From Obrimoposthia wandeli (taxonomy: Eukaryota): 64,000 nucleotides of DNA. Each line of letters starts with the position of its first letter. The stretch's first letter is position 1. The notes under the pieces were generated by a model. The model was not told the origin of the DNA. It made no database searches and worked only from the letters and a program-made list of their open reading frames with translations. This document shows positions 1-64,000 of this stretch, in pieces. The stretch is taken from positions 2,418,001 through 2,482,000 of the forward strand of contig CDROCS010000253.1 of the NCBI GenBank assembly GCA_977020255.1, in the 5' to 3' direction. The position numbers and the translations under genes were made by a program.

Positions 1-34
1 TGATGATGAGTGGGATGAGCTTAAAGAATTCTAA
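1..34 (+). CDS. 3' end of a gene cut by the window edge, probably chemotaxis protein CheW
   Basis: Frame from nt 2 reads DDEWDELKEF*. This resembles the C-terminus of Vibrio/Shewanella CheW, and cheW usually precedes DUF2802. Only 10 residues are visible. Confidence 0.5.
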   Translation, partial: DDEWDELKEF

Positions 35-150
35 TTTTACCATTACTTCAGCGCTGTAATTATTTGTCAGAAGAAAGTCTGTATTAGCAGACTTTTGTAT
101 TTTATAGTTATGTAGTTTTCGTTTAGTTTTATTCAAGGCAAAAGTTCTTA

Positions 151-621
151 ATGTCATTATTAGCCGTACCAATTATTGCAGTGCTAGCCCTGTTTCTGGT
201 GTTACTCACCAGTACCTTTATATTTGTTTATTTTACTAAACTCAAAAGTAAAGTGGTAATGCTGAATAGTCAAATGCAAAGTACATGTTTACTGGTTAAT
301 GAATTACAAATATTAAATAGCAAGTTACAGCAAGAGTTTGATGCTATGGCAGTAAGTAATGAGCAGCTTGCCGCTGAAAATGAACAAGTCTCAAAACAGT
401 TAGAGCATCGAATTAAAAGCTTACAAGACCAAGCTTTCGAGCAACAACAGCTATTAACACAGTGGCAAGAAAGCCAAGGACAGGATAAATTTTATAATCG
501 AGCCTTTAAATTAGCTGCAAAGGGAGCTGATATTGAAGAGATTATAAGTGAATGTGAACTACCGCGAGCAGAAGTGGAAATGCTACTTTCAGTCTACCGA
601 CAACGTGCCCGCTCCCAGTAA
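151..621 (+). CDS. DUF2802 family membrane-anchored coiled-coil protein
   Basis: N-terminal TM helix, Q/E-rich coiled coil, C-terminal YNRAFKLAAKGADIEEIISECELPRAEVEML motif. Confidence 0.85.
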   Translation: MSLLAVPIIAVLALFLVLLTSTFIFVYFTKLKSKVVMLNSQMQSTCLLVNELQILNSKLQQEFDAMAVSNEQLAAENEQVSKQLEHRIKSLQDQAFEQQQLLTQWQESQGQDKFYNRAFKLAAKGADIEEIISECELPRAEVEMLLSVYRQRARSQ

Positions 622-757
622 AATTTGTACTCTCCATTATTTACTGTAATAAATATTGTAAAACTGTACTCAAACGTTATTCACTCAACTGTGCATTTTA
701 TGTTAAAGTGCTCTCGTTTTTAATACGCCTTCATGTAACGGCAAGGATCTAAGCCCA

Positions 758-1558
758 GTGAGTTCAGCTACAATGCTATATTTTCGACTTCTTATATTAG
801 TTTTTATTCTCATTCTCTCGGGGTGTTCAACGACGCCGGAACAAAAAATTCAAGAAGAGGTGGCTGAATCTACTAATTTTAGTGACCCAAGAGATCCCTT
901 TGAAGTTATAAATAGGCCATTTTGGACGTTTACTTGGGATTACGTAGATAAATATATTGCTAAACCTGCCTCAGAAGTTTATACCACTTACACGCCACCG
1001 TTTTTGCGTACTGGTTTATATAATATGGCATTAAATTTAAATGAACCTGCGAGTATTATTAATAACGTACTCCAGCTAAAGTTTACAGCCGCGGCAAAAA
1101 ATACCGGTAGATTTGTACTTAACTCCACTATTGGTTTATTTGGATTTTATGATCCCGCCAGTGATTTTGAATGGTCTGGTGAACAAGAAGAATTTGGTGA
1201 GGTATTAGGTACGTATGGCATTGGCGATGGACCCTATTTAGTTGTTCCAGGATTGGGACCAAGTTCTGTTCGTGAAGAGGTTGGTGATTACGTTGATGGT
1301 CTTTATTGGCCTTTAGCTATCATTGACTTTTGGCCTAACATCGCTCGTTTAGGGATATTAGCATTAGAGAAAAGATCTGCAGTACGAGATCAGGAGCAAT
1401 TAGTGGTCGAGTCTGAGGACCCGTATGAATTTATTAAAAATGCATACTTTCAAAACATGAACTATAGACTCTATGATGGTAATCCACCGATCATAATTAA
1501 CGAAGCTGAAGAAGCAGAAATAGATGCTTTGCTCGATGATTTTGATGATATAGACTAA
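758..1558 (+). CDS. mlaA: MlaA/VacJ outer-membrane lipid asymmetry lipoprotein
   Basis: Lipobox LSGC; DPFEVINR, RFVLNSTIGLFG, EEFGEVLG and GPYLVVPGLGPS motifs; GTG start. Confidence 0.93.
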   Translation: MSSATMLYFRLLILVFILILSGCSTTPEQKIQEEVAESTNFSDPRDPFEVINRPFWTFTWDYVDKYIAKPASEVYTTYTPPFLRTGLYNMALNLNEPASIINNVLQLKFTAAAKNTGRFVLNSTIGLFGFYDPASDFEWSGEQEEFGEVLGTYGIGDGPYLVVPGLGPSSVREEVGDYVDGLYWPLAIIDFWPNIARLGILALEKRSAVRDQEQLVVESEDPYEFIKNAYFQNMNYRLYDGNPPIIINEAEEAEIDALLDDFDDID

Positions 1559-1619
1559 TTTTAGAATAAACGAGTACCTATGCCGATAACTATTTGTTAG
1601 AATTGCGGCAATTTTTATA

Positions 1620-1932
1620 TATAGCCATTCTACTTGAAGATGCAGGATTCAGCTGGAATTATAAACGCCTTTAGGAAAGGCATTGATTGAAGAGAATAGT
1701 TATTCTATTGTCTAAATCAATAACGTAGCATAAAGCGTTTATAAACCAGCCCTTTGGGGAAAACTGAGCAAGCCATACCCGTGGTTACATTTGTTTTTAA
1801 GATCGCTACATGGATGTAGTTTATTAGAGAATGCAGGAGCGTATTCTCCTGAATAACCCTTAACAAAAAATGTGCCTTGATTATGATTCGCCAGATTTCC
1901 TGAAACAAGCATCTTCAGATGGAGTGGGTATA
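1620..1932 (-). mobile_element. MITE family A copy 1 (313 bp, ERIC-like), opposite orientation to the other copies
   Basis: Ends TATAGCCATTCTACTTGAAGATGC...GCATCTTCAGATGGAGTGGGTATA are imperfect terminal inverted repeats. The ~130-bp core is the reverse complement of the core in the copies at 10085, 23745, 60168 and 63611. Confidence 0.85.
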
Positions 1933-1953
1933 CACCCTAATTGGAATTATTAA

Positions 1954-2418
1954 ATGAATATTATTGAAGGTTCGTTTGAAGCAAAAGGCAAGAAGTTTGC
2001 TATTGTTGTATCGCGTTTTAATCACTTTATAGTTGATAGTTTATTAGAAGGTGCAGTTGATGCCCTTAAACGTCATGGTAATGTTAATGACGAAGATATT
2101 ACTATTGTTCGTGTACCGGGTGCTTATGAGTTACCTTTAGCGGCTAAAAAAATTGCAGCAAAAGGTGAGTCAGATGCAATTATTGCTATTGGTGCTGTAA
2201 TTCGTGGTGGTACTCCACACTTTGATTTTGTTGCTGGTGAATGTAATAAAGGTCTAGCGCAAGTTTGTTTAGAATCTGAAATTCCAGTTTCATTTGGTGT
2301 AATAACCACAGACTCAATTGAACAAGCAATTGAACGAGCCGGTACTAAAGCAGGTAATAAGGGTGCTGAAGCTGCTCTTGGTGCATTAGAAATGGTTAAT
2401 GTACTAGCTCAAATTTAA
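1954..2418 (+). CDS. ribH: 6,7-dimethyl-8-ribityllumazine synthase
   Basis: [26 protein letters not shown] and GTKAGNKG motifs. Confidence 0.98.
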
Positions 2419-2449
2419 TTTCTGAACTTAAGAAAGATGGAAACATATT

Positions 2450-2866
2450 GTGAAACCTTCTCCTAGAAGAAAAGCCCGTGAACTTGCTGTACAAGCTATT
2501 TATTCATGGCAAGTTAGTAAAAACCCAGTAAACGAAATTGAAGTTAACTTCATTGCAGAAAACAGCAAACGTCGCTTTGATATTGAATACTTTCAATTAT
2601 TATTACGCGGTGTAACAGCTAATGTTGGTGCGATAGATGCTGCTATTTCTCCTTATGTAGATCGCCCTCTTGATGATATTGATCAAGTAGAAAAATCGAT
2701 ATTACGTGTGGCAGTATTTGAGTTAAAAGACTGTACTGATGTGCCTTATCGTGTAGTGATTAATGAGGCTATCGAATTAGCTAAATCATTTGCAGCAGAT
2801 GATAGCCATAAGTTTGTTAACGGTGTTTTAGATAAAACCGTTAAATTAATTCGCCCTCAAGAGTAA
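2450..2866 (+). CDS. nusB: Transcription antitermination factor NusB
   Basis: RRKARELAVQAIYSW, VVINEAIELAKSF and FVNGVLD motifs; follows ribH. Confidence 0.98.
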   Translation: MKPSPRRKARELAVQAIYSWQVSKNPVNEIEVNFIAENSKRRFDIEYFQLLLRGVTANVGAIDAAISPYVDRPLDDIDQVEKSILRVAVFELKDCTDVPYRVVINEAIELAKSFAADDSHKFVNGVLDKTVKLIRPQE

Positions 2867-2904
2867 CCTACTAATAGTAAAATATTAGTGACTAAAGGCT
2901 TAGT

Positions 2905-3867
2905 ATGAAAGAGTTCGAGTTGATAAAGCATTTCTTCACCAAACAAGCCGTCAAACGCAAGGATGTTGTGCTTGGTATTGGGGATGACTGTGCTGTTTTA
3001 TCACCTATTGAGAATCAAAATATAGTAGTAACTACAGATACACTAGTTGCTGGTGTACACTTTCCATTTGAAACTAGCCCTAGGGCTATAGGTCATAAAG
3101 CCGTTGCAGTTAATTTATCTGATATTGCTGCAATGGGAGCTAAGCCAAGTTGGTTATCTTTAGCAATAACGTTACCTAATATAGATGAAGCTTGGTTAAT
3201 TGAATTTTGTGAAGGTGTCTTTGAATTATGTGAGTTTTATAATGTAGAACTCATTGGCGGGGATACCACGCAAGGTCCGTTAAGTATAACCATTACTGCA
3301 CAAGGGCTTATACCTCAAGGGAGTTATTTATCCCGTTCTGGTGCTAAATCGGGTGATTGGCTTTATGTCACTGGCGAACTTGGTGATGCCGCTTTAGCTT
3401 TACAACAAATAACCGGTAAAGTAGATATTGAGCCACAGTTTATTGATATTATAAAACAGAAGCTTGATTACCCCAAACCGCGTGTATTAGCGGGACAAAC
3501 ACTGCGTGAATATGCTTCTTCTGCAATTGACCTTTCTGATGGGTTAATTGCTGATTTGGGTCATATATGTCAAGCATCTAATGTTGGCGCCAATATTGTG
3601 CTTGATGCGCTACCCCTCTCTACTATTATGCGTGATAGTTTACTTGCGGATGATGCCATTACCTTGGCACTATCCGGAGGTGATGACTATGAGCTGTTGT
3701 TTACAGTGTCCGAAGATAACAAGGTGGGTATGGAAACAGCAATGTCTCATGCCGGTACACCAGTGACTTGCATTGGACAATTGAATGCATCTCAGACGAT
3801 CACGACAACATTGAATAATAAATCAATTCCAATTACGACTGCAGGTTTCGAGCATTTCGCTGAATAG
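2905..3867 (+). CDS. thiL: Thiamine-monophosphate kinase
   Basis: GIGDDCA, NLSDIAAMGA, GGDTT, AIDLSDGL and GGDDYEL motifs. Confidence 0.97.
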   Translation: MKEFELIKHFFTKQAVKRKDVVLGIGDDCAVLSPIENQNIVVTTDTLVAGVHFPFETSPRAIGHKAVAVNLSDIAAMGAKPSWLSLAITLPNIDEAWLIEFCEGVFELCEFYNVELIGGDTTQGPLSITITAQGLIPQGSYLSRSGAKSGDWLYVTGELGDAALALQQITGKVDIEPQFIDIIKQKLDYPKPRVLAGQTLREYASSAIDLSDGLIADLGHICQASNVGANIVLDALPLSTIMRDSLLADDAITLALSGGDDYELLFTVSEDNKVGMETAMSHAGTPVTCIGQLNASQTITTTLNNKSIPITTAGFEHFAE

Positions 3868-3912
3868 CCTTTTTTGCAATTTACTACTCATTAATCAATA
3901 AGCATTTATTAT

Positions 3913-4386
3913 ATGTCGGGTAAAAATAGACAAGTTAACTTTAACCTTGCTAATCCAATTCAGTTTTTAGCACTAGGTTTTGGTAGCGGACTAGCACCAA
4001 AAGCGCCAGGCACTTTTGGTACGCTTGCTGCGGTGCCATTATTTTTGCTAATGAGCGGCTTATCTCCATTATTCTATGGCTTACTGGTATTAGCTGTATG
4101 TATCTCAGGTATTTACATTTGCGGTAAAGCGGCTAGTGATGTTGGCGTTCACGACCATGGTGCCATTGTTTGGGATGAGTTCGCAGGTTTTTTTATAACG
4201 ATGTTTATGGTGCCTGTGAGTTGGCAGAGTGTTCTAGTCGGTTTTATCTTATTTCGAATTTTCGATATTGCTAAACCCTGGCCAATATCTGTTGCAGATA
4301 AAAAACTAACGGGTGGCTTTGGTATTATGTTTGATGACGTGTTGGCCGGAATATTTTCACTGGTTATTATGCACATTATTTTCTAA
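3913..4386 (+). CDS. pgpA: Phosphatidylglycerophosphatase A
   Basis: GFGSGLAPKAPGTFGT, IVWDEFAG, FRIFDIAKPWPI and GIMFDDVLAG motifs. Confidence 0.97.
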   Translation: MSGKNRQVNFNLANPIQFLALGFGSGLAPKAPGTFGTLAAVPLFLLMSGLSPLFYGLLVLAVCISGIYICGKAASDVGVHDHGAIVWDEFAGFFITMFMVPVSWQSVLVGFILFRIFDIAKPWPISVADKKLTGGFGIMFDDVLAGIFSLVIMHIIF

Positions 4387-4743
4387 CTAGTTCGCTGTTA
4401 ATCTTTCAAAAACGCTGCCTTTTAGATTAATTTAAAGTCGCTCTAAATTGAATGCACTTTACTCAGTAATAAAAATAGCGCCCCTAATTAACCATTAGTT
4501 GCGTTTTTATTCATTTCTTTACTTTAGATCAATAGTATTTCATCGATTTTTACGCTATTTTTAATGCTAGCTGATTAGTGATGCTATTTGACAGAATGTT
4601 GTTAGTATTTTATAAATATTTAGCATATTTACTTGTTTTAGCAAAACTTGCCCTCAGGTCTATTATTAAGTGACACATTGTTATGTAGATAAAATGTCAT
4701 TTAGGTTAATTAGTCTTTAAGTAATAGTAAAAAAGGAATACCT

Positions 4744-5100
4744 ATGAAAATAAATCTTTCTGGTCATCACGTAGAAGTTAATGACTCAATCAAAGAGCAT
4801 ATCGAAGAAAAATTCTCTAAAATAGCCAACCATTTTCCAACACTAATTGCCTTAGATGTAATTATTTCTAAAGAACACCATAAGCATCAAGTGGAGTTAA
4901 CCACAAATTATGAAGGTGGCCGTATTTCTGCCACGGGCACTGATGAAGTTATGTATCCGGCAATTGCTAGTGCAGCTAAAAAATTAGATGCTGCGCTTAA
5001 ACATAGAAAGGGGCAATTAAAAGCCAACTTACATGCAAAACCAGATGCTACTACACCTGAAATTGCTCATGAGAAGGTTCAAGAGATGAACTTAGCTTAA
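4744..5100 (+). CDS. Ribosome hibernation factor (HPF/RaiA, S30AE family) paralog
   Basis: MKINLSGHHVEVNDSIKEHIEEKFSK start and MYPAIASAAKKLDAALK helix typical of HPF/RaiA. Confidence 0.85.
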   Translation: MKINLSGHHVEVNDSIKEHIEEKFSKIANHFPTLIALDVIISKEHHKHQVELTTNYEGGRISATGTDEVMYPAIASAAKKLDAALKHRKGQLKANLHAKPDATTPEIAHEKVQEMNLA

Positions 5101-5119
5101 AGCTCAAAGTGTAAATAAC

Positions 5120-5156
5120 AAAAAAGCTGTTGAACTTCGTTCGCAGCTTTTTTTTT
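5120..5156 (+). terminator. Rho-independent terminator after the HPF paralog
   Basis: GCTG(T)TGAAC-TTC-GTTCGCAGC stem followed by a T9 run. Confidence 0.8.
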
Positions 5157-5271
5157 GCTAATTATTTGTACTATTCTTCAATTAGTACAAATAATTACTG
5201 TATTGAATACCCCCTGTGTAATAATCAACATAATTCATAATAAAAGCATTAACCTTAAAAGGAATAATTTG

Positions 5272-6522
5272 ATGCTCAAGCGCTCTTTAAAACAACCTAA
5301 TAAACCTAGTTTAACAACGAGTAAACTTATATTTTTCGGACTTTTATCTCTAATACTTACCGCTTGTAGTAAGGAAGAAGTCAAGGTTAAACCTCCTGCA
5401 CCAGCAGTTTCTGTCTACTCAATTAAATCACAACCTATTGGCGGCTACCGTGAGTTTGTTGCGCGTACAGAAGCTTTTAAAGAAGCTAATTTACGAGCGC
5501 GTGTTGAAGGTGAATTAACTGAACGTCACTTTAAAGAAGGTAGTAATGTTGAAAAAGGTCAAGTGCTCTTAAGAATTGACCCCGCGGCCTATGAAGCAGC
5601 CTTATCAGCGGCAAAAGCTGACTTAAGCTCGAGAGTATCAGGCGAAGACAATGCGAAGCGTAATTTAAAGCGAGCCAATGAACTTATTGATGATGGCTAT
5701 ATTTCTCAATCAGACTTTGACCGATTAACGACTGAGGAGTCACAAGCTAAATCAGCAGTTAAGGCTGCACAAGCGTCACTTGAAAAAGCGGAACTTGATT
5801 TAAGTTATACCACCATAACAGCACCTTTTAGTGGTCGTATTGGTAAAGTGAATTACAACGTAGGGAATGTTGTTGGCCCTACTAGCAGTCCTCTGGCTAC
5901 TCTTATAATAAGTAATCCTATCTTTGTTAGCTTCCAAGTGGAAGAAAGCATCTATATTTCATACCAACAAGCGCATCAGGGATCGAAGAGTGAAGAAGGA
6001 GGGGAGTTTGATATTTCGTTGCGTTTACCAAACAACTCTGAATATCCAGAAAAAGGAAAATTAGATTTTGCTGATACGAAAATTTCAGAAGGAATGGGGA
6101 CAGTAGAACTTAGAACTGTTTTTCCTAATCCTCAAAATATTATTTTACCAGGTTTATTTGTTACCTTGATTCTTGAAAGTCAAAGTAAAGAAGAAATGGC
6201 GTTAATTCCTCAGGCGGCAGTGCAAGAAAGCCAGCAAGGAAAATTTGTTTTAATTGTTGATGAAAATAATAAAGTGATACAACGTCACGTAGTACTAGGT
6301 CGAAGAATTAATGCAATGTGGGTTGCTGAAAAGGGTGTTGCTATAGGTGAAAAAGTCATCGTAGAAGGATTACAAAAGGTTCGTTCTGGTGTCGAAGTTA
6401 GGGGCGTTGAGAAGCATGTTGACCCTGTTATTGGAACAATATCTGACCTTGATAATAAAGCCGTTGACTCTTCAAAAGTAATTGAGCCAAATATTAGCCC
6501 TAGTGCTGTAGCCGATAAGTAA
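5272..6522 (+). CDS. RND efflux periplasmic adaptor (MFP) lipoprotein
   Basis: Lipobox LTAC, ARVEGEL, LSYTTITAPFSGRIG and EGLQKVR motifs. Start moved from 5155 to the ATG at 5272, which follows an AAGGA RBS. Confidence 0.92.
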   Translation: MLKRSLKQPNKPSLTTSKLIFFGLLSLILTACSKEEVKVKPPAPAVSVYSIKSQPIGGYREFVARTEAFKEANLRARVEGELTERHFKEGSNVEKGQVLLRIDPAAYEAALSAAKADLSSRVSGEDNAKRNLKRANELIDDGYISQSDFDRLTTEESQAKSAVKAAQASLEKAELDLSYTTITAPFSGRIGKVNYNVGNVVGPTSSPLATLIISNPIFVSFQVEESIYISYQQAHQGSKSEEGGEFDISLRLPNNSEYPEKGKLDFADTKISEGMGTVELRTVFPNPQNIILPGLFVTLILESQSKEEMALIPQAAVQESQQGKFVLIVDENNKVIQRHVVLGRRINAMWVAEKGVAIGEKVIVEGLQKVRSGVEVRGVEKHVDPVIGTISDLDNKAVDSSKVIEPNISPSAVADK

Positions 6523-6536
6523 ACAAGGACGATTTT

Positions 6537-9500
6537 ATGATCAGTAAAACTTTTATCAATCGACCTAAATTTGCCTTTGTAATATCTATTGTCATTACAC
6601 TGGCTGGCTTAATTGCCATGAGCGTATTACCGGTAAATATGTACCCTGAAATTACACCTCCTCAGGTGCAAATTTCAGCCGTCTATCCAGGGGCAAGTGC
6701 TCAAATTGTAGAAGAATCAGTTATCAGGCCCATTGAAGAACAGATCAATGGTGTTGAAGATATGATGTATATTGAATCTTCCGCTTCAAATAATGGCAGC
6801 GCTGTAATAACGGTATTTTTTAAAGTTGGCACTGATGGCGATATTGCACAAGTTAATGTACAAAACAGGGTCGCACTAGCAACGAGTTCATTACCATCAG
6901 AGGTAACGCGACAAGGCGTTGATGTTAAGAAAAAATCAAGTGCTATGCTATTAGGCATTAACTTATTCTCTGAACAGGAAAGTATCAACCAACTCTTCTT
7001 AAGTAACTATGCTACAAATTACCTGACTGAACCTTTAGGGCGTATCAAAGGTGTTGCCTCAGCAGAAGTTATGGGTGAAATGACCTATAGCATGCGAGTA
7101 TGGCTTAACCCTGAACGTATGGCTTCACTTAGTATTACTGTTACTGAAGTACAACAGGCATTACAAGAACAGAATATGATAGTTGCTGCTGGTAAGTTGG
7201 GTGCTAGTCCAACATTACCTAATCAGCAATTTGAGTACTCTATACAAGCGAAAGGTCGTTTGCAAACGCCTGATGAATTCGGTCAAACCATAATTCGAGC
7301 CCAGCGTAATGGTAACTTTATCCGTTTAAGTGATATTGCTCGTTTAGAGCTAGGTGCTGAAGACTACTCAACACAAGCAAGATTAAATGGTAAAGAGACA
7401 GCCTTCCTTGTTATTTATCAATTACCCGATGCTAACGCTACAGAGGTTGCTTCTTTAGTAAAAGCTGAAATGGAAAAACTTTCTCAGCGTTTTCCTGATG
7501 GTTTAAAGTATGTCATTCCATACGATACCACTGAGTTTATTGACCGCTCAATTGAAGAGGTTATGGTTACCTTATTCCAAGCCATTGTCTTAGTAGTATT
7601 AGTTGTTTTTTTATTCCTACAAAATTGGCGTGCGACCATCATTCCCACACTCGCAATTCCAGTATCACTCGTGGGTACCTTTGCCTTTATGGTGTTGATG
7701 GGATATTCAATTAACACGGTTACCTTATTTGGTTTGGTTCTCGCCATTGGTATCGTTGTTGATGACGCTATTATTGTTATTGAAAATGTTGAACGTATTT
7801 TAAAAGAAGAGCAACTACCGATTAAAGAAGCGGTAACCAAAGCCATGGAGCAAGTCTCTGGACCTATAATTGCAACCACCTTGGTATTACTTGCCGTATT
7901 TGTCCCTGTTGCTTTTATGCCGGGCATAACGGGTGAATTGTACAAACAATTCTCGGTAACCATTTCTTTTGCAGTACTTATTTCTTCATTAAATGCGTTA
8001 ACGCTAAGTCCTGCATTATGTACTGTGCTTTTAAGTGCAGAAAAGATGAAACCAATTACCTGGTTATTACCATTTGAACGTCTTATTACTAAGCTGACTG
8101 GCGGCTATACTAATACTGTTGGCTTTATGCTTAAGCGACTTACCAGGGTAGGGCTTTTTGTCGGTTTGATTTTTATTGCTGCGGGTTGGTTAACAACAGC
8201 TGTGCCAACGGCTTTTTTACCTGCAGAAGATCAAGGTTATCTCTTTGTTGATGTTCAGTTACCTGATGCAGCATCAAGTAATCGTTCTCAAGCTGTTTTG
8301 GATAAAATAACTCCAATTATTTTAAATGATCCGGCTGTTGATGACATTATTACTGTATCAGGCTTTTCATTACTTGGTGGTGCTGGTTCAAATAATGGTC
8401 TTGCCATTATAATCCTTAAAGATTGGGAAGATCGTACTGCACCGGAGCTTGGATTAAAGCAGATAATACCTCGTTTAATGGGGCAGTTATGGACGATGCC
8501 GGATGCTCAAATCATGGTCTTTAACCCCCCTCCAATTCCTGGCTTAGGTAATAGTTCAGGTTTTGACTTTAAATTGCAAGATGGTGAAGGTCGAGATCCT
8601 GCCGAATTAGCGCAAGTGATGAATGGTCTTATTTATGAAGCTAATCAGCGACCTGAATTATCACGTGTATTTAGTACTTATCGCGCTAATGTACCGCAGT
8701 ATTTTTTAGAGGTCGATCGTAATAAAGCTAAAGCACAAGGTGTTGCATTATCGGATATATTTTCTACTTTGCAAGCACAGTTAGGTTCCTTATATATTAA
8801 TGATTTTAGTCAGTTTGGGCGTACTTATCGTGTGACAATTCAGGCGGAAAGTAAATATAGAGCTGAACCGTCAGATCTTCGATATTACTTCGTCCGAAAC
8901 AAAGATGACGAAATGGTGCCATTAACGACCTTAGCAACAATTAAACCTATCTTAGGACCAACAACGATTAGTCACTTTAACTTATATCGTAGTGCAAGTA
9001 TCACAGGTAATGCTTCACCGGGTTATTCTTCAGGGCAATCTATTGAAGTAATGGAAGAGCTTGCGAGTAAGTTACCGCAGGGTTATATTTATGAATGGTC
9101 AGGGCAGTCTAAACAAGAATTAGAAGCGGGTAACTTAGCTCCGATACTATTTGGTTTAGCTATCATCTTTGTTTACCTATTCTTAGTAGCACAGTATGAA
9201 AGTTGGACTATCCCATTCTCAGTGATAGCAGCGGTACCTTTAGCCTTGTTTGGTGCTATGTTAGCGTTGTACACAGTAGGTATGGCTAATAATATTTATG
9301 CACAAGTTGGTTTAGTATTATTAATAGGTCTTTCTACCAAAACGGCAATTTTGATTGTTGAATTTGCCATGGAGCAGAGAGCTGCGGGTGAAACGATAAT
9401 GAATGCGGCACTTAATGCGGCAAAAATGCGTTTTCGTGCGGTATTAATGACGGCATTTTCGTTTATATTAGGTGTATTACCGCTTGTTTTTGCAACCGGG

Positions 9501-9650
9501 GCTGGGGCTGGAAGTCGTGTGTCTTTAGGTATTACTGTACTCGCGGGTATGATTGCCGCAACACTGTTTGGTACTTTGCTTGTGCCTTACTTCTACCTAT
9601 TAATTCAACGTATGCGAGAAAAAATTAAAGGTGAATCAGACGTAACATAA
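6537..9650 (+). CDS. RND multidrug efflux permease (HAE1 family)
   Basis: FINRPKFAFVIS, GIVVDDAIIVIENVER and RFRAVLMT proton-relay motifs; 1037 aa. Confidence 0.96.
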   Translation: MISKTFINRPKFAFVISIVITLAGLIAMSVLPVNMYPEITPPQVQISAVYPGASAQIVEESVIRPIEEQINGVEDMMYIESSASNNGSAVITVFFKVGTDGDIAQVNVQNRVALATSSLPSEVTRQGVDVKKKSSAMLLGINLFSEQESINQLFLSNYATNYLTEPLGRIKGVASAEVMGEMTYSMRVWLNPERMASLSITVTEVQQALQEQNMIVAAGKLGASPTLPNQQFEYSIQAKGRLQTPDEFGQTIIRAQRNGNFIRLSDIARLELGAEDYSTQARLNGKETAFLVIYQLPDANATEVASLVKAEMEKLSQRFPDGLKYVIPYDTTEFIDRSIEEVMVTLFQAIVLVVLVVFLFLQNWRATIIPTLAIPVSLVGTFAFMVLMGYSINTVTLFGLVLAIGIVVDDAIIVIENVERILKEEQLPIKEAVTKAMEQVSGPIIATTLVLLAVFVPVAFMPGITGELYKQFSVTISFAVLISSLNALTLSPALCTVLLSAEKMKPITWLLPFERLITKLTGGYTNTVGFMLKRLTRVGLFVGLIFIAAGWLTTAVPTAFLPAEDQGYLFVDVQLPDAASSNRSQAVLDKITPIILNDPAVDDIITVSGFSLLGGAGSNNGLAIIILKDWEDRTAPELGLKQIIPRLMGQLWTMPDAQIMVFNPPPIPGLGNSSGFDFKLQDGEGRDPAELAQVMNGLIYEANQRPELSRVFSTYRANVPQYFLEVDRNKAKAQGVALSDIFSTLQAQLGSLYINDFSQFGRTYRVTIQAESKYRAEPSDLRYYFVRNKDDEMVPLTTLATIKPILGPTTISHFNLYRSASITGNASPGYSSGQSIEVMEELASKLPQGYIYEWSGQSKQELEAGNLAPILFGLAIIFVYLFLVAQYESWTIPFSVIAAVPLALFGAMLALYTVGMANNIYAQVGLVLLIGLSTKTAILIVEFAMEQRAAGETIMNAALNAAKMRFRAVLMTAFSFILGVLPLVFATGAGAGSRVSLGITVLAGMIAATLFGTLLVPYFYLLIQRMREKIKGESDVT

Positions 9651-9673
9651 GCCTTTTATTAAGGTAGAGGTAG

Positions 9674-9703
9674 AAAAATGGCACTCAATGAGTGCCATTT
9701 TTT
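9674..9703. terminator. Bidirectional terminator between the RND permease and DUF2986
   Basis: AAAAATGGCACTC-AAT-GAGTGCCATTTTT perfect hairpin between convergent genes. Confidence 0.85.
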
Positions 9704-9752
9704 ATTAACCTACCGGTAACACACCTGCTAACTACGACATGTTAATTAGGAG

Positions 9753-9902
9753 TTACTCTTGTTCTTGCGTGTTTTCTTCTTCAGCAAGTTTAGCTCTTTC
9801 TGCTTTTGATACATATTTAGGTTTATTACTCGTATGTAACTTTAAGTTAGCTTTTTTAACTTTCTTTTTCAAAATATCGTTCATTTTCTTTTTTCTATTC
9901 AT
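9753..9902 (-). CDS. Small basic protein, DUF2986 family (49 aa; absent from the ORF track)
   Basis: Hand translation: MNRKKKMNDILKKKVKKANLKLHTSNKPKYVSKAERAKLAEEENTQEQE*. This matches my recollection of the DUF2986 pattern MNRKKK...NKPRYISKAERAKL. Confidence 0.8.
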   Translation of the reverse strand: MNRKKKMNDILKKKVKKANLKLHTSNKPKYVSKAERAKLAEEENTQEQE

Positions 9903-9962
9903 CTTTTTATCTCTACATCTAAACTAAAAATTATTTTGACCATCTGTATTAAGTACTTGCTA

Positions 9963-10586
9963 CTAAAAAATAAGTACCACCAGCATCAAAGGAAAACATG
10001 GGTATAACACCGTTGGCTTCAACGAATTACAGACATATTCTGTAATGAGCGCCTTTGTACTAGAGCGATTAGCTTGCCACTGCTTATACCCAAGCCACTT
10101 GAAGCTGCGTGTTTCAGGCCCACTGAGCATAAAATGCTCAGTGGGCCTCATAGGGCTGGTTTAGAAACGCTTTATGCTACGTTATTGATTTTGACAATAG
10201 AATAACTATTCTCTTCAATCAATGCCTTGCCTAAAGGCGTTTCTAATTCCAACTGAAACCTGCATCTTCATGTGGCTTGGGTATATATACTAAATAAGGC
10301 TTAATTGACTCGCTGACTGTTCACTCTCACTAAGGGCTAATTTATCTTCTATGGCTATTATCGCATTTGCTGTTCTTTGCTGAAAGGTTTTCCATATACC
10401 ACCTTGTAACCAGAGCGTTGCTAATATTAGTAATGCAACCAAAGTCGCTATTGAAAAGGTAAATATAAACAAGGTGATAGCCGTTGCAACAAGCTTGATT
10501 ATGAGCGCATAACTCTCATAACTTTCATGATTGTTATGTAAAGTTCGCCATTGCTCTACTAATAACTGTTTTGAAACTGTCGTCAT
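9963..10586 (-). pseudogene. Membrane protein gene split by MITE copy 2 and also frameshifted
   Basis: N-part 10586-10290 (EQWRTLHNNHESYE...LWLQGGIWKTFQQR). C-part 10084-9963 (KQWQANRSSTKALITEYVCNSLKPTVLYP...). Removing 10085-10285 and keeping one TA gives ...SIKPYLVYKQWQANR, one base out of frame with the N-part. Confidence 0.75.
10085..10285 (+). mobile_element. MITE family A copy 2 (201 bp)
   Basis: TATACCCAAGCCACTTGAAGCTGC...GCATCTTCATGTGGCTTGGGTATA near-perfect TIRs, TA at both ends, shared core. Confidence 0.92.
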
Positions 10587-10733
10587 AGGTTGAATATACT
10601 GGGGTTGTACAATAATTACTGTTATTATGCGCGCATTATCTATCTCATGAAAGTTTTCTTATCTTTGTATTGATAGCTTTCTTATTTTTTGGCTTAGTTT
10701 TGACTAAGCCGCTTTAATCCAGAGGCGTTTATT

Positions 10734-12140
10734 TTGAGTACTAATACAACTACTTCATCGTTAGCTTTTACTTCATTGAGCTTAAAACAGGATTTAGTTA
10801 ACAACTTATCGTCGCTTGGCTATGAGAAAATGACACCCATTCAAGCTAAAACCTTACCTGAGTTACTTAAGGGCAAAGATGTTATTGGCGAAGCTAAAAC
10901 CGGATCAGGTAAAACGGCTGCTTTTGGTTTAGCATTACTGAATAAACTTGAAGTTAAAAAGTTTCGCATTCAATCTATGGTGATTTGTCCAACCCGTGAG
11001 CTGGCTGACCAAGTTGCTAAAGAGTTGAGAAAACTAGCACGTGGTATTCATAATATTAAAATATTGACGCTTTGTGGCGGAACACCGTTTGGTCCTCAAA
11101 TTGGTTCTTTAGAGCATGGCGCACATGTTATTGTTGGTACCCCAGGTCGCCTTGAAGAACATGTTATAAAAGGCACCTTACAATTAGACAACTTAAACTT
11201 ATTAGTGCTTGATGAAGCTGACCGTATGCTAGAAATGGGCTTTCAAGCCGCTCTTGATAATATTGTTGGACGTACACCTCTTGATCGCCAAACGCTACTT
11301 TTCAGTGCTACCTTTCCAGATCAAATCAAGTCCATTAGCGAAAGTATCATGACAGACCCTGTGATGGTGAAAATAGCTTCTAGTGAAGACCAATCAACTA
11401 TCAGTCAAAAATTCTTTAAAGTAAGTAATGACGACAGTCGCTTAGAAGCGTTACGTTTATTGTTACTAGATAACCAAGTTGAATCGACTGCTATTTTTTG
11501 TAATACCAAAAAAGAAACCCAGCAAGTCGCTGATAGCTTACATTTTGATGGCTTTAGCGTATTAGCCTTACACGGCGATTTAGAGCAGCGTGACAGAGAC
11601 CAAACATTATTACGTTTTGCCAACAAAAGTGCTTCAATTCTTGTTGCTACTGATGTTGCGGCACGTGGCTTGGATATTGACAGCTTAGATTTAGTTATTA
11701 ATTATCATATTGCCCGCGATAGCGAAGTACATGTGCATAGAATTGGCCGAACAGGTCGAGCAGGCAGCACAGGTATTGCTTATTCACTGTTTAGTGACAA
11801 AGAAAGTTATAAAGTGGGATTACTTGAAGACTACCTTGAAGCTGTTATTACCCCTGAGCCGTTGCCTTCATTAGCAGTACTTGGCTATGAACGTCCGCAA
11901 GCTAAAATGGCAACCATTCAAATTGATGGCGGTAAAAAGCAAAAAGTTAGAGCAGGAGATATTTTAGGCGCACTAACTGGTGATAATGGTGTACAAGGCT
12001 CACAAGTTGGAAAAATTTCAGTGCTCGATAACAAAGCCTATGTTGCTGTTACTAAAGCCGCTTTAAATTTAGCGTTGAAAAAGATATCAAAAGGAAAAAT
12101 GAAAGGCCGTACCTTTAACGCTCGCCATTTAACTAACTAA
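10734..12140 (+). CDS. dbpA: ATP-dependent RNA helicase DbpA
   Basis: AKTGSGKT, PTRELA, DEAD, SAT and HRIGRTGR motifs plus the C-terminal DbpA RNA-binding domain (IDGGKKQKVRAGDILGALTG); TTG start. Confidence 0.95.
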   Translation: MSTNTTTSSLAFTSLSLKQDLVNNLSSLGYEKMTPIQAKTLPELLKGKDVIGEAKTGSGKTAAFGLALLNKLEVKKFRIQSMVICPTRELADQVAKELRKLARGIHNIKILTLCGGTPFGPQIGSLEHGAHVIVGTPGRLEEHVIKGTLQLDNLNLLVLDEADRMLEMGFQAALDNIVGRTPLDRQTLLFSATFPDQIKSISESIMTDPVMVKIASSEDQSTISQKFFKVSNDDSRLEALRLLLLDNQVESTAIFCNTKKETQQVADSLHFDGFSVLALHGDLEQRDRDQTLLRFANKSASILVATDVAARGLDIDSLDLVINYHIARDSEVHVHRIGRTGRAGSTGIAYSLFSDKESYKVGLLEDYLEAVITPEPLPSLAVLGYERPQAKMATIQIDGGKKQKVRAGDILGALTGDNGVQGSQVGKISVLDNKAYVAVTKAALNLALKKISKGKMKGRTFNARHLTN

Positions 12141-12155
12141 TTACGCCATCTTTAA

Positions 12156-13265
12156 ATGAAACATGCCTACCAAGAGCTGCTTGCTAACAAGCAGCTCGAT
12201 TTTGATACCGCTCAAACTGAAGCCGTTGATGCTTTAATTCTATTATCTGAGCAGCTGCTAGCCCAACAACAGTTGCCGAAGAAGTTAAAAAAAACTATCC
12301 CCGGATTATATTTTCACGGCAGAGTGGGGCGCGGAAAAACTATGTTGATGGATCTTTTTTATCATCACCTAGACATAGACAATAAAAAGCGTATCCACTT
12401 CCATCATTTTATGGAAAGTATCCATCAACAACTAGCCAAACTAACTGGGCAATCTGAGCCACTGACCTGTATTGCTAAAGCATGGGCTAAAGAGTTTGAT
12501 TTACTCTGTTTTGATGAGTTTTTTGTCAGCGACATTGGTGATGCTATGCTGCTCTCAGGTTTGTTTTCAGCGCTTTTATCCCAAGGGGTAACGTTGGTCG
12601 CAACGTCAAACTGTAAACCAGAGCAACTTTATCGCAATGGTTTACAAAGAGAGCGCTTCTTACCAACCATTGCCTTAATTAATCAATATTGTCAGGTTGT
12701 CTCTATTGACGGTGAAATTGATCACCGCCGTAGTAAACTAGTCGAAAACAGCCATTATTCGAATTATTTTTTATTAGAAAACCAAGGTGAGTCAATATTA
12801 ATCGAGCGCTTTCAAAGCTTGACTGATAATTTATCTTTAGTTTATGGCGAGATAGATATAAATCACCGGCAGATTAATTATATAGCGAAAAGTGACAAGG
12901 TTATTTTCTTTGATTTTTTTGCTCTTTGTTCAGGCCCTCGTAGTCAACGAGATTATATGGTGCTAGCGAAAGATTTTGACACAGTATTTATTGCTAATGT
13001 GCCTAAATTTTCTGGCGAATTAGTGCCAGCTGTTTTTTCAGGTGTTGAAGACAGTTATCAACGCAGTGGCATTTTAATGGGTGAGTTACAGCAACTTGAT
13101 GATGAAGCGAGAAGGTTTATTGCGCTTGTTGATGAATTCTACGATCAAAATGTTAAATTAATTGTTAGTGCCGAAGTTGATATATTTGAACTGTACCAAG
13201 GGCAGCAACTTGCCTTTGAGTTTGAACGCTGTCAGTCTCGATTAATTGAAATGCAACAAAGCTGA
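12156..13265 (+). CDS. zapE: Cell division AFG1-family ATPase ZapE
   Basis: GLYFHGRVGRGKTMLMD Walker A, CFDEFFVSDIGDAM, LYRNGLQRERFLP, RRFIALVDEFYD. Confidence 0.93.
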   Translation: MKHAYQELLANKQLDFDTAQTEAVDALILLSEQLLAQQQLPKKLKKTIPGLYFHGRVGRGKTMLMDLFYHHLDIDNKKRIHFHHFMESIHQQLAKLTGQSEPLTCIAKAWAKEFDLLCFDEFFVSDIGDAMLLSGLFSALLSQGVTLVATSNCKPEQLYRNGLQRERFLPTIALINQYCQVVSIDGEIDHRRSKLVENSHYSNYFLLENQGESILIERFQSLTDNLSLVYGEIDINHRQINYIAKSDKVIFFDFFALCSGPRSQRDYMVLAKDFDTVFIANVPKFSGELVPAVFSGVEDSYQRSGILMGELQQLDDEARRFIALVDEFYDQNVKLIVSAEVDIFELYQGQQLAFEFERCQSRLIEMQQS

Positions 13266-13443
13266 TAAGTAGTATAAAACACTACTAACTAGCTAATTTG
13301 ACTAAGATATTTAGTTTTATTTAGTACTGTTTTCATTCATCTAATTGATAAATATAAACAAATGAAGTTGGCACTCTATTTGTAATAGTTATGCTTATAA
13401 TGACTTACCAGTAAACAATAATAAATATCTTAAGGATAGAATC

Positions 13444-14277
13444 ATGACTTACTCTCACGCCACATTAATCGCGAGCACACTGACATTATCTCTTGCATCA
13501 TCGGCGGTATACGCTAATAAATCATGTAATGTTGATTTGTCGGCAGGCTTTACCATCAACGCGAGTTCGATTGAGTTTTTACACGCTGAAGGTGGGAATG
13601 ATGAAAAAAAACGCAGTTTATATAAAATTATTGAAGGTAAAAAACTGCTTGTCGCCCATCAAAGGATTGAACTATCTGCTGCCCAACAAGCGCTGGTACA
13701 AAAGTATGATGAACAAATTCGTCACTTAGTGCCTCAGGTTAAAACAGTTGCCATTGAAGGTGTTGATTTGGCTATTGAAGGCGTAAACCTCGCGTTTAAT
13801 GGATTATTAGGGGAGGGCAATGTCGTCGCTGCTGACTTAACCAGAGAGTTAACGTTAATTCGAGAACAAGTAATAACAAACCTATCCATTGAAAATGGCA
13901 TCTCTGTCGGTATCGAAGGTTTAGAAAGTGAAGAGTTACTCGGAAAAGATTTCGACCAACGTATCGAGTCTGCAGTTGAAAAAGCTGTGTTAAATTCTAT
14001 GGGCAGCATTTTAATGGCTATGGGACAACAGATGATGACTGCAAAAGGCGATGAACAAAGCTTTGAAACACGTATGGAAAATTTTGGTGAAAGTATCGAG
14101 CATGAGATGACAGCAAGATCCGAGGTAATAGCAAAGAAGGCACAAGCTCTGTGTGTAAGTATTGCTAAGGTTGATGCGATTGAAGAGCAACTTAAAGCTG
14201 AAATCAAGCCGCTTTCGAATACCAATATTTTTACCGTGACACAAGGTCATGATGAAGAAGAAGCTACCGCAAAGTAG
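13444..14277 (+). CDS. Exported DUF2884 (YggN-like) protein
   Basis: Signal peptide; CNVDL near the N-terminus; late conserved Cys (AQALC); IELSAAQQALVQKY segment. Confidence 0.7.
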   Translation: MTYSHATLIASTLTLSLASSAVYANKSCNVDLSAGFTINASSIEFLHAEGGNDEKKRSLYKIIEGKKLLVAHQRIELSAAQQALVQKYDEQIRHLVPQVKTVAIEGVDLAIEGVNLAFNGLLGEGNVVAADLTRELTLIREQVITNLSIENGISVGIEGLESEELLGKDFDQRIESAVEKAVLNSMGSILMAMGQQMMTAKGDEQSFETRMENFGESIEHEMTARSEVIAKKAQALCVSIAKVDAIEEQLKAEIKPLSNTNIFTVTQGHDEEEATAK

Positions 14278-14351
14278 CACCTGAATTAATTTACTGCTTT
14301 ATTACGTCGATAATTAAACAGCTAATATTGTTCAACACAAAGACCAAGCAC

Positions 14352-14360
14352 TGTTATAAT
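14352..14360 (+). promoter_or_regulatory. Extended -10 promoter element upstream of tapT
   Basis: TGTTATAAT (TGn + perfect TATAAT), 35 nt before the ATG. Confidence 0.5.
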
Positions 14361-14395
14361 TGTTAGGTCTTTTTTATCTTTATATTTTGTGAAAT

Positions 14396-15193
14396 ATGCA
14401 CGCTGTTCATCAACTCCATCTCTACCGTAAAAGTCTAAGTACAACAACCTACAAATCACGAGGACAAAGGGTAATTCGCTGTCAACTTTGTCAACTTGCT
14501 AAGCCGTTTTGTATCTGTGAAATCTCACCTATTAAAGAGAAAATTGAGACAACGGCAGGGTTTTTGTTATTAATGTATGACACGGAAGTACTAAAACCAA
14601 GTAATACAGGAAAACTTATTGCAGACCTTATTCCCGATACCTTTGCTTTTTTATGGTCAAGAACTCAAGAAAATCCTGAGTTATTAGCGGTAATTAATGA
14701 TGAAAAATGGTTTCCTCTTGTGGTTTTTCCCCAAGAATATGCAGGTGATGAACGTAAAGTCTTTACCAATAAAGTTATTTGCCCTGAAGGGAAAAGACCT
14801 TTATTTATTATGCTTGACGGCAGCTGGCGTGAAGCAAAAAAAATGTTTCGTAAGAGCCCCTATTTAGATGATTTTCCAATGGTGTCATTTGATGTAAAAA
14901 CCGCTATTCAAGCTGTTAGTGGCAATTGTCAAAGTGAGAACAATAGTCAATTATCACCAGTAGGTCAGGATTCTCGCTATACGGTAAGAAAAACTGAGCT
15001 TGAACATCAATTTTCAACCGCTGAAGTTGCAGCTAGAGTGTTAGATATGCATGGTGAATCCAATAATGCCCATGTACTCGATTTATGGTTTGATGTTTTC
15101 AATTTTCAATATCAAAAGGGTGTCTGTCAGCGCAATAAAGGTAATGTTAATGCTATCGAAAACTATCAAAGCTTTCTGGCAAAGACATACTGA
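14396..15193 (+). CDS. tapT: tRNA-uridine aminocarboxypropyltransferase (DTW domain, YfiP/TapT)
   Basis: RC..C...FCIC N-terminal motif, EVLKPSNTGKLI, LDGSWREAKKMFRKSPYL, STAEVA. Confidence 0.88.
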   Translation: MHAVHQLHLYRKSLSTTTYKSRGQRVIRCQLCQLAKPFCICEISPIKEKIETTAGFLLLMYDTEVLKPSNTGKLIADLIPDTFAFLWSRTQENPELLAVINDEKWFPLVVFPQEYAGDERKVFTNKVICPEGKRPLFIMLDGSWREAKKMFRKSPYLDDFPMVSFDVKTAIQAVSGNCQSENNSQLSPVGQDSRYTVRKTELEHQFSTAEVAARVLDMHGESNNAHVLDLWFDVFNFQYQKGVCQRNKGNVNAIENYQSFLAKTY

Positions 15194-15280
15194 TGGAAGC
15201 TGAAACTTAAGAGCTACTTACCGTATTAACTTAAGAGCGTTTTAGTCAATATTTTAGGGTTAGGAGCTTTTTTTTTGTAT

Positions 15281-15319
15281 AAAAAAGGCCCGTTTATAAC
15301 TTTATAAACGGCCTTTTTT
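15281..15319. terminator. Bidirectional terminator between tapT and serA
   Basis: AAAAAAGGCC(C)GTTTATAA-CT-TTATAAACGGCCTTTTTT. Confidence 0.85.
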
Positions 15320-15364
15320 CAATTTTAAATTATTACTTAAAGGCGATTTTAGCCTTCAGATAAA

Positions 15365-16618
15365 TTAATGCAATATTCTAGCGCGTATAGTGCCATCAAC
15401 ATATTTCAATTGTTCTAGTGCTAAAGTACTATCTTGTGAATCAATATCAATAACAACATAACCGATTTTGTCATCTGTTTGTAAGTATTGTGCTGCAATA
15501 TTTATATTGTGTTCAGCAAAGGCTTGGTTAATTTTAGTCAAAATACCTGGTTGGTTATGATGAATATGTAATAAACGACTGGTATTTTTTTGGTCTGGCA
15601 CAGAATGATCAGGTAGAGATACTTCAGGGAAGTTAACCGCAGATAGACTCGAACCATTATCTGAATATTTCGCTAACTTTGTTGCGACTTCTAAACCTAT
15701 ATTTGCTTGTGCTTCTTTAGTGCTACCACCAATATGTGGCGTTAAGATAACATTGTCAAATCCGCGTAAAGCCGAGATAAACTCGTCATCATTACTCTTT
15801 GGCTCAACAGGGAATACATCAATTGCTGCACCCGCTATTTTTTTACTATCCAAAGCTTGTGCTAAAGCATCAATATCAACCACAGTACCACGTGAAGCAT
15901 TAATAAAAATTGCGCCATCTTTCATTGCTGAAAATTGTGCTTTTGCAATCATATTCTGAGTTTGCACTGTTTCTGGAACATGTAAGCTCACGACGTCAGC
16001 TTCACCAAGTAATGCCTCTAATGATGGCGCTTGACTTGCATTACCTAACGGTAATTTAGTCTCTACGTCATAAAAGCGTACTCTCATGCCTAATGTTTCT
16101 GCCAAAATACCTAATTGCATGCCGATATGGCCGTAACCAACAATACCTAACACTTTACCACGAGCTTCTACTGAGCCAACTGCCGACTTTAACCATTCAC
16201 CACGGTGAGCTTTTGCGCTTTTCTCTGGGATACCGCGTAGTAATAATAACGTTTCACCAAGGACAAGCTCAGCAACTGAACGAGTATTTGAAAAGGGTGC
16301 ATTAAAAACCGGTATACCAAGAGCTTGAGCGGCTTTTAAATCAACTTGATTGGTGCCAATACAAAAACAACCGATAGCAACCAACTTATTCGCATGACTG
16401 AGCACTTTATCAGTTAACTGAGTACGTGAGCGAATGCCAATAAAATGAACATTTGCAATTTTTTCAATTAACTCACTTTCTGAGAGCGAGGTTTTAAGCG
16501 ATTCAATATTTGAATAACCTTTTAGCTTTAGTTCTTCGAGAGCGCTTGGGTGCAAGCCTTCAAGTAATAAAATTTTAATCTTACTTTTTGCTAATGAGTT
16601 TTGGTTGGCAATGATCAT
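15365..16618 (-). CDS. serA: D-3-phosphoglycerate dehydrogenase
   Basis: GIRSRTQL, CFCIGTNQVD, APFSNTRSVAE, LTPHIGGST and C-terminal ACT domain. Confidence 0.98.
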   Translation of the reverse strand: MIIANQNSLAKSKIKILLLEGLHPSALEELKLKGYSNIESLKTSLSESELIEKIANVHFIGIRSRTQLTDKVLSHANKLVAIGCFCIGTNQVDLKAAQALGIPVFNAPFSNTRSVAELVLGETLLLLRGIPEKSAKAHRGEWLKSAVGSVEARGKVLGIVGYGHIGMQLGILAETLGMRVRFYDVETKLPLGNASQAPSLEALLGEADVVSLHVPETVQTQNMIAKAQFSAMKDGAIFINASRGTVVDIDALAQALDSKKIAGAAIDVFPVEPKSNDDEFISALRGFDNVILTPHIGGSTKEAQANIGLEVATKLAKYSDNGSSLSAVNFPEVSLPDHSVPDQKNTSRLLHIHHNQPGILTKINQAFAEHNINIAAQYLQTDDKIGYVVIDIDSQDSTLALEQLKYVDGTIRARILH

Positions 16619-16799
16619 AAATTGGCTTCACTTATCAAAATTAAACGGCTAAATATACTTTTTTTAGATGGCTAGATATCTAAATAGAGCTTTAACATAT
16701 CATATAGTGTATAAACTCTAAAGGATTTATTGAGCACTTTATAGAATAAATATGCTTAAAATCTGATTTTTTAATTAAAAACTGGACGCAACTGACAAA

Positions 16800-17456
16800 T
16801 TACTGAATAACCTGAATACCATCTGCGCTACCCAGTACTAATATGTCAGCGCCACGAAGTGCAAACAAACCATTTGTCACCACACCAACAATACCGTTAA
16901 TTTGAGTTTCTAGTACTTTAGGCTCGAGAATTTCGAGATTGTATACATCAAGAATAACGTTACCATTGTCTGTGGTTACACCCTGACGATAAACAGGGTC
17001 ACCGCCTAGCTTAACTAACTCACGCGCGACATAACTGCGTGCCATAGGAATGACTTCAACAGGTAATGGGAAGTTACCTAATATCTTTACTTGTTTTGAA
17101 TCATCAGCAATACAAATGAATTTTTTGGCGACAGCCGCAACGATTTTTTCACGGGTTAATGCTGCGCCACCACCTTTGATCATTGCCATGTGGCGAGTAA
17201 TTTCATCAGCACCGTCAATGTATACGTCTAAGACATCAACACTGTTTAAATCAAATACATCGATTCCGTGTGCTTTTAAACGTTTGGTTGACTCTTCTGA
17301 GCTTGAAACTGCACCCGTTATTTTACCTTTTAATGACGCAAGGGCATCAATGAAAAAGTTAACGGTTGATCCCGTGCCAACGCCGACTATTGTATCATTT
17401 TCAATGAATTCTAATGCCTTGATGGCGGCTGCTTTTTTCATTTCATCTTGAGTCAT
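16800..17456 (-). CDS. rpiA: Ribose-5-phosphate isomerase A
   Basis: [30 protein letters not shown] and TDNGN motifs. Confidence 0.98.
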
Positions 17457-17818
17457 GTTATATGCCTTATTAGCAAACTCTTGCTGTTAAAGTGAGCTAT
17501 ATCCCCGTTACCTTTGGTAACCGGTCTATAAGCCTTGGAAGGGCTGTAAAAGTAAATTATAACACTAAACGATCGGAGAGTTATACTCAGGTAAAGCCTT
17601 TTAATGACTACTGGTTTAGCAATATATTTATCATTATTTTTATAGGTAATGGGTATAGACAAAGATAATTTTTACTAGGGATAGCACATTATTATCTGGA
17701 TTTATCAGGAGAAGGATTTGGACAGTATTGATGTTTACGTTAATGGGGCGTTTATCATCAGAGAGTAAATACTCGCGTACTTATCAGGCAACTATTTTGT
17801 AGCAACTAGAAGGACTTC

Positions 17819-18223
17819 CTACTTAGGCATTGCACTTATCATTACTGCGTTGATGTCTTGCTCAATAACATGAGCATAATTAGAAATCACGCGCGTTTTA
17901 GTTTCTTCCGTGCGTTTTTCTCCTTTTATTTGAATGCCCACTATAGTGCTATCAGGCAGGTAATGTTGTTGGTTTTTAGCAAAAGTCAGCATCATACGTT
18001 GGTCTTCTGGCATAGGTCTGTTGAGCAAGGAAAGCAATAACTGTTGATCTGAAGCAGCGGATTTTTTTACTGAGTCTTTATTATGGGCAGTAAACTCATG
18101 ATGACTAAAATCTTTAGCATAGTAGTGATTGCTTTGAGGGCCTAAATTTATTTTGGCTGTGCTGCTACAAGCCGTAATAGCAAAGTAGAGAACAAGGTAG
18201 CAGCCTATTTTAAAAAATTTCAT
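17819..18223 (-). CDS. Hypothetical lipoprotein
   Basis: MKFFKIGCYLVLYFAITAC is a type II signal with lipobox; start moved from 18268 to 18223. No family recognised. Confidence 0.65.
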   Translation of the reverse strand: MKFFKIGCYLVLYFAITACSSTAKINLGPQSNHYYAKDFSHHEFTAHNKDSVKKSAASDQQLLLSLLNRPMPEDQRMMLTFAKNQQHYLPDSTIVGIQIKGEKRTEETKTRVISNYAHVIEQDINAVMISAMPK

Positions 18224-18391
18224 AACAAACCTAAAGGTAGTTAACAGTGACGATTGAGTTACTATCAATAAGGCAAATGTTATGCCAGAAAGTTTTTTAT
18301 AAAAGGGAGTGTTTTTTATACTGCAGTAATGGCATGAAAATATTGGTTAATATTAACGGACATTAATTTAATTAAATTTTACTAAGTACAT

Positions 18392-18441
18392 AAAAAAGCT
18401 TGCAGAGGAGATATTATTAGCAATAAATCCGAGGCAAGCTT
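18392..18441 (-). terminator. Terminator after dapD
   Basis: AAGCTTGC...GCAAGCTT stem with a T-run on the minus strand. Confidence 0.6.
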
Positions 18442-18494
18442 AATTAGTATCACGAGTGTCAAATTTTTAACGGTTTAACAAATACTTTAAATGA

Positions 18495-19334
18495 CTACTC
18501 TTCAGATACTGAGCGAAGTAGCTCATTTATACCTACTTTAGCAAGCGTTTTAGCATCAACTTTTTTGACGATAATAGCAGCATATAAACTGTATTTACCA
18601 CACGCTGAAGGTAAATTACCTGGAACGACTACTGAGCCAGCAGGTACTCGTCCATAATGTACTTCCCCTGTTTCTCGGTCGAAAATACGCGTGCTTTGGC
18701 CGATATAAACGCCCATAGAAATTACCGCACCTTCTTCTACCACAACGCCTTCAACGATTTCAGAACGTGCGCCAATAAAGCAGTTATCTTCAATAATGGT
18801 TGGTCCAGCTTGTAACGGCTCTAATACCCCACCAATGCCGACACCGCCAGATAAATGTACATTTTTACCTATTTGTGCACAAGAGCCAACCGTTGCCCAT
18901 GCATCGACCATACAGCCTTCATCGACAAAAGCGCCAATATTGACAAAGCTCGGCATTACCACAACATTTTTACCAATAAAACTACCAGTACGAACACTTG
19001 CGCCAGGAACTACACGAACACCATCTGCTTCAAACATTGCTTGCGTGTAACCTTCATACTTCATCGGTACTTTGTCAAAAAAAGTACTTTCTGCACCATC
19101 AATGACTTGGTTATCCCAAATACGAAAAGAAAGTAATACCGCTTTTTTAAGCCATTGGTTTACATGCCAGCTGCCCTCTACTTTTTCTGCTACGCGGGCA
19201 CTGCCGTTATTTAAGGCTGCTAAAGCATCAAGCACGGCGTTTTTAATTTCACTTGAAACGGTTGCTGGCGTAATACTAGCTCTTTCATCAAAAGCTTGTT
19301 CAATTACGCTGGCTAAGTTTTTTAAATCTGTCAT
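18495..19334 (-). CDS. dapD: Tetrahydrodipicolinate N-succinyltransferase
   Basis: [55 protein letters not shown]. Confidence 0.98.
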
Positions 19335-19419
19335 TAGGTCTTCCTATTTAAATTTTATTTGTATATTTAAGCTTGAGCCTAGTTATATCTAATGGGTCAA
19401 TAAATTAGTCTGGTTACTA

Positions 19420-22056
19420 TTACTCAATTTCTTCTTTTAACCGTAGTGCTAAGGCTTCTTGCTCTTGAATGGTTAGGGCATCATCCTCTGCGTTAGAAAT
19501 AGTAAAGACATCATCAGCTTTTTCACCAAAGGTTGTTATTTTAGCTGAATGGATATTAACCTGTGCCTCTAGAAATACTTGACTAATATTGGACAATAAA
19601 CCGGGTCTATCCAAGGCAATTATCTCTACCATGGTTCTATTTTTTGAATGTATTTTAATAAAGTTAACACGCAGTGCAACTTTAAATTTTTTCATGTGCC
19701 TCGCTAGCTTTGGCTCAGGAAGCTCGGAGATATTTACTTGCTCTAGTCTATCAACTAACGCTTGACTCATTTCTTTGGTATAGAAACGTTCTCTTAACGG
19801 TTTATTACGACTATCGAGCACCACAAAGGTATTTACGGTATAGCCAGTTTTCGTGGTAATAATTTTTGCATCATGAATTGATAGTTTTTTGGTGACTAAA
19901 AAGGATACGGTATTAGCAAAGGTATTGTTCTTCTCTTTTGTGAAAATAAATACTTCCGTGCCACCTCTATAAGGTATGGGGCTAATGAGTACCAGTGGTT
20001 TTCTTCTATCGTGTTCTAGAATATTTTGACATTGTCTGGCTATTTGTTCAGGGGAGTAGCGTAAAAAATAATCGACTTTAAATTCACTCCACAACGCTTT
20101 AATATTCTGTTCGTCTATATTATTTTCGTTTAATAAGGCTAAAGCTTGTTGCTGATTTTCTCGAATTTTAGAGCGTGTTTCTACCGGTTTTTCTAAACCA
20201 TGGCGAAAAGCACTTAAGGTATTAAAGTAAAGTTCTTCAAGCAGGTTTGCTTTCCAGCTATTCCAAAGGCTTTCATTTGTTCCACGCATATCTGCGACAG
20301 TTAAACAATAAAGGTAATTTAAATGAGCTTCATCTCTAACAATTTCACCAAAAGTTCGAATGACATTTTCATCATTAATATCACGGCGCTGAGCAGTAAC
20401 AGACATTAATAAATGATGCTTAACAAGCCATGCCACCATATTACTGTCGTGTTTGCTCAGTTGATGAGACAAGCAAAAGTTTAGCGCATCAACAGCACCT
20501 AATTTAGCATGATCGCCACCACGACCTTTGCCTATGTCATGAAAGAATCCAGCAAGGTAGAGGACTTCGGGTTTACGAATTTTTTGTGTTATTTTACTAC
20601 ACAGTGGAAACTTATGATTATGTTCTTTTTGACTAAACTGGTGTAAATTCTTAATGACTCGATAGCTGTGCTCATCTACTGAGTACGCATGGAAAAGGTC
20701 AAATTGCATTTGGCCGGCAATATTACGCCAAAGCGGTAAATATGAACTTAGAATACTGTGTCTGTGCATTAAGGTTAATGCTAGACCTAAACCACGTGGA
20801 TGACGAATAATCGCCATAAACATACGTCGACATTCAGCGTAATCAATTAAGCCTGAAATGAGTCGTCTGCGCGCATTGCGCATTAATCTCATGGTATGTG
20901 AGTGTATACCCTTAATACCAGGCTCTTGGGCTATGATTAAAAACATTTCAATCATTTTGACTGGTCGCATAAAAATACGGTCATTTCTGGTGTTGATTAA
21001 GGTATCAACCAACTCAAAGTCTTCATTGATAATACTTATATTACTTTGTTCAGGCTTTTTGATAATCGCTTGTTCGAAATGCTGTAGCAGCATAGTATTT
21101 AATTCGGTCACCCGGGCAATAATACGAAAGAAACGCTTCATCATTCGTTCTACCGGGGCTTTACCTTCATCACCAAAGCCCATCATTTTCGCTACATCTG
21201 CTTGGTAATCAAATAAAAGACGGTTTTCACTTCGACCAGCAACAAAATGCAGTGCAAAGCGCATGCGCCATAGATAATCTTGTGATTCTAACAGCTCAAA
21301 AAATTCATTTGGGTAGAGGTAATCATGTTCAACAAGCTCCTCAAGTGAGTCGGCTGAAAAGTGTCGTTTAGCGACCCAAGAAATAGTTTGAATATCACGT
21401 AATCCTCCCGGGTTTGCTTTTAAATTAGGTTCAAGGGTATACGCTGCGCCTCGGTATTGTTGATGTCTGGCGTCTTGCTCTTTACATTTGGCGACAAAGA
21501 ATTTTTCTGATGTCCAAAAGCCGTCTTCACTTAGTAAAGGGGTTAATTGCTGAGTAAGGGTTTTATTACCAGCAACTTGTCGCATTTCCATTAAGTTAGT
21601 GGCGACGGTTACTTCTGTTACCGCTTGTTTTAAGCACTCTTTAATAGAGCGAACACTATGACCAATATCAAGTTTTATATCCCAGAGTTGGGTAATGAAA
21701 CTTGATATCTTTTCTTCAAGCTCTAGGTCAACTTCTTCTTGTGTTAATAATAATATATCAACGTCGGATTGAGGGTGTAATTCTCCACGACCATAACCGC
21801 CCACAGCAATCAGGGCGATTTGAAACTCATCAAGGTGGTGCTGACACCAAAGCTTCTTTAAAATAGCATCGACAAAAACAGCCCGTGCAGCTAATAAATC
21901 ATTTATATCGTTATCAATAAAAACGTCTTTTAACCAAGTGTTAAATGATAGGCTTAATTGGCAGATATCACGAGTAGATAAAAAGTCAGCACTAACGGCT
22001 AATATTTCAATAAAGTGTGGCGGAACTATATGTACTGATACGGGATGACTAGTCAA
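19420..22056 (-). CDS. glnD: PII uridylyltransferase/uridylyl-removing enzyme
   Basis: [17 protein letters not shown] nucleotidyltransferase motif, HDIGKG HD domain, two C-terminal ACT domains; TTG start. Confidence 0.97.
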
Positions 22057-22102
22057 GAGCTTACCTTTTATCTATAGCGATTAATCTGAGGGGCTTAATA
22101 TT

Positions 22103-22157
22103 TATACCCATTACCAATCAATATGCATGGTGCCTACACGTTGAGTGGTAACGATAC
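22103..22157. repeat. Short (~55 bp) internally deleted MITE-like inverted repeat between map and glnD
   Basis: TATACCCATTACCAATCAA...TTGAGTGGTAAC. The left end closely matches the left end of copy 4 (CATACCCGTTACCAATCAAG). Confidence 0.6.
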
Positions 22158-22945
22158 TAATTATGTAATAGACGCGCAATTGTTTCTTCTTTGCGTAAGG
22201 TTAAAATCTCACAACCCGTTTTAGTGACGACAATGGTGTGTTCCCATTGTGCAGATCTTTTACCATCGGCAGTATAAACAGTCCAGTTGTCAGTCTTATC
22301 TAAAAGGGTACCAGCACGGCCTAAGTTCACCATAGGCTCAATGGTGAAGCACATGCCTACTTCCATTTTAGTTTTGTCATTGTTTTTATAATGCATGATT
22401 TGTGGTTCTTCGTGGAATTCTTTACCTATACCATGACCACAATAATCTTTAACAATAGTGTAACGACCCGATTTTTTAACGAACTTTTGAATTGTTGCGC
22501 CAATTTCACCAAAGGTGTTACCTGGTTTAACTTTCTTCAGTGCTAAATAGAGCGACTCTTGAGTAATACGACATAGTCTACTATCTTCAGCTGAGACTTC
22601 GCCGATAAGAAACATTTTACTGGTATCACCATGATAGCCATCTTTTATTACGGTAATATCAAGATTAATAATATCACCATCGGTTAACACTGTGTCATCA
22701 GGGATACCGTGACAAACAACATGATTAACAGAAGTACAAATTGACTTAGGGAAGTGATGATAATTCAATGGTGCAGAGATAGCATTTTGAACATTTTCAG
22801 TGTAATCGGCACATAAGGTATTGAGTTCATCAGTGCTAATGCCCGCTTTTACATGCGGCGCTATCATTTCTAATACATCGGCGGCTAATTGTCCGGCAAT
22901 ACGCATTTTTTCTATTTCTTCTTGGCTTTTTATAGTGATGGCCAT
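22157..22945 (-). CDS. map: Methionine aminopeptidase type I
   Basis: SICTSVNHVVCHGIP, DGYHGDTS, YCGHGIG, FTIEPM and AQWEHT metal ligands. Confidence 0.98.
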   Translation of the reverse strand: MAITIKSQEEIEKMRIAGQLAADVLEMIAPHVKAGISTDELNTLCADYTENVQNAISAPLNYHHFPKSICTSVNHVVCHGIPDDTVLTDGDIINLDITVIKDGYHGDTSKMFLIGEVSAEDSRLCRITQESLYLALKKVKPGNTFGEIGATIQKFVKKSGRYTIVKDYCGHGIGKEFHEEPQIMHYKNNDKTKMEVGMCFTIEPMVNLGRAGTLLDKTDNWTVYTADGKRSAQWEHTIVVTKTGCEILTLRKEETIARLLHN

Positions 22946-23079
22946 CTTGTTCTATCTCTTTTAGTTTGCGCTAGTGGCATTATTGAATGCCACTATGCTA
23001 TTGAATATTGGTAACGCCCTAATCTTGGAGTGGTTATGGCGTAATTATGGAGTAATGAGCTTGGTAATAAGATAGCAAG

Positions 23080-23700
23080 TTAAACGTATTTATTTAACTC
23101 TAATTTTATCGCATCAATAATGGTGTCAGGTTCTTCTAAGTATAAATTGTGATTAAGCAGGATTAAATCATCATCTATTGCCAATAATAACGCAGGTATG
23201 GCTTGAGTTCCTATTATTTCTTGTAGCGCATAAATCTCATGCACCTGAGCGACAGCATCACTAGATAATTTCGTTTTATTAAAAATCTTTGCCGGTACAG
23301 ATAGTTTAAATTCAGCAACGATATCATTCCAATCTGCTTGCTCACTTAGCTCATTGCCCTTTGAAAAATGTTCAACTTGTAAAGCATTTAATAATGCTAA
23401 TGCTTGCTGTGGTGTTTTTTCCGCAGCCCACGTCATCAGATTGGCACATAAAGTAGAGTCTTTTCCATGCGACAATTTACTCATGTATTCAGGCGAGAAA
23501 TTGACCATAGACAGATCTTTGACTTGGGCAATTTGTTGTTTAGTTATTACATTATTATCATCAGCATCAGAAAAATAGGCACAATGCCATAAATTAAGTG
23601 CTACTTCTGGTAACGATTTGTTTACCGCATTCACTAAAGGAGTCGTTGCATAACTCCAAGGACAGTGACTGTCATAAATGAAAAATAATTCTGCTGCCAT
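23080..23700 (-). CDS. DsbA/FrnE-like thioredoxin-fold protein with a CxxS motif
   Basis: FFIYDSHCPWSY resembles the DsbA-like YDPxCGWCY motif; C-terminal IGTQAIPALL resembles the cis-Pro loop. Confidence 0.65.
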   Translation of the reverse strand: MAAELFFIYDSHCPWSYATTPLVNAVNKSLPEVALNLWHCAYFSDADDNNVITKQQIAQVKDLSMVNFSPEYMSKLSHGKDSTLCANLMTWAAEKTPQQALALLNALQVEHFSKGNELSEQADWNDIVAEFKLSVPAKIFNKTKLSSDAVAQVHEIYALQEIIGTQAIPALLLAIDDDLILLNHNLYLEEPDTIIDAIKLELNKYV

Positions 23701-23744
23701 TACTTACCCTATAAAAATTGGTGATTTCGATTAAATACTATATG

Positions 23745-24011
23745 TATACCCGATCCACTTGAAGATGCTCGTTTCAGGAAGTCTGAGCTATTCATAATTA
23801 AGGCGTATTTTTTTATTAAGGGTCATTCCCTTAAAAATAAATGTAACGACGAGTATGATTTGCTCAGCCTTCCCCAAAGGGCTGGTTTAGAAACGCTTTA
23901 TGCTGCGTTATTGATTTCGACAATAGAATAACTATTCTCTTCAATCAATGCCTTGCCTAAAGGCGTTTCTAATTCCAGCTGAATTCTGCATCTTCAAGTG
24001 GAACGGGTATA
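23745..24011 (+). mobile_element. MITE family A copy 3 (267 bp)
   Basis: TATACCCGATCCACTTGAAGATGC...GCATCTTCAAGTGGAACGGGTATA TIRs and shared core. Confidence 0.92.
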
Positions 24012-24107
24012 ATTATCAGCTGATTTTAACTCGCCTTGTCTTATTATCCCACTATAAATCGACATTTGATGGTAAATCATTTTTAACTCGCTAAATAATC
24101 TTGTTTA

Positions 24108-24125
24108 TGGTATAAAGTGCGGCGC
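24108..24125 (+). promoter_or_regulatory. Candidate rpsB promoter: extended -10 with GC-rich discriminator
   Basis: TGGTATAAAGTGCGGCGC. TGn-TATAAA followed by a GC-rich discriminator is typical of stringently controlled promoters. Confidence 0.55.
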
Positions 24126-24264
24126 TAAATTTTTAGTTAATCAGACTTGTCTTTTTTATAAATGGCGATGTCGGACTTATAGCTTGGTTTAGTGACAATT
24201 TAAATCGACTATTTGAACAAGAGACTTTCTAAGTTTTTTGGCTTATAAGTCATTATTATAAACT

Positions 24265-24362
24265 CACATACATCTATCAAAGGTATACCGGGGTGCTCAG
24301 CTTTTGGCTATGAAGTCGAAACAAAAGAGTCGTGTATATTGGGTGTATGAACGCTTAACCCC
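24265..24362 (+). ncRNA. rpsB leader (t44/S2 autoregulatory leader)
   Basis: CACATACATC...CCGGGGTGC...TAACCCC pattern, as recalled for the gammaproteobacterial t44/rpsB leader, directly before the rpsB RBS. Confidence 0.75.
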
Positions 24363-24377
24363 ATAAAGGAAAGAAAA

Positions 24378-25106
24378 ATGTCAAACGTTTCAATGCGCGA
24401 TATGCTTAAAGCAGGTGTTCACTTCGGTCACAAAACTCGTTACTGGAATCCTAAAATGAAGCAATTCATTTTTGGTGCACGCGATAAAGTTCATATCATT
24501 AACCTTGAACAAACAGTTCCTATGTTCAATGAAGCACTTAGTTTCGTAAACAATGTTTCATCGAAAAAAGGTAAAGTATTATTTGTTGGTACTAAACGTG
24601 CTGCAAGTGATGCAATCAAAGACGCAGCTATTAAGTCTGACCAATTCTACGTTAACCACCGCTGGTTAGGTGGCATGTTGACTAACTGGAAAACAGTTCG
24701 TCAATCTATCAAACGTTTAAAAGATTTAGAATCTCAAAGCACTGACGGTACTTTCGAAGCGTTAACTAAGAAAGAAGCGTTAATGCGTACTCGTGAAATG
24801 GAAAAGCTTGATAAAAGCTTAGGTGGTATCAAAAACATGGGTGGTTTACCTGACGTTTTATTTATCATTGATGCTGATCACGAGCACATTGCTATTAAAG
24901 AAGCAAACAACCTTGGTATCCCAGTAATTTCTGTTGTTGATACTAACTCAAATCCTGATGGCGTTGATTACGTTGTTCCAGGTAACGATGATGCAATCCG
25001 TGCCGTCACTTTATATTGTGATGCTGTTGCTAACTCAGTGATCAATGGTCGTGAGCAAAACATCGTAGTACAAGCTGAAAAAGACGGTTTTGTTGAAGCT
25101 GAGTAA
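24378..25106 (+). CDS. rpsB: 30S ribosomal protein S2
   Basis: [38 protein letters not shown]. Confidence 0.99.
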
Positions 25107-25240
25107 TCTCAGTTAATAACACGTTTATTTTCTATTGCCACAAAAGTACGCTTTTGTGGCAACTTATTTAATACTTATGCCCGACATTGATTTAGTGATA
25201 ATTCAACTTAGGGGATAACTGAAAATCGAGGAATTAACTC

Positions 25241-26089
25241 ATGGCAATTACTGCTGCAATGGTTAAAGAACTTCGTGCACGCACAGCTGCGGGCATGATG
25301 GATTGTAAAAATGCTTTAGTAGAAGCTGAAGGCGACATGGAACTTGCGATTGAAAATATGCGTAAGAACGGTCAAGCTAAAGCGGCTAAGAAAGCCGGTA
25401 ACATCGCTGCTGAAGGTGCTATTTTAATTAAAACTGCTGACGGCATTGCTGCTTTAGTTGAAGTTAACTGTCAAACAGATTTCGTAGCAAAAGATGATAA
25501 CTTCTTAGGTTTTGCTAACGAAGTTGCAGATGCGGCCCTTGCTACAAAAGCAACAATCGCAGAGCTACAAGCACAATTCGAAGAAAAACGTATTACGCTT
25601 GTGACAAAAATTGGTGAAAACATCAATGTTCGTCGCGTAGAATATATTGAAGGTGTTACTTTAGCATCATATAGCCACGGCGCTACTATCGGTGTTGTTG
25701 TTGCTGGTGAAGGTGATGCTGAATCACTTAAGCATATTGCTATGCACGTTGCTGCAAGTAAGCCTGAGTTCTTAACTCCAGATGACGTTCCAGCTGATGT
25801 TGTTGCCAATGAAAAACGTATTCAAATCGAAATGGCGATGAACGAAGGCAAACCTCAAGAAATCGCTGAGAAGATGGTTACAGGCCGCATGAAGAAGTTT
25901 ACTGGTGAAGTTTCTTTAACTGGTCAAGCTTTCATCATGGAACCTAAGAAAACGGTTGGTGTTATTCTTACTGAGAAAGGTATCACAGTTTCTAACTTCG
26001 TACGTTTAGAAGTTGGTGAAGGTATCGAGAAGAAAGAAGAAGATTTCGCTGCTGAAGTAGAAGCACAAATTGCGGCTGCTAAAGCTTAA
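25241..26089 (+). CDS. tsf: Elongation factor Ts
   Basis: [38 protein letters not shown]. Confidence 0.99.
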
Positions 26090-26147
26090 TTCTTTTTATT
26101 TGATAGGTTAGTTTTATTACTAGCATAATCAAATAGCTTGAATTACT

Positions 26148-26178
26148 AAAAAACGTCTACTTAGGTAGACGTTTTTTT
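26148..26178 (+). terminator. Terminator after tsf
   Basis: AAAAAACGTCTAC-TTAG-GTAGACGTTTTTT. Confidence 0.85.
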
Positions 26179-26335
26179 ATACCAAAATTTTGCTCTTTAT
26201 GTAATAAAAAGTGAGTTTTTTCAGTTTAGACTATCGTGTGTGAGCTAAACGTATTAAAATAGCCGCGGTCTTTTGACCTCGGCTATTTTTTTTGCTTAAA
26301 TTTTATTACTTTAACCGCGACAGGAATTTTTCTCT

Positions 26336-27079
26336 ATGACAACCAATCCTAAACCTGCTTATCGACGAATTCTATTAAAACTCAGTGGTGAAGCGCTGAT
26401 GGGTGACGAGGGTTTTGGAATTGATCCTAAAGTACTTGACCGCATGGCCCAAGAAATAAAAGAGCTAGTAGAGATGGGCATCCAAGTGGGTCTAGTTATC
26501 GGCGGTGGTAATTTATTTCGCGGTGCTGGTTTAGCTGAAGCCGGAATGAACCGTGTTGTTGGCGATCAAATGGGCATGCTAGCTACCGTAATGAACGGCT
26601 TAGCAATGCGTGATGCGCTACATCGTGCTTTTGTAAATACACGTTTGATGTCTGCGATCGATTTAGCCGGTGTTTGTGAACGTTACAACTGGGCAAATGC
26701 TATTAGCTTGCTAAAATCTGGCCGTGTAGTTATCTTTTCTGCTGGTACAGGCAATCCATTTTTCACCACAGATTCAGCAGCCTGTTTACGCGGTATCGAA
26801 ATCGAAGCGGATGCGGTATTTAAAGCGACAAAAGTTGATGGGATATATTCAGAAGATCCAGTAAAAAATCCAGAAGCAGAGCTTTATAGTGAACTAAGTT
26901 ATGATGAAGTACTCGACAAAGAATTAAAAGTAATGGACTTAGCGGCCTTTACTTTAGCACGCGATCATAATATGCCTATTCGCGTGTTTAATATGAATAA
27001 AGCCGGTGCATTGAAATCTGTCATCATGGGTGGTAATGAAGGCACCGTGATTTCACACAACAAACGTATTGAGACTTAA
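26336..27079 (+). CDS. pyrH: Uridylate kinase
   Basis: [35 protein letters not shown]. Confidence 0.99.
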
Positions 27080-27137
27080 GTCAGAATAAATATACATTTT
27101 TGGCTGCAGTTAACTATTAATATTTAGGGAAATTATC

Positions 27138-27695
27138 GTGATAGATGAAATAATTGAAGATGCTCAAGACCGTATGGGTAAAAGTATCGATGCTTTAAAA
27201 ACTAGTTTGACTAAAATAAGAACTGGCCGTGCACATGCCTCATTATTAGATAATATTGTTGTTGAATATTACGGCATGGATACCCCATTAAACCAAGTAG
27301 GTAATGTTTCAGTGCCTGATGCACGTAATCTTTCTATTACAGTTTTTGATAAAGGTATGATTTCAGCTGTTGAAAAAGCAATTATGAAATCTGATTTAGG
27401 TTTAAACCCTCAGTCAAATGGTGCGTTAATTCGTATTCCATTACCGCCACTTACAGAAGAGCGTCGTAAAGACCTTGTTAAAGTTGTTCGTGGTGAAGCT
27501 GAAGGCGGAAAAGTTGCTATTCGTAATATTCGTCGTGATGCAAATTCTGATTTTAAAAGTCTGTTAAAAGAGAAAGAAATCAGTGAAGATGATCATCACC
27601 AAGCTGAAGATTCAATTCAAAAGATAACAGATAATTTTGTGAAGCAAGTGGATGAAGTACTTGTGAAAAAAGAAGCGGAACTAATGGAAATATAA
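27138..27695 (+). CDS. frr: Ribosome recycling factor
   Basis: [31 protein letters not shown]. Confidence 0.99.
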
Positions 27696-27706
27696 GTTAG
27701 TTTATT

Positions 27707-27750
27707 AAAAAAACGCCATGTTGCTGCTATTTAGCCAACGGGCGTTTTTT
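27707..27750 (+). terminator. Terminator after frr
   Basis: AAAAAACGCC...GGCGTTTTTT stem with inner GTTG/CAAC pairing. Confidence 0.65.
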
Positions 27751-27816
27751 CTTATAACTACTTATAATAAATGACTTAAATAATTAATGGAAAATTGTTA
27801 AGTGGATAACTTTTAA

Positions 27817-28581
27817 GTGGAAAATACCGAAGTTTTAGCTGAACAGGCTGATAATAAAAACATTCCTCAACATGTTGCTATCATCATGGATGGTAATGGC
27901 CGCTGGGCACAATTACAAGGCAAAGGACGAGTTGCTGGACACAAGGCTGGTGTTGAGTCAGTGCGAGCTGTTGTTGCTACTGCCCGAAAATATAATGTTA
28001 AAGCGTTGACACTCTTTGCTTTTAGTAGTGAAAATTGGCAACGTCCGGCAAAAGAAGTTGGCGTACTCATGGATTTATTTATGTTTGTGTTAACTAAAGA
28101 AGTTAAACGCTTACATAAGCATAATATTCGCTTTCAAGTGGTCGGTGACTTAAGCCGTTTTTCTGATAAGTTACAAAAGAATATTGCTAAATCAGAGCAG
28201 CTCACTGCAGAAAATACCGGTTTAGTTTTATCCATTGCGGCAAATTATGGTGGTCGTTGGGATATCGCTCAAGCGGCTAAAAAACTAGCTAGTGATGTCA
28301 AGCAAGGCATCATGTCTCTTGATGATATCAATGAAGAAACACTCAATGAACAAACTTGTTTAGCAAATCTTCCTACCTTAGATCTACTTATCCGTACTGG
28401 TGGTGATTATCGAATTAGTAACTTTCTCTTATGGCAAGCTGCTTATGCTGAACTCTATTTCACCGATACGCTATGGCCTGACTTTAATGAAATGCAATTT
28501 AAAGAAGCCATAAGCTGCTTTGATCAACGAGAACGGCGTTTTGGCAAAACGGGCGAACAAGCCAGAAACGAAAAGACATAG
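27817..28581 (+). CDS. uppS: Undecaprenyl diphosphate synthase
   Basis: [37 protein letters not shown]. Confidence 0.98.
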
Positions 28582-28720
28582 TTAAACATAGCTGAACAGA
28601 ATAGTTAAAAAATAGCGTTAAAAATATAATTAAGAACAGCAAGCCGAGTAAGAATACTCAGAGCTTGCCTGACTAACATATAGTCCATTACAACACTCTA
28701 CTAAAATAAAAGGGTAGCCC

Positions 28721-29587
28721 TTGTTAAAACAACGAATTATAACGGCTTTAATCTTAGCACCAGCTGCAATCGCAGCTATTTTCTACTTACCCATTAACTA
28801 CTTTGCCGTGCTTTTAATGGCAATTGTCGGCATAGGTGCATGGGAATGGGCCCGCTTTATGGGCTTAGTTAATACCATTCAACGTTTAGGCTATGTTGTA
28901 ATGACGACCGCTTTAATCGCACTTTTATGGTTTTTATTACCGGTAGATGAAACATGGTTAGTGATATCAGGCGTACAACATGAAATAACCTCAATGCTGT
29001 GGTTAAGTGTTATTTGGTGGCTATTCGCTGCTTTATTAATGTTTTTATATCCTAAATCGAGTGCATTTTGGGCTAATAATAAACTTATAATCGCATTATT
29101 TGGTTGGTTAACCTTAGTTCCTACCTGGCTTGCCTTTATGATTTTACGTACTAATAACTATATGTTAGATGAGTTTCAAGGTGCGCAGTTATTGATGTAC
29201 TTGTTTATGCTAGTGTGGAGTGCAGATGTAGGTGCCTACTTTGTCGGAAAATCATTAGGTAAGCATAAACTGATGCCCAATGTCAGTCCTGGGAAAACAA
29301 TAGAAGGGTTCTTAGGTGGTGTATTTTGTGCAGCCATCTTAACGGTAATCGTCGGGATTTCATTACAGTGGTCAAGTGATGAGTTTATAATGTCATTGTT
29401 AGTCACTCTATTAATTAGCTTTATTTCTGTTTTAGGTGATTTAACAGAGAGTATGTTCAAACGTCAAGCCGGTGTTAAAGATAGTGGCACTATATTACCC
29501 GGTCATGGCGGTATTTTAGATAGAATAGATAGTCTAACGGCAACGGCACCTGTTTTTGCTCTTTGTTACATATTACTTGCTGGATAA
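28721..29587 (+). CDS. cdsA: Phosphatidate cytidylyltransferase
   Basis: MLKQRIITA, WSADVGAYF, SPGKTIEG, GDLTESMFKR, LPGHGGILDRIDS; TTG start. Confidence 0.98.
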   Translation: MLKQRIITALILAPAAIAAIFYLPINYFAVLLMAIVGIGAWEWARFMGLVNTIQRLGYVVMTTALIALLWFLLPVDETWLVISGVQHEITSMLWLSVIWWLFAALLMFLYPKSSAFWANNKLIIALFGWLTLVPTWLAFMILRTNNYMLDEFQGAQLLMYLFMLVWSADVGAYFVGKSLGKHKLMPNVSPGKTIEGFLGGVFCAAILTVIVGISLQWSSDEFIMSLLVTLLISFISVLGDLTESMFKRQAGVKDSGTILPGHGGILDRIDSLTATAPVFALCYILLAG

Positions 29588-29630
29588 ATTTTTATTTTCT
29601 AGCATTTTGTAAATTAATTGGGGTAAATGC

Positions 29631-30866
29631 GTGTCTAAACGTCAACTGTGTATATTAGGTTCAACGGGCTCTATTGGCTGTAGTACTCTCGATGTGGTAC
29701 GACTTCACCCTGACAGGTTTCAAGTTGTCAGTTTAGCTGCTTATACTAGCGTTGAGGTGATTTTTGCGCAATGTATCGAATTTAAACCATCGCAAGTAGT
29801 GCTAGTCTCAAGTGAGCATGCCGCTTTACTTATCCAAAAACTAAATGACGCGGGTGTTAGTAATATTACCGTGTTATCAGGTAAGCAAGCCTTAATTGAT
29901 ATTGCTCAATGTGATACTACCGATACGGTCATGGCATCTATTGTCGGCGCTTCCGGCTTGTTACCGACACTCGCAGCCGTTAATGCAGGTAAACGTGTGT
30001 TATTAGCAAATAAAGAAGCGTTGGTGACATCTGGTGCTATTTTTATGGCTGCTGTAAAAGCCTCTGGGGCAGAACTTCTACCTATCGATAGTGAGCATAA
30101 TGCCATTTTTCAATGCTTACCATCTCAGCAACAAGCTGAAATTGGCGAATGCCAATTACTTGATAACGGTATCAGTAAGATATTGTTAACTGGCTCTGGC
30201 GGGCCTTTTAGAACCAGAGATATCGACACCCTAGGATCAGTCACCCCCTCACAGGCATGTGCTCACCCTAACTGGGATATGGGGCGAAAAATATCAGTTG
30301 ATTCTGCCACTATGATGAATAAAGGCCTTGAATTTATTGAGGCTAAGTGGCTTTTTAATGTCGAAGCTGAAGATATTCAAGTGGTATTACACCCCCAAAG
30401 CACTATCCATTCAATGGTACAATATAAAGATGGCTCTGTTATCGCACAAATGGGTAATCCAGATATGCGTACCCCAATAGCTCATGCTTTGAGTTTTCCA
30501 GATCGTATTGAATCGGGCGTAGCACCATTAGATTTTTTTAATACGCCTTCTTTTGAATTCCAAGAAATTGATTTTCATAGATATCCAAACCTAAAGCTCG
30601 CTATTGAAGCGTGTAAACAAGGTCAAGCGGCTTGTACTGCACTTAATGCCGCCAATGAAATTGCGGTTGCTGCTTTTCTAGACGAAAAAATAAAATTTAC
30701 CGATATTTATAAAATAAATGAAACTTCTGTGAAAAAATTTGTCTCACAAAGGGTAGATAATATTAGTGAGGTGATTGCCCTCGATAAACAAGCACGTTTA
30801 TTTGCACAAACATTACTGGTTGATTTTTTGCCAGCAAAACCGGTAATGCAAAAGGGTAACAAGTAA
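29631..30866 (+). CDS. dxr: 1-deoxy-D-xylulose 5-phosphate reductoisomerase
   Basis: LGSTGSIG, LANKEALV, PIDSEH, HPNWDMGRKISVDSATMMNKGLE. Confidence 0.98.
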   Translation: MSKRQLCILGSTGSIGCSTLDVVRLHPDRFQVVSLAAYTSVEVIFAQCIEFKPSQVVLVSSEHAALLIQKLNDAGVSNITVLSGKQALIDIAQCDTTDTVMASIVGASGLLPTLAAVNAGKRVLLANKEALVTSGAIFMAAVKASGAELLPIDSEHNAIFQCLPSQQQAEIGECQLLDNGISKILLTGSGGPFRTRDIDTLGSVTPSQACAHPNWDMGRKISVDSATMMNKGLEFIEAKWLFNVEAEDIQVVLHPQSTIHSMVQYKDGSVIAQMGNPDMRTPIAHALSFPDRIESGVAPLDFFNTPSFEFQEIDFHRYPNLKLAIEACKQGQAACTALNAANEIAVAAFLDEKIKFTDIYKINETSVKKFVSQRVDNISEVIALDKQARLFAQTLLVDFLPAKPVMQKGNK

Positions 30867-30867
30867 C

Positions 30868-32226
30868 ATGATTGACTTTTTTTGGAACCTTGGGTCTTTT
30901 GTTATTGCTCTAGGTATCCTAGTTACCGTACATGAATATGGACACTTCTGGGTCGCAAGAAAAAATGGCGTAAAAGTTGAGCGATTTTCTGTTGGTTTTG
31001 GTCGAGCACTTTGGCGAAAAACAGGCAAAGACGGTACTGAATATGTTTTGGCAATGATACCTTTAGGTGGTTATGTCAAAATGTTAGATGAGCGGGTTGA
31101 TGATGTTCAGCCTGAAGATAAAGCTAAGACCTTTAACAGCAAAACAGTATACCAACGTATAGCAATTGTTGCAGCAGGGCCTATGGCTAATTTTGTCTTT
31201 GCTTTATTTGCTCTGTATCTAATGTTCTTAATTGGTGTTCCCAGTGTAAAACCCATGATTGGCAATATTGTACCAAGCTCCATTGCCGCGCAAGCGAAGC
31301 TAACAAAAGACAGTGAGATTATCAGTATTTCAGGTAATGCAACTCGAGATTGGCAAGAAGTTAACCTGGCGCTAATTGGACAAATTGGCAATAAAGAAAT
31401 TGAAATTAAAACAAAAAAGGGTGATAGCCAATATATTTCTACCTTTACTTTAGATACCAGTCTTTGGCGGTTTTCACCGGATAAAATATCGGCTTTAACA
31501 AGCTTAGGTATTACGCCTTATCGACCTAAAGTACATAATGAATTGGCTGCTGTAGCAGAAAAGAGTCCAGCGGAGTTAGGCGGGCTTTTAGTCGGTGATA
31601 AGTTTATTGCTGTTAATGATATATTGACCAATGATTGGTTGGCTTTTGCGAAAGAGATAAAGCAGTATCCAGGTAAAGAAGTCACTATCACTATTAACCG
31701 TAATGGTGAAATACTTACCCCTTTAGTGATACCAAATAGTATTGAACAATCTGGAAAGATAATTGGATATATTGGTGTTGCGCCTAAAGTTGACGCATGG
31801 CCAAAATCCTTATTAATTGAATTAAGTTACGGTCCTATAGATGCTATCAAGGAAAGTGCTCAACGTACTTGGAATTTGACAAGCTTAACATTTAGTATGA
31901 TAGGTAAACTTATTACGGGTGATATATCAGTAAAAAACCTAAGCGGTCCTATTGGTATTGCTCAAGGTGCTGGTAATAGTGCTGGTCATGGTTTTGTCTA
32001 TTTTCTAGGCTTTTTAGCGCTAATTAGTATTAATTTAGGAATAATTAACCTTTTACCGCTTCCAGTACTTGATGGCGGACACTTACTCTATTATCTTATA
32101 GAGCTTTTTACGGGTAAAGAAGTACCAGAGAAAATTCAAGAGGCAGGATTTAAGTTTGGCGCCTTAGCATTATTAATGTTGATGGCTATTGGTTTGTTTA
32201 ATGATTTTAGTCGAGTTCTGGGTTAA
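30868..32226 (+). CDS. rseP: Site-2 intramembrane protease RseP
   Basis: HEYGH zinc motif, PDZ domains, NLLPLPVLDGGH. Confidence 0.98.
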   Translation: MIDFFWNLGSFVIALGILVTVHEYGHFWVARKNGVKVERFSVGFGRALWRKTGKDGTEYVLAMIPLGGYVKMLDERVDDVQPEDKAKTFNSKTVYQRIAIVAAGPMANFVFALFALYLMFLIGVPSVKPMIGNIVPSSIAAQAKLTKDSEIISISGNATRDWQEVNLALIGQIGNKEIEIKTKKGDSQYISTFTLDTSLWRFSPDKISALTSLGITPYRPKVHNELAAVAEKSPAELGGLLVGDKFIAVNDILTNDWLAFAKEIKQYPGKEVTITINRNGEILTPLVIPNSIEQSGKIIGYIGVAPKVDAWPKSLLIELSYGPIDAIKESAQRTWNLTSLTFSMIGKLITGDISVKNLSGPIGIAQGAGNSAGHGFVYFLGFLALISINLGIINLLPLPVLDGGHLLYYLIELFTGKEVPEKIQEAGFKFGALALLMLMAIGLFNDFSRVLG

Positions 32227-32531
32227 AAGATTTCTGTGAACATTGCGCTTATAAAAAATTTGTACAAGAAGTAACTGAAAAAATTAAGAAATAAATGTTA
32301 AGTTAAACCGTTTGAAGGAAGGACATACTCTTTATTGCTATGAAGCTTTATAAGATTTCAAAGGAAGGATAAAGAAAGTCGAAGAGGCTAGTTTTAAGGT
32401 TGATGCCTTAACACTCTAATATTATTGACTATGAATCATTTAATGAACTCAGTCTACTATTAGAGTCACTGCAATATATTGAGTGTGTAGCTAACCGTTT
32501 TTATAAAAAGAAGTAACGAAGTTTATAATAT

Positions 32532-34991
32532 ATGACCATGAAAAAAATTGCCTTAGCCCTAGTATTAGGTGCGCTAGGAACATCAGTACCTAATGCTCAA
32601 GCTGCATCAAGCTTTCAAGTTGAAGACATCGAAGTTAAAGGTCTACAACGTGTTGCTTTAGGAGCCGCGTTAACGCATATCCCTTTCAATGTCGGTGATG
32701 AGCTCAATGACTTTCGAGTATCACAATCCATAAAGGCTTTGTATCAAGCCGGACACTTTAATGATATTAGAGTTTTCCGTGATGGCAATCGCCTGGTTTA
32801 TCGTGTGAGAGAACGAGAAACGATTAGTGAAATTCTTTTTGATGGTAATAGCGATCTAAAAGATGAGCAGCTAACAGAAAGTCTTGATGGCAGTAATATC
32901 CGTATAGGTGAAACCCTTGACCGTACGGTAATTTCAGGCATAGAGATGGGCTTAGAGAACTTCTATCACAGTGTCGGTAAATACAATGCCAAAGTTACCG
33001 CGAAAGTAACTCATTTACCGCGAAACCGCGTTAATTTAGAGTTTGCTTTTGTCGAGGGTGATTCTGCAGCTATCAAGCAAATAAATATTGTTGGTAATGA
33101 GGTTTTTTCTGATATTGAAATATTGGATAAAATCGAGCTAACTTATGATTCGCCATGGTGGAATTTTATGGCGCAAGATAGATACCAAAAACAAACCTTA
33201 CAAGGGGATATGGAAACGATTAATAGTTATTACCTTAATCGTGGCTATTTACGCTTTAAAGTAGACTCTACCCAAGTATCAATGACCCCGGATAAAAAAG
33301 CGGTCTATATTGCCCTTAATGTCAGTGAAGGGGAAACTTATAGGGTTAGTGAGGTTGACTTTGTCGGTGATATGGCTGGTTTTGAAAAGACCATCCGTGC
33401 TATTAACCCATTACAAACGGATGAGCTATATAACGGGGCAGAGGTTACGTATACTGAAGAAGTTATTAGTAAATTCTTAGGACGTTATGGTTATGCTTAC
33501 CCTAAAGTGAGAACCATTCCAGAAGTTGACGATGAAAACCATACTGTTAAATTATCAATATCGATTGATCCAGGAAAGCGTGTTTATGTCAATCGTATAA
33601 ACTTCACCGGTAATCATGTTACTGCTGATAACGTGTTACGCCGTGAAATGCGACAAATGGAAGGTGCTTGGTTATCTAACAGTGTCGTTGAGTCATCAAA
33701 GTCATGGTTACAACGTTTACCTTATATGGAAACCGTTGAGTTTGAAACGAAGCAAATTGAGGGTGAAGATGATTTAGTCGATATCGACTTTACCGTAAAA
33801 GAGCAACCTTCAGGTTCATTTAATGCGGGTATAGGTTACGGTTCACAAACAAAATTAAGTATTAATGCGGGTGTGCAACAAAACAACTTTTTGGGCACTG
33901 GTAATCAACTTGGCTTTAATATAGCGAAAAACCATTATCAAAAAAATGCCACTATTTCGTATACAGACCCTTACTTTACCGTTGATGCTGTTTCGCTCGG
34001 TGGGCAAGTCTATTATAGTGACTATGATGCTGGTAATGCTAATTTGGTTGAATACAAAAACAAAACCTTTGGCTTAGGTCTGAACTGGGGCTTTCCAGTC
34101 AATGAATATCTTCGTTTAAACTTTGGCGTAGGTTGGAAATATAACCAAATATCACAATTACAAGCATATGATCAAATTCAAAACTTTTATGATATCTATG
34201 CTGACCCGAATGATCCTGATGGCCAACTGGCGTTTAAAACATTAGATTTAAATGCAGGCTTATCGCGAAGTACATTAAACCGCGGTACTTTTCCTACGTC
34301 AGGTTCTCAACAAAGATTTAATGCGAAAATGACGTCACCAAAGTCTGATTTGCAGTACTTTAAATTAAACTATGATGCTAAATTTTACTTCCCATTAACA
34401 CGTAGTCAAAAGTGGTCAGTATTAACGCGTATACAGTTAGGTTACGCCAATGGTTACGGTACTGTTGATGGCAATGATCAACTATTGCCTTTCTGGGAGA
34501 ACTTTAGTGCGGGTGGTGCTGACACCTTACGCGGCTTTGAAAATAACAGTGTCGGACCTCGCGCTATATACCGTAGTCCGCAACAAATTCCTGGTGGTGG
34601 TTGTTGTTTAGGTCCTGACAATGACTCTATTGCTATATCACAAAGTTCTGTTGGTGGTAATGCGATGGCGCTTGCGGGTTTAGAGTTAATCGTGCCAACA
34701 CCTTTCTTAGATGAAAGTTACTCAAACAGTGTACGGACAAGTATCTTTTGGGACGCTGGTAGTGTTTGGGATACAGAGTTTAACATGGAAAGTTATGAAG
34801 ATTTAGCGCCTAATGAATACGCTAAGATAGTTGATTATTCGGATCCCGGTCGTTTTCGTAGCTCAGCAGGTATTTCAATCCAATGGCTTTCGCCGATGGG
34901 GCCAATGATCTTTAGTTTTGCTAAATCGGTTAGAGAAGAAGAAGGGGATGATACTTCATTCTTTAGCTTTAACATTGGTAAAACATTTTAA
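32532..34991 (+). CDS. bamA: Outer membrane protein assembly factor BamA
   Basis: POTRA repeats (IEVKGLQRV; YLNRGY), LRGFENNSVGP loop-6 motif, C-terminal FSFNIGKTF. Confidence 0.98.
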   Translation: MTMKKIALALVLGALGTSVPNAQAASSFQVEDIEVKGLQRVALGAALTHIPFNVGDELNDFRVSQSIKALYQAGHFNDIRVFRDGNRLVYRVRERETISEILFDGNSDLKDEQLTESLDGSNIRIGETLDRTVISGIEMGLENFYHSVGKYNAKVTAKVTHLPRNRVNLEFAFVEGDSAAIKQINIVGNEVFSDIEILDKIELTYDSPWWNFMAQDRYQKQTLQGDMETINSYYLNRGYLRFKVDSTQVSMTPDKKAVYIALNVSEGETYRVSEVDFVGDMAGFEKTIRAINPLQTDELYNGAEVTYTEEVISKFLGRYGYAYPKVRTIPEVDDENHTVKLSISIDPGKRVYVNRINFTGNHVTADNVLRREMRQMEGAWLSNSVVESSKSWLQRLPYMETVEFETKQIEGEDDLVDIDFTVKEQPSGSFNAGIGYGSQTKLSINAGVQQNNFLGTGNQLGFNIAKNHYQKNATISYTDPYFTVDAVSLGGQVYYSDYDAGNANLVEYKNKTFGLGLNWGFPVNEYLRLNFGVGWKYNQISQLQAYDQIQNFYDIYADPNDPDGQLAFKTLDLNAGLSRSTLNRGTFPTSGSQQRFNAKMTSPKSDLQYFKLNYDAKFYFPLTRSQKWSVLTRIQLGYANGYGTVDGNDQLLPFWENFSAGGADTLRGFENNSVGPRAIYRSPQQIPGGGCCLGPDNDSIAISQSSVGGNAMALAGLELIVPTPFLDESYSNSVRTSIFWDAGSVWDTEFNMESYEDLAPNEYAKIVDYSDPGRFRSSAGISIQWLSPMGPMIFSFAKSVREEEGDDTSFFSFNIGKTF

Positions 34992-35098
34992 AACGCAGGT
35001 TTTCACTGCGTTAAATGAATTAACCTTGCTATATTACCGACAGAAATATTACTCAGTGAAAATAGCAAGTAACAAATAATAAATAAAGGGGAACAACG

Positions 35099-35617
35099 TT
35101 GAATAAAGTTATCAAAACTATGGTTATGGGCGTAGCAGCATCAGGTATGTTATTAGCAAGTTCAGCTATGGCAGCAGATCAAAAAATTGGGGTAGTTAAC
35201 TTTCAAGAAGTTATGAGTAAAATACCGCAAACAGCCGCGTTAATGCAAAGCTTAGAAGCAGAATTTAAAGACGAAAAAGCTATTATTACCCAGCTTGAAA
35301 AAGACATTAAATATTATCAAGAAAAGCTTAAGCGTGATGGCTCATTAATGAGTGTAAAAGAAAAAGATGAGCTCAATGTAAAAGTTAAGTCTCTCTTTCA
35401 AGAATACCAAGTAAAAGGTAAAGCGTTGCAAGAAAAAGCTAGTCAACGTCAAAACCAAGAAACTAATAAGATCATTGCTTTAGTGCGTCAAGCGGTAGAT
35501 AACATTGCTGTAAAGCAAGATTATGACTTAGTGCTTTCTCAACAAGCTGTTGTTTATTCAAAACCAAATGCTAGCATCACTGAAATTGTGGTAGAGCATG
35601 TAAGCAAGCTTAAATAA
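35099..35617 (+). CDS. skp: Periplasmic chaperone Skp (OmpH)
   Basis: Signal peptide, KIGVVNFQEV, helical body, YDLVL; lies between bamA and lpxD. Confidence 0.92.
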   Translation: MNKVIKTMVMGVAASGMLLASSAMAADQKIGVVNFQEVMSKIPQTAALMQSLEAEFKDEKAIITQLEKDIKYYQEKLKRDGSLMSVKEKDELNVKVKSLFQEYQVKGKALQEKASQRQNQETNKIIALVRQAVDNIAVKQDYDLVLSQQAVVYSKPNASITEIVVEHVSKLK

Positions 35618-35678
35618 GCTGCTTAGTTATCAAAAAGATAGATCATTATATTATTCATCTCGGTAGAAAGGCACAAAT

Positions 35679-36728
35679 ATGACTTACACGTTAGCTGAAA
35701 TAGCTATGAAGCTAGATGCTACATTGATAGTGCCAGTAGAGCTGGATGAGTCAATGGAAGCACTTGTTAAAATAAGCGGTTTAGCAACGCTAGCTAATGC
35801 TGAAACAGGTCAGGTGGCTTTTCTATCTAATAGTAAATATCAGCAACAACTTAGCTCCACCAAGGCTAGTGCCGTTATAGTATCTCCAGATGCGGTAGTA
35901 TCCTGCCCGGTGAGCGCACTTGTTATGGATAACCCTTATATGGGTTATGCCATATTAGCTAATTTATTGGATAGTACACCAAAGGTTGCTTGTGGGATCC
36001 ATCAAAGTGCGGTTATAGCCGATGATGTTACTCTCGGTGATAATGTCAGTATTGGCGCTAATGCTGTTATTGAATCCGGTGTTCAGTTAGCTAATAACGT
36101 TAGTATTGGTGCTGGTTGTTTTATTGGTCACGGGGTCAAAATTGGCGAGTCAACGACACTGTGGGCAAATATTACACTTTATCATAGAGTGGAAGTTGGT
36201 CATCATTGCTTAATTCAAGCCAATACTGTTATTGGCTCAGATGGTTTTGGTTATGCACCAGTAAAAGGGCAGCATAAGTGGCATAAAATACCTCAGCTTG
36301 GTAGCGTAATTATTGGTAACCATGTTGAAATTGGCGCTAGTACTACTATTGACCGAGGGGCACTAGATAATACCGAAATAAGAGACGGTGTTATTTTAGA
36401 TAACCAGATTCAAATTGCTCATAATGTTATCGTTGGCGAAAATACGGCCATGGCTGCTTGTAGCGTTATTGCTGGCAGTACCGTCATTGGTAAGAACTGT
36501 ACTATTGCGGGGCTGGTAGGAATTAATGGTCATATAACGATTACCGATAACTGTATCTTTACTGGTATGGCAATGGTAACTAAGGATATTACCCAAGCGG
36601 GGGTATATTCTTCTGGTATGCCAGCAGCACCAAATAAAGAATGGAATAAAACTAATGCGAGAGTTAAACGACTCGATAGCCTGACTAAACGTGTTAAAGA
36701 GTTAGAAAAATTACTCCTGAAAAACTAG
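35679..36728 (+). CDS. lpxD: UDP-3-O-acylglucosamine N-acyltransferase
   Basis: Hexapeptide repeats, IGSDGFGY, VEIGASTTIDRG, LDNQIQIAHNV. Confidence 0.98.
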   Translation: MTYTLAEIAMKLDATLIVPVELDESMEALVKISGLATLANAETGQVAFLSNSKYQQQLSSTKASAVIVSPDAVVSCPVSALVMDNPYMGYAILANLLDSTPKVACGIHQSAVIADDVTLGDNVSIGANAVIESGVQLANNVSIGAGCFIGHGVKIGESTTLWANITLYHRVEVGHHCLIQANTVIGSDGFGYAPVKGQHKWHKIPQLGSVIIGNHVEIGASTTIDRGALDNTEIRDGVILDNQIQIAHNVIVGENTAMAACSVIAGSTVIGKNCTIAGLVGINGHITITDNCIFTGMAMVTKDITQAGVYSSGMPAAPNKEWNKTNARVKRLDSLTKRVKELEKLLLKN

Positions 36729-36855
36729 CTATTAATCCCGCCAATGCGTAAAATACTGCAAAGTCTTTCTGTCACTTAAGACAACGTTTACGTAAATATA
36801 GTAAGCGGTTAGCTAATTTATTAGCTCACCGTGCTAGCTAACAAGGAATATTCAT

Positions 36856-37308
36856 TTGGAAACTGTAAAAAAACCTATCGATCTTAACGAAATCAAAACG
36901 TTGATACCTCACAGATACCCGATGTTATTAGTAGATAAAGTTCTTGATCATGAACCAGGTAAAACGTTACATGCCATTAAAAATGTAACGATAAACGAAC
37001 CTGTTTTTACCGGACATTTTCCTGAATTAGCAATTTTTCCTGGTGTATTAATTTTAGAAGCTTTAGCACAAGCGACCGGAATCCTTGGCTTTAAAAGCAC
37101 AGAAGGGCGTGAGGACAATGAGATGTATTTATTTGCCTCGATAGATAAAGCTAAATTTAAAAAACCGGTATTACCGGGTGATACCATGCACTTACATGTT
37201 GAATTTATTAAAGAACGTCGAGGCATGTGGAAATTTTATGGTGAAGCCAGAGTCGATGGTAAAGTGGTTTGTTGCGCCGATCTTATGTGTGCTCGTCGCG
37301 CTTTATAG
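36856..37308 (+). CDS. fabZ: 3-hydroxyacyl-ACP dehydratase
   Basis: [28 protein letters not shown]; TTG start. Confidence 0.98.
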
Positions 37309-37368
37309 TATTCTTTATCACATATCCTTTAGAAAAAATGCCCACTTACCTATTAGAAGATTTAACGT

Positions 37369-38139
37369 ATGATTCATCCCCAAGCTATTATTGAGCCAGG
37401 TGCCGTTATCGGCGAAAATGTTTCTATAGGTCCATGGACTTATATTGCTAGCAACGTTGTTATTGGCGATAACTGTGAAATTAGCTCGCATGTGGTTATT
37501 AATGGCCCAACCCGTATTGGTAAAAGTAACCGTATTTTTCAATTTGCCAGTATTGGTGAAGACTGCCAGGATCTTAAATATGCTGGTGAACCAACAGAAT
37601 TGATTATTGGTGACAATAATATTTTTCGAGAGTCTTGTACTGTTCATCGTGGCACGATCCAAGATAATAGTCTTACCCAAATTGGCAGTAATAATTTATT
37701 TATGGCTTATACCCATGTTGCCCACGATTGTATCGTTGGTAGCCATTGTATTTTCGCTAATAATGCTTCTATTGCGGGTCACGTCCATGTAGGTGATTAT
37801 GCCATCATTGGCGGTATGGTAGGTGTTCATCAATTTTGTCATATTGGTGCGCACAGTTTTATTGCGGGTAATACCTTAGTACTTAAAGATGTTCCGGCCT
37901 ATGTGATGGCTTCGGGTCAACCGGCAAAACCTTTTGGCTTAAATAGTGAAGGCTTAAAGCGCCGTGGTTTTGATAAAGAGACCATTTTGACGATAAAACG
38001 CGCCTATAAAGTATTATATCGCCAAGGGCTTTCGGTTGATGAGGCATTAAGTGCTATCAGTGAAATGCCAGTACAATCTTCAGAATTACAAGCATTTTGT
38101 CATTCAATCAAAGAATCTAATCGCGGCATCATTCGTTAA
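37369..38139 (+). CDS. lpxA: UDP-N-acetylglucosamine acyltransferase
   Basis: QDLKY, HRGT, HVAHDC, VHQFC and GLNSEGLKRRGF motifs. Confidence 0.98.
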   Translation: MIHPQAIIEPGAVIGENVSIGPWTYIASNVVIGDNCEISSHVVINGPTRIGKSNRIFQFASIGEDCQDLKYAGEPTELIIGDNNIFRESCTVHRGTIQDNSLTQIGSNNLFMAYTHVAHDCIVGSHCIFANNASIAGHVHVGDYAIIGGMVGVHQFCHIGAHSFIAGNTLVLKDVPAYVMASGQPAKPFGLNSEGLKRRGFDKETILTIKRAYKVLYRQGLSVDEALSAISEMPVQSSELQAFCHSIKESNRGIIR

Positions 38140-38242
38140 ACCTAATATGTTAAACGAGTGCCTTTAATACCAGTGCCGTTAATACTAGTACCGTTTATAT
38201 GGATATGATTAGGCTAGGCACTATTAACTTTAAGTACCTTTA

Positions 38243-39430
38243 ATGCCTATGACTGCTCAGAATAAAAACGTTCACCACCAAACTGTCTTTGCTATTGTTG
38301 TTGGAGAACATTCAGGTGATACGCTAGGCGCAGGCCTGATCACTTCATTACGTCAAACTCACCCGAATGCGAAATTTATTGGCATTGGCGGTCCCAAGAT
38401 GGAAGCATTAGGTTTTGAAAGCCTATTTGCCATGGATGAATTATCTGTCATGGGCTTAGTCGAAGTACTTGGTCGCATCCGCCGTTTATTACATGTCCGT
38501 AAAACCTTAACTGATTTTTTTACTGCCAATAAACCCGATGTATTTATTGGCATTGATGCGCCTGATTTTAATATCGGCCTTGAATTAAAGCTTAAAGGGC
38601 AAGGTATTAAAACCGTTCATTATGTTAGCCCTTCAGTTTGGGCTTGGCGTGAAAAACGTATTTTTAAAATTGCTAAAGCAACTGACATGGTCTTAGCTTT
38701 ATTGCCATTTGAAAAAGCTTTTTATGATAAGCACGATGTTCCTTGTACTTTTGTTGGTCATCCTCTTGCGGATGATATTCCTATGCAAAGTGATAAGTTT
38801 TTAGCAAGGACTACGCTTGGTTTAGCACAAGATAAAAAAATTCTGGCACTTATGCCGGGTAGCCGTGGTGGAGAGTTATCACGTTTACTTGAAGATTTCT
38901 TCGAGAGTGCTAAACAATTACAAGCTCAAGATAGCGAACTACTTTTTGTCGCGCCTATGATCAGTGAGCAGCGTGTTGAGCAATTTAATACCCTCAAAGC
39001 TGAGCTGGCTCCTGATTTAGCGGTAAAAGTTGTTCTCAATCAAACCCAAGAGGTGATGACAGCCAGTGATTGTCTATTAACGGCTTCGGGTACCGTGACC
39101 TTAGAAGCTGCTTTAATCAAGCGACCAATGGTTATTTGCTATAAATTTAGCCCAGTAACCTTTCTATTAGCTCGCTGGTTGGTAAAGTTGAAGTGGTTTT
39201 CCCTACCTAACTTGTTAGCAAATAAATCCTTAGTACCAGAATTGTTACAAAAAGATGTTTGCGCTGAAAATATTGTACCTTTGGTTAAAGAGCGATTGTA
39301 TCAAGATCAAAGTCAATTGAATGACAGTTATAATGAAATACATCAACAGCTCAAATGTGATGCGAGTAAACAAGCAGCCAAGGCGGTGCTTGATGTTTTA
39401 TCAAGTAAACCTCTAGACAATAACAAATAA
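38243..39430 (+). CDS. lpxB: Lipid-A-disaccharide synthase
   Basis: [43 protein letters not shown]. Confidence 0.98.
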
Positions 39431-39473
39431 GATAAGAATACCTATCTCTAGTAAATAATGGCGAGTAAATAAT

Positions 39474-40127
39474 ATGGCGAGCAAACAAACTTTCCCCGAT
39501 TTTGAGTATCCTATAGCTTATTGTATTGCGGGTGTTGATGAAGTAGGGCGTGGTCCTTTGGTTGGCGATGTCGTTACAGCAGCGGTAATTTTAGATCCAG
39601 ACAATCCTATTGAAGGATTGATGGACTCGAAAAAATTGTCCGAAAAGAAGCGTAACTTGCTATCTATCGAAATAAAGGAAAAGGCAATTGCTTGGTCCTT
39701 AGGACGTGCAAACCCGCAAGAAATCGATACCTTAAATATTTTACATGCCACTATGCTGGCGATGCAACGCGCGGTTTCAGGCTTGAATGTAGAACCTGAT
39801 TTTGTATTGGTTGATGGTAATCGTTGCCCGACATTTTTAAGTAATGCCAGTACTACTGACCAGCAAAGTAATAAAATAACTAGCCAAGCGGTGGTTAAAG
39901 GTGACGCTCGAGTTGCAGAAATCAGTGCGGCTTCCATTATTGCTAAAGTAGCTCGCGATAATGAAATGATCGCCCTAGATAAACTTCATCCTGAATATGG
40001 TTTTGCTAAACATAAAGGTTACCCAACCAAACTACATTTAGAAAAAATAATTGAACTTGGCGTACTGGATTGCTATCGACAAAGTTTTAAACCTGTCGCG
40101 AGAGTATTAGGTACTTACCATGATTAA
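39474..40127 (+). CDS. rnhB: Ribonuclease HII
   Basis: [37 protein letters not shown]. Confidence 0.98.
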
Positions 40128-40172
40128 GAATATGATTAAAAGCATGGTTACGATTAAGCGCATGACTAAAAT

Positions 40173-43100
40173 ATGACTACTAGCATGACAGAAAAATCTA
40201 GTGAAGAAATACTCATAGAAGAACCAATCATTTTTGTGCCGCCTAAATTTGTCCATTTACGGGTACATAGTGATTATTCAATGTGTGATGGCTTAAAGAA
40301 AGTTAAGCCGATCATTGCTCGAGCTGTTGAGCTTAATATGCCTGCACTTGCCTTAACAGATCAAACTAACTTGTGCGGTCTTGTGAAATATTATCATGCA
40401 GCCCATGGCGCAGGCATAAAACCTATCATTGGGTGTGACTTTTGGGTTAAAAGTGAGGAGTTAGAGGATGAACTGTCACGTATCGTTGTACTTACTACCA
40501 ACAATATTGGTTATAAAAACATAACGGAACTGATCTCAAAAGCCTACATGCGCGGACATGTACAAAACAAAGCTGTTATCGATAAATCCTGGTTGATTGA
40601 GTATAAAGAAGGGTTGATTATACTTTCCGGTGGTCGTGAAGGTGACATAGGTAAAGCCTTATTAAAAGGTAATACTGAACTTGTTTCAGAAATGGTGAGC
40701 TTTTATCAACAACATTTTGACCGCTGTTTCTTTCTTGAATTAGTCAGAACGGGTCGTGACGATGAAGAAAATTATATCCATCTTGCGGTTGAACTAGCGG
40801 AACAAGAAAATTTGCCAGTAGTTGCCACGAATGAAGTGATGTTCCTTTCACCAGACAACTTCGATGCCCATGAGATCCGTGTTGCGATACATGACGGCTT
40901 TACCTTAGATGATAAACGTCGTCCTAAGCGCTATAGCCCTGAGCAGTATTTACGTAGTGAAGAGGAGATGTGCGAGCTCTTTAGTGATATTCCTGAGGCG
41001 TTAGCTAATAGTGTTGAAATAGCTAAACGTTGTAATGTCACTGTTACGCTAGGTGAATACGTATTACCAGATTTTCCGACAGAAGGTTTGGAAATTAATG
41101 ATTTTTTCATTAAGGTTTCTGAAAAAGGGTTAGAAAAACGACTTGATCAATTATTCGACCGTCAAGCGGATGATTTTGCCCAAATAAGAGCACCTTATGA
41201 TGAGCGATTAAAAATTGAGCTTGAAGTTGTTAATAACATGGGCTTCCCTGGTTATTTCTTGATTGTTATGGAGTTCATCCAGTGGAGTAAAGATAATAAT
41301 ATTCCCGTCGGCCCAGGTCGTGGTTCTGGTGCTGGCTCTCTCGTTGCTTATGCCCTCGATATTACCGATCTTGATCCACTTGAATATGATTTGCTTTTTG
41401 AGCGCTTTTTAAACCCTGAACGTGTATCCATGCCTGATTTCGATATCGATTTCTGTATGGACAGACGTGATGAAGTAATCGACCACGTTGCTGAGCTTTA
41501 TGGTCGTGATGCGGTTTCGCAAATTATTACTTTTGGTACCATGGCGGCAAAAGCGGTTATCCGTGATGTTGGCCGTGTACTTGGTCATCCTTATGGTTTT
41601 GTTGACAGAATTTCAAAACTGATCCCGCCAACGCCAGGTATGACCTTAGCGAAAGCGTTTGAAGAAGAGCCAAAGTTACCTGAGATATACGCACAAGATA
41701 CTGAAGTAAAAGATCTCATTGATATGTGCCGTATTCTTGAAGGCACAACGCGTAATGCGGGTAAACATGCCGGTGGTGTTGTTATATCACCCACCACTAT
41801 TACTGATTTTGCACCACTTTATTGTGATGATGAAGGTAAAAACCCGGTTACCCAGTTTGATAAAAATGATGTAGAAGACGCTGGCTTAGTTAAGTTCGAT
41901 TTCCTTGGATTAAGAACATTAACTATTTTACAGTGGGCCATAGAAATGGCCGATGTGAAATTACTTAAAGCCGGCAAAGAGCCGATTGATATCACCAAGA
42001 TTGATCTTGAAGATAAAGCAAGTTTTAAGTTATTACTTGCCTCGAAAACAACTGCCGTGTTTCAGCTTGAGTCAAGCGGTATGAAGTCTTTAATTGATAA
42101 ATTAAAACCTGATTGCTTTGAAGATATCATCGCACTGGTGGCTTTATTTCGTCCTGGACCTTTACAATCAGGCATGGTTGATAACTTTATTGAACGTAAG
42201 CATGGCCGTGAAGAAGTCAGTTATCCTGATGCCACATGGCAACATGAAGATTTACAACCTGTTCTTGAACCAACTTACGGCATTATCTTGTATCAAGAAC
42301 AAGTTATGCAAATTGCGCAGGTACTTGCTGGTTATTCGCTGGGTGGTGCAGATATGCTTCGCCGTGCGATGGGTAAGAAAAAACCTGAAGAAATGGCTAA
42401 GCAGCGAGCTGGTTTTGAACAAGGCGCGAAAGATCGAGGTGTTGATGGCGAGCTAGCCATGAAGATATTCGATTTGGTTGAAAAATTCGCGGGTTATGGT
42501 TTCAACAAATCGCATTCTGCGGCTTATGCATTGGTATCGTATCAAACGTTATGGATGAAGACGCATTTCCCTGCGCCGTTTTTGGCTGCGGTTATGTCTG
42601 CAGATATGGATAACACTGAAAAAATTGTTACCTTAGTTGATGAGTGTAGCAATATGGACATTGTCTTATTGCCACCTGATGTCAACGGTGGGCAATATAA
42701 ATTTACCGTCAATGATGATGACCAAATTGTTTACGGTATCGGTGCGGTTAAAGGCGTGGGTGAAGGCCCTATTGAAGCTATTATTGCTGCGCGCCTATCG
42801 GGTGGACCTTTTACCGATTTGTTTGATTTTTGTGCACGACTTGACCTTAAAAAAACCAATAAACGTATTTTACAAAAGTTAATTAAATCAGGTGCTATGG
42901 ACAGCCTAGGTCCTAAGTATGTACATGGCTCGGCCAAAGAGCAGGGCGCTAATCGTGCGGCACTCTTTGAAACATTACCTGAAGCAATTAAAGCAGCAGA
43001 GCAACATGCAAAAGCAGAGTCGTTAGGTCAAAATGATTTATTTGGTTTGATTAATGATGAACAAACTGATTCAAGACAAATTTTTAAAGCAGCTAAACCT

Positions 43101-43751
43101 TGGGCTGAAGAGGTGTGGCTTGACGGGGAAAAGGAAACTTTAGGGCTTTATTTAACGGGTCACCCAATTAATCGTTATTTAAGTGAAATAAAAAAATATG
43201 CATCTAGTCGGCTTGTTGGCATGCAGCCTACCGGTCGAGATAGACAAGCAGTCGCCGTTGGTTTAGTCATTGGCGTACGTGTTTTAGTCAATAAACGCGG
43301 GCGTCGCTGGGCATTAGTGACGCTGGATGATAAGAGTGCTCGTATGGATATTCGCCTCTTTCCAGATGACTACGATCGTTTTGCCGAGTTATTGGTAAAT
43401 GATGCTATATTAGTTTGTAGCGGACAGGTCAGTTTTGATGATTATTCTGGTGGTAATACAATGACCGCTCGGGATATAATGACAATCACTGACGCGCGAG
43501 AAAATTATCTTAGCTCCATTGATATTCAAGTTGATAACAGCTTGATAGCAGATGATTTTATCGAACAGTTTACTCAGGTATTGACACCTTTTAAAGAAGG
43601 TACCTGTCCAGTGAGAGTTTTTTATCAGCGTGAAGAAGCCCAAGCTATGCTTGAGTTAGGCGTACAATGGCGAGTAACGCCAGCCGATATGTTACTATAC
43701 GAATTAAAAACATTGCTTGGTGATGAACACGTCGCCATGCAATTTAAATAA
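40173..43751 (+). CDS. dnaE: DNA polymerase III alpha subunit
   Basis: PHP domain (HLRVHSDYS), [31 protein letters not shown]; no intein seen. Confidence 0.99.
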
Positions 43752-43911
43752 TACCATTTGGACTAGCTAAGGTTACAGAATTCAATGAGATTAAATTTTC
43801 AAGAACAAGACGCTTTATTGAGTAATAGCTAGCTATTAGGACTGAAAGCAACGACGTTATTGGATATTTAGGCCATTTGAAAATGACCACTTAGTTAGTG
43901 CAATTGGTATA
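43750..43911. mobile_element. MITE family B (162 bp) abutting the dnaE stop codon
   Basis: Left end AATACCATTTGGACTAGCTAAG; reverse complement of the right end TATACCAATTGCACTAACTAAG. These ~22-bp imperfect TIRs are unrelated to family A beyond TATACC. Single copy in this window. Confidence 0.6.
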
Positions 43912-44046
43912 ACAACTGCTTAGCTTAAGATATTGAGTCAGAGTGCTTTATTTAAAGTATTACTTAAGGTACTAAACTCAAGGTATTTTGGTTAAGTAGT
44001 GAAAATAATTTTAAAAAATTAACTAGATTTATTAGGTAAAATAAGT

Positions 44047-45003
44047 ATGTCATTAAACTTTTTAGATTTCGAGCAGCCTATTGCTGAACTTGATGCAAAA
44101 ATAGAAGAGCTACAGTTAGTCAATAACGGCCAAGAGCTTGATCTTGATATAGAAGATCAAATCTCACAATTACGCGAAAAAAACAAAGAGCAAACTAAGA
44201 AAATTTTTGCCAATTTAGATCCATGGCAAACAGCGCGAGTGGCTCGCCATCCTCAACGCCCATATACACTAGATTATATACCGCGTATTTTTACCGAGTT
44301 TGATGAGTTAGCCGGTGATCGTGCTTATGCTAATGACAGTGCTATTGTTGGTGGTACAGCACGTTTAGACGGCAAAGCTGTTATGATCATAGGTCATCAA
44401 AAAGGTCGTTCAACCGCTGAAAAAGTTAAGCGTAACTTTGGGATGCCTCGCCCTGAAGGTTACCGTAAAGCGTTACGTTTAATGGAGATGGCTGAACGTT
44501 TTAATATGCCAATCATCACCTTTATCGACACTCCTGGTGCTTACCCTGGTGTTGGCGCAGAAGAACGTGGACAAAGTGAAGCGATTGCTCGTAACTTAAA
44601 AGTGATGGCACGTTTAACCGTACCTATTATTTGTACCGTTATTGGTGAAGGCGGATCGGGTGGTGCATTAGCCATTGGTGTTGGCGATAGAGTTAATATG
44701 CTGCAATATGCAACCTACTCAGTAATTTCACCTGAAGGTTGTGCTTCTATTTTATGGAAAACAGCTGAAAAAGCGCCTACAGCAGCAGCAGCAATGGGCA
44801 TTACCGCGCATCGCATCAAAGAGCTAGATTTAATTAATAGCATTGTTGAAGAGCCATTAGGCGGAGCACATCGTGACATGGATATTATGGCTGCGCAGCT
44901 TAAGCAAGCTATCAAAAAAGATCTAACAGACTTAGAGGGCTTAAGTAAAGATGAGCTTATCGAGAGTCGTTACGATAGATTAATGTCATTTGGTTACTGC
45001 TAA
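44047..45003 (+). CDS. accA: Acetyl-CoA carboxylase carboxyltransferase alpha
   Basis: [40 protein letters not shown]. Confidence 0.99.
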
Positions 45004-45077
45004 ACCATACCTTCAGACAGCCGCAAAATTAGTGTCAAAATATACCGTCGACAGTTTATTACTGTCGGCTTTTTTCT

Positions 45078-46448
45078 ATGAATAAACTCACGTCAACCCT
45101 TTATAATACCCTCAAGACCCTTTTCGTTACACACGGAAATATCGAGTTAATTATTGCCTATAGTGGTGGTATCGACTCACAGGTGCTCTTACATGCTTTA
45201 GCTCAATTAAAGCAAAATAAACTTATCAGTAATAAAATTACGGTCTGTCATGTTAACCATGGTTTGAGTAAAAATGCCAAAGATTGGCAAGAGTTTGCTA
45301 AACAAGAATGCACTAAACTGTCAGTTAACCTTGTTGTTAAAAGCGTTAATGTGCAATCAAAAGCACAAGAGTCACTGGAAGCACTGGCGCGCGACGCTAG
45401 ATACCATGCCTTGAAAACATTAAGGGACAACAAGTCTTTAGTGTTAACTGGTCATCACAGTGATGATCAAAGTGAGACCTTTTTATTAGCACTTAAACGC
45501 GGTGCAGGTTTAAAAGGGTTATCGGCAATGTCAGTACAAACGTCGCTTGGTAAGCATTTATTAGTTCGTCCTTTACTGAACGTTGCTCGCCAAGATATTG
45601 AAGCTTATGCTAAAGCGCATCAACTTAGCTGGGTAGAAGATGAATCAAACCTTGATACGTGTTTTGATCGTAACTTTATTAGACAGCAAATAATGCCACT
45701 GTTACGTGAACGTTGGCCGAGTATTAATAGCACTATTAATCGTAGCGCTAGCCATTGCTTAGCAGGGCAAGAGTTATTAGATGAACTTGCCGAGGAAGAC
45801 TTAATAAGCTGTAAAGCGACTGACACAAGTTTATATACGCAGGTGTTAAAAGCATTCTCCCCAGCCCGATTTAATAATGTCATTCGTTTTTTTTTGGCGC
45901 AGAAAAATTACCTTATGCCCAGTACTGAGCAATTAAAGCAAGTAAGACAACAACTACAGGCAAGTGAAGACAAAACGCCTCAAATTAAAGTAGGGCAGTG
46001 TGTTTTTCGCCGCTTTAAAGAACAGCTATTCCTAACATCTGATTATAAAGATATTAGCGACTGGCAGAGAGAGGTCGACTTATCCGAAGGGGCTATCGTA
46101 CTTGAGTTACCTGATGACTTAGGTAAGTTAACGTTTAATAACCAGCTATCTCAAGAGCATGCTTTCCCTCTCATTTGTTTACCAGCAGTAGGGCAAAAGG
46201 TGAGTGTGCGGTTTAGTCATAACAATCCTAAGTGTTTGCCTGATTTTAGGCTACACTCACGTAGTTTGAAGAAGGTTTTACAAGAACTTAATGTAGAGCC
46301 ATGGCGACGTAAGCGTATTGCCTTTTTGTATTACGATAATGAACTAGTTGCCGCGATAGGACATTTTATTTGTAAACCTTTCATGGTAAATGACGCTGAA
46401 CTAGGCTTGCATGTGAGTCAAGCTAGTTTAATTAGTGGTATTGATTAG
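45078..46448 (+). CDS. tilS: tRNA(Ile)-lysidine synthetase
   Basis: AYSGGIDS PP-loop, HVNHGL, ARDARY, GHHSDDQSET, VRPLL, WVEDESN. Confidence 0.97.
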   Translation: MNKLTSTLYNTLKTLFVTHGNIELIIAYSGGIDSQVLLHALAQLKQNKLISNKITVCHVNHGLSKNAKDWQEFAKQECTKLSVNLVVKSVNVQSKAQESLEALARDARYHALKTLRDNKSLVLTGHHSDDQSETFLLALKRGAGLKGLSAMSVQTSLGKHLLVRPLLNVARQDIEAYAKAHQLSWVEDESNLDTCFDRNFIRQQIMPLLRERWPSINSTINRSASHCLAGQELLDELAEEDLISCKATDTSLYTQVLKAFSPARFNNVIRFFLAQKNYLMPSTEQLKQVRQQLQASEDKTPQIKVGQCVFRRFKEQLFLTSDYKDISDWQREVDLSEGAIVLELPDDLGKLTFNNQLSQEHAFPLICLPAVGQKVSVRFSHNNPKCLPDFRLHSRSLKKVLQELNVEPWRRKRIAFLYYDNELVAAIGHFICKPFMVNDAELGLHVSQASLISGID

Positions 46449-46523
46449 ATGCACTGATAGCATGAGTCGTCTTTAGACAAATATAGAATTAGCGTTAACA
46501 GTTGAAATAAAATAGATTCAAAT

Positions 46524-46563
46524 AAAAAGGCAGCTAATACAAATGGTATTAGCTGCCTTTTTT
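46524..46563. terminator. Bidirectional terminator between tilS and sstT
   Basis: AAAAAGGCAGCTAATAC-AAATG-GTATTAGCTGCCTTTTT. Confidence 0.9.
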
Positions 46564-46615
46564 ATTGCTTTTAAATAGGACCTAATAGACTGAATAGAGG
46601 GCCTATATTAGAACG

Positions 46616-47842
46616 CTAGTCTTTGGTTATATGGTGTGATGCAGCAGCTGAAAATACTACATCAGTTGAACTATTCAAAGCCGTTTCAGCTGAGTCTTGG
46701 ATAACACCAATAATAAAGCCAATAGCAACAACCTGCATCGCTACATCATTATTAATACCGAATAAACTACAGGCCAATGGAATGAGTAATAGTGAACCTC
46801 CAGCGACACCAGAGGCACCACAAGCTGAAATAGAAGCCACCACCGACAATAAAATAGCAGTAGCAAAGCTAACTTCAATATTTAAGCTATAGGCCGCAGC
46901 CAAGGTCAATACGGTAATCGTAATAGCCGCACCTGCCATGTTAATCGTAGCGCCTAGTGGAATCGAAACAGAGTAGGTATCTTCATGTAAATCTAACTTC
47001 TTACACAAAGCCATATTGACAGGAATGTTTGCCGCTGAGCTACGGGTGAAAAATGCGGTAATACCCGATTCTCTAAGGCAAGTGAGCACTAAAGGATAAG
47101 GGTTTTTCTTAGTGATGATAAAAACAATTAACGGGTTAACGATTAAAGCAATGATTAACATTGCGCTAAGTAGTACGGCAACCAAATGACTATATTCACC
47201 TAAGGCGCTAAAGCCTGTAGTAGCTATTGTATTAGCGACTAAACCAAAGATACCCAGAGGTGCAAAACGTATTACGATGCGCACAATACTAGAAATAGCT
47301 TCGCTTAAATCATGTACCATAACCTTGCTTGATTCACTGGCATGTTTTAATGAAAATCCTAAACCTAATCCCCAAGCAAGTACTGCAATGAAGTTACCGC
47401 TAGCCACTGCGGTCACTGGATTTTCAACAACTTTAAAAGCCAGCGTAGCCAATACTTCAGTCAATTTTTGTGGTGGATTCGCACTAGCACCAGCAAGGTC
47501 TAGGGTAAGCTCAGTAGGAAAAGCGAAACTTAATAACACGGCAACAAAAGCTGCACTTAAGGTACCGATAAAATATAAGCTAACAATAGGTTTTAACTCA
47601 GCACTGCTATCTGTTTTTTGGTTAGCTATTGCTGAAGTAACCAATACCAGCACTAGAATAGGTGCAACTGCTTTTAAAGCGCTAACAAATAAGCTGCCGA
47701 GCATACCAAATGTTTTGGCGGATTCTGGTGATATTATTGCGAGTAAGCTCGCTAACATAATAGCGACAACTATTTGGCTCACCAAACTGGTTGACTTTAT
47801 TTTTCGAATAAAAGATGTGTTATGGGTATTTTCGCTCGTCAT
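46616..47842 (-). CDS. sstT: Serine/threonine:Na+ symporter
   Basis: [55 protein letters not shown]. Confidence 0.97.
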
Positions 47843-48021
47843 AGTTAAGCCTGTTACTGAGGTGTTTTATTATGAGCTCGTTTTATCATTGAAGAATAGG
47901 TATTGTCTAGAGCTATTCACTAAACCGGTAGAATTAACCGTTAAAGCGAGTTTTTTCATAGAAATATAAGATGAGGCGAGTATAATTACGCCATTAAAGT
48001 AACGATCCTTTTGGAAAAACT

Positions 48022-48591
48022 ATGCCTACAGAACAAGCATTAAAAAACCGTAGCAATAACAGCTGTGAACTTTGTACCAGTACAGAAACGTTGGCAGTAT
48101 TTCCTGTACCACCAACCAGTGATTTAAGTGCTCAGCAGTCTATTTATCTCTGTCAAAATTGTTTATCGCAAATCGAAGGGCAAAGTGAGTTAGACCTTAA
48201 TCACTGGCGTTGTTTAAATGATAGTATGTGGAATCAAGAGCCAGCGGTGCAAGTTATGTCTTATCGTATGCTGCACAAGCTTTCTTCTGAAAGTTGGGCT
48301 CAAGATGCTTTAGATATGATTTACTTAGAAGATGAAGTTAAAACGTGGGCAGAGCAGGGCTTAGCTGCAGAACGTAGAGATGGACCAACGCGCGATAGCA
48401 ATGGTGCAGAGTTACAAGATGGCGACAATGTCACTTTGATTAAAGATTTAAAAGTTAAAGGCGCAAACTTTACCGCCAAGCAAGGTACCATGGTACGAGG
48501 TATTACTTTAACAGATAACCCTGAGCATATCGAAGGCAAAGTTAATGGTACTCGTATTGTCTTGGTATCAGCTTACTTGAAAAAAGCATAA
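48022..48591 (+). CDS. phnA: PhnA-domain zinc-ribbon protein
   Basis: N-terminal CELC...CQNC; C-terminal DSNGAELQDGDNVTLIKDLKVKG PhnA domain. Confidence 0.85.
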   Translation: MPTEQALKNRSNNSCELCTSTETLAVFPVPPTSDLSAQQSIYLCQNCLSQIEGQSELDLNHWRCLNDSMWNQEPAVQVMSYRMLHKLSSESWAQDALDMIYLEDEVKTWAEQGLAAERRDGPTRDSNGAELQDGDNVTLIKDLKVKGANFTAKQGTMVRGITLTDNPEHIEGKVNGTRIVLVSAYLKKA

Positions 48592-48656
48592 GTAATATCA
48601 GACTTGCTTTTAAGTTTTATTACACATTAAAGCTAACGTATTAAAACTTAGACATT

Positions 48657-48692
48657 AAAAAACGCTGTGATATTGCTATCACAGCGTTTTTT
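48657..48692. terminator. Bidirectional terminator between phnA and fur
   Basis: AAAAAACGCTGTGATA-TTGC-TATCACAGCGTTTTTT. Confidence 0.9.
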
Positions 48693-48739
48693 ATAAGACT
48701 AAAAGAATAAAGCTTTAAAGCAAGCTGATTTAAGCGCCT

Positions 48740-49183
48740 TTATTGATTCTTTTTTCTATAGGTTTCACAAGCAACTTCATCTTCACATTCACCGTAAAGG
48801 TATAAACTGTGGTTGGTTAGCTTAATTTTATGTGCCACGGCAATATCACTTTGTCTTTGCTCAATGACATTATCTTCAAACTCGACAACTTTACCGCACT
48901 TTAAACAAACCAAATGGTCGTGGTGGGCTTTATGTGCTAATTCAAATACTGATTTACCCCCTTCAAAATGGTGACGGGTAACAATACCAGCATCATCAAA
49001 TTGGTTTAATACTCGGTATACGGTTGCTAAGCCAATTTCTTCATTCTGCTCTAATAATAACTTATAAACATCTTCTGCGCTGATATGCTGATTATTTGGC
49101 TGTTGAAGAATACAAAGGATCTTTATTCTAGGCAGGGTGATTTTTAATCCAGCTCTTTTAAGCTCTTCGTTTTGTTCAGCCAT
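48740..49183 (-). CDS. fur: Ferric uptake regulator
   Basis: AGLKITLPRIKIL, GLATVYRVL, HHDHLVCLKCG. Confidence 0.98.
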   Translation of the reverse strand: MAEQNEELKRAGLKITLPRIKILCILQQPNNQHISAEDVYKLLLEQNEEIGLATVYRVLNQFDDAGIVTRHHFEGGKSVFELAHKAHHDHLVCLKCGKVVEFEDNVIEQRQSDIAVAHKIKLTNHSLYLYGECEDEVACETYRKKNQ

Positions 49184-49299
49184 ATTAAGTCTCTAAAGTG
49201 ATTAAGTAATTTAATAACAAAATTATAGGGGGTTATCGATAAAGAGAAAAGCTTTAGTTTTATTCTTTGAAGAAATTGTTCGCTTTGGCGGAAAATGCT

Positions 49300-49328
49300 A
49301 AAAAAAAAGCCCAAATAATGGGCTTTTT
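49300..49328 (-). terminator. Terminator after fldA
   Basis: AAAAAGCCCA-AATAA-TGGGCTTTTT with a long A-run on the left (T-run on the minus strand). Confidence 0.8.
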
Positions 49329-49357
49329 CTGCTATAACCTTGGCTAAAACAAGGTTA

Positions 49358-49882
49358 TTAGGCGAATTCGGCTAAACACATTTCATCATTTAATTGCGCA
49401 AGCCATTTATCTACACGCGCTTCAGTTAGCTCACTTTGTCTGTCTTCATCAATACATAAACCAATAAAAGTATTTTCATTGACAAGGGCTTTTGACGCTT
49501 CAAACTCATAACCGTCGGTTGACCAGTTACCAACAACGATGGCACCTTTACTCTCAACGATATCGCGTAATGGCTCCATAGCGTCACAAAAGTATTCAGC
49601 GTAATCTTCTTGGTCGCCTAAGCCAAAGATAGCTACTAATTTATCAGTAAAATCTATTGCTTCTAAATCAGGTAAAAAATCATCCCAATCACATTGGTTT
49701 TCGCCGTAATACCAGGTAGGGATGCCTAAAATAAGTAAATCGAATTCTGCGATTTCCTCTTTAGTGCTCTTGGCGATGTCTTTGACTTCAACCATTTGCT
49801 TACCTAGTTTTTTCTGGATCATTTTACCAATTGCTTCAGTGTTACCTGTATCACTGCCGAAGAATAAACCTACGATTGCCAT
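49358..49882 (-). CDS. fldA: Flavodoxin 1
   Basis: GLFFGSDTGNTE, GIPTWYYGE, FGLGDQEDYAEYFCDA. Confidence 0.97.
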   Translation of the reverse strand: MAIVGLFFGSDTGNTEAIGKMIQKKLGKQMVEVKDIAKSTKEEIAEFDLLILGIPTWYYGENQCDWDDFLPDLEAIDFTDKLVAIFGLGDQEDYAEYFCDAMEPLRDIVESKGAIVVGNWSTDGYEFEASKALVNENTFIGLCIDEDRQSELTEARVDKWLAQLNDEMCLAEFA

Positions 49883-49908
49883 GAAATATACCTTATTGTG
49901 CTTTCATA

Positions 49909-50190
49909 TTACTTAATGTGTACTGCTAATGACTCTATTAACAGCGACTCTATTAATTCGCTCCGACTCATTTGTTGAGTTTCAGCTAACTGTTCTAATT
50001 GTTCGAATAAACTGTGATGGACTTTAAACTCTACGCGTTTTAAGCCATTGTTTTTATCACGCTTTACCTGATTTCGTTTATTAATCTTTATTTGTACGCT
50101 ACGCGAGTTAGGATTTGTTTTCGGACGACCAGGACGCTTTTCATCGCTAAATAGGTCAATAGTGGTTAAGTCAGTAATTTCTTTTGCCAT
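49909..50190 (-). CDS. ybfE: YbfE-family ribbon-helix-helix protein
   Basis: MAKEITDLTTIDLFSDEKRPGRPKTNP start and RHH-like C-terminus; syntenic with fldA. Confidence 0.9.
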   Translation of the reverse strand: MAKEITDLTTIDLFSDEKRPGRPKTNPNSRSVQIKINKRNQVKRDKNNGLKRVEFKVHHSLFEQLEQLAETQQMSRSELIESLLIESLAVHIK

Positions 50191-50193
50191 GAG

Positions 50194-50415
50194 TTAACCG
50201 ACACCCTGACTTTCCCAGATAAACTGAATAATACCTTTAGCAATAAAGCCTGCACAGCCAAAAAATAAAACAAAATAAATAACCACTTTACCCATTTTCG
50301 GCACATCGTTTTTATTCATCACATCATGAATAGACAGACCGATGAAACCAAAGATAAAAAGGAAAAATAAATTAAGGCCAATTGCCTCAATAAGCTCTAA
50401 ATGTTCTGCTAGCAT
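50194..50415 (-). CDS. Small membrane protein, DUF2788 family
   Basis: Two TM helices with MNKNDVPKMGK loop; start moved to MLAEHLE at 50415. Confidence 0.7.
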   Translation of the reverse strand: MLAEHLELIEAIGLNLFFLFIFGFIGLSIHDVMNKNDVPKMGKVVIYFVLFFGCAGFIAKGIIQFIWESQGVG

Positions 50416-50614
50416 AGTGGTTGCTTGTTTCTTATACACTAAGGCCAAATAACACTAAGGCCGAAAAATTGGCCGCATTGTAACATATCATTTGCGCCAT
50501 ACCATTAGCATTTTTAGCTAATAGGAAAATAATAATAGCGTTTGTTGTTATTAAGCATTTTGATCTTTATCAATGATAGTCCAAGTCGACAGATATAATT
50601 CGCTTCTCGGCTAC

Positions 50615-51403
50615 TTAGTTTTTAATAAAATCGGCGACAATTTTATTAAAGGCAATAGTCTTTTCAGCATGGAGCCAATGTCCCGTACCTTGAATGATTT
50701 TTGCTTTGCTATTGGGTAAAAGTACAGCAATAGCTTCTTTATGTTCAGGTAAAATATAATCAGAATTCCCTCCCTTGATAAACAAAGTTGGTCCAGTATA
50801 AGCATTTTTATTGGCCGGTATTTTATTCGCTTTCATTATTTGTGGGTAACATAGGCTAATATCGGCCAGACTGCATTTAAAGGTAAACTTACCTTGTGAT
50901 TTTACTGCTAAGTTGCGTAATAAAAATTGTCTGACGCCCATGTTATCGACAAAGGGAGCTAGTTGCGTATCTGCATCTTTTCGTGTCATAACTTGCGATA
51001 AATCGATAGCTTGTAAACCTTCAAGGATTCTTAAATGATGCGGTGGGTAACTAACGGGTGCAATATCAGCTACCAGTAACTTTGTAATACGCTGTGGCTG
51101 CTCTAATGCGACTTGAATGGCAATTTTACCGCCCATTGAATGGCCGAGTAATAGGCAAGTATCAATGTTTAAATGATCTAACAAGTTGATAATATCTTGC
51201 GCTAATTCAGAGTACTCCATGGTGCTAGCATGAAATGAATCACCATGATTTCTAACGTCGACACTGGTAACGCAATAGTCTTGGGCTAAAGGTTTTGCCA
51301 CCATATTCAGGTTTTCTAAACTACCAAATAAACCATGTATCAGTACTATGTGTTTACCAGTACCCATTTGTTTATAATTAAGGATTTTAGGATGTTTTGT
51401 CAT
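50615..51403 (-). CDS. ybfF: Alpha/beta-hydrolase esterase YbfF
   Basis: HGLFGSLENL, DVRNHG, GHSMGGK nucleophile motif, GHWLHAEK; divergent from seqA. Confidence 0.93.
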   Translation of the reverse strand: MTKHPKILNYKQMGTGKHIVLIHGLFGSLENLNMVAKPLAQDYCVTSVDVRNHGDSFHASTMEYSELAQDIINLLDHLNIDTCLLLGHSMGGKIAIQVALEQPQRITKLLVADIAPVSYPPHHLRILEGLQAIDLSQVMTRKDADTQLAPFVDNMGVRQFLLRNLAVKSQGKFTFKCSLADISLCYPQIMKANKIPANKNAYTGPTLFIKGGNSDYILPEHKEAIAVLLPNSKAKIIQGTGHWLHAEKTIAFNKIVADFIKN

Positions 51404-51537
51404 TATTTAATTCATTTTTATTTGGCTATCATTGACAATATTGTCATGTTTTTAACAACTATTTGCAAATAAATGAGTTCAACCGACTGTCATTTCCCTA
51501 TATAATCTTCCGCGAATTATTTAAGTTAAGGGTAACA

Positions 51538-52131
51538 ATGAAAAACATCGAAATAGATGAAGAGCTTTATCATTATATTGCCACCAATACTCAGTTTATT
51601 GGTGAAAGTGCTTCTGCCATTTTACGTCGTTTGCTAAATTTAGGTGTAGAAGTCCAGCTTGAAACCGTTACCGTTAACGAACCTTCAGATAGGGTTGAAG
51701 TGAGTATACTTCCTGAGCCAGAAGAGCAAGTTGAAGCTGCTGAGCTTGAAAAGCCAAAAAGTAAAGCCGTTGTTAAAGTTATCTCTGAGCGTCATGAAAC
51801 AGTGTTTAATTTTATTAATAAAGAAGAGTTGGCAATGCAACGTGGTGCAGTGGGACGCTTCTTATTAATTCTTGCGGCATTATATCGTGCTCACCCTGAG
51901 CAGTTTGGTGTGGTCACTGAGATAAGTGGTCGAGACCGATTATATTTTGCTCATAGTGAAAGTAAATTGGCAGAAAGTGGTAGTAGTACTAAACCTCGCC
52001 AAATACCAGAAAGTCCTTTTTGGGTGATAACTAATTCTAACACCACACGTAAAAAAATGATGTTAACTAAAGCCTCAATTTCATTGGGTTATAGTGACAG
52101 TGATGTAGAAAAAATTCGTGAGTTACTTTAG
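51538..52131 (+). CDS. seqA: Replication initiation negative regulator SeqA
   Basis: [15 protein letters not shown]...[14 protein letters not shown]-domain; GRDRLYFA and [12 protein letters not shown]-domain; start moved to the ATG at 51538. Confidence 0.96.
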
Positions 52132-52184
52132 TATTTAATATGGAAGTGACATTAGCTAATACTGATAATAATTAGGAAGATGAT

Positions 52185-53846
52185 ATGAGTATTCACCCTT
52201 TTGCCGGTAAACCCGCTCGTCCAGAAGATAGAATTAATATAGGTCAGTTAGTCAGTGACTATTTTTTACAAACGCCAGATGTAAATTTAGCAGCAGAGCA
52301 AGTCAGCTTTGGTACGTCTGGTCACCGAGGTTGTGCTAATAAACGCAGCTTTAATGAACAGCACATTCTTGCTATATGTCAGGCTATCGCTGAATATAGG
52401 CAACAGAATGCTATTAATGGGCCACTCTTTTTAGGTAAAGATACCCACGCGTTATCTGAGCCAGCTTTTGCCAATGCAATTTCTGTACTGGTTGCTAATG
52501 GCGTTAATGTTGTTGTTCAAGATGACTCTTTATCAGGAAAGGGCTTTACCCCTACGCCTGTTATATCTCGCTTAATCATTAGCCATAATAAATCAGCTTC
52601 TGAAAAATTTGCTGATGGTATTGTTATCACGCCTTCACATAATCCACCGAGCGATGGCGGTATTAAATATAATCCTCCTCATGGCGGTCCAGCAGAAGGT
52701 GGCATTACCAAGCAAATAGAGCTGCGCGCTAATGAAATAATTACCGCGGGTTTAGCTGATGTTAAACAGCTACCTTACCAGCAAGCATTACAATCATCAT
52801 TGCTCACTAAAGAAGACTTTATTGGTCATTATGTCCAGCAGATCGATCAAGTCATTGATATGCAAGCAATAGCCAAAGCAGGTATCACTATTGGTGTTGA
52901 CCCTTTAGGCGGCTCAGGTATTGCCTATTGGCCTGTTATAGCTAAACAATATCAGTTGAATATTACTGTCGTTAATGAAGTGGTCGATGGCAGTTTTGCT
53001 TTTATGCCATTAGATAAAGATGGCAAAATTCGCATGGATTGCTCGTCAAAATATGCCATGGCAGGATTAATTGCCATGAAAGATGATTTTGATATCAGTG
53101 TCGGTAATGATCCTGATTTTGACCGACATGGTATTGTCACGCCAAGTGGTGGTTTGATGAACCCTAATCATTATCTCGCCGTAGCTATCCATTATTTAAT
53201 GACCCATAGAGATTGGCCAAAGCATTGTAAAATAGGTAAAACGTTAGTATCAAGTTCACTCATTGATCGCGTTGCCAAACAGCTTTCACTGCCGTTATCA
53301 GAAGTACCTGTTGGTTTTAAATGGTTTGTCGACGGTTTAGCTGATGCAAGTTATGCTTTTGGCGGTGAAGAAAGTGCCGGTGCATCTTTTCTTTCTCGTG
53401 ATGGAAGTACGTGGACCACAGATAAAGATGGCTTTATCTTAGCTTTATTAGCGGCTGAAATTCTTGCTGTTACTGGTAAAGATCCTTATCAATATTACCT
53501 TGAACTTACTAAAACCTTGGGTCAACCATGTTACGGTCGAGTTGAAGCTGTTGCTTCATTTGAACAGAAACGCGTGCTAACAGCGTTATCAAGTGATGAT
53601 GTTAAAGCAAAAAACCTTGCGGGTGATAAAATTCTTCAAGTGTTGTCACATGCACCAGGTAATAATGCTGCGATCGGTGGTATCAAAGTGGTAACAGATA
53701 ACGGCTGGTTTGCTGCTCGTCCTTCTGGCACGGAAGAGATTTATAAAATCTACGCAGAAAGTTTTATTGATGACAACCACCTTCAAATAATTATTAGTGA
53801 GGCACAAGCTATTGTCGGTGCTTCATTTAAAGCGGCAGGCTTGTAA
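52185..53846 (+). CDS. pgm: Phosphoglucomutase
   Basis: FGTSGHRG, ITPSHNPP, NDPDFDRHG, GEESAG, ARPSGTE. Confidence 0.98.
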   Translation: MSIHPFAGKPARPEDRINIGQLVSDYFLQTPDVNLAAEQVSFGTSGHRGCANKRSFNEQHILAICQAIAEYRQQNAINGPLFLGKDTHALSEPAFANAISVLVANGVNVVVQDDSLSGKGFTPTPVISRLIISHNKSASEKFADGIVITPSHNPPSDGGIKYNPPHGGPAEGGITKQIELRANEIITAGLADVKQLPYQQALQSSLLTKEDFIGHYVQQIDQVIDMQAIAKAGITIGVDPLGGSGIAYWPVIAKQYQLNITVVNEVVDGSFAFMPLDKDGKIRMDCSSKYAMAGLIAMKDDFDISVGNDPDFDRHGIVTPSGGLMNPNHYLAVAIHYLMTHRDWPKHCKIGKTLVSSSLIDRVAKQLSLPLSEVPVGFKWFVDGLADASYAFGGEESAGASFLSRDGSTWTTDKDGFILALLAAEILAVTGKDPYQYYLELTKTLGQPCYGRVEAVASFEQKRVLTALSSDDVKAKNLAGDKILQVLSHAPGNNAAIGGIKVVTDNGWFAARPSGTEEIYKIYAESFIDDNHLQIIISEAQAIVGASFKAAGL

Positions 53847-53856
53847 ACTACTGCTA

Positions 53857-53894
53857 TTAAAGAGTTATTACTAGTTCTAGTAATAACTCTTTAA
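53857..53894. repeat. Perfect 18-bp AT-rich inverted repeat after pgm
   Basis: TTAAAGAGTTATTACTAG-TT-CTAGTAATAACTCTTTAA. Confidence 0.9.
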
Positions 53895-54000
53895 CTCATT
53901 TTAAATCCCTTTATTTATTCATTTCAACACCACTGTAAAGAATGTTGCTCACTTTTTGTGACTTGCATGGCAACTCATTGTCTTTGTTTATTGAATGTCA

Positions 54001-54018
54001 GTTGACGTAAAGGTAAAG
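54001..54018 (+). promoter_or_regulatory. LiuR-like operator overlapping the -35 box of the bkd promoter
   Basis: GTTGACGTAAAGGTAAAG has one mismatch to the recalled LiuR palindrome TTKACGTWWACGTMAA. TTGACG serves as -35, with TAAGTT 17 nt downstream. Confidence 0.65.
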
Positions 54019-54165
54019 TTTGAATAAGTTATTACGACGTACCTATTCCTTACGTAAGTATAGGTATAAATTAGCTATACTAAAAAAAATAATTAACCCT
54101 AGCTATACATTTTCGCAGACTCTAACCGCAATATATTATGTGTTAGGGGACAAAGAGAGAACATT

Positions 54166-55347
54166 ATGAGCACAGAACTTTATAATGATGGACCAGTAGT
54201 GCATCAGCCTACTTTTATTGATGGAAGCAGTGTTGAAATTCCTGAGTTGAGAATTTTAGACCAAGACGGTACAACGTACCCCAATGCTGACTTACCTGAT
54301 ATAGATCAAGCGTTAGCGACTAAAATTTATCACACGCTTGCCTTTCATCGCGTATTGGATGAACGCATGGTGGCATCACAGCGCCAAGGCCGTTTGAGTT
54401 TTTATATGACCGCATTAGGTGAAGAAGCGACCAGTGTTGGTGGCGCTGCGGGTTTAGAGCCTCAAGATATGATCATGATGCAATATCGTGAACAAGGTGC
54501 CTTAATTTATCGTGGTTTTAATCTTGAAGATATAATGAATCAACTGTTTAGTAATGCTGGTGATTTAGGTAAAGGTCGTCAAATGCCTATACATTACGGC
54601 TCTAAAGCGCTGAACTGTATGACAGTATCTTCACCGCTTGCGACGCAAATTCCACAAGCGACAGGTTATGCTTACGGGCAAAAATTGCAAGGTCTTAATG
54701 CGGTAACTATTTGTTACTTTGGTGAAGGCGCCGCATCAGAAGGTGATTTTCATGCGGGCTTAAATATGGCCGCAGTACAAAAAGCCCCAGTGATCTTTTT
54801 CTGTCGAAATAATGGCTATGCGATTTCTACACCTGCCGATGAACAGTTTAAAGGTAATGGTATTGCTTCTCGTGGTGTCGGTTATGGCATTAAAACTATT
54901 CGTATTGACGGTAATGATATTCTCGCGGTACTTAAAGCCACGCAAATTGCACGTGCTTATGCGGTTAAAGAAAGTAAGCCGGTATTAATTGAAGCGATGT
55001 CGTATCGTCTTGGCGCGCATTCAACGTCTGACGATCCTTCCGGTTATCGTACCAAAGAAGAAGAAGCTAAGTGGCTGAGTCATGATCCTATTTTACGTAT
55101 GAAAAATTGGATGATAAAACAAAAATGGTGGGATGAAGCCCAAGAAACTGCACTATTTGAGAAGTATAGAGAAGAAATCTTAGCAGCAGTAAAAGTCGCT
55201 GAAAAAATAGATAAACCACATATAGATACCATGATAACCGATGTTTATGATGTGCCATCAGCGCAGTTACAAGCACAATTAGATGAAGTCAAAGCTCACG
55301 TCAATAAATACCCAGAAGCTTACCCATTTACCGCAGGGAAATTTTAA
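54166..55347 (+). CDS. bkdA1: Branched-chain 2-oxoacid dehydrogenase E1 alpha
   Basis: QRQGRLSFY, GRQMPIHYG, SSPLATQIPQATG, GEGAASEGDFH TPP motif, YRLGAHSTSDDP. Confidence 0.95.
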   Translation: MSTELYNDGPVVHQPTFIDGSSVEIPELRILDQDGTTYPNADLPDIDQALATKIYHTLAFHRVLDERMVASQRQGRLSFYMTALGEEATSVGGAAGLEPQDMIMMQYREQGALIYRGFNLEDIMNQLFSNAGDLGKGRQMPIHYGSKALNCMTVSSPLATQIPQATGYAYGQKLQGLNAVTICYFGEGAASEGDFHAGLNMAAVQKAPVIFFCRNNGYAISTPADEQFKGNGIASRGVGYGIKTIRIDGNDILAVLKATQIARAYAVKESKPVLIEAMSYRLGAHSTSDDPSGYRTKEEEAKWLSHDPILRMKNWMIKQKWWDEAQETALFEKYREEILAAVKVAEKIDKPHIDTMITDVYDVPSAQLQAQLDEVKAHVNKYPEAYPFTAGKF

Positions 55348-55349
55348 TC

Positions 55350-55436
55350 ATGGCGCAAATCTATATTGACCAAATGTATGGTATCAACACTGACTTCCAT
55401 GAAGCTTACCCAACTACAGCAGCAGGGAAATTTTAA
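55350..55436 (+). CDS. 28-aa mini-ORF 1 in the bkd operon ([28 protein letters not shown])
   Basis: ATG 2 nt after the bkdA1 stop, with the same AGGGA RBS context as bkdA2. Translation is not demonstrated. Confidence 0.55.
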   Translation: MAQIYIDQMYGINTDFHEAYPTTAAGKF

Positions 55437-55438
55437 TC

Positions 55439-55525
55439 ATGGCGCAAATCTATATTGACCAAATGTATGGTATCAACACTGACTTCAATGAAGCTTACCC
55501 AACTACAGCTGCAGGGAAATTTTAA
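55439..55525 (+). CDS. 28-aa mini-ORF 2 in the bkd operon ([28 protein letters not shown])
   Basis: Second repeat unit; its stop lies 2 nt before the bkdA2 ATG. Confidence 0.55.
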
Positions 55526-55527
55526 TC

Positions 55528-56505
55528 ATGGCGCAAAAAAACTTATTACACGCTATTAATAGTGCACTTGATATTGCTATGGCTGAAAATGAAAGTACGG
55601 TATGTTTTGGTGAAGATGTTGGTCATTTTGGTGGGGTATTTCGCGCCACCAGTGGCTTACAAGAAAAATATGGTAAAGCGCGTTGCTTTAATACCCCATT
55701 AGTCGAGCAGGGCATTATTGGCTTTGCTAATGGTCTAGCTGCCCAAGGCAGTGTTGCTATTGCTGAAATTCAATTTGCTGATTACATTTTCCCTGCTTTT
55801 GATCAAATCGTTAATGAAGCAGCTAAATTTCGTTACCGTAGCGGCAATGAATTCAACGTTGGTAAATTGACCATTCGTAGCCCATACGGTGGTGGTATTG
55901 CGGGGGGCTTGTACCATAGTCAATCACCAGAAGCTTACTTTGCCCATACTCCAGGCTTAAAAGTAGTTATTCCACGTAATCCATACCAAGCGAAAGGTTT
56001 ATTACTTGCTTCTATTCGTGATGATAACCCGGTGATATTTTTTGAACCAAAACGTTTATACCGAGCATCAGTTGGTGAAGTACCAGAAGAAGATTATCAA
56101 TTGCCTTTGGGTAAAGCTGAAGTAGTACAAACGGGCACTGATATCACTTTGCTTGCTTGGGGCGCACAAATGGAAATCATTGAAAAAGCAGCGCAAATGG
56201 CTAGCAATGATGGTATCTCTTGTGAAGTGGTAGATTTACGTACTATTTTACCTTGGGATATAGAAACTATTAGCAATTCTGTTATGAAAACAGGCCGTTT
56301 GCTCATTAGTCAAGAAGCACCATTAACTGCTGGATTTGCCAGTGAAATTGCTGCCACTATTCAAAGTGAATGCTTTTTACACTTAGAATCGCCTATTGCT
56401 CGTGTATGTGGTCTAGATACGCCATATCCATTAGCGTTAGAAAAAGAATATGTTAGTGATCACTTAAAAGTATATGAAGCAATCATAAAGAGCGTTAATT
56501 TTTAA
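55528..56505 (+). CDS. bkdA2: Branched-chain 2-oxoacid dehydrogenase E1 beta
   Basis: [49 protein letters not shown]. Confidence 0.95.
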
Positions 56506-56534
56506 CGATAACCCTTATTAGCAGGACACAGAAC

Positions 56535-57809
56535 ATGAGTATTGATTTTATATTACCTGATATTGGTGAAGGTATCGTTGAGTGTGAACTCGTCGAATGG
56601 TTAGTTAAAGAAGGTGAAATAATTGTTGAAGATCAGCCGATTGCTGATGTGATGACAGATAAAGCCTTAGTACAAATTCCTGCAATGCATTCAGGCGTTG
56701 TGGAAAAGCTTTATTATAAGCAAGGTGAAATTGCCAAAGTGCATTCTCCTCTTTTTGCTATGACTCCAGAAGGTGATGACAGCACTAACGATATTGTTGA
56801 AGTTACCGCGGAGCCAGAAGTTAAACCACAAACTGATATGGTAAAGGAGGATGGTGCAAATAACGAAGTCGCTGCACCATCATCAGTAAAAGATGAGCCT
56901 GTTGTTAGCCAGACTAAAACAAGCAATGGTAAAGCATTAGCAAGCCCGGCTGTTAGGCGTGCAGCGCGTGAACTTGATATTAATATCCATCAAGTTGCAG
57001 GCAGTGGTAAAAAAGGCCGTGTCTATAAAGATGATGTGGTCGCTTATAGCCAAAATGACTCGAGTGTTGTAGCGACAGTTATTGCTGGCGGTACTGTTAT
57101 CGGTGGTACAAGCGTAGAGCCAATTCGCGGTATTAAGAAGATAATGGCCACGGCGATGCAAAATAGTGTTAGTACTATTCCGCATTTTACTTATTGTGAA
57201 GAAATCGACCTAACTGAGCTTATCGCTTTACGCGGCGAATTAAAAGAAGTCTATGCTAAGCAAGATATAAAATTAACTATGATGCCGTTCTTTATGAAAG
57301 CTATGTCATTAGCGATTAAAGAATATCCATTGGTTAATTCAAAAGTAAATGATGATTGCACAGAGCTTACTTACTTTAATGATCATAATATTGGTATGGC
57401 GGTTGATTCTAAAGTGGGCTTACTTGTACCGAATATTAAGCAGGTACAAACTAAATCAATATTAGATTTAGCTAACGACATTATGCGTTTAACCAATGAT
57501 GCTCGTAGCGGACGTGTTGCCAGTGAAGATCTAAAAGGTGGCACTATTACCATTTCTAATATTGGTGCGATCGGCGGCACTGTGGCAACCCCTATCATCA
57601 ATAAGCCAGAAGTTGCTATTGTTGCATTAGGCAAGTTACAAAAATTACCACGCTATAATGAGCAAGGTGACGTAGAAGCGCGCAGTATTATGCAAGTGAG
57701 TTGGTCTGGCGATCATAGAGTTATAGATGGCGGCACTATCGCGCGTTTTTGTAACCTATGGAAATCATTCCTAGAAAAACCAAGCCATATGTTAGTCCAT
57801 ATGAGTTAG
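56535..57809 (+). CDS. bkdB: Branched-chain 2-oxoacid dehydrogenase E2 (dihydrolipoyl transacylase)
   Basis: One lipoyl domain (VMTDKA), ASPAVRRAARE E3-binding domain, DHRVIDG active site. Confidence 0.95.
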   Translation: MSIDFILPDIGEGIVECELVEWLVKEGEIIVEDQPIADVMTDKALVQIPAMHSGVVEKLYYKQGEIAKVHSPLFAMTPEGDDSTNDIVEVTAEPEVKPQTDMVKEDGANNEVAAPSSVKDEPVVSQTKTSNGKALASPAVRRAARELDINIHQVAGSGKKGRVYKDDVVAYSQNDSSVVATVIAGGTVIGGTSVEPIRGIKKIMATAMQNSVSTIPHFTYCEEIDLTELIALRGELKEVYAKQDIKLTMMPFFMKAMSLAIKEYPLVNSKVNDDCTELTYFNDHNIGMAVDSKVGLLVPNIKQVQTKSILDLANDIMRLTNDARSGRVASEDLKGGTITISNIGAIGGTVATPIINKPEVAIVALGKLQKLPRYNEQGDVEARSIMQVSWSGDHRVIDGGTIARFCNLWKSFLEKPSHMLVHMS

Positions 57810-57864
57810 ATTTTTAAGTAGCATGGTTAAGTAACTTATTTTCGAGTAACTTATCTACAGCATT

Positions 57865-57914
57865 AAAAAAGCCCCGTTATCATTGGTTAATACCTGATGA
57901 TAACGGGGCTTTTT
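57865..57914. terminator. Bidirectional terminator between bkdB and the M2 peptidase
   Basis: AAAAAGCCCCGTTATCAT...ATGATAACGGGGCTTTTT. Confidence 0.9.
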
Positions 57915-57976
57915 GTTTAGAGGTAGCTAATTAAAATTAAGTTAACTGCCTCTATTGATTCATGTATTCTTAACCA

Positions 57977-59836
57977 CTAAAAACCACATTGTTTACCTTG
58001 GTTTTTGTTCTTCAACCAAACATGTAACGGTGCAAAGTAATCTAAAATAGCGGTTGCATCCATTTGCTCATTACCGGTAATGACTTTATACGCTTGCTGC
58101 CATGGCTGGCTTGAACCCATTTCTAGCATGGTATTAAGTGCAGTACCTGCTTCTTTTGAGTTATATATTGAACAACGATGAATTGGGTCAGTATTCCCTG
58201 AAATTTCACATAACGCACGATGGAATTCAAATTGCTGAATGTGTGCTAAGAAATAGCGGCTGTAAGGAACGCCAGCAGGTACGTGGTATTTAGCACCCGG
58301 GTCGAATGCATTAACATCACGGTCAATAGGCGCGGCTACACCTTGGTACTTCTCACGTAACTCCCACCATGACGTGTTGTAATTTTCAGGAGTAATCTCA
58401 CCAGAGTAAACTTTCCAACGCCATTGATCAACCATCAAACCAAAGGGAATGAAAGCGATTTTATCAAGGGCTTTTTTCATTAATAAGCCAATATCTTTTG
58501 ACTCATCCGGAATAGTATCAATTAGGCCTATTTCTTTTAAGTATTTAGGTGTAACTGACAATGCAATAGTATCGCCAATTGCTTCATGGAAACCGTCATT
58601 AGCACTGTTTTGGAAGTATACTGGTTGGTCTTTGTAAGCACGTTGATAGAAGTTATGCCCTAACTCATGGTGAATAACGTTAAATTCTTCACCTGTTTTT
58701 TGGATACACATTTTGATGCGAATATCATCTTTGGCATCAAGGTCCCATGCGCTGGCGTGACAAGTTACGTCTCTATCGGCAGGTTTAGTAAATAGTGAAC
58801 GACTATAAAAAGTCTCTGGTAAAGCATCAAAACCTAATGAAGTGAAGAACTTTTCAGCGCCTTTAACCATTTTTATTTCATCGTAGTTATGTGTAGCTAA
58901 TTGTTTAGTTACATCATAACCAGGATCGGCATCTTCTGGCGCAACTAAATCATAGATGTTACCCCAAGATTGAGCCCACATATTACCGAGTAAATGTGCA
59001 GGAATTGGCTTGTCTTGGGCAACTTTATCAGTACCGTAAGTTTCACCTAACTCTGTTCTTACATAACAATGTAAGTCATCGTATAAAGGCTTAACTTGTC
59101 CCCATAAACGATCAAGCTCTTTAGCAAAGTCATCAGCAGGCATGTCATAATTTGAACGCCACATTGCGCCTAAATCTTGATAACCTAGGCCTTTAGCACC
59201 TTCATTGGCAAGCTCAGCTTGACGGGTATAAAGTGGTTTCATTTCAGGGCTAATTTCACGCCAGCCAGACCACATTTCAAGTAGTTCATCATAATCACGA
59301 GAGGTCGCCATTTTAGCAGTCATATCGCCTAAGCTAAGTTTTTCACCTGCTTTAGTGGTATAGCTACCTTTACCGTAAAGACTACCAAGCTTAGCGCCAA
59401 TGGTTGCAAGTTCAGCTGATTTCTTTGGATCTTGTGGCGCTGGCATAACCAAACTTTGCTTTAATACATTTAATTGACGTCGTTGTGTTGGGTTAACGTC
59501 TACCTTATCAAAAGTCGCTGCTTGCATAGCGAATCTAACACCAGCATCAGTTGACTTCTGATCTGCTTCAGCGGCTAATGAAGCCGTATCCTCAGTAATG
59601 AAATTAGCGTAAATCCAAGCAGCACGTGAACCTTCTAAGTTTAACGTCACCAACTCTTTGGCAACGTTATCTAAGAATTGTTGGGCATCTGCTGCAGTTA
59701 ATGCTGCCTGTGTTGAAGTAGTGGTTACTTTTTCTGAAGAAGCTTGTTGGCTTGGCGCTTGATTGCACGCGGTTAACGAAGCGGCAATAACTAATGCAAG
59801 ACCGGTAAACTTAAATGTTTTGGTAATATTTTTCAT
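57977..59836 (-). CDS. Peptidyl-dipeptidase A / ACE-like M2 metallopeptidase lipoprotein
   Basis: HHELGH zinc motif, GFHEAIGD third ligand, AHLLGNMWAQSW, FDPGAKYHV; lipobox LTAC; start probably at MKNITK (59836). Confidence 0.93.
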   Translation of the reverse strand: MKNITKTFKFTGLALVIAASLTACNQAPSQQASSEKVTTTSTQAALTAADAQQFLDNVAKELVTLNLEGSRAAWIYANFITEDTASLAAEADQKSTDAGVRFAMQAATFDKVDVNPTQRRQLNVLKQSLVMPAPQDPKKSAELATIGAKLGSLYGKGSYTTKAGEKLSLGDMTAKMATSRDYDELLEMWSGWREISPEMKPLYTRQAELANEGAKGLGYQDLGAMWRSNYDMPADDFAKELDRLWGQVKPLYDDLHCYVRTELGETYGTDKVAQDKPIPAHLLGNMWAQSWGNIYDLVAPEDADPGYDVTKQLATHNYDEIKMVKGAEKFFTSLGFDALPETFYSRSLFTKPADRDVTCHASAWDLDAKDDIRIKMCIQKTGEEFNVIHHELGHNFYQRAYKDQPVYFQNSANDGFHEAIGDTIALSVTPKYLKEIGLIDTIPDESKDIGLLMKKALDKIAFIPFGLMVDQWRWKVYSGEITPENYNTSWWELREKYQGVAAPIDRDVNAFDPGAKYHVPAGVPYSRYFLAHIQQFEFHRALCEISGNTDPIHRCSIYNSKEAGTALNTMLEMGSSQPWQQAYKVITGNEQMDATAILDYFAPLHVWLKNKNQGKQCGF

Positions 59837-59955
59837 TTTTATAATCATTATTAAAAATAAATTGTTAGGTGAAGATAGTATATAAAATTGTTTGGTTGAT
59901 ACACAGTTTATAAGGAAAATAGTTACTTAGGATAATAATCACTCAAATTTAGAGC

Positions 59956-59984
59956 AAAAAAAAGCTCATTCAAAATGAATGAGC
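59956..59984 (-). terminator. Minus-strand terminator upstream of the M2 peptidase gene
   Basis: GCTCATTC-AAAAT-GAATGAGC stem with A8 on the left (T8 on the minus strand). Confidence 0.7.
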
Positions 59985-60167
59985 AAACTACAACATGAAA
60001 CTGGGGCGAGATGTAAAACAATAATAAACAAAAACAATGATATATAAGGGAGTTGATAGAAACAGAGAGTTATTAAAGTCACTGCTTGCTTGAAACTGAG
60101 CTAATAATAAATGCTCTACCTGTGTTTTACTGTATAGATAGCGTAACGATTTGTAATGGAGTTGATG

Positions 60168-60342
60168 CATACCCGTTACCAATCAAGATACATGTTGCTC
60201 AAGCGCTTCTTCGATGGGTTTAAAATGACTTTATACTGCGTTAAATAATCAAACCATAGAATGACTATTCTTAAATCAATACCTTACCTAAAGGCATTTC
60301 TAATTCCAGCTGAATCCTGCCTTTTGAAGTAACATGGGTATA
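60168..60342 (+). mobile_element. MITE family A copy 4 (175 bp, degenerate)
   Basis: Left end CATACCCGTTACCAATCAAG, right end GAAGTAACATGGGTATA; core CCTAAAGGCATTTCTAATTCCAGCTGAATCCTGC retained. Confidence 0.75.
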
Positions 60343-60411
60343 TAATACATTTTGAAAAAATCTGGTTGAGTCGTTGTTAAAAGCTTGACCTATTTACAAA
60401 GAATACGCTAT

Positions 60412-60429
60412 TTTAAACAGGCGTTTAAA
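60412..60429. promoter_or_regulatory. PsrA-like operator palindrome upstream of the TetR gene
   Basis: TTTAAAC-AGGC-GTTTAAA (7-4-7 palindrome) just downstream of TTGACC-N18-TATTTT; a second AAAC-N5-GTTT follows. Confidence 0.6.
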
Positions 60430-60486
60430 CTAGTCGTTTAGTTTATATTTTAAATAATTAAAACAGCAAGCAGTAGAAGTTGAAGT

Positions 60487-61134
60487 ATGAGTACCAAAAA
60501 TAAAATATTAGATGCCGCCGATGTACTTTTTGCCAATAAAGGCTTTAATGGTACATCCTTAAGAGAAATTACTAGTCAAGCGAATGTTAATTTAGCGGCA
60601 GTAAACTATCATTTTGGCTCTAAAAAAGAGTTGATTAAAGCGGTTATGTCACGCTATATGGATGAGTTATCTCCTCGATTGGAGTCCGCACTTTCACTCA
60701 TTTGCCAAGCGGAACTTAAACCCACCTTACATGAAGTGTTTTCTGCTTTTATAGGGCCACTATTACACCTTAATGAGTTTAAAGAAAACGGTACCAGTAC
60801 CTTTTTGCAATTATTAGGACGTGGCTATACCGACAGTCAGGGCTTTTTACGATGGTTTTTAACCACTCAATACCCTGATGTTTTTACTAATTTTACCAAA
60901 GCAGTTAACATTGCTTATCCGGAGTTAAGTCCCGAAGAAATTTTTTGGCGTTTACATTTTACTATGGGCACTATTGTTTTTACCATGTCATCAAGTGAGG
61001 CTTTGATTGATATTGCTCAAAACGATTTCGACAATAAACTAGATATAGCTGGCGTTATCGAGCGAGTTATTCCTTATGTTGCTGCGGGCGTTGGCGCGCC
61101 TATTACTAAAAATAAGCCGCTGTCTCTAGTTTGA
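60487..61134 (+). CDS. TetR/AcrR family regulator, PsrA-like
   Basis: GTSLREITSQANVNLAAVNYHFGSKKEL HTH; FLQLLGRGYT and WRLHFTMG segments resemble PsrA. Confidence 0.85.
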   Translation: MSTKNKILDAADVLFANKGFNGTSLREITSQANVNLAAVNYHFGSKKELIKAVMSRYMDELSPRLESALSLICQAELKPTLHEVFSAFIGPLLHLNEFKENGTSTFLQLLGRGYTDSQGFLRWFLTTQYPDVFTNFTKAVNIAYPELSPEEIFWRLHFTMGTIVFTMSSSEALIDIAQNDFDNKLDIAGVIERVIPYVAAGVGAPITKNKPLSLV

Positions 61135-61400
61135 TTTTTTCACCGTAGACATCAGCAGAGCCTAAAGTAAAACCTCTCATCAATTTAATGTGCATGAAGT
61201 TAATCATAATACTTACCTTGTTTATTCGCACTTAGTGCGAGAAACAAGGCTAAGTACTTACACTATTGTCTGATAAAGATAATACTTTTAATCACCTAAG
61301 TTGTTTTCGCTATGTTTTATGCCGATAACGCTAATTCATCTAGCGATAAAATACCCACTAATTATTCAAGACTAGTTCTGTTTTTAGCGACAATTTGTAC

Positions 61401-61413
61401 TATAATCCGCGCC
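61401..61413 (+). promoter_or_regulatory. -10 box with GC-rich discriminator upstream of the DEAD-box helicase
   Basis: TATAATCCGCGCC. Confidence 0.55.
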
Positions 61414-61462
61414 AATTATGCTATTTCAGTATTTTACAAATTTTTTAGGGTTTAGGTGACAT

Positions 61463-62830
61463 ATGAGTGTTGATGCAATTGGCTTATCAGCAGATTTATT
61501 AAAAGCGGTTAAAGAGTGTGGTTATAAAAATTTAACCCCTATTCAACAAGAAGCAATTCCAGTTATTCGTCAAGGTACTGACCTTTTAGCAAGTGCGCAA
61601 ACAGGTACAGGTAAAACTGCTGCTTTTAGTTTGCCTATTTTAGATGCCATTGCTAAAGCTAATCATGCTGCTAATAGCTCGGCTAATTCAACAGATGAAG
61701 AATCTGGCGATGTAAAAAGTGCTTCAGGTCAAGCGATACGAGCGTTGATATTGACACCTACCCGTGAACTTGCCAATCAAGTTGCTGCTAACATCAAACA
61801 GTTTAGTCAATACCTGCCAGTCAAAAGTGGTGTGGTTTATGGTGGCGGTAAAATGGCATCACAAACTAAAATGTTAAAACAAGGTCTTGATGTCTTAGTG
61901 GCGACACCAGGTCGTTTGTTAGAGCACTTAGCTCTACACAATGTTGACTTATCACAAGTGAAATTTCTTGTGCTTGATGAAGCCGATCGCATGTTAGATA
62001 TGGGTTTTTTAAATGATATTGAAAAACTATTGTTAGCGGTTAAGCATAAGCATCAAACCTTGATGTTTTCTGCAACTTTTTCAGACCGCGTCAAGTCGTT
62101 AGCAAATCAGTTATTAAAATCTCCAAAAACAATCAGTGTTTCTAAAGAAAATACGACTTCTGGTAAAATTAAACAAGCCGTTTATTGGGTTACCGAAGAG
62201 CGTAAACGTGAATTACTTTCAGAAATTATTGGTGTTAATAATTGGAAGCAAGTGCTCGTCTTTGCTGGTACAAAAGAAAGTGCAAACACCTTAGCAAAAG
62301 AATTAAAGCTTGATGGAATAAAAGCTGCGTTGTGCCACGGTGATAAAACTCAAGGCGCAAGAAACAAAGCGTTAGAGCAATTTACTGAAGGCAAAGTACG
62401 TGTATTAGTTGCTACAGACGTTGCAGCTCGCGGTTTAGATATACCAGATCTTGCTTATGTTGTTAACTTTCACTTGCCATTTTTACCTGAAGATTATGTC
62501 CACCGTGTTGGTCGTACAGGTAGAGCAGGTAAGTCAGGTACGGCAATTTCTTTAGTAAGTCCTAAAGACGAACGCTTTTTAGAAAACATAGAGCAATTGA
62601 TTGAACGTAAGTTTGAACGAATTGTCGCTCCTGGTTATGAGTTTAATCGCTTAGAGGCTAACGAGTACCAAGAAGCAACGGTTAAGCGCGATAGTAAAAA
62701 TAGGTATCGTGCAACCCAAGAAAAGAATCAAAACTTAGCAAAGAAAGATGTAAAAAGTAAAGTTCAGAGTAAAAATAAAACTGAACGAACAAGCGCCAAA
62801 TACAACAGTAAGATTCAGAAGAAGCGCTAA
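61463..62830 (+). CDS. DEAD-box RNA helicase (RhlE-like)
   Basis: AQTGTGKT, PTRELA, TPGRL, DEAD, SAT and HRVGRTGR motifs; basic C-terminal tail. Confidence 0.95.
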   Translation: MSVDAIGLSADLLKAVKECGYKNLTPIQQEAIPVIRQGTDLLASAQTGTGKTAAFSLPILDAIAKANHAANSSANSTDEESGDVKSASGQAIRALILTPTRELANQVAANIKQFSQYLPVKSGVVYGGGKMASQTKMLKQGLDVLVATPGRLLEHLALHNVDLSQVKFLVLDEADRMLDMGFLNDIEKLLLAVKHKHQTLMFSATFSDRVKSLANQLLKSPKTISVSKENTTSGKIKQAVYWVTEERKRELLSEIIGVNNWKQVLVFAGTKESANTLAKELKLDGIKAALCHGDKTQGARNKALEQFTEGKVRVLVATDVAARGLDIPDLAYVVNFHLPFLPEDYVHRVGRTGRAGKSGTAISLVSPKDERFLENIEQLIERKFERIVAPGYEFNRLEANEYQEATVKRDSKNRYRATQEKNQNLAKKDVKSKVQSKNKTERTSAKYNSKIQKKR

Positions 62831-62871
62831 GTTTTGCCAGTAAAGCTCACTAATAATAAGATAAAAAACCA

Positions 62872-63597
62872 GTGATAAGACCTATAATCGCCTCTGTAAT
62901 ACTTACAGAAACACCTTTTGATAAAAGGCATTGTTGCTGGTTTTGTGGTGAGCCTAGCCAGGTTGTCTTTATTTTTCCCTCGTATAGTTCTGCCTTTTCT
63001 GATGAGAGTGATAAGTATTTATCACTCTCTAGTTCACATCCCGTCATTTCTGTTCCTAGTTGCAGTGAGTGCCATAAGCTGGCAAATAAAGCTGAAGAAA
63101 GTACCATTTCGGCAGTCAAAGCGAATGTAAAACGCCAGCTAATACAACGCTATGCTAAAGATCTCGCTATCGGTGTCAATTGGACAGAGCATGAGTTGGC
63201 AACAAGTGAATTTGAGCAAGGCAACTTTGCAGGTTTTGCTCGAAGTGCTTGGTTTATGTATCAAGTGGCAAAAACGAGAGTAAGCTACTTAGCTTGGCCA
63301 CTGGTGGCTAATGGTATTGAGCTTGAAGATATTGATCTTGAAGAAATACAAGCGGAGGCCTTTACCTTTGACGGTGTATTGTATCCCTCTTTATCCGATG
63401 CTATTAATCACTATGCAAAGATATTTTTATTAGATGAACACTATGTTATCGCTGTTTTACAACATCTGGGCAATGGTGATATTGATGAGAAATCATTTGC
63501 TCAAGCGGTCCGTTTTTGCCGGTTATTGGTTAATGCTAGCCCAAATGAGCGTAAGGCAGCTTTTAAGGCGCTGGTGGTTAAAAACCAGTTTACTTAG
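62872..63597 (+). CDS. Hypothetical protein with paired CxxC motifs (HNH-like zinc fold)
   Basis: CWFCGEP and VPSCSECH; GTG start. Confidence 0.75.
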   Translation: MIRPIIASVILTETPFDKRHCCWFCGEPSQVVFIFPSYSSAFSDESDKYLSLSSSHPVISVPSCSECHKLANKAEESTISAVKANVKRQLIQRYAKDLAIGVNWTEHELATSEFEQGNFAGFARSAWFMYQVAKTRVSYLAWPLVANGIELEDIDLEEIQAEAFTFDGVLYPSLSDAINHYAKIFLLDEHYVIAVLQHLGNGDIDEKSFAQAVRFCRLLVNASPNERKAAFKALVVKNQFT

Positions 63598-63610
63598 TAA
63601 TTTTTATAAC

Positions 63611-63780
63611 TATACCCAAGCGAATAAACTGCTCAGGGGTCGCCTAAGGCTGGTTTAGCAACGCTTTATGCTACGTTATTTATTTCCTATAAGGGAACAA
63701 CCATCCCCTTCAATCAATGCCTTGCCTAAAGGCATTTCTAATTCCAGCTGAAACCTGCATCTTCATGTGGCTTGAGTATA
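63611..63780 (+). mobile_element. MITE family A copy 5 (170 bp)
   Basis: TATACCCAAGC...GCATCTTCATGTGGCTTGAGTATA; core shared with copy 2. Confidence 0.88.
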
Positions 63781-64000
63781 TACAACACTTAAATGCGAAG
63801 ATGTTTGTATCTTACTGCGGTAAAGCATTTCGTCTGCACGTTTAAAAAAACTGAGTTCATTATCGGCTCTATTCATAAACGTTGAACCTATGCTGCAACC
63901 TAGTTGATATTTATTCAACTGTATATTCGTAGTTAACGCTAGATTGATTCTATTTTCAATGATAGCTAAAGCAGTATCGTTAGCATTTTCGACGATAATG
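63763..64000 (-). CDS. 3' end of a GGDEF (diguanylate cyclase) domain gene, cut by the window edge
   Basis: Hand translation ...LGCSIGSTFMNRADNELSFFKRADEMLYRSKIQTSSHLSVVYTQAT* contains the SIG...AD.aLY.aK C-terminal signature of GGDEF domains. It is absent from the ORF track because it has no start in the window. Confidence 0.75.
   Translation of the reverse strand, partial: IIVENANDTALAIIENRINLALTTNIQLNKYQLGCSIGSTFMNRADNELSFFKRADEMLYRSKIQTSSHLSVVYTQAT

Follow-up and report, generated by a model that had tools for sequence, protein, structure and literature searches.

Tandem 28-Residue Mini-Cistrons between the E1-alpha and E1-beta Genes of a Colwellia bkd Operon: A Candidate Microprotein Derived from the E1-alpha Tail

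In one Colwellia clade, the genes for the E1-alpha and E1-beta subunits of the branched-chain 2-oxoacid dehydrogenase are separated by a tandem array of 89-nt units, each of which forms a small open reading frame (ORF) ending in a diverged copy of the E1-alpha C-terminus. Codon comparisons among relatives show purifying selection at the amino-acid level on the last 11 residues of the predicted peptide, while the first 16 residues drift. The best explanation, to which a probability of roughly 45% is assigned, is a translated and selected micro-protein that would mimic the E1-alpha tail and modulate E1.

Organization of the Locus

The window, i.e., the whole stretch of DNA analyzed, comprises 64,000 nt of contig CDROCS010000253.1 (positions 2,418,001 to 2,482,000, forward strand) in assembly GCA_977020255.1 of Obrimoposthia wandeli. 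The contig is bacterial and lies within a eukaryote assembly of 1.35 Gb and 6912 contigs.

The Colwellia bkd operon is encoded entirely on the + strand and reads, from the ORF listing, E1-alpha, p1, p2, E1-beta, and E2. The bkdA1 gene (54166..55347, +) encodes the 393-aa E1-alpha, which ends in KYPEAYPFTAGKF before the stop codon and matches Pfam E1_dh with an E value of 4e-97. It aligns with the human BCKDHA structure 1dtw_A (E 1e-119), and human BCKDHA structures score above PDH E1-alpha. The 325-aa E1-beta is encoded by bkdA2 (55528..56505, +; Pfam Transket_pyr and Transketolase_C), the first 10 nt of which, ATGGCGCAAA, head every unit. The last gene of the operon in the window, bkdB (56535..57809, +), encodes the 424-aa E2 lipoamide acyltransferase (Pfam Biotin_lipoyl, E3_binding, and 2-oxoacid_dh). 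The Pfam assignments thus place an E1_dh alpha subunit, a transketolase-like beta subunit, and a lipoyl-bearing E2 in the order of a bkd operon.

Tandem Repeats Finder (TRF) reports a single array at 55315-55537 with a period of 89, 2.5 copies, 94% matches, and a score of 393. The partial first copy (55315..55349, +) consists of the E1-alpha tail codons for EAYPFTAGKF, the stop TAA, and a TC spacer; the whole-assembly search recovers it as a partial match of 84% that covers unit positions 52-89, and these tail codons are the parent of the motif in the units. Two full units follow, containing the mini-ORFs p1 (55350..55436, +) and p2 (55439..55525, +), each of 28 aa, the p1 coordinates including the stop. 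A unit begins with 10 nt identical to the E1-beta start, continues with 41 nt and then GAAGCTTACCCA..GGGAAATTTTAA, and closes with TC. The two units are 98% identical, and each is an intact 28-codon ORF. Their two differing sites are C at 55398 versus A at 55487, which changes His17 of p1 to Asn in p2, and A at 55421 versus T at 55510, a synonymous change in an Ala codon.

A Shine-Dalgarno (SD)-like AGGGAA motif precedes p1 (55335..55340, +), 9 nt before its ATG, and recurs with the same spacing ahead of p2 (55424..55429, +) and bkdA2 (55513..55518, +). At 3/3 junctions, AGGGAA is followed by TAA, 2 nt, and ATG, such that the native E1-alpha/E1-beta pattern is kept. The sequence, the ORF listing, and TRF therefore agree with the initial annotation, which had described a bkdA1-p1-p2-bkdA2 chain of two unbroken units with two differences, each carrying the ribosome-binding site and stop-TC-ATG spacing of the true junction.

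Distribution and Copy Number

In most Colwelliaceae, the E1-alpha stop and the E1-beta ATG are separated by 2 nt or overlap by 1 nt. In one Colwellia clade, the gap is 91, 180, or 269 nt, corresponding to one, two, or three units. Profile searches detect units in 14 of 55 Colwellia genomes, all belonging to this clade, and in 5 of the 401 genomes of a family-level sample; in both sets they are always found at the E1-alpha/E1-beta junction. Several metagenome contigs likewise carry them at this junction, while two further metagenome matches (L088 and L092) were rejected as unit loci, being chance matches in unrelated genes. Words of the unit sequence are also present in several marine metatranscriptome runs. 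Within the whole assembly (G000), no further copy of the unit was found, and a dispersed or mobile repeat of the REP/MITE type is rejected on the basis of this single locus and the constant position of the units in relatives.

The earlier suggestion of a copy-number-variable locus is confirmed by the occurrence of 0, 1, 2, or 3 units across Colwellia species, including at least four precise losses within the unit-bearing clade. Near-identical copies inside single genomes (WIN, L002, and L109) indicate that duplication is ongoing. In the sequencing run X2, one contig crosses the junction with a single unit, skipping 89 nt, which suggests a copy-number difference within the species as well. L005 and L007 have two old paralogous unit types in common, and the 4-fold sites of the flanking genes differ by 0.4-0.6 between unit-bearing lineages. 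Judged by these comparisons, the element is old.

Conservation of the Open Frame

All of the distinct 89-nt units (25/25) are open in the coding frame, whereas 6/18 and 0/18 are open in the other two frames. The lack of in-frame stops is by itself marginal (P about 0.05). The six start and stop positions show no changes, whereas parsimony assigns 1.2-1.6 steps per site to the remaining positions (P 0.004 to 0.0007), and the fast-evolving part of the unit contains no indels. Every relative keeps the junction of AGGGAA, stop, 2 nt, and ATG.

The frame is broken in only two units, namely by a 35-nt internal duplication in L008 and by a 2-nt deletion in the unit u2 of L086, the latter possibly an assembly error; one further unit carries an in-frame expansion. 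Frame-disrupting decay in relatives, which the initial annotation had named as grounds for abandoning its proposal, is thus confined to these two cases, whereas all 25 distinct full-length units are open. Because of the frame breaks in L008 and L086 together with the repeated precise losses, the element must be regarded as dispensable.

Selection on the Peptide

Codon models applied to codons 18-28 give an omega of 0.21 (p=1.2e-4), with values of 5.8 and 1.2 in the +1 and +2 frames used as controls. The material for all selection tests is small, consisting of 33 nt in 25 short sequences that recombine. The unit-specific codons for Thr-Thr-Ala-Ala (TTAA) alone give an omega of 0.15 (p=0.004). 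Codons 2-16 are unconstrained, with omega values of 1.4-1.9. By parsimony, 16 synonymous and 10 non-synonymous events fall on 8.3 and 24.7 sites, respectively (p=1e-4); of the non-synonymous events, 8 are placed on tips. Within a genome, part of the synonymous variation in the EAYP codons follows that of the E1-alpha tail. This hints at gene conversion, a process that cannot account for TTAA.

Likeness to the E1-alpha Tail

The C-terminal 11 residues of the unit keep 9 of the 10 residues of the E1-alpha tail, EAYPFTAGKF. The difference lies in a Phe-to-Thr replacement and the gain of one Ala, such that Thr-Thr-Ala-Ala stands for Phe-Thr-Ala. The Tyr within EAYP is invariant in the units and corresponds to Y386 of E1-alpha, which aligns with Y393 of human BCKDHA. 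As the title of a 1991 paper states, Y393N impedes E1 assembly (Fisher et al. 1991). The proposal of the initial annotation that the peptides mimic the E1-alpha C-terminus is thereby strengthened, if indirectly, in that frame-specific selection (omega 0.21, p=1e-4) acts on a segment whose Tyr is aligned to human Y393. Homology to the interaction segment of a larger protein, the absence of its other domains, and amino-acid constraint on the shared segment in both codon models and parsimony are features of a microProtein.

The Phe-to-Thr and Ala changes may mean that the peptide no longer fits the site of the tail. The peptide has no Pfam domain, and BLASTP returned no alignment between it and the E1-alpha C-terminus. 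A predicted complex of E1-beta with the 28-aa peptide scored 0.00, a value obtained with a peptide under the calibrated size and with alignments not used, and one that carries no weight in either direction on binding.

Origin and Proposed Mechanism

Compared at the predicted in-register offset, the 41-nt middle of the unit matches the E1-alpha codons just upstream at 18/41 positions, a value reached by 29 of 2118 offsets (p about 0.01). A gapped BLOSUM alignment of residues 2-17 with E1-alpha upstream of EAYP is no better than shuffles (z at most 1.4), and the similarity, seen in the ungapped nucleotide comparison only, is suggestive. The unit fits an old 86-nt tandem duplication that spanned the junction, gained 3 nt, and has since diverged. 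The earlier view, which denied a simple duplication of the present junction, accordingly holds for the sequence as it now stands but probably not for its origin.

The following course of events is proposed. In the ancestor of one Colwellia clade, a tandem duplication would have copied about 86 nt over the E1-alpha stop and the E1-beta start, namely the last 25-26 E1-alpha codons, TAA, TC, and the initial 10 nt of bkdA2. As the sum of 10 and 41 nt is divisible by three, the E1-beta ATG in the copy would have come to lie in frame with the copied E1-alpha tail. The outcome would have been a self-contained cistron preceded by an SD-like motif and ending 2 nt ahead of the following ATG, a layout that should therefore be read by the ribosome traffic coupling E1-alpha to E1-beta. 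As the frame in relatives shows, this cistron has since been retained as an open ORF.

Given that the C-terminal 11 residues are selected and the first 16 drift, the product itself probably matters, in addition to its being translated. Since the conserved part nearly duplicates the E1-alpha tail, including the Y393-equivalent Tyr, the free peptide would most likely occupy, or compete for, the tail docking site. From that site in alpha2beta2, it would modulate the assembly or stability of E1. Roughly one peptide would be made per unit per E1-beta. Unequal recombination or slippage between the identical junctions would shift the unit number (0 to 3), which would set the peptide dosage and perhaps the yield of E1-beta.

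An extended version of this proposal can be put forward only tentatively. The element would be a naturally evolved bacterial microProtein, in which a freed tail co-translated with E1-beta binds the docking site and tunes alpha2beta2 assembly or stability, and in which the array of 0-3 copies sets the dose. The setting would be a clade of cold- and pressure-adapted Colwellia, in which oligomer assembly would be physically stressed.

Alternative Readings

The main rival, although somewhat unlikely, is that the units serve as a translational relay only. The ORFs would be kept open such that E1-beta translation stays coupled to that of E1-alpha, the peptide itself would be inert, and the number of units may tune the E1-alpha:E1-beta ratio; a frame break would then uncouple E1-beta or expose untranslated mRNA. 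Each unit has the sequence attributes of a relay ORF, with its own start and SD-like motif, a stop near the next start, and a frame open beyond chance. Invariant starts and stops, the AGGGAA, stop, 2 nt, and ATG arrangement at every junction, the lack of constraint on codons 2-16, and an unusually unstructured region, as initiation regions should be, are all consistent with this function. Coupling declines with the distance between stop and start (PMC12548453), and 89 nt could therefore be inserted with coupling preserved only if the spacer is translated. However, a relay leaves the frame-specific selection on residues 18-28 unexplained, especially that on the TTAA codons, which lie upstream of the SD motif and vary freely at third positions only. 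Furthermore, a precise deletion between the flanking repeats restores a good 2-nt junction, so that there would be no reason for retention unless a lower beta yield is useful. The relay offered by the initial annotation thus accounts for the starts, stops, and junctions but not, when taken alone, for the constraint at the amino-acid level.

It is improbable that the peptide is a translated and selected small protein directed at a target other than E1, such as a partner of the ..AGKF C-terminus, a protease, or a membrane or regulatory target, with the likeness to the tail being a mark of origin only. Selection on the C-terminal 11 residues would be equally expected in such a case, and the conserved, unit-specific Phe-to-Thr change and extra Ala show that the peptide first moved away from the true tail and was afterwards maintained. 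In contrast, its position within the E1-alpha/E1-beta junction, coupled to both genes, points to stoichiometric co-synthesis with E1; 9 of 10 tail residues are kept, including the assembly-critical Tyr, and no other candidate partner is evident.

A neutral leftover of slippage duplication, with a drifting copy number and an ORF and peptide free of selection, had been left standing by the initial annotation and is now very unlikely. The range of 0 to 3 copies, the near-identical copies within genomes, the repeated losses, and the two frame-broken units would all be expected of such a leftover. Against this, all 25 distinct full-length units are open with invariant starts and stops (P<=0.004), and omega is 0.21 in frame versus 5.8 and 1.2 out of frame. 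The units also persist across lineages with a 40-60% difference at synonymous sites, although flanking direct repeats favor their deletion.

Several other elements were considered and rejected. An RNA element is disfavored by a fold weaker than that of shuffled sequences (MFE -36.5 versus -45.2 as the mean of shuffles, z +2.0), and there is neither an Rfam match nor an excess of promoters or terminators; no terminator-like site occurs in 55300-55540. A leader peptide or attenuator sensing branched-chain amino acids is rejected, as the Ile and Val positions lie in the unconstrained part and an attenuator is absent. Reading of the sequence gave no sign of a programmed frameshift or readthrough from E1-alpha into the unit, the frame being offset 5 nt after the TAA with no canonical slippery heptamer in register.

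Logan contigs from the source-like run X1 show a depth of 68 for the unitig at 55333-55420 compared with 33-39 in the flanks, about twice the flank depth and thus indicative of two real copies; these contigs, the only material of the depth check, provide neither RNA ends nor an exact copy number for X2. A false duplication of the junction in this assembly is therefore next to impossible: short-read contigs do break within the repeat and the X2 contig crosses it with one unit, but the unit depth is doubled, the two copies differ at two sites, and independent assemblies of other species, among them a complete 5.4-Mb genome with three units, carry 1-3 units at the same place.

Comparison with Known Systems

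Small proteins encoded inside the operons of the complexes that they join are exemplified by KdpF in kdpFABC and CydX in cydABX. The unit peptide resembles them in its length of less than 50 aa, in having escaped annotation, in the location of its ORF between or beside subunit genes, and in its predicted co-translation with the subunits. KdpF and CydX are membrane helices with sequences unrelated to their partners. In contrast, the predicted unit peptide is soluble-looking, is a diverged copy of its putative partner's C-terminal tail, and is encoded by 0-3 tandem copies.

MicroProteins (miPs) of plants and animals and dominant-negative fragments in E. coli are short products that carry only an interaction segment (PMC9638782, PMC9245647). 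The unit peptide likewise comprises only such a segment and could compete with, or modulate, the parent complex. While miPs stem from eukaryotic paralogues or splice forms and the E. coli fragments were engineered, the present predicted fragment would have arisen naturally in a bacterial operon through a junction-spanning tandem duplication.

The stop and start codons 2 nt apart, the SD motif inside the upstream ORF at three junctions, and the involvement of genes for the subunits of a heteromer are shared with systems of termination-reinitiation coupling (PMC12548453). The known cases join two real genes directly, whereas here a chain of duplicated mini-cistrons recreates the junction. No description of chained duplicated mini-cistrons, or of another equivalent, was found in the searchable literature. 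Leader peptides of amino-acid operons are also short ORFs in operons of amino-acid metabolism. The unit differs from them in being internal rather than 5', in lacking a terminator/antiterminator structure or a run of regulatory codons, and in having its conserved part at the C-terminus.

The human BCKDHA mutation Y393N is the Mennonite maple syrup urine disease (MSUD) mutation. E1-alpha and the human tail correspond at each residue of the ExYP motif, and the unit keeps EAYP. However, the human tail is part of a 400-aa subunit, whereas the unit encodes a predicted free product of 28 aa with Thr-Thr-Ala-Ala in place of Phe-Thr-Ala.

The locus illustrates the cost of not calling ORFs of fewer than 30 codons: for want of such calls, the peptides are missing from a collection of 15 billion proteins. 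Should the peptide be produced and act on E1, it would be a clear natural bacterial case of a gene born from a few dozen bases, in which the newborn ORF would have acquired a ribosome-binding site, start, stop, and interaction motif in one step because the duplication copied a cistron junction. It would also provide a new regulator for the much-studied 2-oxoacid dehydrogenase E1 family, the tail Tyr of which is the human Mennonite MSUD site, and would demonstrate dosing of a small protein through tandem copy number. Even if the units act only as a relay, the array is a natural experiment on the reach of chained translational coupling.

Anatomy and origin of the repeat

The bkd operon occupies 54166-57809 on the forward strand and, on the basis of its ORFs and Pfam domains, encodes E1-alpha (54166-55347; E1_dh), E1-beta (55528-56505; Transket_pyr and Transketolase_C), and E2 (56535-57809; lipoyl, E3-binding, and catalytic domains). 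E1-alpha matches the solved structure of human BCKDHA (E 1e-119). Two 28-codon mini-ORFs, p1 (55350-55436) and p2 (55439-55525), lie on the same strand between E1-alpha and E1-beta, in a single array at 55315-55537 (Tandem Repeats Finder; period 89, 2.5 copies, score 393). Each 89-nt unit comprises, in order, the first 10 nt of E1-beta, 41 nt, a near copy of the last E1-alpha codons, and TAA followed by TC; consequently, the arrangement AGGGAA, 4 nt, TAA, 2 nt, ATG recurs at all three junctions. Two sites distinguish the full units from each other, with a His/Asn difference at one and a synonymous change at the other. Sequence, ORFs, and repeat detection thus agree with the anatomy described in the initial annotation: cistrons in a chain whose coupling signals are preserved.

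Two neighboring features were also observed. Convergent to the operon, a 623-aa ORF (57977-59848, reverse strand) carries an HExxH motif and an N-terminal lipoprotein-like signal, and by eye resembles an M2 (angiotensin-converting-enzyme-like) peptidyl-dipeptidase. A terminator-like palindrome with a perfect 17-bp stem and few G-C pairs lies at 53857-53894 (forward strand), just 3′ of a phosphoglucomutase-like gene (52185-53846).

The 41-nt middle had been considered novel, and neither a gapped protein-level comparison with E1-alpha (similarity not significant) nor BLASTP against E1-alpha (no match) relates the two. However, an ungapped comparison of the unit consensus with the 41 nt of the E1-alpha consensus just upstream of GAAGC, the offset predicted by a simple junction-spanning duplication, yields a weak in-register match at 18/41 positions, against a mean of 10.9 (sd 2.8) over 2118 offsets, 29 of which reach 18/41 or better. 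Single-genome shuffle tests of this match give p values of 0.005-0.03 in five of six cases. The arithmetic also fits: 41 + 35 + 10 = 86 nt, to which one extra Ala codon adds up to 89, and since 10 + 41 = 51 nt, the E1-beta ATG falls in frame with the copied E1-alpha codons. Because of the in-register match and the arithmetic, we read the unit as a probable old tandem duplication of the E1-alpha/E1-beta junction. It would have been born as Met-Ala-Gln plus the last ~25 E1-alpha residues, after which the front half would have drifted and the tail been held.

Distribution and history

The loci gathered around E1-alpha homologues in species genomes all belong to Colwelliaceae. In most, 2 nt separate the E1-alpha stop from the E1-beta ATG, or the two overlap by 1 nt; the gap is longer in one clade, measuring 91 nt (one unit) or 180 nt (two units) in several loci each and 269 nt (three units) in L097 and L109. 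Of the options in the initial annotation, a copy-number-variable locus is therefore established, with 0, 1, 2, or 3 units across Colwellia loci. A peptide profile search finds units in 14 of 55 genus genomes and 5 of 401 sampled family genomes, always at this junction, and a metagenome scan adds more divergent ones (N-termini e.g. MSQQNIDLV.. and MDKIYIEKE..). L097, from a complete 5.4-Mb Colwellia genome, holds three intact units (1323-1589), two near-identical with TTSA replacing TTAA and one older. Several marine metatranscriptomes (runs X15-X28, at least five studies) contain 2-3 of 12 sampled 31-mers of the unit region, hinting at the presence of unit-bearing bkd mRNA in the sea.

In a tree of E1-alpha plus E1-beta, all unit-bearing loci fall in one clade, and its sister clade lacks the unit. 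A bare 2-nt junction occurs in at least four lineages inside the clade (L079 beside L008; L006 beside L005/L007; L003/L010/L013; L014/L016), and the simplest history would be one gain followed by several precise losses. The paired units of L005 and L007 are old paralogues, each nearer to its counterpart in the other of the two species, as well as to the lone units of L004 or L077, while the copies within the window, L002, and L109 are nearly identical; duplication, homogenization, and loss are therefore ongoing. When unit-bearing lineages are compared, the flanking genes differ at 4-fold sites by 0.4-0.6, and the units by ~0.27 in the front part and ~0.10 in the tail part.

Altered units were also observed. 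In L008 (C. marinimaniae MTCD1; 4185-4308, gap 126 nt), a 35-nt internal duplication breaks the unit, and the shifted ORF enters E1-beta out of frame. L079 (Colwellia sp. TT2012), with nearly identical flanking genes, has a bare 2-nt junction (4179-4185), suggesting decay and loss within a hadal lineage in the very recent past. In L009 (C. ponticola; 4185-4303, gap 121 nt; also L112), a 15-nt segment encoding EAYPV is triplicated in frame, giving a 38-aa ORF that ends in AAGKC; the assembly-motif itself is thus amplified. In L086, a metagenome contig close to L002, unit 2 (upstream of 4884) lacks 2 nt within its TTAA codons and is thereby fused in frame to E1-beta as a 34-residue N-terminal extension; this could reflect either a natural fusion or an error in sequencing.

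Reading frame and selection

Each of the 25 distinct 89-nt units keeps an open frame between ATG and TAA, and none carries an indel in its fast-evolving half. On a tree of the first 18 units (98 parsimony steps), the six positions of the start and stop codons carry no step, compared with an ORF mean of 1.2-1.6 steps per site (P ~0.004 to 0.0007). The lack of new stops taken alone is a weak argument for upkeep of the ORF (P ~0.05 by chance). The +1 frame is open in 6/18 units and the +2 frame in 0/18.

Codon models (IQ-TREE GY+F1X4, 25 units, tree built on unit nucleotides) divide the ORF into two parts, and the 18-unit set gives the same picture. Codons 2-16 have an omega (dN/dS) of 1.9 (p = 0.03 vs omega = 1) and codons 18-28 an omega of 0.21 (p = 1.2e-4); the latter nucleotides read out of frame give 5.8 in +1 (p = 0.007) and 1.2 in +2 (p = 0.68). 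The TTAA codons alone have an omega of 0.15 (p = 0.004) and cannot be refreshed by gene conversion from the E1-alpha tail, because the true tail has FTA. Parsimony counts are concordant, with 16 synonymous vs 10 non-synonymous events in codons 18-28 (8.3 and 24.7 sites; p = 1e-4), 8 of the 10 on tips, and 12 vs 75 in codons 2-17. As caveats, the sequences tested are very short, the tree derives from the data under test, and units recombine; in addition, the EAYP codons show some co-variation with the tail of E1-alpha in their own genome. The analysis thus shows that the frame is maintained and that the last 11 residues are constrained at the amino-acid level.

Proposed function and alternatives

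The observation in the initial annotation is confirmed, and its interpretation is supported in part. The mini-ORFs would be translated by ribosomes flowing from E1-alpha to E1-beta, and their product probably matters. The conserved segment nearly reproduces the C-terminal tail of E1-alpha, and its invariant Tyr aligns with human Y393. The Y393N mutant remains as alpha-beta dimers, since the tail contacts the other beta subunit. Fisher et al. (1991) reportedly found that this mutation impedes E1 assembly. Because of this likeness and the role of Y393, the most specific reading is a free E1-alpha-tail mimic that would modulate alpha2beta2 assembly or stability. Such a mimic would occupy or compete for the docking site of the tail, at a dose set by unit number. 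The proposed mimicry of the E1-alpha C-terminus gains indirect support from the constraint and the aligned Tyr.

The main rival is a pure relay, also raised initially, in which translation itself is all that counts. It accounts for the preserved junctions but leaves unexplained both the constraint on TTAA and the long retention of a deletable insert; it is compatible with the data but insufficient alone, and we consider it possible but doubtful. A translated peptide that acts on something other than E1 is less probable again. A neutral remnant is decidedly unlikely, given the low omega of codons 18-28, the open units, and the unchanged start and stop positions. An attenuator, riboswitch, or REP-like element was ruled out: RNA 55300-55560 folds worse than shuffles (z +2.0), and the junction region has no Rfam match and no excess of terminators or promoters.

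A falsely duplicated junction can be set aside almost entirely, as the unitig common to both units (55333-55420) has a depth of 68 vs 33-39 in the flanks (Logan contigs, source-like run X1), which fits two real copies, although one low-depth contig from another organism's run (X2) spans the junction with a single unit, which may represent either a genuine one-unit form or collapse of the repeat. No further unit copies were found across the whole assembly. As the latter has 6912 contigs totaling 1.35 Gb, the window belongs to a Colwellia contig within a eukaryote assembly; this Colwellia-like contig, at least 2.48 Mb long, presumably comes from a contaminant or an associate of the eukaryotic host.

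Relation to known systems

A literature search for an equivalent system found no published report, and a 15-billion-protein collection lacks ten unit peptides, among them those of the complete genome. The mini-ORFs are classified here as a putative small protein or microProtein that is embedded in an operon and arose through duplication of a junction. KdpF and CydX, operon-encoded small subunits, are among the closest concepts. Close concepts are also microProteins and dominant-negative fragments (PMC9638782, PMC9245647) and termination-reinitiation coupling (PMC12548453). In contrast to the mini-ORFs, none of these describes duplicated-junction mini-cistrons or a natural bacterial subunit-tail fragment.
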